Part shown: positions 1-64,000 of the stretch, piece by piece
How the letters are laid out: each line of letters begins with the position of its first letter
Position numbering within the stretch: position 1 is the first letter of the stretch
Source: an uncultured Rhodovibrionaceae bacterium
GTDB taxonomy: Bacteria; Pseudomonadota; Alphaproteobacteria; Kiloniellales; Rhodovibrionaceae
DNA length: 64,000 nucleotides
Assembly: GCA_964561005.1 (NCBI GenBank)
Contig: CAZLNO010000002.1
Span: forward strand, 12,073 to 76,072
Reading direction: 5' to 3'
Notes under the pieces: model-generated
What the model was told of the DNA's origin: nothing
The model's database searches: none
The model's input: only the letters and a program-made list of their open reading frames with translations
Made by a program: the position numbers and the translations under genes

Positions 1-322
1 GGAGCGGGCGAACGTCATCTTCCTGGTGTTCAACAACAACATGTACGGCACCATCCGCATGCACCAGGAAAAGCGCTTTCCCGACCGCATCAGCGGCACG
101 GCGCTGACCAACCCCGACTACGCCGCCCTGGCCGCCGCGCACGGCGCCTTCGGCGCGACGGTCGCGCGAACCGAGGATTTCCGGCCGGCCTTCGAGGCGG
201 CCGTCGAATCCGGCGGGCCGGCGCTGATCGAGCTGCGCTACGACCCCGAGATGGTGAGCACGCGCACCACGCTCTCGGCCCTGCGCGAGTCGGCGCTGAC
301 GACGGCGCGGCCGGCGGACTGA
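1..322 (+). CDS. C-terminal fragment of a thiamine-diphosphate-dependent enzyme (acetolactate synthase-like TPP-binding module); 5' end outside window
   Basis: Frame is open to the window edge. The translation (NNNMYGTIRMHQE...GPALIELRYDP) resembles the C-terminal TPP-binding domain of ALS-type enzymes. Stop codon at 320-322. Confidence 0.55.
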   Translation, partial: ERANVIFLVFNNNMYGTIRMHQEKRFPDRISGTALTNPDYAALAAAHGAFGATVARTEDFRPAFEAAVESGGPALIELRYDPEMVSTRTTLSALRESALTTARPAD

Positions 323-555
323 AGGCGGCCGGTTTCGTGTCGCTCGAATCCGCGCGTGGCGTCCCTTTTTCCGGAATGTCCTTCTGGCCGCTTGTTTCTT
401 TTTTCGCCCTCGGGCTAGGGTTGGGTTTTCCGCAACGGCCATTGCGCCGGACGGCGGGCGCGCGCCCGCCAGGGAGAGAGCGGTCGCGGACCGCCTCGCC
501 CGCTCGGGCTGGGCCGGGGCGGCAGAACGAATCGACACGAAACAGGGAGGCAACA

Positions 556-2139
556 ATGCGTATGCGTCAGGGCGTGCTGGCCGTCACGGCGGCGCTGGCG
601 ATCGGCGCCGCGGGCAGCGCGGACGCCAAGACCTTTCGCTGGGCGTTCCAGGGTGACGCCCAGTCGCTGGACCCCCAGGTCCTGAACGAGACCTTCACCA
701 TCGGCTTTCACGCCAACATTTTCGACGGGCTGACCCAGCGCGACGAGAACCTGGAGATCCAGCCCGCGCTGGCCAAGAGCTGGGAACTGCTGGAGCCGAC
801 GCGCTGGCGCTTTCACCTGCGCAAGGGCGTAAAGTTCCACAACGGCAACGACTTCACTGCCGACGACGTGATCTTCACCTTCGAGCGCGCGCTGAAGGAA
901 GGCTCCGACATGGGGTCGAAGATCCCAGAGGGCACCGAGTGGGAGAAGGTGGACGACTACACCATCGACTTTACCACACCCCAGCCCAATCCCATCCTGC
1001 ACTACGAGTGGCAGGACCTCTTCATCCTGGACAAGGAATGGGCCGAGAAGCACAACGCCACCGAGCCCTCCGACGTCGCCGCGGGCGAGGAGAACTACGC
1101 AGCGTTCCACGCCAACGGTACCGGCCCCTTCAAGGTGCAAAGCCGCGAAACCGACGTGAAGACCGTGCTGGTGCCCAACGAGGACTGGTGGGGCGACGCA
1201 CGGCACAATCTGGATCGGATCGTCTTCACGCCGATCGGCTCGGATTCGACGCGGGTGGCGGCGCTGCTCTCGGGCGAGATCGACATGATGTACCCGGTCC
1301 CGGTGCAGGACCTGCGGCGGGTCGACAGCAACCCCGATACCTCGACGCTGACCGGGCCGGAGCTGCGCACGATTTTCCTCGGCATGGACCAGATGCGTGA
1401 CGAACTGCTGTACTCCGACGTCGAGGGCGAGAACCCGTTCAAGGACCGGCGGGTGCGCGAAGCCTTCTACCGCGCCATCGACATCCAGGCGATCAAGCAG
1501 AAGATCATGCGCGGCCAGGCCGACCCCTCGGCGCTGATGATCTCGCCCTTCCTGTTCGAGCGCGCCGACGAGTTCGAGCGGCTGGAACATGATCCCGAGA
1601 TGGCGAAGGAGCTTCTGGCGGAGGCGGGTTATCCGGACGGCTTCCAGGTCGGCATGGATTGCCCGAACAACCGCTACGTCAACGACGAGTCGATCTGCCA
1701 GGCCGTCGTGGCGATGCTGGCGAAGGTGGGTGTCGACGTGGACCTCAACGCCCAGCCCAAGGCGCAGTACTTCGCCAAGGCGCTGGCCTACGACGTCAGC
1801 TTCTACCTGCTGGGCTGGACGCCCTCCAGCCTGGACAGCCACAACGTGCTGAACAACCTGATCGTCTGCCTTGACCGCGAGGCGACGCCGATCAAGGCGA
1901 AGTTCAACTATGGCGGCTACTGCAACCCGTCGATCGACGAGCTGGCGGACCAGATCCTGGTGGAGACCGACACGGAAAAGCGCAACGACCTGATCGAGCA
2001 GGCCTTCCGCCTCCTCCACGAGGATCGCGGCTATATCCCGCTGCATCAGCAGTACGTGGCCTGGGGCAAGCGCGGCAACATCGATCTCGTGCAGCGCCCC
2101 GACAACCAGTTCATGCTGTGGCGGGTGACGAAGAACTGA
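556..2139 (+). CDS. ABC transporter substrate-binding protein, family 5 (peptide/nickel/opine type)
   Basis: Inside ORF 337..2139. ATG at 556 is preceded by GGGAGG (545-550) and followed by a signal-peptide-like N-terminus (MRMRQGVLAVTAALAIGAAGSADA). Length and composition are typical of DppA/OppA-family SBPs, and it is the first gene of a permease/ATPase operon. Confidence 0.85.
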   Translation: MRMRQGVLAVTAALAIGAAGSADAKTFRWAFQGDAQSLDPQVLNETFTIGFHANIFDGLTQRDENLEIQPALAKSWELLEPTRWRFHLRKGVKFHNGNDFTADDVIFTFERALKEGSDMGSKIPEGTEWEKVDDYTIDFTTPQPNPILHYEWQDLFILDKEWAEKHNATEPSDVAAGEENYAAFHANGTGPFKVQSRETDVKTVLVPNEDWWGDARHNLDRIVFTPIGSDSTRVAALLSGEIDMMYPVPVQDLRRVDSNPDTSTLTGPELRTIFLGMDQMRDELLYSDVEGENPFKDRRVREAFYRAIDIQAIKQKIMRGQADPSALMISPFLFERADEFERLEHDPEMAKELLAEAGYPDGFQVGMDCPNNRYVNDESICQAVVAMLAKVGVDVDLNAQPKAQYFAKALAYDVSFYLLGWTPSSLDSHNVLNNLIVCLDREATPIKAKFNYGGYCNPSIDELADQILVETDTEKRNDLIEQAFRLLHEDRGYIPLHQQYVAWGKRGNIDLVQRPDNQFMLWRVTKN

Positions 2140-2212
2140 AACGAGTGAGCGTGTTCATGCTTCGACACGACGGCATTGCGCCGTGGCTGCGTGTGAAGGA
2201 TGGCACGACAAT

Positions 2213-2294
2213 GCGGGGCGCGGGCTTGCCCGCGCCCCGGCCGTTTCGACGTCTGGCCGGGAAACGTTCCGGTCGGGGGCAAGCCCCCGACCGG
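2213..2294 (+). repeat. Double-hairpin intergenic repeat, copy 1 (intercistronic, between the SBP and permease genes)
   Basis: Hairpin 1 is GGGGCGCGGG-CTTG-CCCGCGCCCC (about 2215-2239). Hairpin 2 is CCGGTCGGGGGC-AA-GCCCCCGACCGG (2269-2294), preceded by AACGTT. Two further full copies lie at 33968-34037 (minus sense) and 57642-57726. Confidence 0.75.
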
Positions 2295-2347
2295 CATGCA
2301 TGGCTCGGCCACGATTGCCCTCATGCTGTGTCGCGGTTCCCGATATC

Positions 2348-3334
2348 ATGATCGCCTTCGTCGTTCGCCGTCTGCTGCAGTCCGTGGTCGTGATGCTGGT
2401 CGTCGCGCTGATCGCGTTCTCGATGTTCCGCTACATCGGCGATCCGGTGAACCAGATGGTCGGCGTCGAGACCAGCTCGGAAGTGCGCGAGCAGCTTCGC
2501 GAGCGCCTGGGCCTGAACGAGCCAGTGCCGGTGCAGTTCGCGCACTTCATCGCCAATGCGGCGCAATTCGACTTCGGCATCTCCTACCAGCACAAGAAGG
2601 AGGTCTCGGCGCTGCTCGCCGAGCGGCTGCCGGCGACGCTGGAACTGGCCTTCGTCTCGGCGGTGCTCGCGCTCGCGGTGGGCGTGCCGATGGGCGTCTA
2701 CACCGGGTTGAACCGCGATTCCTGGCTGTCCAAGGTGTTCCTGACGGTCTCGCTGATCGGCATCTCGCTGCCGACCTTCCTGATCGGCATCCTGATGATC
2801 TTTCTGTTCTCGGTGTTGCTGGGCTGGCTGCCGTCCTTCGGGCGCGGCGGAGTGGTCGACCTGGGGCCCTGGACCACCGGCTTTCTGACGCTCAGCGGCT
2901 GGCAGGCGATCATCATGCCGGCGATCACGCTGGGCCTGTTCCAGATGACGCTGATCATGCGCCTGGTCCGCTCGGAGATGCTGGAGGTGCTGCGCACCGA
3001 CTACGTCAAGTTCGCCCGCGCGCGCGGGCTGCCGAACCGGGCGGTGCACTTCGGCCACGCGTTGAAGAACACCCTGGTTCCGGTCATCACGATCACCGGC
3101 CTGCAGCTCGGCTCGATCATCGCCTTCGCCATCATCACCGAGACCGTCTTTCAGTGGCCGGGCATGGGGCTGATGTTCCTGCAGGCGATCCAGACCGTCG
3201 ACATCCCGATCATGGCCGCGTACCTGATCCTGATCGCCTTCTTCTTCGTCGTGATCAACCTGATCGTCGACCTGCTCTACTACGCCGTCGATCCGCGCCT
3301 GCGGATCGACAAGACCACCGCGACGGGACACTAG
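2348..3334 (+). CDS. ABC transporter permease (DppB/OppB-like)
   Basis: Inside ORF 2183..3334, with ATG at 2348 giving MIAFVVRRLLQSVVVMLVV... The protein is multi-TM and hydrophobic, and it follows the SBP gene. Confidence 0.85.
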   Translation: MIAFVVRRLLQSVVVMLVVALIAFSMFRYIGDPVNQMVGVETSSEVREQLRERLGLNEPVPVQFAHFIANAAQFDFGISYQHKKEVSALLAERLPATLELAFVSAVLALAVGVPMGVYTGLNRDSWLSKVFLTVSLIGISLPTFLIGILMIFLFSVLLGWLPSFGRGGVVDLGPWTTGFLTLSGWQAIIMPAITLGLFQMTLIMRLVRSEMLEVLRTDYVKFARARGLPNRAVHFGHALKNTLVPVITITGLQLGSIIAFAIITETVFQWPGMGLMFLQAIQTVDIPIMAAYLILIAFFFVVINLIVDLLYYAVDPRLRIDKTTATGH

Positions 3335-3337
3335 CCG

Positions 3338-4285
3338 ATGGCTGTCGTGACCAGCGGAACGGGCCTGGGGCGCGCCGACTTCCTGCGCCGCGCCTGGGAT
3401 TCCGACATCGCCTATTCCTTCCGCCAATCGAAGGTGACGATGGTGGCCGCCGCCGTCACCGCCGTGTACTTCCTGGCCGCGCTGTTCGCGCCCTTGCTGG
3501 CGCCGCACAACCCCTACGACCTCAGCTCGGTCAGCCTGATGGATTCCTTCCTGCCCCCCGCCTGGGCGGAGGGCGGCGACCCGCGCTTCCTGCTGGGCAC
3601 CGACGACCAGGGGCGGGACATTCTCTCGACCATCATCTACGGCGCGCGCATCTCGCTGCTGGTCGGCTTTGCCTCGGTGCTCTTCGCCGCCGTGCTGGGG
3701 GTCACCCTGGGGCTGATCGCGGGCTACGCCGGCGGCCTGGTGGACGCCTTCATCATGCGGGTGGCGGAGGTGCAGCTTTCCTTCCCGGCCATCCTCATCG
3801 CGCTGCTGATCGACGGCGTGGCGCGCGGCGTCCTGGGCAACACCGCCGAGGGCGACATTGCCTTCTTCGTCATCATCCTGGCGATCGGGCTGTCGTTCTG
3901 GGTGCAGTACGCCCGCACCGTGCGCGGCTCCTGCCTGGTGGAGAAGAACAAGGAATACGTCCAGGCCGCGCGCGTCATCGGCGTCCGTCCGGCGATGATC
4001 GTCATCCGCCACGTGCTGCCCAACGTCATGGGCCCGGTGCTGGTGATCGCCACGATCTCGCTGGCGCTGGCCATCATCACCGAGGCGACGCTGAGCTTCC
4101 TGGGTGTCGGGCTGCCGCCGACCCAGCCCTCGCTGGGCACGATGATCCGCGTCGGCAACGACTTCCTGTTCTCCGGCGAGTGGTGGATCACGATCTTCCC
4201 CGGCGCCGCGCTGGCGCTCCTGGTGCTGGCGGTCAACCTGCTGGGCGACTGGCTGCGCGACGCCCTGAATCCGAAGCTGCGTTAG
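3338..4285 (+). CDS. ABC transporter permease (DppC/OppC-like)
   Basis: ORF 3338..4285 starts 4 nt after the previous stop. Hydrophobic multi-TM protein with a typical binding-protein-dependent transport inner-membrane component. Confidence 0.85.
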   Translation: MAVVTSGTGLGRADFLRRAWDSDIAYSFRQSKVTMVAAAVTAVYFLAALFAPLLAPHNPYDLSSVSLMDSFLPPAWAEGGDPRFLLGTDDQGRDILSTIIYGARISLLVGFASVLFAAVLGVTLGLIAGYAGGLVDAFIMRVAEVQLSFPAILIALLIDGVARGVLGNTAEGDIAFFVIILAIGLSFWVQYARTVRGSCLVEKNKEYVQAARVIGVRPAMIVIRHVLPNVMGPVLVIATISLALAIITEATLSFLGVGLPPTQPSLGTMIRVGNDFLFSGEWWITIFPGAALALLVLAVNLLGDWLRDALNPKLR

Positions 4286-4292
4286 GAGCCCC

Positions 4293-5354
4293 ATGAGCAC
4301 GAGCACGACCGCGACATCCACGGCCGAGCCCGCACGCGGCGCGGAGACCCTGGCGCGCCGTGCGAACCGGCCAGTGCTGGAGGTGAAGAACCTCACGGTG
4401 CAGTTCCCCACCCGCAAGGGCACGCTGACGGCGGTTGACGACATCTCCTTCGACATCGCCGAGGGCGAGGTGCTGGGCGTGGTCGGCGAGTCCGGCGCCG
4501 GCAAGTCGATGACCGGCACCGCCGTGATCGGCCTGCTGGAGCCGCCGGGCCGCATCGCCGGCGGCGAGGTCCGGCTGGAGGGCGAGCGCATCGACAACCT
4601 GCCCTACGAGAAGATGCGCCGGCTGCGCGGGGCGAGGATCGGCATGGTCTTCCAGGACCCGCTGACCTCGCTGAACCCGCTCTACACCGTCGGCTTCCAC
4701 CTGGTCGAGACCATCCGCGTCCACACCGACCTGAGCGAGCGCCAGGCCCGCGAGCGCGCCATCGAGCTGCTGCAGGAGGTGGGCATCCCGGCGCCGGAGC
4801 GGCGCATCGACCAGTACCCGCACCACTTCTCCGGCGGCATGCGCCAGCGCGTGGTGCTGGCCCTGGCGCTCTGCGCCAACCCGCGGCTGATCATCGCCGA
4901 CGAGCCGACCACGGCGCTCGACGTCTCGATCCAGGCGCAGATCATCCGCCTGCTCAAGCGCCTGTGCCGGGACCACGGCGCCTCGGTCATGCTGATCACC
5001 CACGACATGGGCGTGATCGCCGAGGTCGCCGACCGCGTGGCGGTGATGTACGCCGGGCGGATCGTCGAGATCGGGCCGGTGCAGGACGTGGTGAAGCAGG
5101 GCAAGCATCCCTACACCGAGGGCCTGATGGGCTCGATCCCGAAGATCGGCGGCAACGAGACCGACCTGGTGCAGATCAGGGGCAGCATGCCGCGGCTCAC
5201 CGAGATTCCGGACGGCTGCGCCTTCCATCCGCGCTGCCCCCATGTCTTCGACCGCTGCCGGCGCGAGCGGCCCGATCTCATGCCGGCCGGCCGCGCGCGG
5301 GCGGCCTGCTGGCTCTTCGACCCGGCGGAGCGAGGAGGCGCGGGCCATGAGTAG
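4293..5354 (+). CDS. ABC transporter ATP-binding protein (DppD/OppD-like)
   Basis: Walker A GESGAGKS, signature SGGMRQR and Walker B IIADEPTTALD. The C-terminal oligopeptide-ABC extension contains HPYT and Cys/His residues. Confidence 0.9.
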   Translation: MSTSTTATSTAEPARGAETLARRANRPVLEVKNLTVQFPTRKGTLTAVDDISFDIAEGEVLGVVGESGAGKSMTGTAVIGLLEPPGRIAGGEVRLEGERIDNLPYEKMRRLRGARIGMVFQDPLTSLNPLYTVGFHLVETIRVHTDLSERQARERAIELLQEVGIPAPERRIDQYPHHFSGGMRQRVVLALALCANPRLIIADEPTTALDVSIQAQIIRLLKRLCRDHGASVMLITHDMGVIAEVADRVAVMYAGRIVEIGPVQDVVKQGKHPYTEGLMGSIPKIGGNETDLVQIRGSMPRLTEIPDGCAFHPRCPHVFDRCRRERPDLMPAGRARAACWLFDPAERGGAGHE

Positions 5355-6414
5355 CACGGCGCCCGAAAAGGTTGGCCGGGAGGCGGCCGCGCCGGTGCTG
5401 GAGGTCGAGGGCCTCACCAAGCACTTCGACGTCTCGCCGCCCTTCCTGAACCGTGTTTTGCAGGGCGAATCCAAGGCGTTCCTGAAGGCCGTGGACGGCG
5501 TCAGCTTCGAAATTCCGCGCGGCGCGACCTTCTCGCTGGTGGGCGAGTCCGGCTGCGGCAAGTCGACCGTGGCGCGGCTGGTCGTCGGGCTGTACCGCCC
5601 GACCGAGGGCGCGGTGCTGTTCGAGGGCACCGATCTGGCCGCCCTGCAGTCCCGGCAAGAGATGGCGCCGCTGCGCCGCAAGTGGGCGATGATCTTCCAG
5701 GACCCCTACGCCAGCCTGAACCCGCGCTGGCGGGTGCGCGACATCGTCGCCGAGCCCATCCGCTACCACCGCCTGGTCAGCGGCAATCGCGCCATCTCGG
5801 CCAGGGTGGGCGAGCTGCTGGAGCTGGTCGGGCTGTCCGCGCAGGACGGCGAGAAGTTCCCGCACGAGTTCTCCGGCGGCCAGCGTCAGCGCATCTCCAT
5901 CGCCCGCGCGCTGGCCAGCGAGCCCGATTTCCTGGTGTGCGACGAGCCGACCAGCGCGCTCGACGTCTCGGTGCAGGCGCAGATCCTGAACCTGATGAAA
6001 CGCCTCCAGCGAGAGCTGAACCTGACCTACCTCTTCATCAGCCACGATCTGGCGGTGGTCTACCACATTTCGGATTATGTGGGCGTGATGTACCTGGGGC
6101 GCATGGTGGAATGGGCCGACGCCCGGACGCTGTTCGTCCGGCCGCGCCACCCCTACACGCGCATGCTGCTGGACGCCATCCCGGACCTGGAGATGAGCGG
6201 GCGCGAGCGCACCCCGGTGGGCGGCGAGGTGCCGAGTCCGATCGCGCCGCCGCCGGGCTGCCACTTCCATCCGCGCTGCCCGCTGGCCAACGACCGCTGC
6301 CGCCGGGAGGTGCCCGCCACGCTTAAGACAGACGGCGGCGAGGTGCGCTGCCACGCCGTGGAGGAGGGCCGGACATCGGCGGATGATCCGCAACTCGCGA
6401 AGGAGACGACGTGA
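5347..6414 (+). CDS. ABC transporter ATP-binding protein (DppF/OppF-like)
   Basis: Inside ORF 5242..6414; ATG at 5347 overlaps the upstream stop by 8 nt. Walker A GESGCGKS, signature SGGQRQR, Walker B LVCDEPTSALD, and HPYT in the C-terminal domain. Confidence 0.9.
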   Translation: MSSTAPEKVGREAAAPVLEVEGLTKHFDVSPPFLNRVLQGESKAFLKAVDGVSFEIPRGATFSLVGESGCGKSTVARLVVGLYRPTEGAVLFEGTDLAALQSRQEMAPLRRKWAMIFQDPYASLNPRWRVRDIVAEPIRYHRLVSGNRAISARVGELLELVGLSAQDGEKFPHEFSGGQRQRISIARALASEPDFLVCDEPTSALDVSVQAQILNLMKRLQRELNLTYLFISHDLAVVYHISDYVGVMYLGRMVEWADARTLFVRPRHPYTRMLLDAIPDLEMSGRERTPVGGEVPSPIAPPPGCHFHPRCPLANDRCRREVPATLKTDGGEVRCHAVEEGRTSADDPQLAKETT

Positions 6415-7595
6415 CCGCCGAGACCTACAGCCCCAAGCAGATGATCGCCAAGCTGGTGTCCTTCGACACCGTGTCCGCCAACTCCAACCTGGAGCTCATC
6501 GCGTTCGTCGAGGCCTACCTGCACGGCCACGGCATCGCCAGCACGCGCGTCGCCAATGCCGAGGGAACCAAGGCGAACCTTTACGCCACCATCGGCCCCA
6601 ACGTGCCCGGCGGCGTGGTGCTCTCCGGCCACACCGACGTCGTGCCCACGGCGCACCAGACCTGGCGCCACGACCCCTATACCGTGGTCGAGGCGAACGG
6701 CCGCCTCTACGGCCGCGGCACCAGCGACATGAAGGGTTTCCTGGCGATCGTCCTGGCGCTGGTGCCCGAGTTCGCGCGGGCGGGGCTGAAGGTGCCGATC
6801 CACCTCGCCCTGTCCTACGACGAGGAGGTCGGCTGCACCGGCTGCCGCGACATGATCGCCGAGATGGCGAACGGCGGCATCGCGCCGCCGCGTGCCGTGC
6901 TGGTCGGCGAGCCCTCGGAGATGCGCCTGGTGGTCGCGCACAAGGGTGTCAACCAGTTCCGCACCACGGTCATCGGCCGCGAGGCCCACTCCAGCCAGCC
7001 GCAGCGCGGCGCCAACGCCAACATCGCCGCGGGCCGGCTGGTCGCCCGGATCGCCCGCATGGCCGAAGCGGCGGCAACGCGCGCGCCGGCCGACAGCGCG
7101 TTCGAGCCGCCCTACACCAGCTTCCAGGTGGGCTTTCTGGCAGGCGGCAGCGCCATGAACATCATCCCCGGCCGCTGCGAAATCGGCTGGGAGTTCCGCG
7201 CCATCCCCGGCGAGGATATCGACGCGCTGGTCCGGGAATTCGAGACCTACGCCCGCGACGAGGTGCTGCCCTCGCTGCGCGCGGTGGCGCCGGAAGCCGA
7301 CATCGTGACCGAGCGGCTGTGCGGCGTGGTGCCGCTGGTCCCCGAGCAGGGCGGCGCCGCGCAGGCGGAAGCGCTGGTGCGCGAGCTGACCGGCCGGAAC
7401 GACAGCGCCGTCGTCCCCTACGGCACCGAGGGCGGCATCTTCCAGCAGCACGGCTTTTCCACCGTCGTCATCGGCCCCGGCTCGATCGACCAGGCCCACC
7501 AGCCCGACGAGTACATCGAGCTGTCCCAGGTGGACGCCTGCACGGCCTTTCTGCACAAGCTGAAGGACTGGGCCGCGGCGGAGTCAGCCGGGTAG
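6411..7595 (+). CDS. M20 family metallohydrolase, acetylornithine deacetylase (ArgE)-like
   Basis: GTG at 6411 overlaps the upstream TGA and is preceded by AGGAGA. Motifs SGHTDVVP and GRGTSDMKG are typical of ArgE/DapE-type M20 enzymes. It is the last gene of the ABC operon. Confidence 0.75.
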   Translation: MTAETYSPKQMIAKLVSFDTVSANSNLELIAFVEAYLHGHGIASTRVANAEGTKANLYATIGPNVPGGVVLSGHTDVVPTAHQTWRHDPYTVVEANGRLYGRGTSDMKGFLAIVLALVPEFARAGLKVPIHLALSYDEEVGCTGCRDMIAEMANGGIAPPRAVLVGEPSEMRLVVAHKGVNQFRTTVIGREAHSSQPQRGANANIAAGRLVARIARMAEAAATRAPADSAFEPPYTSFQVGFLAGGSAMNIIPGRCEIGWEFRAIPGEDIDALVREFETYARDEVLPSLRAVAPEADIVTERLCGVVPLVPEQGGAAQAEALVRELTGRNDSAVVPYGTEGGIFQQHGFSTVVIGPGSIDQAHQPDEYIELSQVDACTAFLHKLKDWAAAESAG

Positions 7596-7680
7596 GACAC
7601 GCGTCCGCGTGCAACCCGTGCGCACCGCGACACGCAGTGGTGCTGTGCAAACACGGGACCTCGTGCCCCACGGCGACCAG

Positions 7681-7726
7681 ATCCCGGACGCGAAGCAGCA
7701 CTGGCGTGCTGCTTCGCGTCCGGGAT
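7681..7726. terminator. Perfect 21-bp-stem hairpin between convergent genes (likely bidirectional terminator)
   Basis: ATCCCGGACGCGAAGCAGCAC-TGGC-GTGCTGCTTCGCGTCCGGGAT, lying between the argE-like stop (7595) and the DUF4167 stop (7755). There is no clear U-tract. Confidence 0.55.
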
Positions 7727-7754
7727 GACGAGGCAACATCACTCGCCCTTGGTA

Positions 7755-8798
7755 TCAGGCGCTGACCGGCTCGTCCTGACCGCCCTTGCCGGACCCTGAG
7801 GAGGACTCGCCCTCACCCTCCGAGGCCCCTTGATCGCCGCTGGACGTTTCGCCCTGCGCGCCGTCCTCGGATTTCGCGGTCTTCCGGGTGCGCCCGCCCG
7901 TGGCGCGGCTGCGCGAGGTCCCGCTGCGACCGCTCGTTTGCCGCGTGGTGGTCGTGCGTCGGCTGCGCGTGCGCGCAGTCGCCTTGCGCTCTCCGCCATC
8001 CTCGCTCCCGGCGGCCGGCTCGCCCGCGCCGTCCGCGCTGTCGCCGTCCGCGCTGTCCCCGCTCGGGACCGCCGTCTCGGCCGCCGTTGAGGATTCGGCA
8101 CTGGCCGCCTCGCCCTGGCCCGCGCCGGCGTCGCGCCGCTTGCGCCTGGACGCGGTCTTGCGCGGGGCCGGCGGCGTTTCGGCTGGCGGCTCGACATCCG
8201 GCTGCGGGCCGGTGCCCGGAACAGCGTCGTTGCTCGCCTCCTCGCCCTCGGGCAGCCGACCATAGCCGTCGGGCCGGCGCAGGGCCGAGTCCCTGGCTTC
8301 CGCCGACGCCTCGTGCTGCCCGGTCGCGCTGGCCGCTTCCTCGCCCTGGGCCTGGTCCTGGCTCCGATTGCGCCCGCCACCCTGGTCGCGCTCGGCCTGC
8401 TCATGGCGTTCGCGCCGTTCCTGGCGGGTGCCGCGCGGCGCGCGGTCGGACCGCGCCTCGCCGTTCGCGCCCTGGGGCTCGGCCTCGGCGCGCTCGCCCT
8501 GAGCGTCCGAATCGTCCTGTCGCCGCTGGCGCTCGCGATTCGGGTCCGGCGGGTCGGTATTGTCGTTCATGATGCGGTAATAATGTTCCGCATGCTGGAA
8601 ATAGCTTTCGGCCATCACGCGGTCGCCCGATGAGTTCGCGTCGCGCGCAAGAGCCAGATACTTCTCGTAGACCTGATTCGCATTGCCGCGAACGCGCACG
8701 TCCGGGCCGTTGCTGTCAAAGTTCTGCATTTTCAGCGGAACCTGCTTACGACCGCCCGACCGGCCGCGTGTCCGCCGTCCATTCGCACCTTGTCTCAT
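7755..8798 (-). CDS. DUF4167 domain-containing protein
   Basis: The N-terminus (RGNANQVYEKYLALARDANSSGDRVMAESYFQHAEHYYRI) matches the conserved alphaproteobacterial DUF4167 core as I remember it. The C-terminal tail is long, low-complexity and charged. The position next to prmC-prfA is typical. Confidence 0.75.
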   Translation of the reverse strand: MRQGANGRRTRGRSGGRKQVPLKMQNFDSNGPDVRVRGNANQVYEKYLALARDANSSGDRVMAESYFQHAEHYYRIMNDNTDPPDPNRERQRRQDDSDAQGERAEAEPQGANGEARSDRAPRGTRQERRERHEQAERDQGGGRNRSQDQAQGEEAASATGQHEASAEARDSALRRPDGYGRLPEGEEASNDAVPGTGPQPDVEPPAETPPAPRKTASRRKRRDAGAGQGEAASAESSTAAETAVPSGDSADGDSADGAGEPAAGSEDGGERKATARTRSRRTTTTRQTSGRSGTSRSRATGGRTRKTAKSEDGAQGETSSGDQGASEGEGESSSGSGKGGQDEPVSA

Positions 8799-8941
8799 AG
8801 CTTCCTTACTTCAAAGGGAAAGCCGATCATCGCGCTCAAACGCCATGGCCGATCCTCCGGCCATGCGGGCGCAGCTTGTTTCGGGATCGCGTGACGTCCG
8901 TTCCGGGACGCAGGGAGCCTTTGGGCTCCGGCACGCGAACA

Positions 8942-9864
8942 TTAGTCAGGAAACGCCCAGTTTCCAACCGCTTTTTCGCCATCGGCGGGAAAGCTCTTCG
9001 CCACCGTGGCGAGAACGCAACGCGGAATCCCCGCGAGGTCCGGCACGACGGCCCGGCAGTCCAGACCCGCGCCCGCGAACAGTGCCGCGACCGCCGCGTC
9101 CTGACCCGCCCCGACCTCCACCGCGGCAAGACCGCTTGGCGCCAGGACCCGGACCACGTCCGGGGCCAGCAACCGATAGGCGGACAAACCGTCGTCGCCG
9201 CCATCGAGCGCGCTCGGCGGATCGTGGCGGGCAACTTCCGGCGCCAATCGTGAGATATCGCTTGATACCACGTAGGGCGGGTTGCACACAACGATATCAA
9301 AGCGGCCCGCGAGCGCCCTTGTCCAGTCACTCGCGGCGAAAGCGGCACGCTCGACAAGGCCAAGGTCGGCGGCATTGGCCCGCGCCGTCGCCAGCGCGGC
9401 GGCGGAGCGGTCCACGCCGAGCCCCCAGGCGCCCGGCAGCTCGTGCAGCAGCGCCAGCAGCAGGCAGCCGCCCCCCGTCCCCAGGTCGAGAATCCGCAAG
9501 GGCGCCGCGCGATCGGGAATGCGGGCCAGCACCGCCTCGACCACGGTCTCGCTCTCCGGGCGCGGGTCCAGCGTCGCGGCGTTGACGCGCAGCGGCAGGC
9601 TCCAGAACTCCCGCCAGCCAAGGATGCGGGAGACCGGCGTGCGCGCCGCGCGGGCCTCGACCATCGCCGCGAAGCGCTCGGCCGTCGCCGGGTCCAGCAG
9701 CCGCTCGGGTGCGGTCAGCAGGACGCCCACATCCTCTTCAAGCAGCGCCGCCAGCAGCAGCCGCGCGTCCCTGCGCGGCCCGTCCACGCCGGCCGCGCGC
9801 AACCGTGCGGTCGCATCCGCCAGCGCGGCCCCGACCGTCCGGTCCGTCTTCCGCACCGGCGCGT

Positions 9865-9868
<4 letters not shown>
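8942..9868 (-). CDS. prmC: Peptide chain release factor N5-glutamine methyltransferase
   Basis: NPPY motif (VCNPPYV) and SAM-binding motif LDLGTGGG. The start overlaps the prfA stop by 4 nt. Confidence 0.9.
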
Positions 9869-10941
<1,073 letters not shown>

Positions 10942-10946
10942 CTCGG

Positions 10947-12254
10947 TTATCCTTCCCTTCCGTCGTTGCCGCCGCGGCCGGTCGATTGACCGCCGCCGCG
11001 CGGGTCGATGCCGAACAGGCGGCGCAGGCTGCGCTCGAGTTCGGCGCGCTCGGCCTCGTCCTCGGCGGCGGCGTCGCGCAGCGCCTGCGTCGGCTCGTGC
11101 AGCAGCCGGCGCACCAGCAGGCGCGTGGCCGACTCCGCGTCGAGCTTGCCGCTCGTCAACACGTCCGCGCGCACCGCCTCGAAGTGGTCGCGCAGCGCGG
11201 TCATGGCCGGCACCGCATCGCGCGCGCTGCGCTGGCGCTGAAAGGCGTCGAGTTCCTCGTCGACGATGCGCCAGGCGGCGAGCGCCGCCGCCTCGCGCCG
11301 GGCACGGCCATCGGCCGCCACCTGCTCCAGGTCGCCCAGGTCGTAGACGAAGGCCGGCTCCAGATCGTGCACCGCCGGGTCCACATCGCCGGGCACGGCG
11401 GCGTCCATGACGAATATAGGACGCTGGCGCCGGCGTTTCAGGACGCGGCGCATGGCGCCCTGCTCGATGGTGTACCGGCCCTCGCCCAGGCTGGCGACCA
11501 CGATGTCCGCCTCGGCCAGCGCGCTTTCCAGCTCGGGCCAGGGGCGCGCATGGCCGCCGGCCCGACGCGCCGCCAGCTCGGCCCGGCGCTGCGTCGGATG
11601 GACGAAGGTCAGCCGCGCGACGCCGGCCTCGCGAAGCTGCGCGGCCATCAGCTCGCCCATCTCGCCCAGGCCCACCAGCAGCGCGGACGCCCGGCGCAGG
11701 TCGCCCAGCACCTCGCGCGCCACCTTCAGCGCCGCGGTCGCGATGGAGACCGGCTGCTCGGCCAGCGCGGTCTCGGCGCGCACCCGCTTCGCGACGCCAT
11801 AGCCAGCCTGAAGGGCGGCCTCCAGCTCGCGGCCCACCATGCCGGCCTCGCTCGCCGCGCGGTGGCTGGCCTTGAGCTGGCCCAGCACGTGCGGCTCGCC
11901 CAGCACCTGGCTGTCCAGCGCCGCCGCCACGGCGAAGAGGTGGCGCAGCGCCGAAACCCCGCGCACGATGGAAAGCTGGGCGCCGACCGTCTCGCAGTCC
12001 ATCGCCGCCCAGCCGGCCAGCAGGCGCCCGGCGGTCAGCTCGGCATGGCCGAAGTCGTGGGTGACGGTGGCGATCTCGACCCGTTCGCAGGTGGCGATCA
12101 CCACGGCCTGCCCGAAGCCGGCGGCGCGCGCGTCGGCCAGCAGGGCGTGGCGATCGATGTCCTCGACGAACAGCCGCTCGCGCACCTCCGGCGGCGCCGA
12201 ACGGTGGCTCAGGCCCACGACGAGGTAGGCGCCCACGGACTCCGCGGCGGCCAC
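10947..12254 (-). CDS. hemA: Glutamyl-tRNA reductase (C5 pathway)
   Basis: GTG start. Catalytic-Cys motif ATCERVEI (compare TCNRxE), [10 protein letters not shown] (compare GExQILGQVK) and NADPH-binding VGLGEMGEL. It lies directly upstream of prfA-prmC, as in E. coli. Confidence 0.85.
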
Positions 12255-12270
12255 GGGGCGGCGCTCCGGG

Positions 12271-13518
12271 CTACTGGAACCGCGCCAGGCGCTCGCGCAG
12301 CGCGTCCAGACCCACCCGCTCCTGCGCGCCGCTGTCCAGGTCGCGCAGCGTGGCGGCGCTCTCCGCCAGTTCCTCCTCGCCGAGGATGACGGCCACGCGG
12401 GCGTGCGCCTTGTCGGCCCGCTTCAGCCGCTTGCCGAGGTTGCCGCCGTAGCCCAGTTCCACGGTGAAGCCGGCGTGGCGCAGTTCCTGGGTCAGCTTGA
12501 GCGCGGCGGCCTCCTGCGCCGCGCTGGCCGGCACCACCGCGACGGGGCGCACTGGCGCCACGTCCTGCCGCAGCAGCATCGCCAGGCGCTCCACCCCCGC
12601 CGCCCAGCCGGTGCCGGGCGTCGAGGGGCCGCCCATGGTCTCGATAAGCCCGTCGTAGCGGCCACCCGCCAGCACCGTGCCCTGCGCGCCCAGCGCCGTC
12701 GTGGTGAACTCGAAGCAGGTGTGGGTGTAGTAGTCCAGGCCGCGCACCAGGCGTTCGTTGAGCGTGTACGCCAGGCCCAGGGCATCCAGGCCCTGGAGCA
12801 CCTGGGCGAAGAAGTCCTGGCTGTAGGCATTCAGGTAGTCGGCGAAGCGCGGCGCGTCGGCGACGATCGCCCGGTCGTTCTCGTCCTTGGAGTCCAGGAT
12901 GCGCAGCGGGTTGCGGTGCAGCCGGTCGCGGCTGTCCTGCGAAAGCCGGTCCCGGAAGTCGTTGAAGTAGTCCACCAGCGCCGCGCGATACGCCTTGCGG
13001 CTGTCCAGATCGCCCAGGGTGTTCAGCTCCAGCGTGATGGCGTCCGACAACCCGATATCCGCCAGGAACTGCTGCGCCAGCGCGATGATCTCGACGTCGC
13101 CCAGCGGCTGCGCGACGCCCAGCAGCTCGATGTCGACCTGGTGGAACTGGCGCAGGCGGCCTTTCTGGGGGCGCTCGTGGCGGAACATCGGGCCGGTGTA
13201 GAAAACCTTCACCGGCACCTGCTGCTGCAGGCCGTTGGAGATGAAGGCGCGCGCCACGCCCGCCGTCGCCTCCGGGCGCAGGGTGACGGAGTCGCCTTCC
13301 TCGCGCACCGGGAAGGTGTACATCTCCTTGGTCACCACGTCCGAGGTCTCGCCCAGGGTGCGGCGGAAGATGTCGGTGAACTCGAACACCGGGGTGGCCA
13401 TCTCGTGATAGCCGTACTGCGCCGCGACGCGCCGGGCCGTATCCACGACGGCGCGGTGGCGGCGCATCCCCTCGGGCAGGATGTCGCGGGTGCCCCGGAC
13501 CGGCTGCAGGTTCTTCAC
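12271..13518 (-). CDS. hisS: Histidine--tRNA ligase
   Basis: Class II aaRS with the HisS-like N-terminus [15 protein letters not shown] (compare E. coli AKNIQAIRGMNDYLP). I chose the GTG at 13518, which is preceded by GGGAG. The ORF track start at 13557 (GTG) is an alternative that would overlap ispG. Confidence 0.9.
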
Positions 13519-13543
13519 GCGGCGGCTCCCGGCGGGCTCGGAG

Positions 13544-14710
13544 TCAAGCGGAGGCACGGGCGGGCGCCTCCGCTTCTTCCTGTGGGTCCTGGGCAGCGAC
13601 CTCCTCGGCGGCCTTCTTCGCCTCGATCTCGGCCGCCTTGGCCTCGACCTGCCTGACCAGGTGATCCACGATGTCCTCGTCCTTCAGGCGGTGGTGCGGC
13701 TGGCCGGCGATGTAGACCTGGTGCGTGCCGCGCCCGCCGCCGGTGAAGCCGACGTCGGTCATCAGCGCCTCGCCCGGACCGTTCACCACGCAGCCGATGA
13801 CCGAGACCGTCATCGGCGTGGAGATGTGCTCCAGCCGCTCCTCCAGCACGCGCACGGTCTCGATGACGTCGAATTGCTGGCGCGCGCAGGAGGGGCAGGA
13901 GATGACGTTCACGCCGCGATGACGCAGGCCCAGCGACTTCAGGATGTCGAAGCCGACCTTGACCTCCTCCACCGGGTCGGTGGACAGCGAAACGCGGATC
14001 GTGTCGCCGATGCCGGCCCACAGCAGGTTGCCCAGGCCGATGGCCGACTTGATGGTGCCGCTGCGCAGGCCGCCGGCCTCGGTGATGCCCAGGTGCAGCG
14101 GATAGTCGCAGACCTCCGCGAGCTGCATGTAGGCGGCGACGGCCAGGAAGACGTCGGAGGCCTTGCAGGAGATCTTGAACTCCCGGAAATCCTCGTCCTC
14201 CAGGATCTTCATATGCTCCTGCGCGCTCTCCACCATCGCCTCGGGACAGGGCTCGCCGTACCGCTCCAGCAGGTGGCGCTCCAGCGAGCCGGCGTTGACG
14301 CCGATGCGCATCGAGCAGCCGTGGTCCTTCGCCGCCTTCACCACCTCCTTGACGCGCTCGCGCGAGCCGATGTTGCCGGGATTGATGCGCAGGCAGGCCG
14401 CGCCGGCCTCCGCCGCCTCGATGGCGCGCCTGTAGTGGAAGTGGATGTCGGCGACGATCGGCACCTTGACCGCGCGCACGATCTGCCGCAGCGCCTGGGT
14501 CGACTCCACGCTGGGGCAGGAAACGCGGACGATGTCGGCCCCGGCGTCCTCCAGGCGCTGGATCTGCTCGATCGTGCCCTTGACGTCCTCGACGGCCGTG
14601 TTGGTCATCGACTGCACGGTGATGGGCGCGTCACCGCCGACCTTGACGTCGCCGACGCGGATCTGCCGCGAGGGCCGGCGGTGGATGTCGCGATACGGGC
14701 GGACACTCAT
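13544..14710 (-). CDS. ispG: 4-hydroxy-3-methylbut-2-en-1-yl diphosphate synthase
   Basis: Inside ORF 13544..14809; ATG at 14710 gives [38 protein letters not shown], a typical GcpE N-terminus. Cys-containing motifs ([17 protein letters not shown]) are present. Confidence 0.95.
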
Positions 14711-14906
14711 GACGTGGCTCTCTGCCGAATGACGGGGCGCAGTCTTCGCAGCTGCGCACGAACTCCTATACCGAGCGGCGCTCCGCGAGCAACCGCCGTG
14801 AGATGACACCCTTGTAACATGGCCGCCGGGCAGGTCGAAAACCAGGGACCAGCTATCCGGAAAACCGGGCGAAAGCTCGGCCGACGCCGGATCGACCGCC
14901 CGGCGC

Positions 14907-15173
14907 CTAGCCGGCCAGCGCCCTTGCCAGGCCGAAGCCGACGGCCACGATCCCGGCGTTCACCGCCAGGACGGCGGTCACGATCTGAATCAGCGTGGGC
15001 GTCTTGGCCGACATCTCGGACACCTGCCCTTCCAGCCGGCTGACGCGTGTATTGAGGTCCTTGATCTCGATCTGGATCTGGCGCACCGACTCTTGCATCC
15101 GATCGAGCGCCGGCTCCAATCGACGCAGAATCTCCAGGGTCTCATCCTCGTTACGACGCGCCGGATCCGCCAT
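14907..15173 (-). CDS. Small coiled-coil protein with a C-terminal transmembrane anchor (hypothetical)
   Basis: 88 aa with a strong SD (AGGAGGAGGA) 7-8 nt upstream of the ATG. Heptad-like N-terminal half ([39 protein letters not shown]) followed by a hydrophobic tail ([23 protein letters not shown]). Codon usage matches the host. Confidence 0.55.
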
Positions 15174-15271
15174 TGACTCCGTTCCTCCTCCTGAGAATTC
15201 AGTTTAGCGTGCCGGAGCCTTTTTAGCACGGCCTCCCGGGATGTCGAAATCCAGGGACCGCCAAACCCGGC

Positions 15272-16744
15272 CTACCGCAGGCTCTCGGGGTCGAGGCTGA
15301 TGTTGCGGCGGACCTCGCCGCTGTCGCCCAGCGAGCCGGTGGAACGCCCGTCCACCAGCACCTCCAGGCCGCCGGCGTTGCCCGTGTGCAGCACGAGGCC
15401 CGTCTCGTTGGGGACGCGATAGACGTCGCCGGCATGCAGCACCCGGGTCAACAGCAGGCTGTCGCCCGGCCCGCGCACCTGCACCCAGCTATCCTGCAGC
15501 GCCCGCAGCAGCACGCGGGAATCCGTGTTGTTGCCGCCAAAGACGCGCTCGGCCTGCTCCAGCACCGCCACCTGCGGCGGCGACGCCCCCGCCACGATGT
15601 CGTCGCCCGACTCGGTCGCCGCGGCTGGGGCGTCGATCTCCGGGATCGCCGGCGGACCGTCCTCGCCGCTCTCGGCGAGTGTGCCACCCGCCCCGCCAGC
15701 CTCGGCCGTCCCCGCCCCGGTCGGCGGATCGGTGTCGGTGGATGGCTCGGGGACAGTCGCCACCGACTCCGGCCCCCCGGTATCCGCCGCTGGCTCGGTC
15801 ACGGGTGCCGCTTGCGCCTCGGTCGCGTCGCCGCGATCACGCGTCATGGCCTGGGATGTCGCCGGTGCGGGCGCGGGTTCGTCCTCGCCCTCGATCCGCG
15901 GCACCGCCGGCAGCGCCTCGTCCGCCTCGGTTTCTGTCGCCGCCTCGGTCGGTCCTGTGGCCGCGCCGCCGGACCGGGCGTCCCCGGTCGCCGATGCCCG
16001 CGGTTCGCCCGCGCCGCCCGACGCATCCCCGCGGGCATCCAGGGGAGCGTCAGCGGACGCCGCGCTCTCGCGCCCTGCGTCCAAGGACCCGCCCCCCTCC
16101 CCCGTCTCCGGATCCGCGCCCGGCTGACTCGGAGCAGCGCGCGTCGCGACCTCGGCCTCGCCGGTGGTCGGAGCCCCAAGCTCCGGCCCGGCGCCCTCGA
16201 CCTCGCCCTCCGCGACCGATGTCGGCTCTTCATCGCCGACGAGTTCCTTCAGTCGATCCGGCACCGCCGGCACCAGATCGGAGACCGAGCGGCCGTGGCT
16301 GGTCATGTAGTACCAGCCGCCGTAAGCCGCCGCGATCAGCACCAGCGACACCAGCAGCACCGCGCCGCCCGGCACCTTGCCCTCGTTCACCGGCTTGGGG
16401 AAGTGCAGCTCCTGGGCGCTGTCGATGCCGGCGACCTCGTCCTTGAAGCGCCGGACCACTTCCTGCTCGTCAAGGTCCAGATAGTTGGCGTAGCTGCGCA
16501 CGAAGCCCACGGCGTAGGTGGCGCCGGGCAGATCGTCGTAGCGGCCCCGCTCGATCGCCTCGAGATAGGCCAGCCGGATGCGCAGAATCTGCGCCACCGT
16601 GGGGAGGTCATAGCCGTGGTGCTCACGCGCCTGGCGCAGTACCCGTCCGACACTATCCCGCGGCGCCTGGCCGCCGGCGGCGAGTCGCGGCTCGCCGCCG
16701 GCTTCCCAGGACCCTTCGTGCCACTGCCTGTTTTCGTCGGCCAT
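15272..16744 (-). CDS. rodZ: RodZ-like cytoskeleton protein (HTH domain, TM segment, long Pro/Ala/Glu-rich linker, DUF4115-like C-terminus)
   Basis: N-terminal HTH (GRVLRQAREHHGYDLPTVAQILRIRLAYLEAIERGRYDDLPG), a TM segment (GGAVLLVSLVLIAAAYGGWYY) and a low-complexity linker. Gene order rodZ-ispG-hisS matches E. coli. Confidence 0.75.
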   Translation of the reverse strand: MADENRQWHEGSWEAGGEPRLAAGGQAPRDSVGRVLRQAREHHGYDLPTVAQILRIRLAYLEAIERGRYDDLPGATYAVGFVRSYANYLDLDEQEVVRRFKDEVAGIDSAQELHFPKPVNEGKVPGGAVLLVSLVLIAAAYGGWYYMTSHGRSVSDLVPAVPDRLKELVGDEEPTSVAEGEVEGAGPELGAPTTGEAEVATRAAPSQPGADPETGEGGGSLDAGRESAASADAPLDARGDASGGAGEPRASATGDARSGGAATGPTEAATETEADEALPAVPRIEGEDEPAPAPATSQAMTRDRGDATEAQAAPVTEPAADTGGPESVATVPEPSTDTDPPTGAGTAEAGGAGGTLAESGEDGPPAIPEIDAPAAATESGDDIVAGASPPQVAVLEQAERVFGGNNTDSRVLLRALQDSWVQVRGPGDSLLLTRVLHAGDVYRVPNETGLVLHTGNAGGLEVLVDGRSTGSLGDSGEVRRNISLDPESLR

Positions 16745-16991
16745 GCAAGCTGTCTTGGTCGTGGTTGCAATGCGCCTGTGACGGCACGCGCGTCAAACTC
16801 GGTCGAAGCGTGGAAAACGGTCGTGGACCGAAGCGGCCCGCCGGGTCGCGCCACGTCGTCCGGCCATGCGCCGGAAACGCCTCACTGCCGCGCCCACCCG
16901 GAAAGTTCGGGCTTAGACGGTCTTGTAGCAGACGATCGACATCCGCCGCAAACGGTTCGACACCCCTCGATGGCGACATTGGCGGGCGTTT

Positions 16992-19274
16992 CTAGATGGC
17001 AACGCCGTGATCGAGCGCGAAGCCGCGCAGGCACTCACGCAGACTATGATGGCCGCCGACCGCCCGGTGGCGCAAGAGGTCTTCGACTCCGGCAAGCTCC
17101 AGCGTCCGGATCATGGAGCGCACGGCCGGCACCGCGCGCGGCGCCATCGACAGCGTGCGCACGCCGCAGCCCAGCAGCAGCATGGCCTCCAGCGGATGTC
17201 CCGCCATCTCGCCGCAGACCGAGACCTCGACCCCGGCCGCCCGGGCGCGCCGGGCCAGGTCGCCCAGCGCCGCCGCCACCGCTGGCGACAGCGGGTCGTA
17301 GCGCCGCGCCAGGCGCGGATTGCCGCGGTCGCTGGCGAAGAGGAACTGCATCAGATCGTTGCTGCCCAGCGCCAGGAAGTCGATCTGCCGGAAGAGCTGC
17401 GGAAGCTGCCAGAGCAGCGCCGGCACCTCCAGCATCACCCCCACGCGCAGCGCGGCGGGAAGCGTGCCGCCGGCGGCCCGCTGACGTGCCAGCTCCAGAT
17501 CGACCAGCTCGCGCGCCGCCGCCACTTCCGCGACCTCGCTGACCATCGGGAACATCACGCGCAGCTCGCGACCGGCCGCCGCCCGGATCAGGGCGCGAAG
17601 CTGCTGGCGCAGGATGGCCGGGCGGTCCAGGCCGACCCGCAGGCCGCGCCAGCCCATCGCCGGGTTCTCGTCGTCGCCGCCGCCGCGCCAGTAGGGCAGC
17701 ACCTTGTCGCCGCCGACGTCGAGGGTACGGAAGACCACGGGCTTGTCCCCGGTGTGCGCCAGCACGCGCTCGTAGAGACGGGTCTGGGCGCCGACGTCGG
17801 GGAAGTCCCGACGGACCATGAACGGCACCTCTGTGCGATACAGTCCGATGCCGTCGGCGCCGCTCTCCTCGAGCTGCGGCAGGTCGACCAGCAGGCCGGC
17901 GTTGATCATCAGCTTGACGCGCACGCCGTCGCGGCTCACCGGCGGCAGGTCGCGGTCGGCGGCGAACAGCGCCGCGCGGCGGGCGCGCAGGGCCATGCTC
18001 TCGGCAAAGCTCTCGCTCACCCCCTCGCCCGGACGCAGCAGGAACTGCCCGGTGTCGCCGTCGACCAGCGCCTCGTCGCCCGGTCGCGCCTCCTTCAGCA
18101 CCCCGCGGCAGCGCCCCAGCACCGGAATGTCCAGGGCGCGGGCCACGATCGCCACATGCGCCGTGGCCGAGCCCTCCTCCAGCACCACCGCGCGCAGCTT
18201 GGCCCGGTCGTAGTCCAGCAACTCGGCCGGCCCCAGGTTGCGGGCGACCAGGATGACGTCGTCGGGCAGTTCCTCGGTCTCGGCGCTGCCCTTCGCGCCC
18301 AAGAGATGGTGCAACAGGCGGTTGGTCAGGTCGTCCAGATCCGACAGCCGCTCGCGCAGGTAAGGATCCGTGACCTGGCTCATGCGCGCGCGGGTGTCGT
18401 TCTGCACCTTCTGCACCGCCGCCGCCGCCGTCAGGCCGCCGCGCACGGCCTCGCGGATGCGGTTCAGCCAGCCGTGGTCCTCCGCGAACATGCGATAGCT
18501 GGCCAGCACTTCCTCGTGCTCGCTGCCCCGGCCGTGGGCGTAGGCGTCGCGGAACAGCCTGTCCAGGGAGGCGTGCATTTCGCGCACCGCCGCATCGAGG
18601 CCGTCCAGTTCGGCCTGCGGGTCCTCGGCAACGGTCTGGCGAATGACGATGCCGCGCTGGTGCGGCACCACCCGGCCCATCGCCAGGCCCTCGTTGAGCA
18701 CGATGGCGCGCAGGCGCACGGGGTTCAGGGCTGCGGTCTGGGCGACGCGCGCCTCGGTGGGGGCCACCAGCTCGCCGCCGGCCACCAGCTCCGCCAGCAG
18801 CATGGCGACGGTCTCCAGCGCCTCCAGCTCCTCCTCGGCGTAGTCGCGCGGCGTGACGTTCTGCACCACCAGCACGCCCAGCACGCGGCCGTCGCGCAGG
18901 ATCGGCACGCCCATCAGCGACTGGTAGATCTCCTCCCCGGTCTCCGGGCGGTAGGCGAAGTCGGGGTGGCGCTGGGCGTCGGCCAGCCGCAGGGCGCGGG
19001 CGGTGAGCGCGATGCGCCCCACCAGGCCCTCGCCCAGGCGCAGGCGGGTGTGGTGCACCGCCTCGGGCTTCAGGCCCTTGGTCGCGAAGAGTTCCAGGAC
19101 CTCGCCGGCGCGCAGCACATAGACCGAGCAGACCTCCGCGACCATGTCCTGCGCGATCAGCGTGACGATGCGGTCCAGGCGCTCCTGCGCCGTGCCGCCG
19201 CCCTTCATGATGTCGCGCAGCAGCCGCAAGAGCCGGCGCGGACCGGTCCAGCCGCTCACCTGTTGAACCGTCAT
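16992..19274 (-). CDS. ptsP: Phosphoenolpyruvate-protein phosphotransferase PtsP (EI-Ntr, GAF + EI domains)
   Basis: N-terminal GAF region (VCSVYVLRAGEVLELFATKGL) and EI core including GGxTxH-like SATAHVAIVARALDIPV and the PEP-utilising C-terminus. The ATG at 19274 was preferred over 19304. Confidence 0.9.
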   Translation of the reverse strand: MTVQQVSGWTGPRRLLRLLRDIMKGGGTAQERLDRIVTLIAQDMVAEVCSVYVLRAGEVLELFATKGLKPEAVHHTRLRLGEGLVGRIALTARALRLADAQRHPDFAYRPETGEEIYQSLMGVPILRDGRVLGVLVVQNVTPRDYAEEELEALETVAMLLAELVAGGELVAPTEARVAQTAALNPVRLRAIVLNEGLAMGRVVPHQRGIVIRQTVAEDPQAELDGLDAAVREMHASLDRLFRDAYAHGRGSEHEEVLASYRMFAEDHGWLNRIREAVRGGLTAAAAVQKVQNDTRARMSQVTDPYLRERLSDLDDLTNRLLHHLLGAKGSAETEELPDDVILVARNLGPAELLDYDRAKLRAVVLEEGSATAHVAIVARALDIPVLGRCRGVLKEARPGDEALVDGDTGQFLLRPGEGVSESFAESMALRARRAALFAADRDLPPVSRDGVRVKLMINAGLLVDLPQLEESGADGIGLYRTEVPFMVRRDFPDVGAQTRLYERVLAHTGDKPVVFRTLDVGGDKVLPYWRGGGDDENPAMGWRGLRVGLDRPAILRQQLRALIRAAAGRELRVMFPMVSEVAEVAAARELVDLELARQRAAGGTLPAALRVGVMLEVPALLWQLPQLFRQIDFLALGSNDLMQFLFASDRGNPRLARRYDPLSPAVAAALGDLARRARAAGVEVSVCGEMAGHPLEAMLLLGCGVRTLSMAPRAVPAVRSMIRTLELAGVEDLLRHRAVGGHHSLRECLRGFALDHGVAI

Positions 19275-19309
19275 GGGCGTTCGGCACCCTCCGAGAGCGG
19301 GCACCGCCC

Positions 19310-20530
19310 CTATTCGGCGTCGAGACCGTAGGCGGTGTGCAGACTGCGCAGGGCGAGCTCCAGGTACTCCTCGGCGATCAGGACGCTGACCTTGATCTCG
19401 GAGGTGGAGATCACCTGGATGTTGATCCCCTTGTCGGACAGCGCCCGGAACATGGCCTGGGCGATGCCGGCGTGGCTGCGCATGCCGACCCCGATGACCG
19501 AGACCTTGACCACGTTCTTGTCCGGCCGCAGCTCCTGAAAGCCCAGCGCCTCGCGCTGGCTCTCCAGCACCTTCATGGCGCGGTCGAAGTCGGCCTTGGT
19601 CACGGTAAAGGTGAGGTCGGTCTCGCCGCCGGACGGCGAGACGTTCTGCACGATCATGTCGACGTTGATGTGCTCGTCGGCGAGGGGGCCGAAGATGCCC
19701 GCCGCCGCCCCCGGCTTGTCGGGCACGCGGGTCAGGGTGATCTTGGCCTCGTCGCGGCTGTAGGCGATTCCGCTGACGACCTGCTGTTCCACGATCTCGT
19801 CCTCGTCTACCACCAGTGTGCCCGGAAGGTCCTCGAAGCTGGAGCGCACCTGCACGCGCACGCCGTGCTTCATGGCCATCTCGACCGCGCGGGTCTGCAG
19901 GACCTTGGCGCCCTGCGAGGCCATCTCCAGCATCTCCTCGTAGGTGATCTTATCGAGCTTGTGCGCCCGCGCAACGACGCGGGGGTCGGTGGTGTAGACC
20001 CCGTCCACGTCGGTGTAGATGTCGCAGCGGTCGGCGCCCAGCGCGGCGGCGATGGCCACCGCCGAGGTATCCGAGCCACCGCGGCCAAGCGTGGCGACGC
20101 GGTTGTCCGGCGCCAGGCCCTGGAAGCCGGCGAAGACCGCCACCTGACCCTCACCCATGCGACGGATGATCTCCGCGCCCTCGATCTCCCGGATGCGGGC
20201 GCTGCCATGCGCGCCATCGGTGCGGATCGGCACCTGCCAGCCCAGCCACGACCGCGCCGGGACGCCCAGCTCCTGCAGCGCGATCGCCATCAGGCCGACG
20301 GTGACCTGCTCGCCGGCGGAGACCACGGTGTCGTACTCGCGCAGGTCGAACAGCCGCGCGGTGTCCTGCACGTAGCCCGCCAGCTCGTTGGTGACCCCGG
20401 CCATGGCCGAGACGACGACACCCACCTCGTTGCCGGCGTCGACCTCCGCCTTCACCTTCTCGGCGGCCTTCTTGATGCGGTCCACGTTGGCGACGCTGGT
20501 GCCGCCAAACTTCATCGCGATGCGGGCCAT
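19310..20530 (-). CDS. lysC: Aspartate kinase
   Basis: Inside ORF 19310..20839; ATG at 20530 gives MARIAMKFGGTSVANVDRIKKAAEKV, the classic aspartokinase N-terminus. Tandem ACT domains at the C-terminus. Confidence 0.95.
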   Translation of the reverse strand: MARIAMKFGGTSVANVDRIKKAAEKVKAEVDAGNEVGVVVSAMAGVTNELAGYVQDTARLFDLREYDTVVSAGEQVTVGLMAIALQELGVPARSWLGWQVPIRTDGAHGSARIREIEGAEIIRRMGEGQVAVFAGFQGLAPDNRVATLGRGGSDTSAVAIAAALGADRCDIYTDVDGVYTTDPRVVARAHKLDKITYEEMLEMASQGAKVLQTRAVEMAMKHGVRVQVRSSFEDLPGTLVVDEDEIVEQQVVSGIAYSRDEAKITLTRVPDKPGAAAGIFGPLADEHINVDMIVQNVSPSGGETDLTFTVTKADFDRAMKVLESQREALGFQELRPDKNVVKVSVIGVGMRSHAGIAQAMFRALSDKGINIQVISTSEIKVSVLIAEEYLELALRSLHTAYGLDAE

Positions 20531-20705
20531 GCGCGCTCCTGGCCAGCGGTCCTGATTGCGGAAACTGTCGGGAAGGGGCCCGCGAAGCCGCGGCGATATC
20601 CCGGACGGCCGCTTGCCCGGCCGCGTGGCATTATCCATACTCTTTCGCGCGCCGCCGCGCAACATAGCCGGTGTCTCCGGCGCACAGCAAGGAGGTCGGG
20701 GAGGC

Positions 20706-21488
20706 ATGTCACGCGAGCAGTCCGAGGCGGGCGCCACCGTCGATTCGCGCGAGATCGGCAAGTTCGCCGCGATGGCGGAGCGCTGGTGGGACCCCGAGGG
20801 CGAGATGAAGCCGCTGCACGCCCTCAACCCCACGCGCATCGCCTATCTGCGCGAGCGCCTGACGGCGCACTTCGGGCGGGATGCCCGGACGACCATGACG
20901 CCGCTCGAAGACCTGCGCATCCTGGACGCGGGCTGCGGCGGCGGCCTGCTGACGGAGCCGCTGGCCCGCCTGGGCGCGCAGGTGACCGGCCTGGACGCCG
21001 GCGCCGAGACGATCAAGGCCGCCCAGGCCCACGCCGAGCGCCAGGGCCTGGCGCTCGACTACCGTTGCACCACGGTCGAGGCCCTGGCCGAAACCGAGCC
21101 GCCCTTTGATGCCGTGCTGGCGATGGAGGTGGTGGAGCATGTCGCCGACCTGCGCGGCTTCCTGGGGGCCTGCGGCCGACTGGTGCGGCCCGGCGGGGTC
21201 TGCGTGGTGGCCACCATTAACCGCACCGCCAAGTCGCTGCTGCTGGCCAAGGTCGGCGCGGAGTACGTGCTGGGCTGGCTGCCGCGCGGCACGCACGACT
21301 GGCGCCGCTTCGTCCGCCCCTCGGAGGTCGCCGCCGAGCTGCGCCCCGAAGGCCTGCGGGTGCGCGAGGTGATCGGAGTCGCTTACGATCCGCTGCGCGC
21401 CCGCTGGACGCTCTCGCGCGACGTCGACGTGAACTATATGCTGCTGGCGGAGAAGAGGCCGAGTCATCACGACGGATCGCCCGGCTAG
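20706..21488 (+). CDS. ubiG: Bifunctional 3-demethylubiquinol 3-O-methyltransferase / 2-polyprenyl-6-hydroxyphenol methylase
   Basis: ATG at 20706 follows GGAGGTCGGGGAGG. N-terminus EIGKFAAMAERWWDPEGEMKPLHALNP and SAM motif ILDAGCGGGLL are typical of UbiG. Confidence 0.9.
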   Translation: MSREQSEAGATVDSREIGKFAAMAERWWDPEGEMKPLHALNPTRIAYLRERLTAHFGRDARTTMTPLEDLRILDAGCGGGLLTEPLARLGAQVTGLDAGAETIKAAQAHAERQGLALDYRCTTVEALAETEPPFDAVLAMEVVEHVADLRGFLGACGRLVRPGGVCVVATINRTAKSLLLAKVGAEYVLGWLPRGTHDWRRFVRPSEVAAELRPEGLRVREVIGVAYDPLRARWTLSRDVDVNYMLLAEKRPSHHDGSPG

Positions 21489-21526
21489 ACTCGGTCGGGG
21501 CGCATGACGATCGAGGCCTTGGGTCG

Positions 21527-22123
21527 ATGCCGCACACGCTCGAACGCGAACTTCAAACCCTTGTCGGCCTCTGGCGGGAGATTCGGGCGCCGGAGCTGCG
21601 GGTGCCGGAGCGCGCCGCCTTCGATCCGATGCGCCTGCGTGGATTGCTCCCCCATGTCCATCTCCTGGAGTTCCACGGCCCCGAGCACCTGATCTATCGC
21701 CTTTCGGGCACCGCCGAGGTGCAGCGCCTGGGCGAGGACCCGAAGGGCAAGGACTACTTCGCGCTGGTCGACGCGCCGGCGGCGGCCTACCTCCGGGCGC
21801 GATTTCACGAACTGCTGTTCCACCCCGCCGGCGTGCTGGTCACCACGCTGGAGACCTACGCCGACGGCACCCACACGCCGACGCGCTTCATCGCCCTGCC
21901 GCTGCGAAACTATTCGGAAAGGCGGGATTTCGTCATTTCCCTGGTCGCCGTGTCCGGCCAGCGGGACTTCGGGCGGCATCCTCTCCTGGAGCCGGCCCAG
22001 CGCGCCTGGAGCGACCACATCTGCACCGTGGAGACCTGGGATCTCGGCTTCGGCCGTCCCGACATCCCGCCCTATCGCCGGCACGAGGACGCGGCGGCAT
22101 CCGGCCCCGGTCCCGAGGCATGA
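21527..22123 (+). CDS. PAS_5 (PF07310-like) domain protein
   Basis: The pattern LxxLWxxxR...P.RxxFDP...L....HLLE......YRLSGT resembles the small alphaproteobacterial PAS_5 family. A paralogue lies at 50320..50841. Confidence 0.6.
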   Translation: MPHTLERELQTLVGLWREIRAPELRVPERAAFDPMRLRGLLPHVHLLEFHGPEHLIYRLSGTAEVQRLGEDPKGKDYFALVDAPAAAYLRARFHELLFHPAGVLVTTLETYADGTHTPTRFIALPLRNYSERRDFVISLVAVSGQRDFGRHPLLEPAQRAWSDHICTVETWDLGFGRPDIPPYRRHEDAAASGPGPEA

Positions 22124-22150
22124 GCGGGGTTCCGCCCCCCCGACGACGCC

Positions 22151-23968
22151 TCAGCGTCCGGGCGGCCGCGCCTCCCGGTGGCCCGTCGGTCGGGCGGCCT
22201 CGGCGAAGATGGAGCGGCCGTCGGGCGTGAGCTGGTCGCGCCGGGCGAGGTCCCCGGCGATCCACCGCATGAGGCCGTCGTAGACCTTTTCCTGCTGGCT
22301 GTGCCAGACCAGCTCCAGCGCCTTGCGGCCCAGCCAGGAGCTGGCGATCTGGCGGATCGCGGCTTTCGAGACCGCCAGACCGCGCGTGCGGATGCCGGCA
22401 TCGAGGCGCTGGAGGTCGTCGGCGCCAAGTTGCGGCCACGCTGCGGGCGGCGGGACGTCCGTGGTCGCCGGTTCGCCCATCAGCGGCAGGATGCGCAGGT
22501 AGCTCGTCCCGTCGGAGTCGGTGATGCGCTGCCCCTTGCGCGCGGCTTCCCAGGCGTAGCCCGTCTTGACGATCGGATTCGGGTTGTCGGCGCCGTCGAT
22601 CCTTTCCGGCAGGGCGAAGTGCTCGCGCAGGAACCGCTGGCAGTTGCGCCGGCCAAGCTGGAAGTCGTGCGCGCGGAAACGCTCGTCGAGGAAGCCGCCG
22701 AAGTGACCTAGCCCGCCGCTGGCGAGCGGGAAGCCCTGCAGCTCTCCCTCGACCCGTCGAGTCGGCGCGATCATCCAGCGGCTGTAGATGTCCTCCCGGT
22801 CGGCCAGCACCAGTTCGTCCGGCTTGAACAGCGCCTGCTGCTTCAGCGCGCCGAACAGCCGCGCCACCACGCTGGGCAGCGCCGGATCGACCTCGTAGGG
22901 GTCGTGCCAGGCGGCGACGTTGGGGAAGGGATCGATCAGAATGACCCCGCGGTTGGCCTTCGCCGGCGAGCGGGCATTGCGCTCCGCCCCGGCCGGCGCC
23001 GGCTCGCCGCCGTCGCGCAGGCCGGCGAGGACCCGGCGGGCGTACTCCAGGGGCTCGTTGTTCATCACGCCGCCGTCGACGCAGAGGAAGCGGTAGACGT
23101 AATCGTCGCCCACCTCGGCGGCGTTGCTGGGCGGAATCGCGCGGTAGCCGTTGCAGCGGCCGTCCGGGTTCTCCGGATCGTCCGGCGCCAGCGGAATGCG
23201 CCATTGCCACTTGCCATAGTCGCCGTAGGGACGCTGGAGCTCGCGCGGGCTCAGCCCCACCGGAAAGGCGCCGGTCGCCAGCGCGGCGTCGCGCAGCAGG
23301 CGCCAGTTGGCCGTCCGGTAGTCGCCCGGATCGAGGGCCCGGATGCCCGCCTTCTCCGCCGCCTCGCGCCGGCCGGCGTCGTGGCTGACGGCGAAGTGCA
23401 TGACGTCCTCGTGCGCCAGCATGCCGTGCCCGTGCCGCGACGCGCCGGCCAGGGACAGGCTGTAGGGCACGCCGCGCAGATTGGCGACGCCGAGAATCAG
23501 GTCCAGCCGGTCGGCCACGTAGGGACGCTTGCGGCCGGTCGGCGCGACCTCGATGGCGCGCGCGGCGATGGCGTCCAGCGGCGTGCTGTCGAGCAGCGAG
23601 ACCACCCTGGAATCGCGCTCCGCCAGGTCCCGCGTGCCCAGCAGCGCCGCGATGTCGATGGCCTTGACCCAGGGCTGGAACAGCGGGTTGCTCGCCGCGT
23701 CCGGGTCCGCCGGGTCGCGCACGGGCTGGAAGCTGCCGCCCAGCGCCGCCGCCAGGATGCCCGAGGTCATGCCGCCGGCCGAGGCGCCGGCCAGCACGCG
23801 CAGGGTCACGTCGTGCGTCGGACAGTCCGGATCGCCCCGGTCCTTGGCGGCGGCGAAGGCCTCCAGCGCCTCGATCAGGAAGTCGACCACCCCGGCGGTG
23901 TAGGCGCCGGCCGACACGGCCCCGGCCATCACCAGGCCGAGTTCATACTTTGGTGCGCTTTCGGCCAT
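22151..23968 (-). CDS. Patatin-like phospholipase domain protein with a long C-terminal extension
   Basis: Inside ORF 22151..24331, ATG at 23968. Gly-rich oxyanion region LVMAGAVSAGAYTAG, nucleophile elbow GASAG (GxSxG) and catalytic Asp in VDGG. Confidence 0.8.
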   Translation of the reverse strand: MAESAPKYELGLVMAGAVSAGAYTAGVVDFLIEALEAFAAAKDRGDPDCPTHDVTLRVLAGASAGGMTSGILAAALGGSFQPVRDPADPDAASNPLFQPWVKAIDIAALLGTRDLAERDSRVVSLLDSTPLDAIAARAIEVAPTGRKRPYVADRLDLILGVANLRGVPYSLSLAGASRHGHGMLAHEDVMHFAVSHDAGRREAAEKAGIRALDPGDYRTANWRLLRDAALATGAFPVGLSPRELQRPYGDYGKWQWRIPLAPDDPENPDGRCNGYRAIPPSNAAEVGDDYVYRFLCVDGGVMNNEPLEYARRVLAGLRDGGEPAPAGAERNARSPAKANRGVILIDPFPNVAAWHDPYEVDPALPSVVARLFGALKQQALFKPDELVLADREDIYSRWMIAPTRRVEGELQGFPLASGGLGHFGGFLDERFRAHDFQLGRRNCQRFLREHFALPERIDGADNPNPIVKTGYAWEAARKGQRITDSDGTSYLRILPLMGEPATTDVPPPAAWPQLGADDLQRLDAGIRTRGLAVSKAAIRQIASSWLGRKALELVWHSQQEKVYDGLMRWIAGDLARRDQLTPDGRSIFAEAARPTGHREARPPGR

Positions 23969-24062
23969 GATCCCCCCGAACGAACATGGCATAAAGGCCA
24001 CGTCCTCAAGTCTGCCGCATTCGGGGTTCGTTAACCATGATGTCCGTGTGCAGGACCCGCTC

Positions 24063-24593
24063 ATGACCCGTGAGGCGCCGTCGCCCTGGGTGGAACGTTT
24101 CGCCCCGTGGATACCGGCGGGCGGGGCGGTGCTCGACCTGGCCTGCGGGTCGGGACGCCACACCGCCTTCCTGCTGGCGCGCGGGCACCCGGTGGCGGCG
24201 GTGGACCGCGACCTCTCGGGTCTGGCCGAGCTGCAAGACGACCCGCGGCTGGAGGCGGTCCTGGCGGACCTGGAGGACGGCCGGCCCTTCCCCCTGGCGG
24301 GGCGGCGCTTCGCGGGCGTGGTGGTGACCAACTACCTGTATCGCCCGGTCCTGCCCGACATCGTGGATGCGGTCGCGCCCGGCGGCGTGCTGATCTACGA
24401 GACCTTCTCGGTGGACAACGCCGCCTTCGGCAAGCCCCGCAACCCGGCCTTCCTGCTGCGCCCCGGCGAGCTGCTGGAGGCCGTGCGCGGCCGGCTGCGG
24501 GTGCGGGCCTACGAGGACATCACCGTGACCGAGCCGCGTCCGGCCGCCGTCCAGCGCATCTGCGCCGAGCGCGAGGCGGACTCAGGCGGGTGA
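24063..24593 (+). CDS. Class I SAM-dependent methyltransferase
   Basis: Inside ORF 23967..24593, ATG at 24063. SAM-binding motif VLDLACGSGRH followed by an acidic residue at the end of beta-2 (AVDRD). Confidence 0.7.
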   Translation: MTREAPSPWVERFAPWIPAGGAVLDLACGSGRHTAFLLARGHPVAAVDRDLSGLAELQDDPRLEAVLADLEDGRPFPLAGRRFAGVVVTNYLYRPVLPDIVDAVAPGGVLIYETFSVDNAAFGKPRNPAFLLRPGELLEAVRGRLRVRAYEDITVTEPRPAAVQRICAEREADSGG

Positions 24594-25433
24594 CGCCGCC
24601 GCCGGCTGTTCCGGCGCGGCGAAGGCGCGGTCGTGCCGCAGCGACGGGACCCACCCTCGCGCCTGCACCACCTTGTCGAGGTCGATCTCCGCCGTCACCA
24701 CGCCCGGAGTCTCCCCGGCGTCGGCCAGCACCTCGCCCCAGGGCGCGACGATCAGGGAGTGGCCGTAGGTCTTTCGCCCCTCGGCGTGCGTCCCGCACTG
24801 CGCGGGCGCGAGGACGAAGCAGCCGGTCTCGATGGCGCGGGCGCGCAGCAGCACGTGCCAGTGCGCCTGCCCGGTGAACTGCGTGAAGGCCGCGGGCACC
24901 GTCAGCATCCGTGCACCGGCCTGCGCCAGGGCCCGATAGAGCGCGGGGAAGCGCAGGTCGTAGCAGATCGTCAACCCTGCCCGGCCCCAGGGCAGCTCGG
25001 CCAGCACGGCGCGCTCGCCGGGGCGGAAGGTCGCCGACTCGCGGTAGGTCTGGCCGTCCGGCACGTTGACGTCGAACATGTGGATCTTGTCGTAGCGCGC
25101 CTTGACCTGCCCGTCCGGACCGAAGAGGAAGGAGCGGTTGGCCAGGCGCTCGCCGCCCTCGACCCGCACCGCCGTCGAGCCCAGCAGCAGCCAGATGCCC
25201 AGGTCCCGCGCCAGTTCCGCGAACACCGGAAGCGCCGGGTGGTCCGCCTCCTCGGGCACCTTGGCGCGCAGGGCGGCGTGGTCCGGCTCCAGGATCGCGG
25301 TGTTCTCCGGCGTCACGACGAAGCGCGCGCCCTGCCCCCGCGCCGCGCGGATCAGTTCGGCCGCCGTCTCCAGGTTCGGCGCGAAATCCCGCTGCGAGGT
25401 GAGCTGGACCAGGCCGGCCGTGAAGGTCGTCAT
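24582..25433 (-). CDS. Carbon-nitrogen hydrolase (nitrilase superfamily) protein
   Basis: Inside ORF 24582..25655, ATG at 25433. The Glu-Lys-Cys triad context is present: [14 protein letters not shown], and [10 protein letters not shown] with the catalytic Cys. Confidence 0.85.
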
Positions 25434-25696
25434 GTCGCCGCTTCCTTCAGCATCGCGTCGAGCCGCCCCTCGCGCTCCAGGGCATAGAGCTCGTCGCAGC
25501 CGCCGACGTGGTGGCCGTTGATGAAAATCTGCGGCACGGTGCGCTTGCCGTTGGCCCGCTCGATCATCTCCTTCTTGCGGCCGGGGTGGGTCAGCACGTC
25601 GATCTCCTCCCACTCGACCCCCTTCTGCTTGAGAAGCTGCTTGGCGCGGTAGCAAAAGCCGCAGAGGAAGCTGGAGTACATCGTCACCTGGGCCAT
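25430..25696 (-). CDS. grxC: Glutaredoxin 3-type protein with CGFC active site
   Basis: ATG at 25696 gives MAQVTMYSSFLCGFCYRAKQLL...TVPQIFINGHHVGGCDEL, with the Grx fold motifs TVPQIF and GGCDD/E. The start overlaps the upstream gene stop by 4 nt. Confidence 0.9.
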   Translation of the reverse strand: MAQVTMYSSFLCGFCYRAKQLLKQKGVEWEEIDVLTHPGRKKEMIERANGKRTVPQIFINGHHVGGCDELYALEREGRLDAMLKEAAT

Positions 25697-25769
25697 TCCG
25701 AACTCCTTGTCGTGGTGTCTTGCAGGGCTCGCCTTTCCAATCGCCATATGGGAAGCCGACGGCGCGGTT

Positions 25770-26534
25770 TCATCTGTCCGCCCCGGCCCTCGGGCGCACC
25801 ACCCGCGCCAGGGTCAGCGCGTCCACCCCGGCCGCGCCGGCGCGCCGCAGCACGCGCGCGCAGCCCTCCAGCGTCGCGCCCGTGGTCAGCACGTCGTCGA
25901 CCAGCAGCACGCGCCGGCCCTCGATCCGCCTCGCCCGGCGCGGCGGCACGGCAAAGGCGCCGGCGACGTTGCGCCGCCGGGCGGCCGAGGTCTTGTTGCC
26001 TTGCGAGGGCGTGTTGCGGCGGCGGACCAGCACGTCGGGCGCGACCGGCGTGCCGCTGTGCCGGCCCAGCGCGTTGGCCAGCAGCGCCGCCTGGTTGTAG
26101 CGCCGGCGCAGCAGCCGCCAGCGGTGCAGCGGCACCGGCACGATGACCTCGGCCTCGGCCAGGAGGTCGGGCGCCGCGCGCGCCATCCAGGCGGCGAAGG
26201 CCGGCGCGGCCTCGGTGCGGTCGGCGTGCTTGAACGCCAGGAGCAGGTCGCGGCTGCCGGCATCGTAGGCCATGACCGAGCGGCCCCGGTCGTAGGCCGG
26301 CGGCCGGGCGTGGCAGGCGCCGCAGAGCGATTCGGGGCCTGGGTCCAGCTCGAAGGGAAAGCCGCACTGACGGCACAGCGGCGGCGCCAGGAAGTCCACC
26401 TGCTCCCAGCAGGCCGCGCAGAGCGTCCCCGGCCGGTCCACGCTCGCCCCGCAGCCCAGACACCGCGGCGGCAGCACGGCGTTGAGGAGGAAGGTGGTGA
26501 GCGCTGTTGGCTTTATCGGGTTTCCTGCCGCCAC
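25770..26534 (-). CDS. ComF family protein (phosphoribosyltransferase-like)
   Basis: N-terminal Cys pairs (PPRCLGCG...LCAACW...CRQCG) and a C-terminal PRTase motif VLLVDDVLTTGAT. Confidence 0.8.
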   Translation of the reverse strand: MAAGNPIKPTALTTFLLNAVLPPRCLGCGASVDRPGTLCAACWEQVDFLAPPLCRQCGFPFELDPGPESLCGACHARPPAYDRGRSVMAYDAGSRDLLLAFKHADRTEAAPAFAAWMARAAPDLLAEAEVIVPVPLHRWRLLRRRYNQAALLANALGRHSGTPVAPDVLVRRRNTPSQGNKTSAARRRNVAGAFAVPPRRARRIEGRRVLLVDDVLTTGATLEGCARVLRRAGAAGVDALTLARVVRPRAGADR

Positions 26535-26691
26535 GGCCCGAAGCGCCCCTGAATTCGTGTCAACCGCGGTTGCGGGATGCGGCCCCTGTCCGCGGCCCGA
26601 ACATCCTGCAGGCGGCGGGAGGGCGAAAACGTTCGGGGCGCGGACGGGAGCCCGCGTCCCGCGATAAGAAAGGCCCTGAGCGAGGCACCGC

Positions 26692-26719
26692 CCAGGGCCG
26701 TCTCTCCAGGGCCGTCTCT
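26692..26719. repeat. Perfect tandem direct repeat, 2 x 14 bp (CCAGGGCCGTCTCT)
   Basis: Read directly from the sequence. It lies in the divergent comF / methyltransferase intergenic region. Confidence 0.9.
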
Positions 26720-26918
26720 ATAGTGGGCCTCATGGGATAATGGAGGAGGCCCGCTGGATCTGAACCTGCGTATACGCATGACGCGAATTTCTGTCAAGCG
26801 CTTCCCGCAGGTGCAACAGCCCTGCCGCGAGACGATAGTCGTTCATGCACGCGAAAGCAGGCTGGTCCGGGAAATCCCGCCATTGCCGCGCCCCCCGCCC
26901 ATCCCATATAGCCAGGCC

Positions 26919-27899
26919 ATGACCGACACCGCCGACACCCAGGCCGTCTTCGACCGCGCTGCCGTCCGGCGGCACCGCGAGCGCGTGGCCGCCACGCTGG
27001 CCGACTACGACTTCCTGTTGCGCGAGGTGGCCGAGCGGCTGGCCGACCGGCTGGACGACGTGAAGCGGAGCTTTCCGCTGGCGCTGGACCTGGGTTGCCA
27101 CGACGGCACGCTGGCGACGACGCTCGCCGGGCGCGGCGGCATCGAGACGCTGGTGCAGGCCGACATCGCTGAAGACATGGCACGGCGCGCCCGCGATGCG
27201 GACGGCCCCCTCGCCCACCGCCCCACCCTGGTGGCGGACGAGGAGCTGCTGCCGTTCAGCGAGCGCAGCTTCGACCTCGTGCTCAGCCTGATGAGCCTGC
27301 ACTGGGTCAACGACCTGCCGGGGGCGTTGCTGCAGATCAACCACGCGCTGAAACCCGACGGGCTGTTCCTCGCCGCGCTGCCGGGCGGCGAGACGCTTTA
27401 CGAGCTGCGGCAGTCGCTGCTGATGGCGGAGAGCGAGCTGGAGGGCGGCGCCGGCCCGCGCGTCTCGCCCTTTGCCCAGATCCAGGACGCCGCCGGCCTG
27501 CTGCAGCGTGTCGGCTTCGCCCTGCCCGTCTGCGACGTGGACACGATCACCGTGCGCTATCCCAATGCCCTGAAGCTGATGGACGATCTGCGCGGCATGG
27601 GGGAGAGCAACGCCGTCCGCGCGCGGCGCAAGGGCTGGTCGCGGCGCGAGACGCTGCTGCACGCCGCCGAGATCTACCAGGAGACCTTCGGCGACGACGA
27701 GGGGGGCATCCCCGCGACCTTCCAGATCATCTTCCTGACCGCCTGGCGCCCCGACGCCAGCCAGCCCCAGCCGCTGCGTCCCGGCAGCGCGGAGGCCCGC
27801 CTCGCCGAGGCGCTGGGCACCGAGGAGGTTCGCACCGGCGTGAAGACGGCCCCGCCCCGGCCGAACGGCGGCCCGGACCCGAACCCCGGAGACAGTTAG
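26919..27899 (+). CDS. SAM-dependent methyltransferase (Methyltransf_11, BioC/NDUFAF5-like)
   Basis: Inside ORF 26778..27899, ATG at 26919. Motifs ALDLGCHDG and FDLVLSLMSLHWVNDLPGAL. The position divergent from comF-grxC is common in alphaproteobacteria. Confidence 0.75.
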   Translation: MTDTADTQAVFDRAAVRRHRERVAATLADYDFLLREVAERLADRLDDVKRSFPLALDLGCHDGTLATTLAGRGGIETLVQADIAEDMARRARDADGPLAHRPTLVADEELLPFSERSFDLVLSLMSLHWVNDLPGALLQINHALKPDGLFLAALPGGETLYELRQSLLMAESELEGGAGPRVSPFAQIQDAAGLLQRVGFALPVCDVDTITVRYPNALKLMDDLRGMGESNAVRARRKGWSRRETLLHAAEIYQETFGDDEGGIPATFQIIFLTAWRPDASQPQPLRPGSAEARLAEALGTEEVRTGVKTAPPRPNGGPDPNPGDS

Positions 27900-28216
27900 C
27901 GCTTCACGCCCGCGCGCCCCGCGTGGGCCGCGCCATCGCCCGGCCGGTCCGGCGCGCCCGGCTCCACGGTGCCGTGCCCGGCGGCGGCATGACCCTCCGG
28001 CGTCGCGGCCTCACGAAAATAGCTCAGGACATAGACACGCACGCTGGCGGTCAGCGTGTGCTCCCGGCAAGTCGTTGCAGCCCGCTCGCAGATCTTGCCG
28101 ATGCCCACGCCCTCGCGGGTGGCGATCTCGTCCAGGGCGTCCCAGACCGCCCGCTCCAGGCGAAGGCTGGTGCGGTGGCCGCGCACGACGACATTGCGGC
28201 TGACGAGGGAACTCAT
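27896..28216 (-). CDS. Ribbon-helix-helix (RHH_4-like) domain protein
   Basis: ATG at 28216. RNVVVRGHRTSLRLERAVWDALDEIATREGVGIGKICERA resembles PF13467-type RHH proteins. Confidence 0.6.
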   Translation of the reverse strand: MSSLVSRNVVVRGHRTSLRLERAVWDALDEIATREGVGIGKICERAATTCREHTLTASVRVYVLSYFREAATPEGHAAAGHGTVEPGAPDRPGDGAAHAGRAGVKR

Positions 28217-28557
28217 GGCCGCACCTCCCAAGGGGGTTGCTGCGCAGCCGCCACGAACCGCGGCGCCCGCCGGCGCGTGCGCCTGCCGTCGTATGCGCTC
28301 CAGCCTGGCGCCGAAACCCCTACCCTCGCCCGTATCCGGGATTTCCGAGCCTCATCTGCCGAACCCAAGACGCTCCCTCTCATAACATCGTATGAGTTGC
28401 GCTTAACTGTATAAAGCAACCAGGGATGGTGGCGCAACCCTCGACCGGCACGCCTTGGGTCTTGGCCGGGCAAAGGCCACATAAAGGCCTCATCAGGATG
28501 GGGATGAAACCTGAGCGCGGCGGTGCTATATTGCCGCCGGAAAGATGGGGAGGAGCG

Positions 28558-29556
28558 ATGAGCGAGCTGGTGGACCCCTTCGGGCGTGCGATCACCTATC
28601 TGCGGGTCTCGGTGACCGACCGCTGCGATTTCCGCTGTGTGTACTGCATGGCCGAGGACATGACCTTCCTGCCCAAGAAGGAGGTCTTGAGCCTGGAGGA
28701 GCTGGACCGGCTGTGCAGCGCCTTCGTCGACCTGGGCGTGCGCAAGCTGCGGCTGACCGGCGGCGAGCCGCTGGTGCGGCGGAACATCATGTGGCTGATC
28801 GAGCGTCTGAGCCGCCACCTGGGTTGCGGCGCGCTGGACGAGCTGACGCTGACCACGAACGCCAGCCAGCTTGCCAAGTACGCACAGCCGCTCGTGGATC
28901 TCGGCGTGCGGCGGGTCAACGTCTCCCTGGACACCCTCGACCCCGAGAAGTTCAAGGCGATCACCCGCTGGGGCCGCTACGACAAGGTGATGGCGGGCCT
29001 CGAAGCCGCGAAGCGGGCCGGCCTGGGCGTCAAGATCAACGCCGTGGCGCTGAAGGGCGTGAACGACGACGAGTTCGAGCGCATGATCGACTGGGCGCAC
29101 GGCGAAGGCTGGGACATCACCTTCATCGAGGTGATGCCGATGGGCGACGTCGGCGAGACCCGCCTGGAGCAGTACCTGCCCCTGTCGATGCTGCGCGGGC
29201 AGCTTCAGCAGCGCTACACCCTGGTGGACCTGCCCGACGACACCGGCGGACCGGCGCGCTATGTCCGGGCGGAGGAGACCGGCGGGCGGATCGGCTTCAT
29301 CACGCCGCTCACCCACAATTTCTGCGAAAGCTGCAACCGGGTGCGCCTGACCTGCACCGGCACGCTGTTCATGTGCCTGGGCCAGGAGGATTCGGCGGAT
29401 TTGCGCACGCCGCTGCGGGCCAGCGACGACGACACGATGTTGCACGAGGCCATCCGCGAGGCGATCACGCGCAAGCCCAAGGGCCACGACTTCGTCATCG
29501 ACCGCCGCCGCAACCGGGCCTCCGTCCCCCGCCACATGAGCGTCACCGGCGGCTGA
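28558..29556 (+). CDS. moaA: GTP 3',8-cyclase (molybdenum cofactor biosynthesis protein A)
   Basis: ATG at 28558 follows GGGGAGGAG. Radical-SAM motif CDFRCVYCM and C-terminal cluster motif [13 protein letters not shown]. Confidence 0.95.
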
Positions 29557-29694
29557 CCGCCGCGACCCGCCTCCGCCGTCGCGGCGTCGCCGGTCGCGGT
29601 GCGCGCTTGACCGCGTCCGGTTGCCGGAAGCGCTCAAGGCGTTTACCATCCGCGCCGATTTTGCAACGCACAATAAAACGACGGGGAGGCAGGG

Positions 29695-31497
29695 ATGACG
29701 TTCACCACGCGCCCGGAGATCCGGGGCACGCATGGCGCCGTGGCCTCGACGCACTGGCTGGCATCGGCCGCCGGCATGGCGATCCTGGAAAAGGGCGGCA
29801 ACGCCTTCGACGCCGCCGTGGCCACGGGCTTCGTACTGCAGGTGGTGGAACCGCACCTGAACGGCCCCGGCGGCGAGGTGCCGATCCTGCTCTGGGATTC
29901 CCGCGAGCGCCAGCCGAGCGTCATCTGCGGCCAGGGCGTGGCGCCGGAGCGGGCGACCATTGCCGCGTACCGCGGCCTGGGACTCAGCCTTGTGCCGGGG
30001 ACCGGCCTGCTGGCCAGCGTGGTGCCAGGCGCTTTCGACGCCTGGATGGTGCTGCTGCGCGACCACGGCACGCTGCCCCTGCGCGAGGTGCTGGAACCGG
30101 CGATCGGCTACGCCAACGGCGGCTTTCCCCTGGTGCCGCGGATCAGTCACGCCATCGCCCACGTCGCCGACCTCTTCCGCGATGAATGGACCAGCTCCGC
30201 CGCCGTCTACCTGCCCGGCGACGGCGTGCCCGCGCCGGGCAGCCTGTTCAGCAATCCGCGCCTGGCGCAGACCTACCACCGCATCGTCGACGAGGCCGAA
30301 CGGCGCGGCCGCGGCCGCGACGGCCAGATCGAGGCGGCGCGCCATTGCTGGGCCGAGGGCTTCGTCGCCGAGGCCATCGCCCGCTTCTGCCGCAGCCGCG
30401 AGGTCATGGACAGTACCGGCCATCGTCACGCCGGCATGCTGAGCGAGGACGACCTGGCGCGCTGGCGGGCCACCAAGGAGGCGCCGGCGACCGGCGACTA
30501 TGCCGGGTTGACCGTCTGCAAGGGCGGCGTCTGGAGCCAGGGACCGGTGCTGCTGCAGCAACTGGCGCTGCTGAAGGGCTTCGACCTGGACGCGATGGAC
30601 CCGCTCGGGCCCGATTTCGTGCATACCGTGGTGGAGTGCGCCAAGCTGGCGTTCGCCGACCGCGAGTCCTTCTACGGCGACCCCGCGTTCGTCCAGGTGC
30701 CGATGGACACCCTGCTGTCCGCGGACTATGCGGCCAGGCGCCGCGCCCTGGTGGGCGAGACGGCCTCGCGCGAGCTGCGGCCGGGCGATATCCCCGGCCA
30801 CGGGGCGCCGCTGGACGACCTCTTGCGCACCGCGGCCGCCGCCGAGCCGGCCGCGACCGCGCTGGGCGGCGGCGAGCCGACGGTGCAGGACGGCCCGCCC
30901 CAGGACGCGGGGCCGGGCGATACCTGCCATCTCGACGTCGTGGACCGCCACGGCAACATCGTTTCCGCCACGCCCTCGGGCGGCTGGCTGCAATCCTCGC
31001 CGGTGATCCCGGAACTGGGCTTCTGCCTGAACACGCGGGCGCAGATGTTCTGGCTGGAGGAGGACCACCCCAACACCATCGCCCCGGGCAAGCGTCCACG
31101 CACCACGCTGTCCGCGAATCTGGCGCTCAAGGACGGCCAGCCGGTTCTGGCCTGGGGCACGCCCGGCGGCGACTACCAGGACCAGTGGTCGCTCACCTTC
31201 CTGCTGCGACACCTGCACCAGGGGATGAACCTGCAGGAGGCCATCGACGCCCCGATGTTCCAGACCGACCACATGCCGGCCTCCTTCCATCCCCGCGCCT
31301 GCCGTCCCGGCAGCCTGACCCTGGAGGACCGCTTCCCCCAGGCCACGACGGACGAACTGAAGCGGCGCGGCCATGAGGTCGAGGTGGTGGACGGCTGGTC
31401 GCTGGGCCGGCTGTCCGCCGTCGGCCGCGAGCCGGACGGCCAGATCAAGGCCGCCGCCAATCCCCGCTTCATGCAGGGCTACGCCATCGGGCGATAG
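29695..31497 (+). CDS. Gamma-glutamyltransferase family protein (Ntn hydrolase)
   Basis: N-terminus GTHGAVASTHWLASAAGMAILEKGGNAFDAAVA. The autoprocessing/nucleophile region GDTCHLDVVDRHGNIVSATPSGG is typical of GGT-like enzymes. Confidence 0.85.
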   Translation: MTFTTRPEIRGTHGAVASTHWLASAAGMAILEKGGNAFDAAVATGFVLQVVEPHLNGPGGEVPILLWDSRERQPSVICGQGVAPERATIAAYRGLGLSLVPGTGLLASVVPGAFDAWMVLLRDHGTLPLREVLEPAIGYANGGFPLVPRISHAIAHVADLFRDEWTSSAAVYLPGDGVPAPGSLFSNPRLAQTYHRIVDEAERRGRGRDGQIEAARHCWAEGFVAEAIARFCRSREVMDSTGHRHAGMLSEDDLARWRATKEAPATGDYAGLTVCKGGVWSQGPVLLQQLALLKGFDLDAMDPLGPDFVHTVVECAKLAFADRESFYGDPAFVQVPMDTLLSADYAARRRALVGETASRELRPGDIPGHGAPLDDLLRTAAAAEPAATALGGGEPTVQDGPPQDAGPGDTCHLDVVDRHGNIVSATPSGGWLQSSPVIPELGFCLNTRAQMFWLEEDHPNTIAPGKRPRTTLSANLALKDGQPVLAWGTPGGDYQDQWSLTFLLRHLHQGMNLQEAIDAPMFQTDHMPASFHPRACRPGSLTLEDRFPQATTDELKRRGHEVEVVDGWSLGRLSAVGREPDGQIKAAANPRFMQGYAIGR

Positions 31498-31523
31498 GAG
31501 GCGACGGCCCGGAACCCTCATGG

Positions 31524-31659
31524 GGCAGGTATGATACCGCTCGACAAATGAAACCGTACATTTGGATGGCCTCATGCTTCGACAAGCTCAGCATGAGGTC
31601 CTCGTCCTGAGCTTGTCGAAGGACGAGTCCAATCAAACGTCGAGCGGTATGAGCCTGCC
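31524..31659. mobile_element. MITE-like nested palindromic element (136 bp) with about 21-bp imperfect terminal inverted repeats
   Basis: Left end is GGCAGGTATGATACCGCTCGAC. The right end GTCGAGCGGTATGAGCCTGCC is its imperfect reverse complement. Two internal palindromes lie at 31570-31598 and 31601-31627, and their loops are mutually complementary. The core translates to the familiar LSLSKHE/RQAQHE pseudo-peptides. Confidence 0.6.
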
Positions 31660-31825
31660 AAAGGGCGGTCCTGGCACGCTGAAGCGTGCCCTGCGATTCC
31701 GAGGTTCCGGACGGAAACCCGGGAGCCTTTGGCGGCCGGCGCGCGTTACTGTTCCGGCGCTTCGGGCAAGAGGCCCGCGCCGGCCGCCAGATGGCCGCTT
31801 CAGACAAACCGCGAGCCGCGACGCC

Positions 31826-33901
31826 ATGCCGTCCGACCCGAAGGCGAACGACACGCGCGGCCAGGGTGCCGCCAACGCACCGACGCGGGCGACGACGGCC
31901 GGTCGGCCGGTCCCCCACCCCGGCCACTTCCCACCAGAGGTGCCGTGGCTGCTCCAGGCCAGCGGCCTCTACGCCGAGGGTCCAGGACCCGGCGACGACC
32001 GGCGGGAGGAGCTGCGCCTGGACGTCGACGGGCTGTACCCGCAGATGACGGCCAGCGGGACGATCCAGGACGGTTTCCGCGCACGACTGAACTGGATCGC
32101 CCGCCTGAACCCGGCCGGCCACAACGCCTGGACCGGCGAGATCTGGTACAAGGACGGCGACAGCACGATGCTGCCGCAGTCCGAGGTGACGATCCAGGCG
32201 GTCACCAGCTTCTTCACCCATCAGCGCAAGGCCACGGTGACCTTCACGGGCGGCGGCGCGGCGCGCACGCGGGAGCTGCCCTACGCCTCGGCCTACTTCC
32301 GCCCGGTCGAGTTCGAATACGACCACGAGGCCGGGGTGACGCCGGTCGTCGCCTACGACCCCGGCGCACACCCGAACCGACCGGCGACGTTGCCCGACGG
32401 CGAGCTGTCGATCGAGACCGTGTTCCACCGCGCCGGCTTCGACGCCCGGCGCAACGCGGCGGCGACGGAAATCGCGCACGAGGGGCCGGACCCGGATTCC
32501 ACCTGGTCCGACGCCGAGATGCACGACGCGATGCAGAGCTACTGGTCGCGCTTCGCCGACGCCCCGCAGTGGGCGCTCTGGGTCCTCTTCGCCCGGCGGC
32601 ACGACTGGGGTCCCTTCCTGGGCGGCCTGATGTTCGACAAGATCGGCCCGAACGAGCGCCAGGGCTCGGCGGTCTTCACCGACAGCTTCCTGGCCGAGCC
32701 GCCCGAAAGCGACCCGGCACCGGCCGCGTGGACACGGCGCATGACCTTCTGGGCGGCAGTGCACGAGATGGGGCACGCCTTCAACCTGGCGCACTCCTGG
32801 CAGAAGCACGGCGGCACGCCCTGGACCGGTCTCGCCCCCAACCCCGAGGCGCGCAGCTTCATGAACTACCCGCAGGAGGTCGAGGGCGGCCAGCGCGCCT
32901 TCTTCGCCGACTTCGCCTTCCGCTTCGCCGATCCGGAACTGGTGTTCCTGCGCCACGCGCCGGCGCGCTTCGTGCAGCAGGGCCACGCCGCCTGGTACGA
33001 CGACCACGGTTTCCTTGGCGCCGCGGTCAGCCCGGAGCCCGGCTTCGCCCTGGAGCTGCGGGTCGACCGGGCGCCGCCGGTCTTCGAGTTCCTGGAGCCG
33101 GTGGTCCTGGAGCTGAAGCTGAGCAACGTCTCGGACGCCCCGAAGCTGGTGCCGGCCGATGTCCTGCGGCACGGCGAGGACATGACCGTCGTCGTCAAGC
33201 GCGACGGCCAGCCGGCGCGGCAATGGCGGCCCTTCGCGCACTATTGCAGCCGCGCCGAGACCGCCGTCCTCGACAAGGGCGCAAGCTGGACCGAAAGCCT
33301 CTTCGTCGGCGCCGGCCGCGACGGCTGGGCCCTGGCCGAGCCGGGGCTGTACACCGTGCAGGTCGCGCTGGCGCTGCATGGCGAGGACGTCGTCTCCGCC
33401 CCGCTGCGCCTGCGCGTGACGCCCCCGCCCGGCTTCGAGGCGGAGCTGGTGGCCCAGGACGTCTTCACCGACGACGCCGGGCGGGTGATGGCGCTGGACG
33501 GCTCGCGGGTGCTGGAGGCGGGCAACGACGCCTGGCGCGAACTGCTGGCCCGGCTGCCGGAGTCCAGGGCCGCCATCCACGCCCGCGTCTGCCTGGCCTT
33601 GCCGGACAAGCGCAACTACCGCGTCCTGCGCATCGACGCGGCGCGGGAGGCCGTCGCCCTCGACGGTCGCGCCGCCAGGGCCGCCTTCGCCGTGCGGCCG
33701 AAACAACCGGACAGCGCGCGGGCGGAACTCGACAAGGCGCTGCTGGAGGACCCCGAGGCCGCCGCCGTCACCCTGGGCCGGGAGGACTACACCTACTACG
33801 CCGCGAACTACGCCGCCTGGCTGAAGGCCAACGGCGACGCCAAGGCCGCGAAGACTGTGGCCGACAAGGCGAAAAAGGCGGCGAAGCGGGCGATTGCGTG
33901 A
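31826..33901 (+). CDS. Uncharacterised metzincin-like zinc metalloprotease domain protein (691 aa)
   Basis: Inside ORF 31562..33901; the upstream part of that ORF runs through the repeat element. ATG at 31826. HEMGHAFNLAH (HExxHxxxxxH) is encoded at 32762-32794, followed about 20 aa later by a Met-turn-like SFMNY (32855-32869). No signal peptide, and a Lys/Ala-rich C-terminal tail. Confidence 0.6.
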   Translation: MPSDPKANDTRGQGAANAPTRATTAGRPVPHPGHFPPEVPWLLQASGLYAEGPGPGDDRREELRLDVDGLYPQMTASGTIQDGFRARLNWIARLNPAGHNAWTGEIWYKDGDSTMLPQSEVTIQAVTSFFTHQRKATVTFTGGGAARTRELPYASAYFRPVEFEYDHEAGVTPVVAYDPGAHPNRPATLPDGELSIETVFHRAGFDARRNAAATEIAHEGPDPDSTWSDAEMHDAMQSYWSRFADAPQWALWVLFARRHDWGPFLGGLMFDKIGPNERQGSAVFTDSFLAEPPESDPAPAAWTRRMTFWAAVHEMGHAFNLAHSWQKHGGTPWTGLAPNPEARSFMNYPQEVEGGQRAFFADFAFRFADPELVFLRHAPARFVQQGHAAWYDDHGFLGAAVSPEPGFALELRVDRAPPVFEFLEPVVLELKLSNVSDAPKLVPADVLRHGEDMTVVVKRDGQPARQWRPFAHYCSRAETAVLDKGASWTESLFVGAGRDGWALAEPGLYTVQVALALHGEDVVSAPLRLRVTPPPGFEAELVAQDVFTDDAGRVMALDGSRVLEAGNDAWRELLARLPESRAAIHARVCLALPDKRNYRVLRIDAAREAVALDGRAARAAFAVRPKQPDSARAELDKALLEDPEAAAVTLGREDYTYYAANYAAWLKANGDAKAAKTVADKAKKAAKRAIA

Positions 33902-33967
33902 CGTGGCCGGCGGGCTGAATTGCCGGCCGGGGTCCCTGGCCTATAGGCGGCAAGTTAAGGCGGGTTG

Positions 33968-34037
33968 CCGGTCGGGAGCTTGCTCCCGACCGGAACGTTT
34001 TTGGGAAACGTAAGGGGCGCGGGCAAGCCCACGCCCC
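33968..34037 (-). repeat. Double-hairpin intergenic repeat, copy 2 (minus sense, just downstream of the DDAH-like gene)
   Basis: On the plus strand it reads CCGGTCGGGAGC-TT-GCTCCCGACCGG ... GGGGCGCGGGCAAGCCCACGCCCC. This is the reverse complement of the unit seen at 2213-2294 and 57642-57726. Confidence 0.75.
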
Positions 34038-34063
34038 GCGATGTGGCGCGCGCTGCACCCCCC

Positions 34064-34981
34064 TTAACAACGCTCCAGGGGCCGCGTCAGGCAGGTGGGG
34101 CCGCCCACGCCCCGGACCGAGATGTGCTCGCCCGGATAGGTCAGCACCTCGCAGCCGGCCTTCTCCAGACGCTCGCGGGTCAGCGGGCAGCCCTCCGCCA
34201 TCACCACCTTGCGCGGGGCCAGCGCCAGCACGTTGCTGCCCTGGCGCTCGAACTCCTCGTCCGGCACCTCGACGAAGGTCACGTCGCGGTCCTTCAGCCA
34301 GCGGCGGAAGGGCACCGGCATCAGCGGCGCGTAGACCACCGCGAGATCGGCGTCCACCGGGCTGATCAGCGACATCAGGTGCAGGCACATCTCCGGCCCG
34401 CGGTAGTGCGGCAGTGGCACCGGCTCGACATGCACGGCCGGGCCCAGAAGCTGCTGAAGCTGCCGGATGCCCTCGCTGTTCGTCCGGTAGGCCTGGCCCA
34501 CGGCGCAGGTCTGGCGGTCGAACCAGACCATGTCGCCGCCTTCCAGGTAGCCCGGCGGCTCGATCTCGCCCAACAGGGAATAGCCCGCCTCGCCCAGCGC
34601 GGCGGCGTTCAGCGCGGGCTCCTCGGCGCGGTAGGGCCGGGCCATGCGGCAGGCGACCAGCCCGCGCGGCGTGACCAGCGTGGCGTCGCGCGCATAGATC
34701 GCCGGCGCGGTCAGCCGCTCGTCGAAGGGCAGTTCCAGGACCTCGGCGCCGGCGCCGCGCAGGACCTCCAGAAAGCCCTCGTATTCCGCCACGGCGCGGT
34801 CATAGTCGGGCGCCGCCAGGAACTCCTGGGCCTGCCAGTTGCGGTCGAGATAGCGCTGGTCCCGGAAGTGCGCGCGCGGATGTCGCACCGCCACGCGGCG
34901 AAGCTGACCGTGCTCGTTCAAGCCGACCTCCTTGGCGCCTCGCGCCGCGCGATCGATCCAGGAATCGGGGCTCCTCGGCAA
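34064..34981 (-). CDS. Dimethylarginine dimethylaminohydrolase / amidinotransferase superfamily protein
   Basis: C-terminal catalytic-Cys motif GGPTCLTRPL, plus the HLMS (His) and GGDMV motifs typical of guanidino-group modifying enzymes. Confidence 0.75.
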   Translation of the reverse strand: MPRSPDSWIDRAARGAKEVGLNEHGQLRRVAVRHPRAHFRDQRYLDRNWQAQEFLAAPDYDRAVAEYEGFLEVLRGAGAEVLELPFDERLTAPAIYARDATLVTPRGLVACRMARPYRAEEPALNAAALGEAGYSLLGEIEPPGYLEGGDMVWFDRQTCAVGQAYRTNSEGIRQLQQLLGPAVHVEPVPLPHYRGPEMCLHLMSLISPVDADLAVVYAPLMPVPFRRWLKDRDVTFVEVPDEEFERQGSNVLALAPRKVVMAEGCPLTRERLEKAGCEVLTYPGEHISVRGVGGPTCLTRPLERC

Positions 34982-35109
34982 TTCGACTACAGCCTATGAC
35001 ATAACGCCGCAAGCCTGCGAAGGGCTGCGGAGCGGCTCGCCAGGCGCGTCCGGCGCCCGCCGGCGATCGGCCATTGCCTGCCGCGCCGCCGGCGCTACCC
35101 TGCGCCGCC

Positions 35110-36462
35110 ATGAATGCCGAGCCGACGACCACCGCCCCCGACACTCCAACGCAACCGCCGGGCCGGCACCGCCGCGTCTGGCGGCTGGCCTTTCCCATCG
35201 TCCTGTCGAACCTCTCGACGCCGCTGCTGGGCGCCGTCGACACCGGCGTGATGGGGCATCTGCCCGACGCCGCCTATGTGGGCGCGGTGGCCGTGGGGGC
35301 GATGATCTTCTCCTTCCTCTACTGGGGCTTCGGCTTCCTGCGCATGGGCACCACGGGGTTCACCGCGCAGGCCTTCGGGGCCGGCGACCGGGCGGAGCTG
35401 CGCGCCACGCTGGGCCGGCCGCTGCTGCTGGCGGTCGGGCTGGGCGCGCTGCTGATCGCCCTGCAATGGCCGATCCAGGCGCTGGCCTTTCATCTGGTGC
35501 ACGCCGGCGACCAGGTGGAGGCCCTGGCGCGGCGGTACTACGCGGTGCGGATCTGGAGCGCGCCCTTCGCGCTGGTCAACTACGCGGTACTGGGCTGGCT
35601 GCTGGGCACGCAGCGGGCGCGGCTGGCGCTGCTGCTCCAGGTCACGCTGAACGGCGCGAACATCGCGCTGGACCTGCTGTTCGTGGTGGGCCTGGGCTGG
35701 ACCGTCGAGGGCGTCGCGCTGGCCAGCGTGCTGGCGGAGATGCTGGCGGCGGCGCTGGGCCTGGCGCTCTGCGCGGCCATCCTGCGGCGCGAGGGCGGGC
35801 GCTGGTCCTGGGCGCGGATCGCCGAGCGCGCGCGTCTCGCGGCGCTGTTCCGGGTGAACCGCGACATCTTCCTGCGCACGCTGAGCCTGATCGCCGCCTT
35901 TGCCTACTTCACCGCCAAGGGCGCGGAGATGGGCGAGGTCCGCCTGGCCGCCAACGCCATCCTGATGCAGCTTCAGCAGTTCCTGTCCTTCGGCCTGGAC
36001 GGCTTCGCCCACGCCGCCGAGATTCTGGTGGGCAGCGCCTTCGGCCGCCGCGACCGCCAGGCACTGCGCGACGCCGTGCGGGTCTCGACCCTGTGGGCGC
36101 TGGGGCTGGCGGCGGTCTACGCGCTGATCCTGGCGGGGCTGGGGCCGCTGATCCTCTCCGCCTTCACCAGTATCGAGACGGTGCGCGCGGCGGCGCTGAC
36201 CTATCTGCCCTGGATGATCCTCTCGCCCTTCGTCAGCGTCTGGGCCTTCCAGCTCGACGGCATCTTCATCGGCGCCACCCGCACCACGCCGATGCGCAAC
36301 GCCATGGTGGCCTCGCTGGCGATCTACCTGCTGGCGGTCTGGGTGCTGGTGCCCTGGCTGGGCAACCACGGGCTCTGGCTGGCGCTCATGGTCTTCCTGG
36401 CGGCCCGCGGCCTCACCCTGGGCGCCGCCTATCCCGCGCTGGCGCGGGCGGTGGAGAGGTAG
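35110..36462 (+). CDS. MATE family efflux transporter (DinF-like)
   Basis: Inside ORF 35074..36462, ATG at 35110. The N-terminus RRVWRLAFPIVLSNLSTPLLGAVDTGVMGHL is typical of MATE proteins, and the hydrophobicity pattern suggests 12 TM segments. Confidence 0.85.
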   Translation: MNAEPTTTAPDTPTQPPGRHRRVWRLAFPIVLSNLSTPLLGAVDTGVMGHLPDAAYVGAVAVGAMIFSFLYWGFGFLRMGTTGFTAQAFGAGDRAELRATLGRPLLLAVGLGALLIALQWPIQALAFHLVHAGDQVEALARRYYAVRIWSAPFALVNYAVLGWLLGTQRARLALLLQVTLNGANIALDLLFVVGLGWTVEGVALASVLAEMLAAALGLALCAAILRREGGRWSWARIAERARLAALFRVNRDIFLRTLSLIAAFAYFTAKGAEMGEVRLAANAILMQLQQFLSFGLDGFAHAAEILVGSAFGRRDRQALRDAVRVSTLWALGLAAVYALILAGLGPLILSAFTSIETVRAAALTYLPWMILSPFVSVWAFQLDGIFIGATRTTPMRNAMVASLAIYLLAVWVLVPWLGNHGLWLALMVFLAARGLTLGAAYPALARAVER

Positions 36463-36480
36463 GACGGGACGCCGCGTGGC

Positions 36481-37614
36481 CTACAACGGCGGAACGTCCC
36501 CCTCCGCCCAGGAAGCCTGAAGGGCCTCGGCGCGGCCGTCCAGGGTGCCCTCGGCGATGCCGGCGCGCAGTTCCGCCATCAGCTCCTGGTAGTAATGCAG
36601 GTTGTGCTGGGTCAGCAGCATGGGCCCCAGCATCTCCTCCGCCCGCACCAGATGGTGCAGGTAGGCGCGCGAGAAGGTCGTGCACACCGGGCAGCCGCAG
36701 TCGGCGTCGAGCGGCCGCGGATCGGCGCGGTGGCGGGCATTGCGGATGTTGACCGGGCCGCGGCCGGTGAAGGCCTGCGCCGTGCGGCCGGAGCGCGTGG
36801 GCAGCACGCAGTCGAACATGTCGATGCCGCGCCGCACCGCGCCCACGATGTCTTCCGGCCGGCCGACGCCCATCAGGTAGCGCGGCTTGCCCGCGGGCAG
36901 CGCTGGCACGGTCACCTCCAGCACGCGGAACATCTCCGCCTGCCCCTCGCCCACCGCCAGGCCGCCGACGGCATGGCCCGGCAGGTCCAGGTCCGCCAGC
37001 GCCCATGCCGACTCCCGGCGCAGGTCGTCGAACACCCCGCCCTGCACGATGCCGAACAGCGCATGGCCGGGGCGGTCGCGAAAGGCCTCGCGGCAGCGCT
37101 CGGCCCAGCGCAGCGACAGCCGCGTGGACTCCGCCACCTTGTCGCGGGGCAGGCCGGCGGGCGGGCACTCGTCGAGCTGCATCGCGATGTCGGCGTCCAG
37201 CAGGTCCTGGATCTCCACCGCGCGTTCGGGGGTCAGCTCGTGCTCGCTGCCGTCGATGTGGGATTTGAACACCACCCCGCGCTCGTCGAGCTTGCGCAGC
37301 TTGGCCAGCGACATGACCTGGAAGCCGCCGCTGTCGGTCAGGATCGGGCCGGGCCAGGCCATGAAGCGGTGCAGCCCGCCCAGCTCGGCGATCAGCTCCG
37401 CCCCCGGCCGCAGCATCAGGTGGTAGGTGTTGCCCAGGATGATCTCGGCGCCGGTCGCCCGCACCTCGGCCGGGCGCATGGCCTTCACCGTGGCCGCCGT
37501 GCCGACCGGCATGAAGGCCGGGGTTTCCACCGTGCCATGCGCGGTCGTCAGCCGGCCCCGCCGCGCCGCGCCGTCGCTTGCCAGGACCTCGAAGCCGAAG
37601 GCGGGGGCGGTCAT
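36481..37614 (-). CDS. tgt: Queuine tRNA-ribosyltransferase
   Basis: [22 protein letters not shown] and the zinc site CxCxxC...H ([16 protein letters not shown]). Confidence 0.95.
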
Positions 37615-38657
37615 GCGCCGTCCGTCCGGTGCAGCAGGCAGGCGTCGCCGTAGGAATAGAAGCGATAGCCCGCCGCCTTGGCATGGGCATAGGCGGCCTG
37701 CATTCGTTCCGTCCCGGCGATGGCGCAGACCAGCATGAACAGCGTGGATCGCGGCAGGTGGAAGTTGGTGAACAGCAGGTCGACGATGCGGAAGCGATAG
37801 CCGGGCAGGATGAAGATGTCGCTCTCGCCGCGGAAGGGATGCAGCACGCCGCCCTCGTCGGCGGCGGTCTCCAGCAGGCGCAGCGCCGTGGTGCCGACGG
37901 CGACCACCCGTCCGCCCGCCGCGCGCGCGGCGTTGATCGCCTCGGCCGTGGCCGGCGCGATCTCCCCGGCCTCGCTGTGCATGGGGTGCTCGGCCGGGTC
38001 CTCGGCCTTCACCGGCAGGAAGGTGCCGGCCCCCACGTGCAGCGTCACGGTGACGCGCTTGACGCCCCGCGCGTCCAGCGCGTCGAGCAGTCGCTCGGTG
38101 AAGTGCAGGCCGGCCGTGGGCGCGGCGACCGCGCCGGGCCGCCGGGCGAAGACGGTCTGATAGTCGTCGCGGTCCCGGTCTTCCGGCCCCTCGGGGCGCT
38201 CGATGTAGGGCGGCAGCGGCATGGCGCCCACGCGCTCCAGGGTCGCCAGGAGGTCGGGTCCGCCGCGGTCGAAGCGCAGCACCACCTCGCCGCCCTCGCC
38301 CTTTTCGACGACCTCGGCGCTCAGCTCCTCGCCGAAGGTGACGGTCTCACCGGGGCGCAGGCGCTTGGCCGGCCGGGCGAAGGTGCGCCAGATCGTGCCG
38401 TCGGCGCCGTCCGGCTTGTGCAGCGTCACCTCGACGCGCGCCGCCCCACGCCGGCCGAACAGCCGCGCCGGGATCACGCGGGTGTCGTTGAACACCGCCA
38501 CGTCGCCGGGCCGCAGCAGCTCCGGCAGGTCGCGAACGTGGCGGTCGTGCAGCGCATCCGGCCGGACCTCCAGCAGTCGCGCGGCGTCGCGCGGGCGCAC
38601 CGGGTGCTGCGCGACGAAGGATCTGGGGAGGTCGAAATCGAAGTCTTTCGTGCGCAT
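37611..38657 (-). CDS. queA: S-adenosylmethionine:tRNA ribosyltransferase-isomerase
   Basis: Inside ORF 37611..38705; ATG at 38657 gives [17 protein letters not shown] and TLHVGAGTF motifs are present. The stop overlaps the tgt start by 4 nt. Confidence 0.95.
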
Positions 38658-38730
38658 CCGACGGTCGGTCCCGGGGATTGGACAGGCGGCGCCGTCGATT
38701 AGCACCGAACGACCGCGCGGCGAAAGGGGC

Positions 38731-39381
38731 TTACGCCGAAACCGCCGCGACCCGCGCGTCCTGGCGCACGCCCAGGATCAGGCGCTCGCGGGTCACCTGC
38801 CCCAGCATGTGGAAGGGGCGATGCCGGCTGTCGTCGAAGCCGGGGCCGCGCATCAGCAGAAGGTCGCCCTCTTGGGCGTCGATGCACCGGGCGTTGCGGC
38901 CCTGGCGGTCGTCGCAGACGAAGAAGTCGCCGGCGCCGTCGATCACAAGTATGCCGATCAGGTTGACGTAGCGGATGTGGTCGCGGTGGGGCGAAATTCC
39001 ACACGGAACCGGCTGGTAGCGCTGCACCACCAGATCGTTGAAGTCGATGGCGGAAAAGGGCGGCCGCGCCATGTTTTCCAGGGCGGCGTTCACAAGCCCG
39101 GAAAGAGCCGCCGCGCAGCGCCCGTAGGGACCGTCACGCGGCACGTCGTCGCAAATCTCGAAGTCCTGGGTCACGGCCTTCTCGCCCTCACCGACCACAG
39201 GCCTGGCGGGACGGAAAGCCAGATCGGCGGTGGCCTCCCGCAGCCGGCGCCGGCCGGCAGCGCCGAGCACCGGAACCGCCGCCGCGTCCTCTGTCCGGAT
39301 TCGTTCCAGACAGGCCATCATCGCGGCGGCATCGGCCTCGATCAGCCCGGACGCCCGGGACGCGGACAGGAATTCGGTCAT
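38731..39381 (-). CDS. Hypothetical protein, possible Fe(II)/2-oxoglutarate dioxygenase fold
   Basis: ATG at 39381. HxD (SPHRDH), then a distal His (RPFHML) and Arg (RERLILGVR), with spacing compatible with the 2OG-oxygenase facial triad. This is motif-level evidence only. Confidence 0.45.
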
Positions 39382-39472
39382 GCGCGTAAAAGCACCTCCC
39401 AACCCTGGATTGTAGGGTGGAAGGTGCTTTCGGCAAAGCCTCCAGCGGTCCTCGGCGCCAGGGCCGGGCCGC

Positions 39473-39919
39473 CTAGCCAGCCTTATGCAGCTCGGCTTCC
39501 GGCTCGCTGTCGCCCCCCGCCCGCTGCTTGCTCAGCGCGCGGAGCAGGTCGAACGCGCGGCGGCGGATCTGCTCGTTGTCGATGCTGTAGTACGTGCGGA
39601 CCAGGTCGAGGGTCTCGCGCTCGGCCATGACGTCGTGCCCCAGCACATCGGCGTCGCTGCTGGCCACCGAGGGCGTGCCGACGTCGTTGGCGGTCTGGGC
39701 GTTCAGGTCGTCGAAGAAATAGCTGATGGGCACGTCCAGCACCTGCGCAAGCTGATAGAGGCGACTGGCCACGATGCGGTTGGCGCCGCGCTCGTACTTC
39801 TGCACCTGCTGGAAGGTGATACCCACCATGCGTGCCAGCTTTTCCTGACTGAGCCCCACCAGCACGCGCCGCTGGCGAAGCCGCTGTCCCACGTGCACAT
39901 CCACAGGGTTTGGTTTCAT
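39473..39919 (-). CDS. XRE-family helix-turn-helix transcriptional regulator
   Basis: HVGQRLRQRRVLVGLSQEKLARMVGITFQQVQKYERGANRI is a canonical HTH_3 domain. A C-terminal extension follows. Confidence 0.8.
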   Translation of the reverse strand: MKPNPVDVHVGQRLRQRRVLVGLSQEKLARMVGITFQQVQKYERGANRIVASRLYQLAQVLDVPISYFFDDLNAQTANDVGTPSVASSDADVLGHDVMAERETLDLVRTYYSIDNEQIRRRAFDLLRALSKQRAGGDSEPEAELHKAG

Positions 39920-40183
39920 GTTTTACGCTCTCTCATTTAGCATCGTTTCGCCGGCGGAGACGTTCTTGGCCGGATTCATCAACCACCGGTCTTTGTATTT
40001 TTTAGCGAACTCGTGGACCCTTTGTAAACGCAAAAATGTCGGCGTTTGCCCCAAACTTTTGAAACGGATCGACGATGACAATTTAACGGATGTTTGCGCG
40101 ACACTCTTTCGACCGTCTTGCCCACTCCCATTGATGAACCCACGGAGCTTCGAGTCTTGCGAAACCTTCGAGAGGATCACCAC

Positions 40184-40558
40184 GTGCGGAGCTTTCTGGC
40201 GATCGGGGCGCTGAACGGCGCCCTGTCGGTGGCGCTGGGCGCGTTCGCGGCGCACGCGCTGGACGGCGTTCTGCCCGCGGAGCGACTGGGCTGGATCGAG
40301 ACGGGCGCGCGCTACCAGATGGCGCACGCCCTGGCGCTGCTGGCCGTGGCCTGGATGGTCGAAAGTCGGCCGAGGCCGCTGGTCCTTGTCGCGGGCTGGG
40401 CCTTCGCCGCCGGGACCCTGCTGTTTTGCGGCGGGCTCTATCTGGCGGCGCTGGCGGACTGGCGGTTCGTGATGCCGGTGGTGCCGGTCGGCGGCACGGC
40501 CTTCATCCTCGGCTGGGCGGCGCTGCTGGTCGCCGCGCTGCGCCGCCCGCCGGGATGA
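40184..40558 (+). CDS. DUF423 (YgdD/TMEM256-like) membrane protein
   Basis: Inside ORF 40094..40558. From the GTG at 40184 the product aligns by eye with E. coli YgdD (ALGAFxAH..., GWIETGARYQ, VPVGG). It appears to have four TM helices. Confidence 0.7.
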   Translation: MRSFLAIGALNGALSVALGAFAAHALDGVLPAERLGWIETGARYQMAHALALLAVAWMVESRPRPLVLVAGWAFAAGTLLFCGGLYLAALADWRFVMPVVPVGGTAFILGWAALLVAALRRPPG

Positions 40559-40565
40559 GGTCGGC

Positions 40566-41024
40566 CTACTGCGTGGCCTTGTCGGTGAAGGCGTCGAGCG
40601 CCTTGGCGATCTTGTCGCGGATCGCCTGGCGGTCGGTGATGTCGTGGCGCGCCGCGAGGTGTTCGGGGTCGTTGTAGGCCAGCCAGACCTGGCCCTCCGC
40701 GTCCTCGAAGGCCAGCGCCTTCTGCGGCAGGTCGATGGCGACCGTGCGGTTCGACTGCATCAGCGGCGTGCCCAGCCTGGGATTGCCGAAGATCAGGAGC
40801 TGCGTGGGCGGCAGGTCCAGATCGGCCTTCGCCGCCCCCGCGGCATGGTCGACGCGGGCGAAAATGGTGAGCCCCTTCGCCTTCAGGGCGGTTTCCAGGC
40901 GATCCAGGGTCTCGCCCACGGAATGCTGGCTGCGCTTCATGATGAGCCCGTCGGGGCCGGCCTGGGCCGGCGCCGCGAGAGCCGCGCAGGCAAGGACGAG
41001 AGCAAGCGCAAGCAGTCGAACCAT
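40566..41024 (-). CDS. DUF302 domain protein with signal peptide
   Basis: Signal peptide MVRLLALALVLACAALAAPAQA. The core (TIFARVDHAAGAAKADLDLPPTQLLIFGNPRLGTPLM) is typical of DUF302. Confidence 0.8.
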   Translation of the reverse strand: MVRLLALALVLACAALAAPAQAGPDGLIMKRSQHSVGETLDRLETALKAKGLTIFARVDHAAGAAKADLDLPPTQLLIFGNPRLGTPLMQSNRTVAIDLPQKALAFEDAEGQVWLAYNDPEHLAARHDITDRQAIRDKIAKALDAFTDKATQ

Positions 41025-41084
41025 GAAATCCCTCCTCCGGGTTGGATGGTGAGCCGTGCGGCCATCGCAGCCGCTCCGGCGCGC

Positions 41085-41432
41085 TCAGGCCACTTCATCG
41101 TCGAGGCGGTTCCCGGCGCCCGAAGGCGGCTCGGCGATGTCGCCGCAGAAAAGGTCATGCAGGGTTTCCAGCACGCGGCGCGCGGCCTCCCCCTTGAGGG
41201 CATAATAGATCGTCTGGGCCTCGCGGCGTGTCGTCACCAGGTCGTCGTGGCGCAGCTTCGCCAGGTGCTGGGACAGCGCGGACTGGCTGATGCCGATCAG
41301 ATCGCAGAGCTGGCCGACCGAACGCTCGCCCTCGGCCAGATGGCAGAGGATCAGCAGGCGCCGCTCGTTGCTCATCGCCCTGAGGAGCGCGCCGGCGTCG
41401 CGCGCGGCATCCTCGATACGCGTGTACGTCAT
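41085..41432 (-). CDS. ArsR/SmtB-family regulator, SqrR/BigR-like two-cysteine type
   Basis: ATG at 41432. The wHTH is ERRLLILCHLAEGERSVGQLCDLIGISQSALSQHLAKLR. Cys30 and Cys96 are 66 residues apart, the same spacing as the sensing pair in SqrR (C41/C107) and BigR (C42/C108). Confidence 0.8.
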   Translation of the reverse strand: MTYTRIEDAARDAGALLRAMSNERRLLILCHLAEGERSVGQLCDLIGISQSALSQHLAKLRHDDLVTTRREAQTIYYALKGEAARRVLETLHDLFCGDIAEPPSGAGNRLDDEVA

Positions 41433-41552
41433 GCGGGGAGCAATACCGATAAACACGGTACGGTCAAGCCTATCGCGTTGACCCGCGCCGCTGCCTTGCT
41501 ACAGTCCCGGCGCGACGCACCCCCAACACCGCCACGGGAGTCGAGCCCTTCG

Positions 41553-41783
41553 ATGAGCGCGACACACCGCCTTGACGCCAAGGGCATGAAGTGTCCGCTG
41601 CCGGTGCTGCGGGCGCGCAAGGCGATGAAGCAGGTGCCCGAGGGCGAGGTCCTGGAGATCGAGGCCACGGACCCCGGCGCCGTGCAGGACTTCCAGGCAT
41701 TCTGCGAAACGACCGGGCACGAGCTGCTCGCCAGCGAGGAGCGCGACGGCGTCTTCCACTTCCGCATCCGCAAGAACGCCTGA
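41553..41783 (+). CDS. TusA/SirA-family sulfurtransferase
   Basis: These are the last 76 codons of ORF 40644..41783, with ATG at 41553. The active-site motif is LDAKGMKCPLPVL (CPxP). Confidence 0.85.
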   Translation: MSATHRLDAKGMKCPLPVLRARKAMKQVPEGEVLEIEATDPGAVQDFQAFCETTGHELLASEERDGVFHFRIRKNA

Positions 41784-41804
41784 CCGGCCCCGGCGCGGCG
41801 GCGC

Positions 41805-44800
41805 CTATTCCCCGGGCGCCGGCACGGCCTGGCCCGTCCCCTCGCCGACCTGTTTCGCGCCGGCGGCGCGCTGTTGGGCGCGGCGCTCCATCGGCTCCAG
41901 CAGCAGCGTCATCATCGGCGGCACGATCAGCAGCGTCAGCACGGCCGACAGCGACAGCCCGCCCACCACGACCGAGCCGAGGCCGCGGTACAGCTCCGAG
42001 CCCGCGCCGGGGAACAGCACCAGCGGCAGCATGCCGAACACCGAGGTCAGCGTGGACATGAAGATCGGCCGGATGCGGTTGCGCGTGGCCACCACGATCG
42101 CCGCCGCCGGGTCCTCGCCGAGGTCGCGGATGTGGTGCAGCGTCTGGTGGACCAGCAGGATGGCGTTGTTCACCACGATGCCGATCAGGATGACGAAGCC
42201 CAGCAGCGTCAGCATGTCCAGCGGCTGATAGGTGAAGACGTTGAGCGCCGCCAGCCCGCCGATGCCGCCGGCCGCCGCCACCGGCACCGACAGCATCATG
42301 ATCAGCGGATAGATGAAGCTCTCGAACAGGATCGCCATCACCAGGAAGACGATGACCATGGCCAGCGCCAGATCCCAGACCATGGCCTGCCAGGTCTCGG
42401 TGAGCTTGTCGGCGGTGCCGGAGATTCCCAGGCGCACGCCCTCGGGCACGCCCTCGCGCTTGATGGGCGCGATGACCTCGTTGCGCAGCGTCTCCATCGC
42501 CGCCTCCAGGGGAAGCTGCGGCGCCGGGCGAACCTCCAGGGTGACCGCGCGCTCGCGCTCGCGGTGGCGGATCTCGGTTGGACCGGCGGTGTGCTGCACC
42601 GTCGCCAGGGACTCGACGGGCAGGATCTGGCCACCCGGCGTGAGGACAGGCAGGTTGCCGATCCCCTGGGTCTGCATCACGTTGTCCACCGGCCCGCGCA
42701 GCATGAGGTCCAAGCGCTTGGTGCCGACGGTCACCTCCTCGACAAGGTAGCCGTTGTCGTCGTTGAAGGCCTGCACGCTGGCCGAGAGCTCGCGGGCCGT
42801 CAGGCCGGCGTCGTTCAGCCGCACCCGGTCGGGAATCACCCGCACCTCGGGCGAGCCCAGCTCCAGCCCCGGGTTGGGCCGAAGCTGGTGGCCCTGGTCG
42901 AACGGCAGTACCTGGCCGATGCGCCCGGCCGCGCGCCGCGCCACGGCGAGGTTGTCCGCCAGGCTGGGTCCGGTGATGTCCAGGTCGATCTTGCGCCCGC
43001 CGCCGATGCCGCGGCCGAAGATGGACGGCTGGTTGATGAAGCCGAAGGTACCGGGCTCCTGGAACACCGGCTCGCGCAGGATGGGGATCAGCTCGGCCAC
43101 CCGCTGCTCCTGCACCGCCGCCGCGCCGACGAAGGTCGTGCCCCGCCGCGCCACGAAGAAGAAGCGCTGGATCTTCGGCGGCCCGCCGGGCTCCGCCTCG
43201 GGTCCGGAGACCGAGGCCCAGAGGTGCTTCACGTCCTCCTCGATCTGGCGGGCGATATCGAAGGTGGTCTCCAGGTTGTAGCCGGGCGGCGGCAGGATCA
43301 CCCCCAGCACGAGGTTGCGGTTCCCTTCCGGCAGGTACTCCAGCCTGGGCAACAGGACCCAGGCGGACAGCCCGGCGACCACGGTCACCGCCGCCACCAC
43401 GCCGGCCGACAGCGCCCGGCTGCGCACCAGCATGCGCTGAAAGCCCATGATCGTGCCCACCGCCAGCCTGGCGAAGTGGTCGACGCCGGGAATCCGCGCC
43501 GAGGTCGCCGACTCCTCGAAAGCCGCCTTGCCGCCGAAGCCCAGGAGGTAGCGCGACAGCGCCGGGATCAGCGTCACCGCCACCACCAGCGCCAGCGTCA
43601 CGGCCGTGGAGATCGCCACCGCGATGTCGCGGAAGAGCTGGCCGACCTCCAGTTCCATCGTGAGGATCGGGACGAAGACCATCACCGTGGTCAGGGCGGA
43701 GACCAGCACCGCGCCCCAGACCTGGCGCGCGCCCTCGTAGGCGGCCTCGCGCACCGGCTTGCCCGCCTCGCGCAGGCGGTAGATGTTCTCCAGCACGACA
43801 ATGGCGGAATCGACCACCATGCCGATGGCGAACGCCAGGCCGGCCAGCGAGATCACGTTGATCGACCGGCCCAGCGCCGACATGGCGACGAAGGCCCCGA
43901 TGATGGAGACGGGGATGGCCAGCGACACCACCAGGGTCGCCCGGACGGAACGCAGGAAAAGCAGCAGGATGATCGCCGCGAAGGCGCCGCCGATGTAGAT
44001 GTTCTGGTTCACCAGGTCGATGGCGGAGTTGATGTAGACCGTCTCGTCGTAGACCTGCTGCACCGTCAACCCGACGTCCGGGATGGCCGTACGGTTCAGC
44101 CGCGTCAGCTCTTCCCGCAGGCCGCGCATCGTCTCGATGACGTTGGCCCCGGTCTCGCGCACGGCGTTCATGGCCAGCGCCGGCTCGCCGTTGAAGCGGA
44201 TGCGCGCGGTGGGCTCCTTGTAGCCGAAGCGCACCTCGGCCATGTCGGCGACCGTGAGGCGGCCCATGCCCCCGTCCGCCCCCGACGCGGCGGCGCGCAG
44301 CACCACCTGTTCGACCGCCTGCACGTTGTCCAGCTCGCCTTCGGCGCGGACCACGTAGCGACGCTTGCCCTCGGTCACGTCGCCGGCGGAGACCGAGATG
44401 TTGGCGTCGCGCAGCGTCGCGACGACCTCGCCCACCGTCAGGTTGTAGCGGGACAGCTTCTCCGGCGCGATGATCACCTCGAGCTGGCGCTCGCTGCCGC
44501 CGAAGACGTTGATGCGGCCGACCCCCGGCACGCGTTCCAGGCGCTCCTTGACAACGTCCTCGACGAAGTCGCCGTACTCGTGCAGCGGCCGCTCGTTGCC
44601 CTCCAGGCGCGTGTAGACGAACCAGGCGATCGGGCTGTCGTCGGCGCCGGAGGTGTCGAGCGTGGGCTCGTCCACCCCGTCGGGATAGTCGCTCACCCGG
44701 TCCAGCCGGTTGGCGACCATGAGCAGGGCCCGGTCCATGCCGGTATCGATGCTGAACTCCAGCTCGAGCTGCGAGCGCCCCGTCTCCGCCGTGCCGGTCA

Positions 44801-45038
44801 GCTTCTCCAGCCCCTGGATGCCCTTGATGACATCCTCCTGCCGGGTCAGGATCTCGCGCTCCACCTCCGCCGGGGCGGCGCCCGGCCAGATCGTCGTCAC
44901 CGTGATCACCGGCTGGCGCACGTCCGGCGCGAGCTGAATGGGGATGCGCTGCAGCGCCACGTAGCCGAACAGCACCACCATCAGCACGACGGCGAGAACG
45001 GCGACCGGCCGTTCGATGGAGAGACGGATCAGGTTCAT
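41805..45038 (-). CDS. RND efflux transporter permease (AcrB/HAE1-type)
   Basis: 1077 aa with a 12-TM topology pattern and two large periplasmic loops. The N-terminus MNLIRLSIERPVAVLAVVLMVVLFG is typical of RND pumps. Confidence 0.95.
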   Translation of the reverse strand: MNLIRLSIERPVAVLAVVLMVVLFGYVALQRIPIQLAPDVRQPVITVTTIWPGAAPAEVEREILTRQEDVIKGIQGLEKLTGTAETGRSQLELEFSIDTGMDRALLMVANRLDRVSDYPDGVDEPTLDTSGADDSPIAWFVYTRLEGNERPLHEYGDFVEDVVKERLERVPGVGRINVFGGSERQLEVIIAPEKLSRYNLTVGEVVATLRDANISVSAGDVTEGKRRYVVRAEGELDNVQAVEQVVLRAAASGADGGMGRLTVADMAEVRFGYKEPTARIRFNGEPALAMNAVRETGANVIETMRGLREELTRLNRTAIPDVGLTVQQVYDETVYINSAIDLVNQNIYIGGAFAAIILLLFLRSVRATLVVSLAIPVSIIGAFVAMSALGRSINVISLAGLAFAIGMVVDSAIVVLENIYRLREAGKPVREAAYEGARQVWGAVLVSALTTVMVFVPILTMELEVGQLFRDIAVAISTAVTLALVVAVTLIPALSRYLLGFGGKAAFEESATSARIPGVDHFARLAVGTIMGFQRMLVRSRALSAGVVAAVTVVAGLSAWVLLPRLEYLPEGNRNLVLGVILPPPGYNLETTFDIARQIEEDVKHLWASVSGPEAEPGGPPKIQRFFFVARRGTTFVGAAAVQEQRVAELIPILREPVFQEPGTFGFINQPSIFGRGIGGGRKIDLDITGPSLADNLAVARRAAGRIGQVLPFDQGHQLRPNPGLELGSPEVRVIPDRVRLNDAGLTARELSASVQAFNDDNGYLVEEVTVGTKRLDLMLRGPVDNVMQTQGIGNLPVLTPGGQILPVESLATVQHTAGPTEIRHRERERAVTLEVRPAPQLPLEAAMETLRNEVIAPIKREGVPEGVRLGISGTADKLTETWQAMVWDLALAMVIVFLVMAILFESFIYPLIMMLSVPVAAAGGIGGLAALNVFTYQPLDMLTLLGFVILIGIVVNNAILLVHQTLHHIRDLGEDPAAAIVVATRNRIRPIFMSTLTSVFGMLPLVLFPGAGSELYRGLGSVVVGGLSLSAVLTLLIVPPMMTLLLEPMERRAQQRAAGAKQVGEGTGQAVPAPGE

Positions 45039-46324
45039 TCGACGACCATCCCCTGCTGCCGCCGGCGGGGCGACCCATCGTCCGCCGCCTCCGCCCGGTC
45101 GCGGCCTTGATCCGCCGCGGTGGCGTCGGGGCCGAGGCGCTTTTCGATGCGCAGGGCGTCCCCCGGCTGCAGCCGCTCGTTGCCGCGCACCACGGCCAGG
45201 TCGCCGGCCTTCAGGCCCTCGACGACCTCGAAGCGGCTGCCGATCTCGCGGCCGAGCTGGACCGGCCGCACCTCCGCCTTGCCGTCCTTGAAGACGAAGA
45301 CGCTGGCGCTGCCGCCCTGGCGCAGCACGGCGTCCTTGTGCACGCTCAGCACCTCCTGGGAATCGCCCAGCGGGATGGCGACGCTGACGCTCTGGCCGCT
45401 GGCCAGCGGCGCGCGGGTCTCGCCGAAGCTGGGCACCAGGCGCACGGTGCGCGTGCGGGTGCGCTCGTCCTCCTGCGGCAGGATGGCGCGGACAAGGGCG
45501 GTGTGGCGCGTGCCGTCCTCCAGCTCGATGTCAACCCGATCTCCGGGAGCGAAGCCGGTCAGCCGGCGGAAAGGCACGTCCACCGCCACCTCCAGTTCCT
45601 TGTCGGCGACCATGCGGACGAGGGCCGTGCCTGGATCGACGTAGGCGCCGGCCTCGACCAGCCGTTCGGTAATCACGCCGGCGTAGGGGGCCGCGACCTC
45701 CGCGCGTTCCAGGTCGATGCGGGCGACGCGCAGATCGGCCTCCGCCGTCGCGACCTCCGCCTGGGCCGAAGCGATTTCCGCGCGGGCGATGGCGACCTCC
45801 TGGCGCTGGTCCTCGAAGTCCGCCTGGCTGAAGGCCGCCGAGGACCGCAGCCGTTCCAGCCGCGACAGCCGCAGCTCGGCCAGCGCAAGCCGTTCCCGGC
45901 GGGTCTGCAGCCGCGCCCGCGCCTCCGCCAGCGCGCCCTGCGCCTGGTCGGCCCGGGCCGCCAGCATCTCGTCGTCCAGCAGCACGATGGGGTCGCCCCG
46001 CGCAACCCGGTCGCCGACATCCACGACGAAGGACTCGACCGGAGCGCCCACCCGCGCGGCCACCTCGCCCCGCCGCATGGCGACCAGGCTGCCCAGCACC
46101 GGCGCCGTCTGCGCCAGCGGCACCTTGCGCACCGGGTCCACGTGGACGCTGGCCGGGCCGCTGGTCTGGGCCTGAACGACAGCCGGGGCCAGGAGAGCCA
46201 CCACGCTCAGCAAGCCCAGCACCAGCCGGAACAAGCGCGGCGATATGCCTCGGGTCAGGGTCAGAAAGGCCTCCTGTTGCTTGTCGGAACTCCGGACGGA
46301 GCGTTGAAATGACCCGCTTTCCAT
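45035..46324 (-). CDS. RND efflux periplasmic adaptor (membrane fusion protein)
   Basis: N-terminal anchor or signal, a coiled-coil hairpin region (ARARLQTRRERLALAELRLSRLERL...) and beta-barrel C-terminal domains. The stop overlaps the RND pump start. The start codon is uncertain. Confidence 0.85.
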   Translation of the reverse strand: MESGSFQRSVRSSDKQQEAFLTLTRGISPRLFRLVLGLLSVVALLAPAVVQAQTSGPASVHVDPVRKVPLAQTAPVLGSLVAMRRGEVAARVGAPVESFVVDVGDRVARGDPIVLLDDEMLAARADQAQGALAEARARLQTRRERLALAELRLSRLERLRSSAAFSQADFEDQRQEVAIARAEIASAQAEVATAEADLRVARIDLERAEVAAPYAGVITERLVEAGAYVDPGTALVRMVADKELEVAVDVPFRRLTGFAPGDRVDIELEDGTRHTALVRAILPQEDERTRTRTVRLVPSFGETRAPLASGQSVSVAIPLGDSQEVLSVHKDAVLRQGGSASVFVFKDGKAEVRPVQLGREIGSRFEVVEGLKAGDLAVVRGNERLQPGDALRIEKRLGPDATAADQGRDRAEAADDGSPRRRQQGMVVE

Positions 46325-46497
46325 GGCACGTCAATATAGGTGCGGGATGGCTCCCGCCAAGAATGTGCAAAACTGATTATAATTCTGCTGGCAGATGGCG
46401 AAACCCCTTTTGGCGTGCGGGAGCTCTACCGCTGCCGCATAGCAGCGCCCGGACGCCGCACAGCCCGCCGACAGCGCCAGCCGGGGGAGGACGTGCG

Positions 46498-47430
46498 ATG
46501 ACGACCCGTCTTTATACCCACATGGACTGCTTCGGGCACGATCCGGGCCGCATGCATCCCGAGCACCCGGCGCGGCTGAAGGCGGTCCTCACGGCGCTGG
46601 AGGCCGGGGAGTTCGCCGCCCTGGACCGCCACGAGGCGCCGCTGGCCGACATCGACCGGATCGAGCTGGCGCATCCCCGCGGCTATATCGACCGGATCTT
46701 CGCCGCGATCCCGCCGGAGGGGATGGCGAGCCTCGATGCCGACACCGCCGTCTCCGCCGGCTCGAAGGAGGCGGCCCTGCGCGCCGCGGGCGCCGTCTGC
46801 GACGCGGTGGACGCCGTGGTGACCGGCGCCTGCGACAACGCCTTCTGCGCCGTGCGCCCGCCGGGCCACCACGCCGAGCGCGCCCGCGCCATGGGCTTCT
46901 GCCTGTTCAACAACGTCGCCATCGGCGCCCTGCACGCCCGCGACAAGCATCGCCTGCACCGCATTGCCGTGGTCGATTTCGACGTCCACCACGGCAACGG
47001 GACGCAGGACATCTTCTGGGACGACCCGGACCTCTGGCTGGCCTCGACCCACCAGATGCCGCTCTATCCGGGCACGGGCCACCCGAACGAGCGCGGTGTG
47101 AATAACAATATCGTGAACGTGCCCCTGGCCCCGATGGCCGGCTCGGTGGAGTTCCGCCGCGCGTTCAGCGACGTCGTGCTGCCGCAGCTTGCGAAGTTCC
47201 AGCCGGATCTCATCCTGATCTCCGCCGGATTCGACGCACACGAGAAAGACCCCCTTGCGTCTCTTCGATTCCACGAGGACGACTACGACTGGGCGACGAC
47301 CGAGATCATCAAGGTCGCGCGCAGCGCCAACGGCGGCAAGGTCGTCTCGGTGCTGGAGGGCGGTTATGAGCTGGAGTCCATGGCGACGAGCGCGGCGGCA
47401 CATGTTCGCGCCCTACTTGCATCGACATAA
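46498..47430 (+). CDS. Histone deacetylase family (acetylpolyamine/acetoin-utilisation type) amidohydrolase
   Basis: Inside ORF 46309..47430, ATG at 46498. Motifs RPPGHHA, DFDVHHGNGTQ and EGGY. Confidence 0.85.
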   Translation: MTTRLYTHMDCFGHDPGRMHPEHPARLKAVLTALEAGEFAALDRHEAPLADIDRIELAHPRGYIDRIFAAIPPEGMASLDADTAVSAGSKEAALRAAGAVCDAVDAVVTGACDNAFCAVRPPGHHAERARAMGFCLFNNVAIGALHARDKHRLHRIAVVDFDVHHGNGTQDIFWDDPDLWLASTHQMPLYPGTGHPNERGVNNNIVNVPLAPMAGSVEFRRAFSDVVLPQLAKFQPDLILISAGFDAHEKDPLASLRFHEDDYDWATTEIIKVARSANGGKVVSVLEGGYELESMATSAAAHVRALLAST

Positions 47431-47500
47431 ACGCGGGACGCTTGCCGCACGCCGCCGACGCGCCTAGAGTGGCGCGCGCCGGGGCAAGGGAGAGAATGCC

Positions 47501-47761
47501 ATGTCCGAGCAAGAGGCGGCCGATGCGCCGTCCGATGTCGAGAAGATGACCTTCGAGGAGGCGCTGGCCGAGCTGCGGCAGATCGTCGAGCGCCTGGAGA
47601 AGGGCGAGGGGCAGCTCGACGAGGCGATCAAGGCCTACGAGCGCGGCGCCCGGCTGAAAACGCACTGCGAGCGCAAGCTGCGCGAAGCCGAGGCCAAGAT
47701 CGAGAAGATCCGCGTCGACCAGAACGGTCAGGCGACCACGGAACCCCTTGACGTCGAATAG
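47501..47761 (+). CDS. xseB: Exodeoxyribonuclease VII small subunit
   Basis: 86 aa. FEEALAELRQIVERLEKGEGQLDEAIKAYERG is the canonical XseB core, and the gene lies upstream of ispA as in E. coli. Confidence 0.9.
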   Translation: MSEQEAADAPSDVEKMTFEEALAELRQIVERLEKGEGQLDEAIKAYERGARLKTHCERKLREAEAKIEKIRVDQNGQATTEPLDVE

Positions 47762-47770
47762 GCGATCCCC

Positions 47771-48658
47771 GTGACCGAATTGCAGGAAGCGATGAAGAAC
47801 ACGGCGGCGGCCGTCAGCCGGCAGCTCGACGAGCTGCTGCCCGCGACGGCCGGACCGCGGGGGCGCGTCATCGAGGCGATGCGCTATGCCTGTCTGGCCG
47901 GCGGCAAGCGCCTGCGCCCCTTCCTCGTCGTGGCCAGCGCGCGGCTGTTCGACGTGCGCGACCCGCGCGCGCTGCGCGTCGCCGCGGCGCTGGAGTTGGT
48001 GCACTGCTATTCCCTGGTGCACGATGACCTGCCGGCGATGGACGACAGCGACCTGCGCCGCGGCCAGCCCACGGTTCACAAGAAGTTCGACGAGGCCACG
48101 GCCATCCTGGCCGGCGACGGGCTGCTGACCGAGGCCTTCGCGGTGCTGGCGCACCCGGACACGCACAAGGACGCCGAGGTGCGCGCGGAACTCGTCCAGG
48201 GCCTGGCGGCGGCGGCCGGCGCCAACGGCATGGTCGGCGGCCAGATGATCGACATCTCCGAGGAGCGCAACGACCTGGACTTCGATGGCATCAGCGACCT
48301 GCAGCGCCTGAAGACCGGCGCGCTGATCGACTTCGGCTGCCAGGCGGGCGCCATCCTCGGCAAGGCGGAGGCCGGCGCGCGCCTGGCGCTCAAAGGCTAT
48401 GCCGGCGACCTCGGCCTGGCGTTCCAGGTGGCCGACGATCTGCTGGACGCCGAGGGCGACGCCGCCGAGCTGGGCAAGCCGACCGGCCAGGACGCCGAGG
48501 CGGCAAAGGCGACCTTCGTCAGCCTGCTCGGCAAGAACAAGGCCCGCGCCCTGGCCGAGGAGCTGGTGCAGTCCGCCGTCCGCCACCTGGACGGCTTCGA
48601 CGACCGCGCCGACCTCCTGCGCAAGACCGCCCGCTTCGTCATCGAGCGGCGGTCGTGA
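47771..48658 (+). CDS. ispA: Farnesyl diphosphate synthase / polyprenyl synthetase
   Basis: First Asp-rich motif LVHDDLPAMDDSDLRRG and second motif FQVADDLLD. GTG start at 47771; a start at M8 is also possible. Confidence 0.9.
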   Translation: MTELQEAMKNTAAAVSRQLDELLPATAGPRGRVIEAMRYACLAGGKRLRPFLVVASARLFDVRDPRALRVAAALELVHCYSLVHDDLPAMDDSDLRRGQPTVHKKFDEATAILAGDGLLTEAFAVLAHPDTHKDAEVRAELVQGLAAAAGANGMVGGQMIDISEERNDLDFDGISDLQRLKTGALIDFGCQAGAILGKAEAGARLALKGYAGDLGLAFQVADDLLDAEGDAAELGKPTGQDAEAAKATFVSLLGKNKARALAEELVQSAVRHLDGFDDRADLLRKTARFVIERRS

Positions 48659-48734
48659 CCAGGCCGGCCCTGGCAGCCTCGTAGACGCACGCTTCAGCGT
48701 GCCATGACGGCGTTCTGGGAGGCTGAAGCCTGCC

Positions 48735-49232
48735 TTACCCTTTTTCCGCCGCGGCGATGGCCCGTCGGCAGGTCTCCCGCGCCGCGTCGATGTCAAAAGC
48801 CTCGGCCAGCAGGTCGGTCAGGTCGAACGCGCGAGGGATGGAGGGCGGCAAAGTCGGATCGCCGAAGTCCGTCAGCTTGTCGTTGGCGAGGCACACGGCT
48901 TCAGCCCATATCTCATCGGCATCCAGGTGTTGCCGCATGCCTGGCGTGAAGGCTTTGCGCGCCTGTCGCTGATGGTTGCGGATTTCGCTTCGCCAGTGCC
49001 GATGCGGATCGTGGCGGTCCACGCGAGCGTATTCGAGGAGATGGGCGACAAGCTGGACAAGGTGATGGAACACCTTGTTGAGTTCGCTGCGTCCCAAGTC
49101 CTCCACCTCCTCCGCCAGATGCTCGACGTCCAAACGGTTGTGCCCCCTCAACGCGCGCAGCCGCTTGGCCTGGTCTTGGGTCCAGAGGTAGAAATCCCGT
49201 TCGTAAAGGGGCCGGCTCTGCGCTTCGCCCAT
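48735..49232 (-). CDS. DUF29 domain protein
   Basis: Inside ORF 48735..49343, ATG at 49232. The N-terminus LYERDFYLWTQDQAKRLRA...LDVEHLAEEVEDLGRSE is the characteristic DUF29 signature. GC is visibly lower than in the neighbouring genes. Confidence 0.75.
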   Translation of the reverse strand: MGEAQSRPLYERDFYLWTQDQAKRLRALRGHNRLDVEHLAEEVEDLGRSELNKVFHHLVQLVAHLLEYARVDRHDPHRHWRSEIRNHQRQARKAFTPGMRQHLDADEIWAEAVCLANDKLTDFGDPTLPPSIPRAFDLTDLLAEAFDIDAARETCRRAIAAAEKG

Positions 49233-49333
49233 ACCGAGGTGCTCCCGACCGCACAATGAAGGACCGGCGTCGCAGGGCAGCGGCGCGGCCATCCGTTCAT
49301 GAAGCGAATATAATCGATGATGGCGAGGCTTGC

Positions 49334-50131
49334 ATGACCTCACCTGAACGCAGCGGCAAGGCGGGCAAGCGCCGGCTGGACCAGCTTCTGGTCGACCGCG
49401 GCCTGGCGGAGAGCCGGGCCCGGGCGCAGGCGCTGGTGATGGCCGGCCGGGTGCACTCGGACAGCCGCCGGCTCGACAAGCCGGGGCAGCAGCTTCCCGA
49501 GGACGCGCCGCTGACGGTGAAGGGCCAGGACCACCCCTGGGTCAGCCGCGGCGGGCTGAAGCTGGCGCATGCGCTGGAAGTCTTCGAAGTCGACCCCTCG
49601 GGCTGCATCTGCCTGGACATCGGCGCCTCCACCGGCGGTTTCACCGACGTGCTGCTGCAGCACGGCGCGGCGAAGGTGTATGCGGTCGACGTCGGCCACG
49701 GGCAGCTCGCCTGGAAGCTGCGCCAGGACCCGCACGTGGTCGTGCTGGAACGCACCAACGCCCGCCACCTGACCCGCCGGCAGGTCCCCGAGCCCGTCGA
49801 TCTGCTCGTCTGCGACGCCAGCTTCATCGGCCTTGAAACCATCCTGCCGGCGCCGATGGCCTTGGCCCGGCCCGGCGCGCGGCTGATCGCCCTGATCAAG
49901 CCGCAGTTCGAGGTGGGCAAGGGCCACGTCGGCAAGGGCGGCGTGGTCCGCGACCCGGCCCTGCACGCCGAGGTCCGCGAGCGCATCCGGGACTGGGTGG
50001 ACGCGCGGGCGGGCTGGCGGGTGCTGGGCGTTGGCGAGAGCCCCATCGCCGGTCCGGAAGGCAACAAGGAGTTTCTGCTGGCCGCGGCTCTCGACGACTT
50101 CGAGGCGAACCCCGCGGTCTTTGAGTTTTGA
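49334..50131 (+). CDS. tlyA: TlyA family rRNA (cytidine-2'-O)-methyltransferase
   Basis: Inside ORF 49256..50131, ATG at 49334. S4-like N-terminus RLDQLLVDRGLAESRARAQALVMAGRV and the FtsJ-type SAM motif LDIGASTGGFTDVLL. Confidence 0.9.
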   Translation: MTSPERSGKAGKRRLDQLLVDRGLAESRARAQALVMAGRVHSDSRRLDKPGQQLPEDAPLTVKGQDHPWVSRGGLKLAHALEVFEVDPSGCICLDIGASTGGFTDVLLQHGAAKVYAVDVGHGQLAWKLRQDPHVVVLERTNARHLTRRQVPEPVDLLVCDASFIGLETILPAPMALARPGARLIALIKPQFEVGKGHVGKGGVVRDPALHAEVRERIRDWVDARAGWRVLGVGESPIAGPEGNKEFLLAAALDDFEANPAVFEF

Positions 50132-50191
50132 AAACTACGTCGAATTAATTTCATAATACACGAGATACAACCGTCAAAGACATATCGCTCA

Positions 50192-50220
50192 TTGATTTAC
50201 GTTTCATTATCATATACTAT
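50192..50220 (+). promoter_or_regulatory. Candidate sigma70-type promoter in the AT-rich tract upstream of the PAS_5 gene
   Basis: TTGATT (50192-50197), a 17-nt spacer, then TACTAT (50215-50220). This is a hexamer match only. Confidence 0.3.
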
Positions 50221-50319
50221 ATTTTTAACCTAAATATTATTCCATTCGAGAAGCAGGAATAGGGTCTGGGGGGAACGGTTACCTTGAGAAAGCTGGATCG
50301 CTTGGAGTCTGACACCAGT

Positions 50320-50841
50320 ATGGAAAAGCATGAGCGACTTGATCAGCTCCTCGCGTTCTGGGAGTCCCGCCGCGAGGGTGGCCGCTTGCCGCGACGCAGC
50401 GCGTTTCTGGCCGAGGAGTTCCGGCCCTGGATGGGCCACATCGGCATCATCGAGGTGACGCCGGGGCAACCGCGCTTTCTCGTCCGGCTGGCGGGCGTCG
50501 CGATCGTGGACTACGACGGCGCCGACTTCACCGGCAAGCACCTCGACGAGGTCGTCCCGCCTCATGCCCGCGCGGCCATCCTCGGTCCCTTCGAGGTGTG
50601 CCTGCGCGAGAAGGCGCCGCAGTACGACGTGATTTCCCAGCCTTTCAAGAACGCGACGGTCCGCCGGCTGCATCGGCTGCTGTGCCCCTGTTCGGAAGAT
50701 GGCGGAACGGTCGACCGGATCATCCTCGGCATCTACGCCGATCTGGCCGACCGTCTGGACCAGGGCAGCATCTACGACGACATGCACGGAGTGGACGATG
50801 CGCCGGCGCTGCCCTACCGCCGCGAGACGGACTGGTCCTAA
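50320..50841 (+). CDS. PAS_5 (PF07310-like) domain protein
   Basis: ATG at 50320; the ORF track starts at a TTG at 50284. LDQLLAFWESRREGGRLPRRSAF...VRLAGVAIVDYDGADFTGKHLDE fits the same family pattern as 21527..22123. Confidence 0.65.
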   Translation: MEKHERLDQLLAFWESRREGGRLPRRSAFLAEEFRPWMGHIGIIEVTPGQPRFLVRLAGVAIVDYDGADFTGKHLDEVVPPHARAAILGPFEVCLREKAPQYDVISQPFKNATVRRLHRLLCPCSEDGGTVDRIILGIYADLADRLDQGSIYDDMHGVDDAPALPYRRETDWS

Positions 50842-50910
50842 ACCAGCTCGAAGGAACTCACGCACGCGATTTGGAGATCGCGTCCCGCCACGGAAATCGT
50901 GCCCGGCGGG

Positions 50911-52752
50911 TCAGCGCGGCGCCGAGGAGGCCGCGTCCCGCACGACGGCGGGCGCCTCCAGGCGCCGGCCGCCCGACGTACCTTCCAGCACCTCCACGAG
51001 GTCGACGACCGGGCGCAGCGTGCGGGTCAACTCCGCAAGGGTGCGGGCCGCCGGGCTCTCGATCTCGCCGCGCAGGGCCTTGCCCAGGAACTCGCGGAGG
51101 GGGTCGGTGGGCTCGGGGAAGACCACCCGCCGCACCTGGGTCTCCGGCGCGATGCCGGCCAGTTCCTTGGCCACCGCGACGGCCTTCCGGAAGCCGCCCA
51201 GGGTGTCGACCAGCCCCATCGCCCGCGCGTCGGCGCCGCTGAACACCTTGCCCTGGGCGGCCTCGCGCACCTGTCCGGCGCTCAGCCCCCGTCCCGCCGC
51301 CACCTTGGCGCGGAAGTCGGCGTAGCTCTCGTCCAGGGACTGCTGGAGCGCCTGCCACTCCGCCTCGCTGAAGTCGCTGTTCGGGCTCCAGAAATCGGCG
51401 CGCTCGCCGGCCTGCACGCCGTCGATGGTGACGTGCAGCTTGTCCCACAGGCCGGTCAGCACGACCTTGCCGGTCACCACGCCGATCGAGCCGGTGAGCG
51501 TGCCGGGCTGCGCCACGATGCGGTTGGCCGGCGCCGCGACGAAGTAGCCGCCGGAGGCGGCGATGTCGCCCATCGAGACCACGATCGGCTTCTCCGCCTC
51601 GCGCGCGGCCTGCACCGCGTGCCAGATGGCGTCGGAGGCGACGTAGCTGCCGCCGGGACTGTCGACCCGGAAGACGATGGCGTCGACGTCCTCATCCTCC
51701 AGCGCCGCCCGGATCGCGGGCGCCACGGTGTCCGAGCCCATCACGACGTCGCCGAAGATGGGATCGTACTCGCTGTCGGCCAGGCTGACCGCGCCCACCC
51801 CGTACACCACGGCGACCCGCGGCGCGTCCTCGGGCAGGTCGTCCTCGCGCAGCGCCGCGTAGGCGGCGGCGTCGATCGGCTTCGCGCCGGCTCCGGCCAG
51901 GTCCTTGACCGCCGCCTGCATCTCGGCCCGGTAGCCCAGCCTGTCGACCAGTCCGGCCTCCAGGGCGTCCTCGGCCGACAGCGGCGCGCTGTCGACCAGC
52001 CGGCGCAGCTCGGCCGCCGGCAGGCCCCGGCCCTCGGATACGGCGGCCACCACCTGCGCCAGCCAGGAATCGAGCAGGCGCTGCAGGTTCTCGCGCTGCG
52101 GCGCCGGCAGGCGGGTGTCGGTGAGCTGGTTCGCCACGCCCTTGTAGGCCTCTCGCTGACCGACGCGCGGCTTGATTCCAAGTTCGTCCAGCAGGTCGCG
52201 GAGGAACGGGCTCTCGATGCGGAAGCCGGTCAGCCCATAGTCGCCGGAGGGCTGCATCCACACCTGGTCGAAGGCGCTGGTCAGGTAGGCGTGGACCGTG
52301 CTGCCGCCGGCGCCGCCCATGCCGCTGGAGATGGTCTCGGCAAAGGCGTAGGCCGGCTTGCCGCTGCCGCGGAAGTGCCGCACGGCGGCGTGCAGGTCCT
52401 GCGCCTGCGCGAATCCCACGCCGCCATGGCCCAGGCGCACCGCCAGGGCCTTCACGCGGTCGTCCCCGGCCGCCGCGTGCAGCGCGTCCACCGCCTCGTG
52501 CAGCACCACGCCCGAGGGCCCGGAGGCCCGCGCCAGAGGGTTGTCCGAGCGCAGCTCCGAGACGCCGTCCGTCAGGTCCAGCGTCAGCACCGCGGTCTCG
52601 GGAATCGTCTCCGCCGGGGCGCGCAATTCCGCGATGCGCTGCCAGCCGAAGCCGACGGCCACGACCGCGACCACCACGACGATGCCGAGCACCGCGAGGA
52701 CCGTGACGAAAAACCGCCAGATGAAGCGAAAAAAGACGCGCAGGAATCGCAT
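50911..52752 (-). CDS. sppA: Signal peptide peptidase SppA, 67K (tandem S49) type
   Basis: N-terminal TM anchor and two S49 repeats. The Ser-containing motif is SMGDIAASGGYFVAAPA. Confidence 0.85.
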   Translation of the reverse strand: MRFLRVFFRFIWRFFVTVLAVLGIVVVVAVVAVGFGWQRIAELRAPAETIPETAVLTLDLTDGVSELRSDNPLARASGPSGVVLHEAVDALHAAAGDDRVKALAVRLGHGGVGFAQAQDLHAAVRHFRGSGKPAYAFAETISSGMGGAGGSTVHAYLTSAFDQVWMQPSGDYGLTGFRIESPFLRDLLDELGIKPRVGQREAYKGVANQLTDTRLPAPQRENLQRLLDSWLAQVVAAVSEGRGLPAAELRRLVDSAPLSAEDALEAGLVDRLGYRAEMQAAVKDLAGAGAKPIDAAAYAALREDDLPEDAPRVAVVYGVGAVSLADSEYDPIFGDVVMGSDTVAPAIRAALEDEDVDAIVFRVDSPGGSYVASDAIWHAVQAAREAEKPIVVSMGDIAASGGYFVAAPANRIVAQPGTLTGSIGVVTGKVVLTGLWDKLHVTIDGVQAGERADFWSPNSDFSEAEWQALQQSLDESYADFRAKVAAGRGLSAGQVREAAQGKVFSGADARAMGLVDTLGGFRKAVAVAKELAGIAPETQVRRVVFPEPTDPLREFLGKALRGEIESPAARTLAELTRTLRPVVDLVEVLEGTSGGRRLEAPAVVRDAASSAPR

Positions 52753-52908
52753 CGTGCCATCCGATCCGTGTTGGGCGACGCCCTAGGGCTAGCGCGATTG
52801 GCCCCGCTTGACCAGGGACGTTCTGGCGACCGCGCGTCGCGCCGGCTTTCGGCGTTGCCTGACGCGCCCGTCCGGTCTACATGCCCGCCGTCAGCGAAAG
52901 GAGGTGCC

Positions 52909-54222
52909 ATGCGGCGCAGGGCCCGGCGCGGCGGCGGCCGGCAACTGGACATCGCGATCGACCACCTGGGCGGGCGCGGCGACGGCGTGGCCGAGCCGGC
53001 GACGAGCGGGCTGGACAAGCCGGTCTTCGTCCCCTTCGCGCTGCCGGGCGAGCGGGTGCGGGTGCGCCTGCTGGCCGGGATTGCCGCCGGCTACAAGGCG
53101 GAGCTGCTGGAGCTGCTGGCCGAGTCGCCCGAGCGCGTCGAGCCGCCCTGCCCGCACTTCGGCCCCTGCGGCGGCTGCACCGTGCAGCACCTCGCCGAGG
53201 CTTCCTATCGGGATTGGAAGCGCGGCCAGGTGGTGCACGCGCTGCGCCGCCGCGGCTTCGCCGAGCCGCCGGTCGGCGCGCTGCGGGCGGTGCCGGCGAA
53301 GAGCCGCCGCCGCGCCGCGCTCGCCGCCCGCCGTCACGGCAAGCAGGTGCGCCTCGGCTTCCACGGGCGGGAGAGCCACACGATCGAGGACATCCGCGAC
53401 TGCGCCGTTTTGACGCCGCGCCTGCTCGACCTGCTGCCGCCGCTGCGCGACGCCCTCGCGCCCGTGCTGGCGGAGAAGGAGACCGCCGAGGTGGCGCTGC
53501 TGGACAGCGAGAGCGGCGTCGACCTGCTGCTCGCCTCGCGCCAGCCGCCGGGGCTGGCCGGCCGCGAGGCGCTGGCGGTCCTGGCCCGGCACCAGGATCT
53601 GGCGCGGGTAAGCTGGGCGCCGGCGGCAACGGGCGACGTCGAGCCGGAGCCCCTCGCCGTCCGCCGGGCGCCGCTGCTGACCTTCGGCGAGGTCGGGGTG
53701 GAGCCGCCGCCGGGCGGCTTCGTGCAGCCCACCGTCGCCGGCGGGGCGGCCCTCCTCGCCGCCGTCGCCGACTGGCTGGGCGAGGTGGCGGGGCCGGTGG
53801 CGGACTGCTACGCCGGCTGCGGCACCTTCACCTTTCCGCTGGCGCGGCGGGGACCGGTGCACGCGGTCGAGGGCAGCGAGGTCGCCATGGCCGCGCTGTG
53901 GCGCGCGGCGCGACGGCACGATCTGGCCGGCCGGGTCACCGCCGAGGTCCGCGACCTGGCGAAGGACCCGCCCGCGCCCGACGAACTGGACGCCTTCGCC
54001 GCCGTGGTGTTCGACCCGCCGCGCGCCGGGGCGAAGGGGCTGGCGGAGTCGCTGGCCGAGAGCCGGGTGCCCGCGGTGGCGGCCGTGTCCTGCAATCCCA
54101 ACACCTTCGCCCGCGACGCCCGAACGCTGGCGGACGGCGGCTACACCCTGCTGGAGGTGCGGCCGATCGACCAGTTCCCCTGGACCGGCCACGTCGAGCT
54201 GGCGGCGCTGTTCCGGCGATAG
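52909..54222 (+). CDS. 23S rRNA (uracil-5-)-methyltransferase RlmD/RumA-type (TRAM + [4Fe-4S] + SAM MTase)
   Basis: Lies in the 3' part of the artefactual ORF 50899..54222. ATG at 52909 follows AGGAGG. TRAM-like VFVPFALPGERVRV, Cys cluster CPHFGPCGGC, SAM motif DCYAGCGTF and catalytic VSCNPNT. Confidence 0.8.
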   Translation: MRRRARRGGGRQLDIAIDHLGGRGDGVAEPATSGLDKPVFVPFALPGERVRVRLLAGIAAGYKAELLELLAESPERVEPPCPHFGPCGGCTVQHLAEASYRDWKRGQVVHALRRRGFAEPPVGALRAVPAKSRRRAALAARRHGKQVRLGFHGRESHTIEDIRDCAVLTPRLLDLLPPLRDALAPVLAEKETAEVALLDSESGVDLLLASRQPPGLAGREALAVLARHQDLARVSWAPAATGDVEPEPLAVRRAPLLTFGEVGVEPPPGGFVQPTVAGGAALLAAVADWLGEVAGPVADCYAGCGTFTFPLARRGPVHAVEGSEVAMAALWRAARRHDLAGRVTAEVRDLAKDPPAPDELDAFAAVVFDPPRAGAKGLAESLAESRVPAVAAVSCNPNTFARDARTLADGGYTLLEVRPIDQFPWTGHVELAALFRR

Positions 54223-54230
54223 GCGCCGGC

Positions 54231-56123
54231 CTACTGCGCGGCCAGGCGCGAGGCCCTGGCCTCGGGGCCGAGGGCTTCCTGCGCGGCGTCGAACTGGAGG
54301 GCGGCGAGGCGCGCGTAGAGGCCGTCGCGGGCCAGCAGCTCGCGGTGGGTGCCAGTCTCGACCACGCGGCCCCGGTCCATCACCACGATGCGGTCGGCCT
54401 TCAGCACCGTGGCCAGGCGGTGGGCGATGATCAGCGTGGTGCGTCCCTGCATCAGGCGGTCCAGGGCCTGCTGCACCATCTTCTCGCTCTCGGCGTCCAG
54501 CGAGGAGGTGGCCTCGTCCAGCAGCAGGATCGCCGGGTCCTTCAGGATCGCGCGGGCGATGGCGACGCGCTGGCGCTGGCCGCCGGACAGCCGGACCCCG
54601 CGCTCGCCCAGGAAGGTGGCGAAGCCCTCCGGCAGCTCCTCCAGGAAGCTGTCGGCGTGCGCCGCCTTCGCGGCGGCCCGCACCTCCCCGTCGCTGGCCT
54701 CCGGGCGGCCGTAGCGGATGTTCTCCCAGGCGTCGGCGGAGAAGATGACCGGCTCCTGCGGCACCAGGCCGATGCGCGCGCGCAGCGCCCGCGGGTCGGC
54801 GTCGCGCAGGTCCACGCCGTCCAGCCGCACCGCCCCCGCCGCCGGGTCGTAGAAGCGCAGCAGAAGCTGGAACACCGTCGTCTTGCCGGCGCCCGAGGGA
54901 CCCACCAGGGCCACCTTCTCGCCCGGCTTCACGTCCAGGCCGAAGCCCTCCAGCGCCGCCGTCTCGGGGCGCGAGGGATAGTGGAACACCACCTGCTCGA
55001 AGGCGGCGGCGCCGCGCGGCGGGCTGGGCAGCGGCGTGGGCTGTGCCGGCGCGGCGATCTCCGGCGTGGTGCCCAGCAGGTCGATCAGCCGCTCGGTGGC
55101 GCCGGCGGCGCGCTGCAGATCGCCGATGACCTCCGACAGCGCGCCCACCGAGCCGGCCACCACGACGGCGTAGAACACGAAGGCGGAGAGCTGCCCGGCG
55201 GTGATCTCGCCGGCCAGCACCTGGTGGCCGCCGAACCAGAGCACGACCGAGATGGCGCCGAACACCAGCAGTATGACCATGGCGCTCAGCGCCGCGCGCG
55301 CCTTCGTGCGGTCGATCGCCACCGCGAAGGCGTCCTCGACCCGGTCGCGGAAGCGGCGGCGGTCGATGGCCTCGTGGGTGAAGGCCTGCACGGTGCGGAT
55401 GTTGGACAGCGATTCGTCGACGTAGACGCCGACGTCGGCGACCCGGTCCTGACTGGCGCGGCTGAGGCGCCGCACCCGCCGGCCGAACACGATGATGGGC
55501 AGCAGCACCAGCGGCACCACCAGGAACACCAGCCCGGTCAGCGCCGGCGAGGTGACGATCAGCAGCGCCGTGCCGCCCACCACCATCAGCAGGTTGCGCA
55601 GCGCGATCGGGGCCGAGGTGCCGACCACGACCTGCAGCAGCGTGGTGTCGGTGGTCAACCGCGACAGCACCTCGCCGGTGCGCGTGGTTTCGAAGAAGCC
55701 GGGGGAGAGTGTGATCACGTGCGAAAAAACGTCGCGGCGCACGTCGGCGACGACGCGCTCGCCGAGCCAGGAAACCAGGAAATAGCGGGCGAAGCTGGCC
55801 CCGGCCATCACCGCCACCACGGCGAACAGCGCCAGCACCGCCTGGTCCAGCAGCGCCGCGTTGCCCCGCGCGAAGCCCTGGTCCACCAGCATGCGCAGGC
55901 CGAAGCCAAGCGCCAGCACGGTCCCCGCCGCCACCATCAGCGCCGCCAGCGCGCCGGCCACCCGCGCCCGGTACGGCCGGACGTAGCGCCAGAGGTGGCG
56001 CAGGGCGCGCAGGTCCCGGCTGGTCGGACGCTCCGCCGGGGTGCGGCTCTCCGCGGACGACTTCTCCCGCATCATGGGCTCGGCTCTCTCCTCGGGTCGG
56101 GCTTCGCGGCGGCCCGCCGTCAC
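54231..56123 (-). CDS. ABC transporter ATP-binding protein/permease (ABCB-type exporter)
   Basis: A six-TM domain is followed by an NBD with Walker [10 protein letters not shown], signature LSGGQRQR and Walker [12 protein letters not shown]. The start is uncertain; a Met pair at 56075/56072 is an alternative. Confidence 0.9.
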
Positions 56124-56173
56124 GCACTGCGCGACACCTAGCGTACGGGGCGCGCGCGAACAAGCGCCGGCCC

Positions 56174-56202
56174 TTGCGTCGCGATGCCGCTTTGCCTATA
56201 AC
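56174..56202 (+). promoter_or_regulatory. Candidate sigma70-type promoter of rpmE
   Basis: TTGCGT (56174-56179), a 17-nt spacer, then TATAAC (56197-56202), about 32 nt upstream of the rpmE ATG. Confidence 0.35.
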
Positions 56203-56234
56203 CCGCGCCAAGCCTCAAGCAACGGATCGGCGCC

Positions 56235-56471
56235 ATGAAAAAGGACATCCACCCGGACTATCACGAGATCACCGTCGTGCTGACCGACGGCACCGAGTTC
56301 AAGACCCGGTCCACCTATGGCAAACCGGGCGACAGCCTGCGCCTGGAGATCGACCCGAAGACGCACTCGGCCTGGACCGGCGTGCACCGGGTTTCCAGCA
56401 CCGGCGGCCAGATGGCCAAGTTCAACAAGCGCTTCGGCAACCTGGGCAACCTCGGCGGCGCCAAGACCTAA
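56235..56471 (+). CDS. rpmE: 50S ribosomal protein L31 (Cys-less type)
   Basis: [15 protein letters not shown]...TRSTYG...[15 protein letters not shown] is the canonical L31 sequence. Confidence 0.95.
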
Positions 56472-56495
56472 CCGCTTCTCGCCCGCGTGTGGTAC

Positions 56496-56532
56496 GGGGC
56501 ATCCGCTCATAGGCGGGTGCCCTGTTTCGTTG
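56496..56532 (+). terminator. Rho-independent terminator of rpmE
   Basis: GGGCATCCGC-TCATAG-GCGGGTGCCC (one G-U pair) followed by TGTTTCGTTGTG. Confidence 0.55.
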
Positions 56533-56585
56533 TGCGCGCCGGCCCCGCTGGGTTGGTGACAAGCCTTAGAATTTCGCCACACGCC

Positions 56586-56614
56586 TTGCAAGTGATAAGG
56601 ATTTAAGGTAATAC
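56586..56614 (+). promoter_or_regulatory. Near-consensus sigma70 promoter of the winged-helix gene
   Basis: TTGCAA (56586-56591), a 17-nt spacer, then TAATAC (56609-56614). GGAG lies 7 nt before the ATG at 56644. Confidence 0.45.
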
Positions 56615-56643
56615 TCTACCATCATCAGTGGTGGAGCTTAGTC

Positions 56644-56955
56644 ATGAACGGCACAAGCGAAAATGATATTGCATTTGGCGTTCTACAAATTGCCAACGCC
56701 CACCCCAAAGGAATAGCGACATTCAAACGGTTGTATCAAGAAATTCCGAGAGTGGTGACATTGAATAATGTTGATTGGAGACCGTCACAGACACGAAAAG
56801 GTGAGTCAATGTGGCACCAAATTGTGCGAAATATAAAATCACATTATAATATAACAGGCAACTATATAAATATTGGATACTTGATACATGTTCCAAGGGT
56901 TGGCTATAAAATAACTGACGATGGACGTAGATATCTAAAGTCGAAGGGATATTAG
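56644..56955 (+). CDS. Standalone winged-helix protein resembling the Mrr N-terminal (Mrr_N) DNA-binding domain, 103 aa
   Basis: FGVLQIANAHPKGIATFKRLYQEI...SMWHQIVRNIKSHYNITGNYINIGYLIHVPRVGYKITDDGRRYL follows the Mrr_N pattern: a helix carrying W, then a beta-hairpin ending in G.Y.iT..G...L. No catalytic domain follows. Confidence 0.55.
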   Translation: MNGTSENDIAFGVLQIANAHPKGIATFKRLYQEIPRVVTLNNVDWRPSQTRKGESMWHQIVRNIKSHYNITGNYINIGYLIHVPRVGYKITDDGRRYLKSKGY

Positions 56956-57545
56956 CGAAATTTGCTTTTGTAGCCAGGACGAAACCACTTTAGCTCTGTC
57001 GCGTTCGGCGCATCCTTGTCCCATACAAACCAAGCGTATGCAGTGGTGCCTGAGCCTTTGCGCGTTGCGCCAGAGGGATAAAAAGTGATCCTTTCACTAA
57101 AGACCCAAACCCGCGAAGGAGGTGCCTTGTCAAAAATTGTACGTTGGCGATTCGCTCCTTCTAAAAAAGCCAGACGCAACAGAAGAGCAAATTTTCGCTC
57201 TGCTCTTTCAAGTCCGGCGTGAATAAAGCTTTCTGCGGAATTATATGGTGGGTTCGTAATAATATTCGGCGCACGCCGCCACGACGATAAAAAATCGTGT
57301 CCAGATTCTCCATATCCTCGATCATAAAGATCTGAACTAATAATATTTTGCTCTGTTTCGCTCAACACAACAGACATCGCGCCATCGCCACAGGCGCACT
57401 CCCAGATATCGTCTTGAAACTTCTCATTATCAATAAGCGCATAAGTTGCCCATGCCGGCGTGGGAAAGAAATCCGGGCCATCAAGATCGGCAAACCGCTT
57501 GAGCTTCGGCTTATACCCGCCGTTGAGGTAATATGTTCCGTCCAT
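56952..57545 (-). CDS. Small gamma-class-order NPPY methyltransferase (putative N6-adenine DNA MTase) without a recognisable target-recognition domain, 197 aa
   Basis: Motif order is FFPTP (motif X), ECACGDG (motif I), SSDLY (motif II), then ITNPPY (motif IV), and the protein ends about 20 aa after YAWFVW. I chose the ATG at 57545; the ORF track starts at a TTG at 57551. The stop codon interlocks with the 56644..56955 stop (TTAG). Confidence 0.7.
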   Translation of the reverse strand: MDGTYYLNGGYKPKLKRFADLDGPDFFPTPAWATYALIDNEKFQDDIWECACGDGAMSVVLSETEQNIISSDLYDRGYGESGHDFLSSWRRAPNIITNPPYNSAESFIHAGLERAERKFALLLRLAFLEGANRQRTIFDKAPPSRVWVFSERITFYPSGATRKGSGTTAYAWFVWDKDAPNATELKWFRPGYKSKFR

Positions 57546-57552
57546 GTTCAAA

Positions 57553-57580
57553 ATTATAGCAGAATCAGGACGCTATGCAA
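57553..57580 (-). promoter_or_regulatory. Near-consensus sigma70 promoter of the methyltransferase gene, implying a leaderless or near-leaderless mRNA
   Basis: On the minus strand: TTGCAT (57580-57575), a 16-nt spacer, TATAAT (57558-57553), then only 7 nt (TTTGAAC) before the ATG at 57545. There is no SD sequence. Confidence 0.45.
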
Positions 57581-57641
57581 GAGTCTTTAAGTGATTCCGG
57601 TGGCTGAAGAATCTCATATGGATCGCGATCGGCACTACCTT

Positions 57642-57726
57642 GCGGGGCGCGGGCTTGCCTGCGCCCCGAACGTTTTTTCACCGCCTGAGGCGAAAACGTT
57701 CCGGTCGGGAGCAAGCTCCCGACCGG
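57642..57726 (+). repeat. Double-hairpin intergenic repeat, copy 3
   Basis: GGGGCGCGGG-CTTG-CCTGCGCCCC (one G-T wobble) ... AACGTT CCGGTCGGGAGC-AA-GCTCCCGACCGG. It is the same unit as at 2213-2294. Confidence 0.75.
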
Positions 57727-57861
57727 CGATTGCGCGTTTCCTACTCAAATCGTTGCCGCCTAATGTTTGAGGCGCTCAGGCCGCCCGCGTTCCGCGAAGG
57801 CCGGCAACGCCCGCCACCGGGGACTTGGCCGGGGCGGCGGGGTGGGGCAGGATCGTGGGCC

Positions 57862-58869
57862 ATGCTGGAGGAGTCCGAAATCCGCACCTGCGAGATGCAC
57901 ACCGGCGGCGAGCCGCTGCGCATCGTCGAGTCGGGCTATCCCGACATTCCCGGCGCGACGATCCTGGACAAGCGCCGTCACGCCCGCGCGCACCTCGACC
58001 ACCTGCGCCGCCGCCTGATGTTCGAGCCGCGCGGGCATGCCGGCATGTACGGCGCCATTCCCGTGGCGCCGGACCATCCCGAGGCGGACCTGGCGGTGCT
58101 GTTCTGCCACACCGAGGGCTATTCGACGATGTGCGGCCACGGCGTCATAGCGCTGGGCCGCCATGCCGTCGACAAGGGTCTCGTCCCGGTCCGCGAGCCC
58201 GAGACCGAGGTGCGCATCCAGTGTCCCTGCGGCCTGGTGCGCGCCTGGGTCGAGGTGGCCGACGGCAAGCCCGGCCGCGTGCGCTTCCGCAGCGTGCCGG
58301 CCTTCGCCGCCGCGCCGGCGCGGACCGTGGCGAGCGAGACCTGGGGCCCGGTGACCCTCGACATCGGCTACGGCGGCGCCTTCTACGCCATCCTGCCGGC
58401 CGCCACGCTGGGCCTGGATCTGGACACGACACCGCTGCGCGCCGTCGTCGACGCCGGGGCGGAGATCGCCGCCGCCGTTGCGGCGCAGGTGCCGCTCGAC
58501 CATCCCGAGGACCCGGACCTGGCCTTCCTCTATGGCACCATCCTGACCGACGGCGGCGACGGCCGGGCGGCGCCCAGCCGCAACGTCACCGTCTTCGCCG
58601 GCCGCCAGGTCGACCGCAGCCCCTGCGGCAGCGGCGTCACCGCCCAGATGGCCGTCGCCCATCGCCGCAAGGACGTCGCGCCCGGCGAGCGCCGCCGCTT
58701 CGCCGGCCTCGCGGGCGCGGTCTTCGAGGCGGCCATCGCCGAGGACGCGCGCTGCGGCCCGTATCCGGCGGTGACCGTGGACGTGGCCGGCCGCGCCCAC
58801 TACACCGGCACCGCCATCTTCACGGCGGAAGCCGACGACCCCCTGGCCGACGGCTTCCTGCCCGGCTGA
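57862..58869 (+). CDS. Proline racemase family enzyme, Cys/Cys type (4-hydroxyproline 2-epimerase or proline racemase)
   Basis: Inside ORF 57640..58869; the 5' part of that ORF reads through the repeat. ATG at 57862. Catalytic motifs STMCGHG and DRSPCGSG both retain Cys. Confidence 0.85.
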   Translation: MLEESEIRTCEMHTGGEPLRIVESGYPDIPGATILDKRRHARAHLDHLRRRLMFEPRGHAGMYGAIPVAPDHPEADLAVLFCHTEGYSTMCGHGVIALGRHAVDKGLVPVREPETEVRIQCPCGLVRAWVEVADGKPGRVRFRSVPAFAAAPARTVASETWGPVTLDIGYGGAFYAILPAATLGLDLDTTPLRAVVDAGAEIAAAVAAQVPLDHPEDPDLAFLYGTILTDGGDGRAAPSRNVTVFAGRQVDRSPCGSGVTAQMAVAHRRKDVAPGERRRFAGLAGAVFEAAIAEDARCGPYPAVTVDVAGRAHYTGTAIFTAEADDPLADGFLPG

Positions 58870-59159
58870 GCGCCGCCCGTGAAGGTCGAGACACGTCGCC
58901 GGCCGACCGCGCATGTCGCGCGTCGACGATCTTGTTTTGTTCTGTGCGTTGTGTTAGGATTTCCCCTGCTCTTGGACATTGTGGGACAGCGTGCAGGATC
59001 TTGGCATCCGCGAAGGGCCCGCCTGTCTGCAAACGTCTGCATGCGTCAACATCACCCGGCGTGAAGCCCGGAAAACCGCGGTTCGCGATGTAGACACGGG
59101 CGCACGCCCGTGATGACGGAGGCGGGCCTGTGTCAGCCTGATGCAGACGCGCTGAGGCC

Positions 59160-59183
59160 CCCTCCCCCACTTGTGGGGGAGGG
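59160..59183. repeat. 10-bp-stem GC-rich hairpin (CCCTCCCCCA / TGGGGGAGGG) downstream of serA
   Basis: Read directly from the sequence. It resembles the common alphaproteobacterial REP type that yields GEGWGGG pseudo-peptides. Only a single copy occurs in this window. Confidence 0.5.
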
Positions 59184-59271
59184 ATGGGGTGGGGGCGTTC
59201 GCGCGAGAACGACCGGCGGCAAGCCCCGCGCCAACGCAAGCGGCTTCACGGGCGCCGCCCGCGCGGCAGCC

Positions 59272-60852
59272 TCAGAACCGCAGCGGCTTGGCCTGCTTGA
59301 TCAGCGGCAGGGCGCGCACCTGCTCCAGCACCTTGGCGGGGATCTCGCCGTCGATCTCGATCAGCGCGATGGCGTCGGAGCCCGGCGCGCTGCGGCCCAG
59401 GTGGAAGGTGGCGATGTTCACCCCGGCATCGCCCAGCGTCTTGCCCAGGTTGCCGATCAGGCCCGGCTTGTCCTCGTTGGTGATGTAGAGCATGTGCGGG
59501 CCCAGCTCGGCCTCGATCGGGATGCCCTTGATCTCCACCAGGCGCGGCTTGTCGCCGCCGAACAGCGTCCCGGCCACGCTGCGCGTCTGGCGCTCGGTCT
59601 CCACCGTCAGGCGGATCAACGTATGGTAGTCGTGCGGGCGCTCGTGCGAGGTTTCGGTCACCTCGATGTCGCGCTCGCGGGCGATCACCGGGGCGTTGAC
59701 CATGTTCACCATGTCCAGCATCGGCTTGAGCAGCGAGGCCAGCGCGATGTGGGTCAGCGGCCGGCAGTTCAGCTCCGCGACGTGGCCCTCGTACTCCAGG
59801 GTGATGCCCCTCAGCCCGCTCTCGGTGAGCTGGCCGGCGAAGGAGCCGAGCTGTTCGGCCAGCTTCATGTAGGGGCCCAGCTTCTCGCTTTCCTCGGCGG
59901 TCAGGGCCGGCATGTTGAGCGCGTTGGAGATGGCGCCGGTGGTCAGGTAGTCGGCCATCTGCTCGGCGATCTGCACGGCCACCTTCTCCTGCGCCTCGCT
60001 GGTGGAGGCGCCGAGGTGCGGGGTGCAGACGGTCTCCTCCAGCTCGAACAGCGGGTTGGCGCGGGCCGGCTCCTCGGCGAAGACGTCGATGGCGGCGCCG
60101 GCGATCTGGCCGTCCTCGATCGCCTTCTTCAGGTCCGCCTCGACCACCAGGCCGCCGCGCGCGCAGTTGATGAGGCGCGCGCCCGGCTTCATCTTCGCCA
60201 GCGCCTCGGCGTCGATCATGCCCTCGGTCTGCTCGGTCAGCGGCACGTGCAGCGTGATGAAGTCGGCGTGGACGTAGAGCTCGTCCAGGCTGTCCACCTT
60301 GCGCACGCCCAGATCGCGGGCGCGCTCGGGCGAGAGGTAGGGATCGTAGACCATCACCCGCATCTTCAGCCCGCGCGCCCGGTCGGCGACGATGGCGCCG
60401 ATATTGCCGCAGCCGACGACGCCCAGCACCTTGTTGGTGACCTCGACGCCGGTGAACTTCGACTTCTCCCACTTGCCGGCCTTGGTGGAGGCGTCCGCCG
60501 CCGGGATGCGCCGGGCCAGCGAGAGCATCATGGAGACGGCGTGCTCGGCGGTGGTGATGGCGTTGCCGCCGGGGGTGTTCATGACCACGACGCCGCGCTG
60601 GGTGGCCGCGTCCAGGTCGATGTTGTCGACGCCGACGCCGGCGCGGCCGACGACCTTCAGGCCCTCGGCGGCGGCCAGGACATCGGCGGTGACCTTGGTG
60701 GCGGAGCGCACCGCCAGGCCGTCGTATCCGGCCACTTTTTCCTTCAGTTCCTCGGGGGTCAGGCCGACCGCCACATCGGCCTCGACGCCGCGCTGGCGGA
60801 ACACCTCGGCCGCGCGGGGACTCAGCTTGTCGGCAATCAGAACCTTGGGCAT
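59272..60852 (-). CDS. serA: D-3-phosphoglycerate dehydrogenase (long form with ASB and ACT domains)
   Basis: 526 aa. NAD motif GVVGCGNIGAIVA, catalytic region TPHLGAST and a C-terminal ACT domain. Confidence 0.95.
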   Translation of the reverse strand: MPKVLIADKLSPRAAEVFRQRGVEADVAVGLTPEELKEKVAGYDGLAVRSATKVTADVLAAAEGLKVVGRAGVGVDNIDLDAATQRGVVVMNTPGGNAITTAEHAVSMMLSLARRIPAADASTKAGKWEKSKFTGVEVTNKVLGVVGCGNIGAIVADRARGLKMRVMVYDPYLSPERARDLGVRKVDSLDELYVHADFITLHVPLTEQTEGMIDAEALAKMKPGARLINCARGGLVVEADLKKAIEDGQIAGAAIDVFAEEPARANPLFELEETVCTPHLGASTSEAQEKVAVQIAEQMADYLTTGAISNALNMPALTAEESEKLGPYMKLAEQLGSFAGQLTESGLRGITLEYEGHVAELNCRPLTHIALASLLKPMLDMVNMVNAPVIARERDIEVTETSHERPHDYHTLIRLTVETERQTRSVAGTLFGGDKPRLVEIKGIPIEAELGPHMLYITNEDKPGLIGNLGKTLGDAGVNIATFHLGRSAPGSDAIALIEIDGEIPAKVLEQVRALPLIKQAKPLRF

Positions 60853-60919
60853 GGGCGTTTTCCTTCCTTCCAGGTCAGGCGCGGCACGCGGCGCGCGCGA
60901 CGATATCGACGGCGCGCGC

Positions 60920-62092
60920 TCAGGCCGCCGCGCGCTCGGCCTTCACCGAAGCGAAGGCCCAGTCGAGCCAGGGCAGCAAGGCCTCGATGTCGGCCCTCTC
61001 GACCGTGGCCCCGCCCCAGATGCGCAGGCCGGCCGGGGCGTCGCGGTAGCTTCCCAGGTCATAGCCGGCGCCCTGCTCCTCCAGCAGCTTCACGATCTCC
61101 TTGGCGGCGGCGGCGCGGCCCGCGTCGTCCAGGCCGGCGAACCAGGGGTCGACGATCTTCAGGCAGATCGAGGTGCAGGAACGCGTTTCGGAGTCGCTTG
61201 CGAGAAAGTCCACCCAGTCGCGTTGCGCCACCCATTCGGCGATGATGGCAAGGTTGGCCTCGGCCCGGCGCTTCAGCTCGGGCAGGCCGCCGATCGACTC
61301 GGCCCACTTGAGCGCGTCCAGATGGTCCTCGACACACAGCATCGACGGCGTGTTGATCGTCGCGCCCTGGAAGATGTCCTCGTTCAACATGCCGCCCTTG
61401 GTCAGGCGGAAGATCTTGGGCAGCGGCCAGGGCGGCGTATGGCTCTCCAGCCGCGCGACCGCGCGCGGGGAGAGCGCCAGCATGCCGTGCTGCGCCTCGC
61501 CGCCCAGCACCTTCTGCCAGGACCAGGTGGCGACGTCGATCTTCTCCCAGGGGATCTCCATGGCGAACACCGCCGAGGTCGCGTCGCAGAGCGTCAGGCC
61601 CTGGCGGTCGGGCTCGATCCAGTCGCCATGGGGGACGCGCACGCCCGAGGTGGTGCCGTTCCAGGTGAACACCACGTCGCGGTCGGTGTCGACCTCCGAG
61701 AGGTTCGGCAGCGCGCCGTAGTCGGCCTCGAAGGTGCGCACGTCGGCCAGCTTGAGCTGCTTGACGACGTCGGTCACCCAGCCCTTGCCGAAGCTCTCCC
61801 AGGCCAGCAGGTCGACCCCGCGCGCGCCCAGCAGCGACCACATCGCCATCTCGAAGGCGCCGGTGTCCGAGGCGGGCACGATGGCGAGTCGGTAGTCCTC
61901 GGGAATCCCCAGCAGTTCGCGGCTGCGCGTGATGACCTCGTTCAGCCGCCCCTTGCCTTCCCGCGCGCGGTGCGAGCGGCCGAGAAAGGCGCCTTCCAGA
62001 CCGGACAGGCGCCAGCCGGGGCGCTTGGCGCAGGGACCGGAGGAAAACCGCGGATCGGCCGGCTTTCGGGCCGGCGGCGTCGCATGGCTCAT
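60920..62092 (-). CDS. serC: Phosphoserine aminotransferase (alphaproteobacterial/archaeal-type)
   Basis: Inside ORF 60920..62209, ATG at 62092 after AAGGAG. N-terminus [17 protein letters not shown]. Adjacent to serA. Confidence 0.9.
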
Positions 62093-62318
62093 TGACTGCT
62101 CCTTTGAGAGGACGGACTCAAAGTGGAATGGATCGTAGTGGGCATGTTGCAGCGCGTCAACGCGCCTCGGGCGCGATGCTGCAATGCAGCGACAATCTCG
62201 ACGCAGCACAAGCCGCGGCGGTCATGCTAAGGTCGAAGGCGCTATCGACACGGTTCGAGGGAGACCTTACAAGGGCGCGTCTGTCGTACAGCCAGCGGAT
62301 GACACGGGTCGAAGCCGC

Positions 62319-64000
62319 ATGACCACCGATCAGATGCTCCTGTTCGCGATCCTCGTCGCGGCGCTGGTCCTCTTCGCCTGGGGCCGGTGGCGCTACGACG
62401 TGGTCGCGGTGGGAGCGCTGCTGGCGGCGGTCCTGCTGGACATCGTGCCGGTGGAGCGCGCCTTCGACGGCTTCGGCCATCCGGCCGTGATCACCGTGGC
62501 GGCGGTGCTGATCCTCTCGCGCAGCCTGCACAACTCCGGCCTGATCGAGTGGATCACCCGCGCCCTGCGGCCGGCGACGACACGGCCCACCTCGCACGTC
62601 ATGGCGCTGAGCAGCCTGACCGCCGCCTGCTCGGCCTTCATGAACAACGTCGGCGCCATGGCGCTGATCCTGCCGGTGGCGCTACAGTCCTCGCACGCCG
62701 CGCGGCGGCCGCCCAGCCAGATCCTGATGCCGCTCTCCTTCGCCTCGCTGCTGGGCGGCCTGATCACGCTGATCGGCACGCCGCCGAACATCATCGTCGC
62801 CAGCTATCGCGGCACCGCCGATAGCGAGAGCTTCGGCATGTTCGACTTCACGCCGGTCGGGCTGGCCGTCGCCGCGGCGGGCGTGCTCTTCGTGGCGCTG
62901 GTCGGCTGGCGGCTGCTGCCCACCGAGCGGCAGGGCGAGACCGAGGGCAGGTCCCTGTTCCAGCTCGAGGACTACATCACCGAGGTGCGCCTGCCGGAGG
63001 GCTCGTCCTACGTCGGCCGCCGGCTGGTGGAGCTGGAGACCCTGGCCCAGGGCGACGTGGCGGTGGTGGCGCTGGTGCGGCGCAAGGACCGCATGCTGGC
63101 GCCCTCGGGCTATCTGCGCCTGCAGGCCGGCGACATCCTGATCGTCGAGGCGGATACCTCGGCGCTGCAGCGCCTGGTCAAGCAGGCCGGCCTCGACATG
63201 GTGGGCGAGGCCGAGATGTCGGCCGAGAACCTGCGCAGCGAGCGCGTCGGCCTGGTCGAGGTGGTGGTCACCCCCGGCTCGCGCCTGGAGGGGCGCACGG
63301 CGCGCAGCCTGCGCCTGCACACGCGCTATGGCCTGAACCTCCTGGGCGTGGCGCGCCAGGGCCAGCCGATCACCGAGCGCCTGGGCCAGGTGCGCTTCGT
63401 CGCCGGCGACGTGCTGCTGCTGCAAGGCGAGCGCGACGCCATGCCGGACGCCTTCACCGCACTGGGCTGTTTGCCCCTGGCCGAGCGCGAGCTGCGGCTG
63501 GGCCGGCGCACGGCCAGCGCGACCGCGCCGCTGATCTTCGCCGGCGCCATCGCCCTGGTCGCGTTCGGCGTGCTGCCCGTGCACCTCGCGTTCATGCTGG
63601 CCGTGCTGCTGCAGGTGCTGCTGGGCGAGATCTCCCCGCGCGAGATCTACGACGCGGTGGAATGGCCGATCATCGTCCTGCTGGGCGCCATGCTGCCGGT
63701 GGGACAGGCGCTGGAGATGACCGGCGGCACCAACGTCATCTCGGACCCGATCCTGTCGCTGTCCAACTCCCTGCCGGCCTGGAGCATCCTGACCCTGCTC
63801 ATGGTCGTGACCATGCTGCTCTCCGACATCATGAACAACGCGGCCACGGCGGTGCTGATGGCGCCGATCGGGGTGTCGATCGCGGAGGGGCTGGGAGCCA
63901 GCATCGACCCCTTCCTGATGGGCGTCGCGATCGCCTGTTCCTCCACCTACCTCACGCCGATCGGCCACCAGTCGAATCTCCTGGTCATGGGCCCCGGCGG
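62319..64000 (+). CDS. SLC13/DASS-family permease with two central TrkA-C domains; 3' end outside window
   Basis: Absent from the ORF track because no stop falls in the window. My own translation from the ATG at 62319 gives MTTDQMLLFAILVAALVLFAWGRWRYDVVAV...FMNNVGAMALILPVA...GTPPNIIV, then two RCK_C-like segments (EVRLPEGSSYVGRRLVEL..., EVVVTPGSRLEGRTARSL...), then TM helices with IMNNAATAVLMAPI. Confidence 0.85.
   Translation, partial: MTTDQMLLFAILVAALVLFAWGRWRYDVVAVGALLAAVLLDIVPVERAFDGFGHPAVITVAAVLILSRSLHNSGLIEWITRALRPATTRPTSHVMALSSLTAACSAFMNNVGAMALILPVALQSSHAARRPPSQILMPLSFASLLGGLITLIGTPPNIIVASYRGTADSESFGMFDFTPVGLAVAAAGVLFVALVGWRLLPTERQGETEGRSLFQLEDYITEVRLPEGSSYVGRRLVELETLAQGDVAVVALVRRKDRMLAPSGYLRLQAGDILIVEADTSALQRLVKQAGLDMVGEAEMSAENLRSERVGLVEVVVTPGSRLEGRTARSLRLHTRYGLNLLGVARQGQPITERLGQVRFVAGDVLLLQGERDAMPDAFTALGCLPLAERELRLGRRTASATAPLIFAGAIALVAFGVLPVHLAFMLAVLLQVLLGEISPREIYDAVEWPIIVLLGAMLPVGQALEMTGGTNVISDPILSLSNSLPAWSILTLLMVVTMLLSDIMNNAATAVLMAPIGVSIAEGLGASIDPFLMGVAIACSSTYLTPIGHQSNLLVMGPG

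Follow-up and report, generated by a model that had tools for sequence, protein, structure and literature searches.

A low-GC islet of about 1.07 kb lies on the chromosome between rpmE and a racemase-like gene in the window, which is the whole stretch of 64,000 nucleotides that was analyzed. The ORF listing for this region contains exactly two real ORFs. They converge and interlock at their stop codons as the initial annotation had described, and the listing agrees with it in having no integrase, transposase or nuclease-sized ORF in the islet. The two genes and the landmarks around them are as follows.

56494-56525, plus strand: rpmE terminator hairpin, a host-side flanking landmark outside the cassette that is kept in the relative L175
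56560-57635 (±10 nt), no strand: low-GC inserted islet, taking the place of about 41 nt of orthologous spacer in L175
56644-56955, plus strand: gene for a 103-aa winged-helix protein (predicted fold, pLDDT 93.6)
56952-56955, no strand: interlocked stop codons TTAG, giving the TAA of the methyltransferase gene (minus strand) and the TAG of the winged-helix gene
56952-57545, minus strand: gene for a 197-aa gamma-type amino-methyltransferase, homologue of phage GANTC-specific m6A methyltransferases
57642-57775, no strand: REP-like palindromic host element with inverted repeats, a flanking landmark outside the cassette found at the same place in L175

The composition of the islet sets it apart from its surroundings. 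GC content dips to 0.36-0.51 across 56500-57700 compared to 0.64-0.77 outside (200-nt windows), and it is 0.447 for 56560-57635 versus 0.707 for the remaining window. The A/T shift in codon usage noticed earlier is also evident, as GC3 is 0.356 in the winged-helix gene and 0.444 in the methyltransferase gene, against 0.92-0.97 in host genes (the ABC transporter, rpmE and the racemase-like gene). Insertion is shown by L175, which has just about 41 nt at the orthologous site. This empty site was located by searching for homologues of the racemase; an exact-match look-up of RpmE returned the same organism only. The flanks of L175 are 87-93% identical to the window, and its rpmE-to-racemase gene spacing is 380 nt versus 1,390 nt in the window. 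Homology stops at window position 56539 and restarts at the shared REP-like element from 57642, a second copy of which is found at 26562-26662. The islet is therefore absent from the rpmE 3' locus of this close relative, and the empty site, together with GC3 values far from those of the host, supports the earlier suggestion that it was horizontally acquired.

Target-site duplications and terminal inverted or direct repeats are absent from the window, and the nucleotide homology between one cassette and another ends without repeats. The weak AAGTGAT match at 57589-57595, once considered part of a possible target duplication, instead belongs to a family-conserved cis element, GAATCACTTA(G/A) on the minus strand. 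We rejected the cassette as an insertion sequence or transposon in its own right, since the window copy has no transposase, terminal inverted repeats or target-site duplication. Elsewhere its vehicles are prophages, plasmids, IS1595-family elements, and integrase or toxin-antitoxin islands, and at two loci (L015 and L074) it is the cargo of an IS1595-family element.

The association between the two genes is strict. An HMM, used because a motif regex was too strict, detects a convergent partner behind the methyltransferase in 94/94 loci with close homologues, including 80 species genomes, which is the convergent co-occurrence that the initial annotation had proposed looking for. A 4-nt overlap is the commonest geometry (36/94 loci), and nearly all pairs overlap or abut. 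Interlocked stop codons leave terminators no space, so the two transcripts must overlap. In the reverse direction, each of the five partner homologues inspected (5/5) adjoins a methyltransferase of the cassette family. A tblastn search of the partner against cultured phages and plasmids gave no match, but the HMM did find two plasmid partners, and both small plasmids with a close methyltransferase homologue carry the pair. At one locus (L179), the pair is co-directional and includes a 33%-identical enzyme, which shows that the gene linkage survives rearrangement. There is no recurrent third gene, since any one flanking gene family is seen at 6 of 84 loci at most, and no restriction endonuclease gene is a recurrent neighbor in these 84. 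The description of the islet as a complete minimal two-gene cassette thus holds across the family. The methyltransferase has 333 matches among genome representatives, and its protein clusters number thousands; hosts include Azospirillum, the Sphingomonas group, Methylobacterium and acetic acid bacteria. The cassette is a self-contained two-gene module that constitutes a large family confined to Alphaproteobacteria and unannotated so far, and the partner is obligatorily linked to the cassette clade of the enzyme.

The partner is labeled 'hypothetical protein' everywhere, even though its family comprises 331 clusters at 50% identity. It has no match in Pfam, NCBIfam, PHROGs or PADLOC, and no PADLOC defence model fits it. 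The AlphaFold2 model has the topology H-E-H-H-H-E-E-H, its Foldseek matches are exclusively winged-helix DNA-binding domains (best E 0.04), and profile and fold searches of the PDB return generic winged helices only. From this model, we are confident in predicting a winged-helix DNA-binding protein. Its recognition helix would be MWHQIVRNIKSH (residues 56-67), which is near-invariant in the family, and the invariant residues are S48, R51, E54, W57, Q59, R62, N63, K65, H67 and N73. The earlier comparison with the N-terminal domain of Mrr (PF14338) stands for the winged-helix fold and for a remote resemblance in several relatives, which give weak full-length profile matches (E 5e-4 to 0.17; 12.5-20.6 bits). 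It does not extend to the window protein itself, which has no match to this profile at E<=1, and all of the matches in relatives fall below the gathering score of 29.5 bits. Unlike Mrr, the cassette partner is also without the catalytic domain.

Reading of 6mA is an established role of prokaryotic winged helices (PMC11037411), and the partner shares this type of fold and an adenine-methylation context with the sensor domains of Type IV/IIM enzymes (DpnI, HhiV4I, PLD-wH and wH-GIY-YIG). In those enzymes, the sensor domain is joined to a nuclease and recognizes fully methylated ApT (GATC), and 87% of cases have no methyltransferase nearby (Helbrecht et al. 2024, PMC11037411). In contrast, the islet protein is a stand-alone, nuclease-free protein of 103 aa that is always beside a methyltransferase, and a PDB profile search finds no similarity to DpnI at E<=10. 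Domain fusions of the partner family elsewhere join it to an Xre HTH, to an N6_N4 methyltransferase (P0182), or to a PLD nuclease (P0260, with the PLD-wH architecture).

These fusions bear on whether a Type II/IV restriction system, or else a larger mobile element, could have been stripped down to the cassette, in which case the small ORF would be the DNA-binding domain left behind by a lost nuclease. The existence of PLD-wH family members, and of others of roughly 340 aa whose N-terminal region is unassigned, would fit such an origin, as would the weak Mrr_N similarity. However, 85/94 loci, spread over all the major orders of Alphaproteobacteria, keep the form of about 100 aa, whose fold is compact and predicted with high confidence and whose helix is near-invariant; no nuclease gene recurs beside it, and what the longer forms carry in addition is an Xre HTH or an extension that matches no nuclease family. 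The remnant origin that the initial annotation had entertained is thus largely refuted, and we regard it as highly improbable. Its other statement, that this is not a classical restriction-modification (R-M) system, agrees with what we find: the partner is a winged helix of about 100 aa in which Pfam, PADLOC and Foldseek searches reveal no nuclease domain or fold. A Type II R-M system was accordingly rejected on the lack of a nuclease in the partner and of a recurrent third gene in 84 loci.

The methyltransferase has its motifs in the order X (FFPTP), I (CACGDG) and IV (NPPY, residues 98-101). The listed ORF starts from a TTG at 57551, and homologues begin at the ATG at 57545. It matches phrog_799 (E 7e-58) and aligns over its full length to gp27/p027 of Sinorhizobium phage PhiLM21 (38% identity over 192 aa, E 3e-34). 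Experiments have shown that p027, which is unrelated to CcrM, methylates GANTC (PMC5537653). Three 179-aa Paracoccus prophage enzymes also methylate GANTC (PMC5537653), as do the Phi2/Phi3LM21_p21 enzymes that are 33% identical to p027 (PMC5537653; PMC6536676). The islet methyltransferase contains both the NPP(Y/F/W) motif and the SAM-binding motif in the gamma-like order that PMC5537653 describes, and it has significant full-length homology to an experimentally characterized member of the p027 family. Its assignment as a homologue of the phage GANTC methyltransferases is well supported by sequence comparison. Structural evidence adds little in this case. The predicted model is poor (pLDDT 58.6) and derives from an alignment that is short of diversity, Foldseek searches with it recover generic Rossmann methyltransferases that carry no substrate information, and PDB and Pfam profile searches give weak gamma-class amino-methyltransferase matches only. 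CcrM, a beta-class N6_N4 methyltransferase, was rejected as its identity, because PF01555 does not match and because motif I precedes NPPY, which is opposite to the CcrM order of DPPY before motif I.

A 38% identity to p027 does not by itself guarantee the same specificity. Nevertheless, homologues down to 33% identity share it and GANTC sites cluster in the enzyme's own promoter, from which we infer that the islet enzyme most likely writes m6A at GANTC, the same site as host CcrM. The islet methyltransferase is a phage-derived N6-adenine enzyme with no sequence relationship to CcrM. In this respect, it resembles the phage and prophage GANTC m6A enzymes with 'CcrM-like specificity' (PhiLM21_p027 and Paracoccus aminophilus JCM7686_1231/_2255/_2934; Dziewit et al. 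2014; Decewicz et al. 2017, PMC5537653), which are likewise small NPPY/F/W amino-methyltransferases of Alphaproteobacteria unrelated to CcrM. However, the described phage enzymes are solo genes within phage replication modules, whereas the cassette clade is a free-standing unit of about 1 kb; no such module lies beside the window methyltransferase, and neighbors differ across the family. The cassette clade is further distinguished by about 24 extra amino acids at the N-terminus, by the convergent winged-helix gene, and by a promoter that bears GANTC sites.

The N-terminal extension is invariant in the cassette clade and missing from the solo phage relatives, and it could be a docking site if the winged-helix protein were the DNA-targeting or specificity subunit of a two-subunit methyltransferase. 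With just 197 aa, the catalytic subunit would then be too small for a target-recognition domain of its own, and the fusion of a winged-helix relative to an N6_N4 methyltransferase (P0182) is consistent with such a division of labor. We consider this arrangement very unlikely, given that the solo relatives, at 170-218 aa, are active without help and specific for GANTC (PMC5537653). Furthermore, no partner accompanies the solo relatives at 57 viral loci (roughly 50% identical) or the one in PhiLM21, none of which has upstream GANTC sites either, and the subunits of one enzyme are seldom transcribed convergently from separate promoters.

The regions upstream of the two genes contain the following features.

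56586-56636, plus strand: putative promoter and RBS of the winged-helix gene, as read from the sequence only (TTGCAA 56586-56591, 17 nt, TAATAC 56609-56614, GGAG 56633-56636)
57553-57580, minus strand: methyltransferase promoter (-35 TTGCAT 57580-57575, 16-nt spacer, -10 TATAAT 57558-57553)
57561-57567, minus strand: TGATTCT GANTC site 4 nt upstream of the -10, at about -21 to -17, which fits the GcrA motif YGAKTCK
57581-57613, minus strand: three more GANTC sites upstream of or abutting the -35 (GACTC 57585-57581; GAATC 57597-57593, the family -51 site; GATTC 57613-57609)

A consensus promoter scan listed neither promoter. The near-consensus sigma-70 promoter that had been proposed for each gene is sustained for the methyltransferase (TTGCAT/TATAAT) but not for the winged-helix gene, which has a weak -10 (TAATAC). 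Just 7 nt separate the methyltransferase -10 from the ATG, so its mRNA is probably leaderless. This organization appears to be typical of the family: the -10 ends 5-7 nt ahead of the start codon in 41/59 cassettes sharing the layout, and an SD-like motif precedes only 17/84 methyltransferase genes. The winged-helix genes have an SD in 61/82 cases and a GANTC 40-79 nt upstream of the ATG in 33/73. Their own upstream region is poorly conserved, and the window copy has no GANTC there.

Upstream of the methyltransferase, a promoter of about 70 nt is conserved across orders. In the window, four GANTC sites fall within 52 nt (57562-57613), the densest GANTC cluster of the 64 kb. As a proxy for CcrM, we considered whether host DNA of the window is short of GANTC, but the depletion is mild (log2 O/E -0.66) and not distinctive. 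Across the family, GANTC sites occupy fixed positions at -60, -51 and -20. Their frequency upstream of the methyltransferase is 2.26 per 120 nt versus 0.18 in the flanks, though this control is mostly coding flank and GANTC is generally commoner in alphaproteobacterial intergenic DNA. A GANTC at -20 is present in 45/84 cassettes, and it reads TGATTCT in 42 of these 45. The window copy has this YGAKTCK-type site near -20 of a sigma-70 promoter, matching both the extended GcrA motif and the location of GcrA regulon sites, which are 'narrowly centered around -20' (PMC4647560; -20, or +2 to +30). Farther upstream is a 21-nt box with the family consensus GAGTCTTTTGAATCACTTAG, found on the methyltransferase side only. 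The box, as GAGTC-N4-GAATCACTTAG, occurs at -60 in 41/84 cassettes and has one match elsewhere in 526 kb. The canonical box and -20 site are confined to roughly half of the cassettes, and the window copy retains a degenerate remnant of the box, GAATCACTTAA, at 57597-57587. The promoter and the partner co-occur within one methyltransferase clade, with an Acetobacteraceae subfamily that has the partner present and the GANTC promoter absent.

In the box sites, GA..TC stays constant around a middle base that can be A, G or T, which points to selection on the methylation site itself. This pattern argues against an orphan phage methyltransferase accompanied by a methylation-blind winged-helix regulator, a controller-protein analogue that would repress or time the methyltransferase from a fixed operator, with the GANTC sites mattering via host CcrM/GcrA or not at all. 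Such a regulator would explain why a conserved 21-nt box lies directly upstream of the -35 and why a CTTAG...CTAAG repeat overlaps the -35 in 21/84 cassettes when shuffling predicts 0.1. One partner homologue also carries a fused HTH of the Xre type, a feature of typical regulators. The convergent methyltransferase/regulator layout also resembles that of controlled R-M systems. Like those and other convergent R-M pairs, the cassette has a gene for a small DNA-binding protein beside a methyltransferase and a convergent overlap that suggests transcriptional interference. However, C protein-regulated systems include a restriction enzyme, and a controller protein is an Xre-type HTH of about 80 aa whose conserved C-box operators precede the gene that encodes it. 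The cassette partner is a winged helix with little conservation upstream of its own gene, and the conserved cis element precedes the methyltransferase gene instead, so we rejected a controller (C) protein identity for the partner. The CTTAG-N-CTAAG palindrome was likewise rejected as a dimer operator, as it is enriched but its complementarity stops at 5 nt. A methylation-blind regulator in the broader sense is unlikely, though it deserves serious consideration. Comparison of recognition-helix and promoter-box variants yields one clade-level association and no clean co-variation, so the comparison does not establish that the partner binds the box.

In the explanation that we favor, and to which we assign an even chance, the cassette encodes a mobile writer that mimics CcrM and is controlled in its expression by feedback from the mark it writes, and the winged-helix protein serves as regulator or sensor. 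The methyltransferase would be transcribed from a strong sigma-70 promoter as a mostly leaderless mRNA. With GANTC sites in this promoter at about -20 (TGATTCT, of the GcrA type) and two more immediately ahead of the -35, its activity may depend on the methylation state of the mark that is written by the enzyme and by CcrM. The outcome would be feedback control and coupling to the CcrM/GcrA cycle. GcrA involvement is suggested by the position and type of the -20 site, but activation by GcrA may be unnecessary because the -35 and -10 are already near consensus. The winged-helix protein could be the cassette's own DNA-binding component, acting at GANTC sites as a regulator or methylation sensor, and convergent overlapping transcription might add mutual interference between the two genes. 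Regulation of this kind would let a host that relies on transient hemimethylation tolerate a second GANTC methylase. The ccrM promoter also carries GANTC sites, which serve autoregulation. The cassette and the CcrM/GcrA module would thus have in common their presumed mark (m6A in GANTC) and, as with promoters of the GcrA regulon, a site of the YGAKTCK type near -20. They differ in that the islet enzyme falls outside the beta-class N6_N4 methyltransferases, its partner does not resemble GcrA, and the cassette is horizontally mobile and non-essential.

A more specific version of this model, which we advance only tentatively, has the winged-helix protein as a dedicated reader of GANTC methylation state. 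It would be a second, mobile m6A-GANTC sensor besides GcrA and, with the CcrM-mimic writer, would complete a nuclease-free writer-reader circuit. Such a circuit might sense the un-, hemi- or full methylation of its own promoter, and perhaps of genome-wide sites, and adjust methylase output.

If the winged-helix protein instead bound un- or hemimethylated GANTC (or another target) and blocked replication or transcription, then the methyltransferase would be its antidote, and the pair would penalize cassette loss or unmodified foreign DNA without cleavage. The R-M-like convergent overlapping geometry, the strict co-inheritance of both genes, their spread as cargo on the vehicles named above, and the fusion of related winged-helix domains to PLD nucleases are all compatible with addiction or exclusion. 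Yet host CcrM methylates GANTC each cycle, which makes the antidote redundant, so that cassette loss would expose sites briefly at most. Toxicity is without evidence, and none of the PADLOC defence models matches the small protein. We judge a nuclease-free addiction pair to be improbable.

GANTC methylation by CcrM, with the hemimethylated interval that follows replication, is a central device for timing the cell cycle in Alphaproteobacteria. A horizontally mobile second GANTC methylase in hundreds of species, as the writer with feedback through its own mark would be, would be an unrecognized modifier of this timing. Because its mark is probably that of CcrM, comparing wild-type and deletion methylomes would show no new motif, and CcrM depletion or methylome experiments would be confounded by a cassette enzyme that writes the same motif. 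The conserved 70-nt promoter offers a ready-made reporter for methylation-dependent transcription, and the winged-helix partner is a candidate for a new bacterial DNA-binding protein that senses m6A state without a nuclease. If the reader circuit does exist, then a mobile element could override or buffer the hemimethylation-based cell-cycle clock of its host, and it would do so invisibly to motif-based methylome surveys, since its mark equals that of CcrM.

A low-GC islet had been proposed here from the sequence, and 200-nt windows bear it out: GC is 0.36-0.51 over approximately 56500-57700 versus 0.64-0.77 on either side. The segment 56560-57635 has a GC content of 0.447, as against 0.707 for the remaining window, and GC3 is 0.356 and 0.444 in its two genes versus 0.92-0.97 in three flanking host genes. 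The initial annotation placed the islet correctly to about 10 nt. The two convergent ORFs with interlocked stop codons that it described are both present, and the ORF listing agrees with it that the islet holds no mobility or nuclease-sized ORF.

Features of the islet
56644-56955, plus strand: ORF of the 103-aa small gene (winged-helix partner)
57545-56952, minus strand: ORF of the 197-aa methyltransferase gene, with NPPY at residues 98-101
56952-56955: TTAG, interlocking stop codons of both ORFs

The islet is an insertion in the rpmE spacer. A homology search found a 90%-identical homologue of the downstream racemase-like protein on an 8-kb metagenomic contig (L175), which supplies the presence/absence comparison that had been suggested for this locus. 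Flank identity is 92.6% up to window position 56539, and the BLAST alignment restarts at 57783 (87%). The spacing from rpmE to the racemase gene is 380 nt in this relative versus 1,390 nt in the window, and a multiple alignment indicates that a REP-like palindromic element starting at 57642 is already common to both, leaving about 1.07-1.10 kb in the window where L175 has about 41 nt. Neither a target-site duplication nor terminal repeats were found at the islet by repeat search and alignment with L175, in keeping with the lack of a clear duplication noted earlier. The REP-like element, two GC-rich hairpins directly adjoining the islet, spans 57642-57775 (1109-1270 in L175), and a further copy lies at 26562-26662.

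Pfam and NCBIfam offer no model for the methyltransferase, only weak Dam, N6_Mtase and MTS matches; its match is phrog_799 'DNA methyltransferase' (E 7e-58). Family members at 36-42% identity occur in cultured phages, including Sinorhizobium phage PhiLM21, and the PhiLM21 match, gp27 (PhiLM21_p027), aligns pairwise with the window enzyme across 192 residues at 38% identity (E 3e-34), every motif being shared. The p027 enzyme methylates GANTC, as experiment has shown; three Paracoccus prophage enzymes of 179 aa, which have NPPW/F/Y motifs, share this specificity, as do two larger relatives at 33% identity to p027 (Decewicz et al. 2017, PMC5537653). GANTC is likewise given as the target of this viral group in PMC6536676. 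Homology to p027 and the GANTC specificity of these characterised relatives make GANTC the well-founded prediction for the window enzyme. We regard this assignment as probable, and hold it more firmly than the interpretation of the cassette as a whole.

The winged-helix protein might be thought to serve as a specificity subunit of the methyltransferase. On viral contigs, the partner accompanies relatives with at least 65% identity at 16 of 19 loci, and two of the remaining three are contig ends. It is missing from 57 viral loci at 43-55% identity, from four at 62%, and from PhiLM21 itself. Solo enzymes of 170-218 aa are thus self-sufficient, which speaks against a specificity subunit. At the N-terminus, enzymes of the cassette clade carry about 24 additional, near-invariant residues not seen in the solo phage enzymes (residues 1-24, window 57474-57545, MDxTYNLNGGFKPTxKRFADLDGPDF); these might form a surface that contacts the partner or DNA.

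Relatives of the methyltransferase number more than 5,000 in a 90%-clustered collection, and the best (76-82% identical) belong to Sphingomonadales, Azospirillum, Methylobacterium and other Alphaproteobacteria. For the small protein, a word-indexed search returned only 41 hits versus 331 clusters at 50% identity in an exhaustive profile search. A species-level scan (one genome per species) yielded 333 matches, of which the best 80 were analysed together with the earlier loci. In all 94 of these 94 loci an HMM detects a small-protein homologue directly downstream of the methyltransferase and on the opposite strand, most commonly with a gene overlap of 4 nt. The reverse look-up places five of five partner homologues next to a methyltransferase of the same family; a search for such co-occurrence had been advised by the initial annotation. 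In L179 the enzyme is 33% identical to the window's and the genes are co-directional in the order methyltransferase, 87-aa ORF, 88-aa winged helix, which indicates that the linkage survives rearrangement. This arrangement (369-1581) lies within an integrase/MazEF island; its methyltransferase is p027-like and its 87-aa ORF HTH-like. The convergent pair also occurs on two small plasmids, Paracoccus pHAE2 and an Acetobacteraceae plasmid.

The cassettes are nearly always poorer in GC than the DNA around them (mean 0.52 vs 0.64). All 80 genomes are alphaproteobacterial except two short MAG contigs (L036 and L043, with the labels Gemmatimonadota and Phycisphaerae), which may reflect mis-binning or rare transfer outside Alphaproteobacteria. 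There is no recurrent third gene: no flanking gene family is seen at more than six of the 84 distinct loci, which excludes a decayed larger system. The earlier interpretation is partly supported: the islet is an insertion, and the stripped-down remnant is very unlikely.

The partner is a confident winged helix (AlphaFold2, pLDDT 93.6, pTM 0.85). Its Foldseek matches in the PDB are weak (best E 0.04, TM about 0.5) and consist solely of winged-helix DNA-binding domains (forkhead, MarR, PadR, MukE, ORC), with no nuclease fold among them. Nearly all invariant residues fall in the recognition helix (MWHQIVRNIKSH) and the preceding loop. The window protein has no Pfam match. Several of its divergent relatives align with Mrr_N from end to end (E 5e-4 to 0.17), in every case under the gathering score; the 'Mrr-N-like' label thus holds as a remote resemblance and not as membership. 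Elsewhere the domain is fused to an N6_N4 methyltransferase (P0182), to a PLD/NgoFVII-type nuclease (P0260), or to an Xre HTH, HTH_3 (L086 partner). In Acetobacteraceae subfamily partners the winged helix is preceded by about 120 aa of extra N-terminal sequence to which no fold is assigned. In this mostly Acetobacteraceae subfamily (L063, L069, L071, L073, L076, L077, L083, L087) G replaces R in the recognition helix (LWQQIVGNVISH), and neither the GANTC promoter box nor the -20 site is present. Prokaryotic winged helices are established as 6mA readers (Helbrecht et al. 2024, PMC11037411), but those are nuclease-fused and 87% have no nearby methyltransferase, the opposite of the cassette partner.

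Upstream of the methyltransferase, conservation extends across orders at the nucleotide level. The consensus of 44 cassettes is aaaat.GAGTC.tttGAATCACTTAGc...t.TTGACTAAcc..cTGATTCTGcTATA.TTTtt..ATG, and GANTC is concentrated there.

GANTC sites per 120 nt
Upstream of the methyltransferase: 2.26
Upstream of the winged-helix gene: 0.79
Cassette coding sequence: 0.22
Flanking DNA: 0.18

These upstream sites are sharply placed at -60, -51 and -20 relative to the start codon, and 42 of 45 of the -20 sites are exactly TGATTCT. A 21-nt box occurs in 41 of 84 cassettes, always near -60 or, inverted, near -70, and elsewhere has one match only, in 526 kb. Inside the box, GA..TC is kept in each GANTC and the base between varies (A/G/T), as would be expected from selection on a methylation site. 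The GcrA recognition motif is TGATTCG, more broadly YGAKTCK, and methylation sites of the GcrA regulon are 'narrowly centered around -20' (Haakonsen et al. 2015, PMC4647560); the cassette TGATTCT, 4 nt upstream of the -10, fits both motif and position. In 41 of the 59 cassettes that share this layout, the -10 ends 5-7 nt ahead of the ATG, and an SD-like motif precedes 17 of 84 methyltransferase genes versus 61 of 82 partner genes, which suggests that the methyltransferase mRNA is mostly leaderless.

In the window copy the upstream box is degenerate, and four GANTC sites in 52 nt (57562-57613) form the densest cluster of the whole 64 kb. Of the two near-consensus promoters originally proposed, that of the methyltransferase holds (TTGCAT, 16 nt, TATAAT, 7 nt to ATG) and that of the small gene does not (best candidate TTGCAA, 17 nt, TAATAC); a consensus promoter scan listed neither. 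The partner upstream region is poorly conserved, yet GANTC occurs 40-79 nt before the ATG in 33 of 73 cassettes, the window copy having none there. Solo phage relatives show no upstream GANTC enrichment, which suggests that the partner and the GANTC promoter arose together in one clade. Recognition-helix variants do not co-vary with box variants except in the Acetobacteraceae clade, where R-to-G coincides with absence of the GANTC promoter, effectively one event. A CTTAG...CTAAG repeat over the -35, with complementarity of only 5 nt, occurs in 21 of 84 cassettes versus 0.1 expected.

On the methyltransferase side, nucleotide homology between cassettes stops 60-73 nt ahead of the ATG, and on the partner side it stops no more than about 30 nt from the ATG, with no repeats where it ends. 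The cassette itself encodes no mobility function and is carried as cargo by several kinds of vehicle: a prophage that includes terminase and portal (L001), small plasmids, and integrase, IS66 and toxin-antitoxin islands. Two loci place it within composite elements with terminal inverted repeats of about 33/40 nt (L015) and 26/29 nt (L074).

Composite elements
L015, about 3832-7736: IS1595-family transposase and 520-aa passenger ORF
L074, about 3831-6948: IS1595-family transposase and 325-aa passenger ORF

Neighbours among 84 loci include IS1595-family (6/84) and IS1-family (5/84) transposases. In the Roseinatronobacter prophage of L001 (6087-7991) the cassette adjoins a 634-aa ParB_N-N6_N4 methyltransferase, giving this phage a pair of adjacent but distinct adenine or cytosine-N4 methylases. 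On pHAE2, a 5.8-kb Paracoccus plasmid (L183, 2422-3843), it adjoins a gene annotated DndB (DNA phosphorothioation regulator); the plasmid has no other dnd genes.

Public records label both proteins 'hypothetical protein'. The enzyme family and its CcrM-like specificity are already known, reportedly from Dziewit 2014 and also from Decewicz 2017 (PMC5537653). A full-text literature search found no description of the obligatory winged-helix partner, of the free-standing cassette form of about 1 kb and its breadth, or of the conserved GANTC/GcrA-type leaderless promoter.

The cassette combines a phage-type enzyme, homologues of which place m6A in GANTC, with an obligatory winged-helix partner, and its promoter is packed with GANTC in a layout known for methylation-responsive alphaproteobacterial promoters. 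The ccrM gene is autoregulated via GANTC sites in its own promoter, and Caulobacter, Brucella, Agrobacterium and Sinorhizobium are harmed by constitutive CcrM. The methylation state of the cassette promoter may feed back on expression of the methylase, the winged-helix protein would be the putative regulator or sensor at the promoter GANTC sites, and convergent overlapping transcription could add mutual interference. The best explanation as a whole, a self-regulating GANTC methylase with a winged-helix regulator or sensor, has in our judgement an even chance of being right, and the role of the partner is its weaker part. If the enzyme writes the mark of CcrM, the two marks coincide, and motif-based methylomes would be blind to the cassette enzyme.
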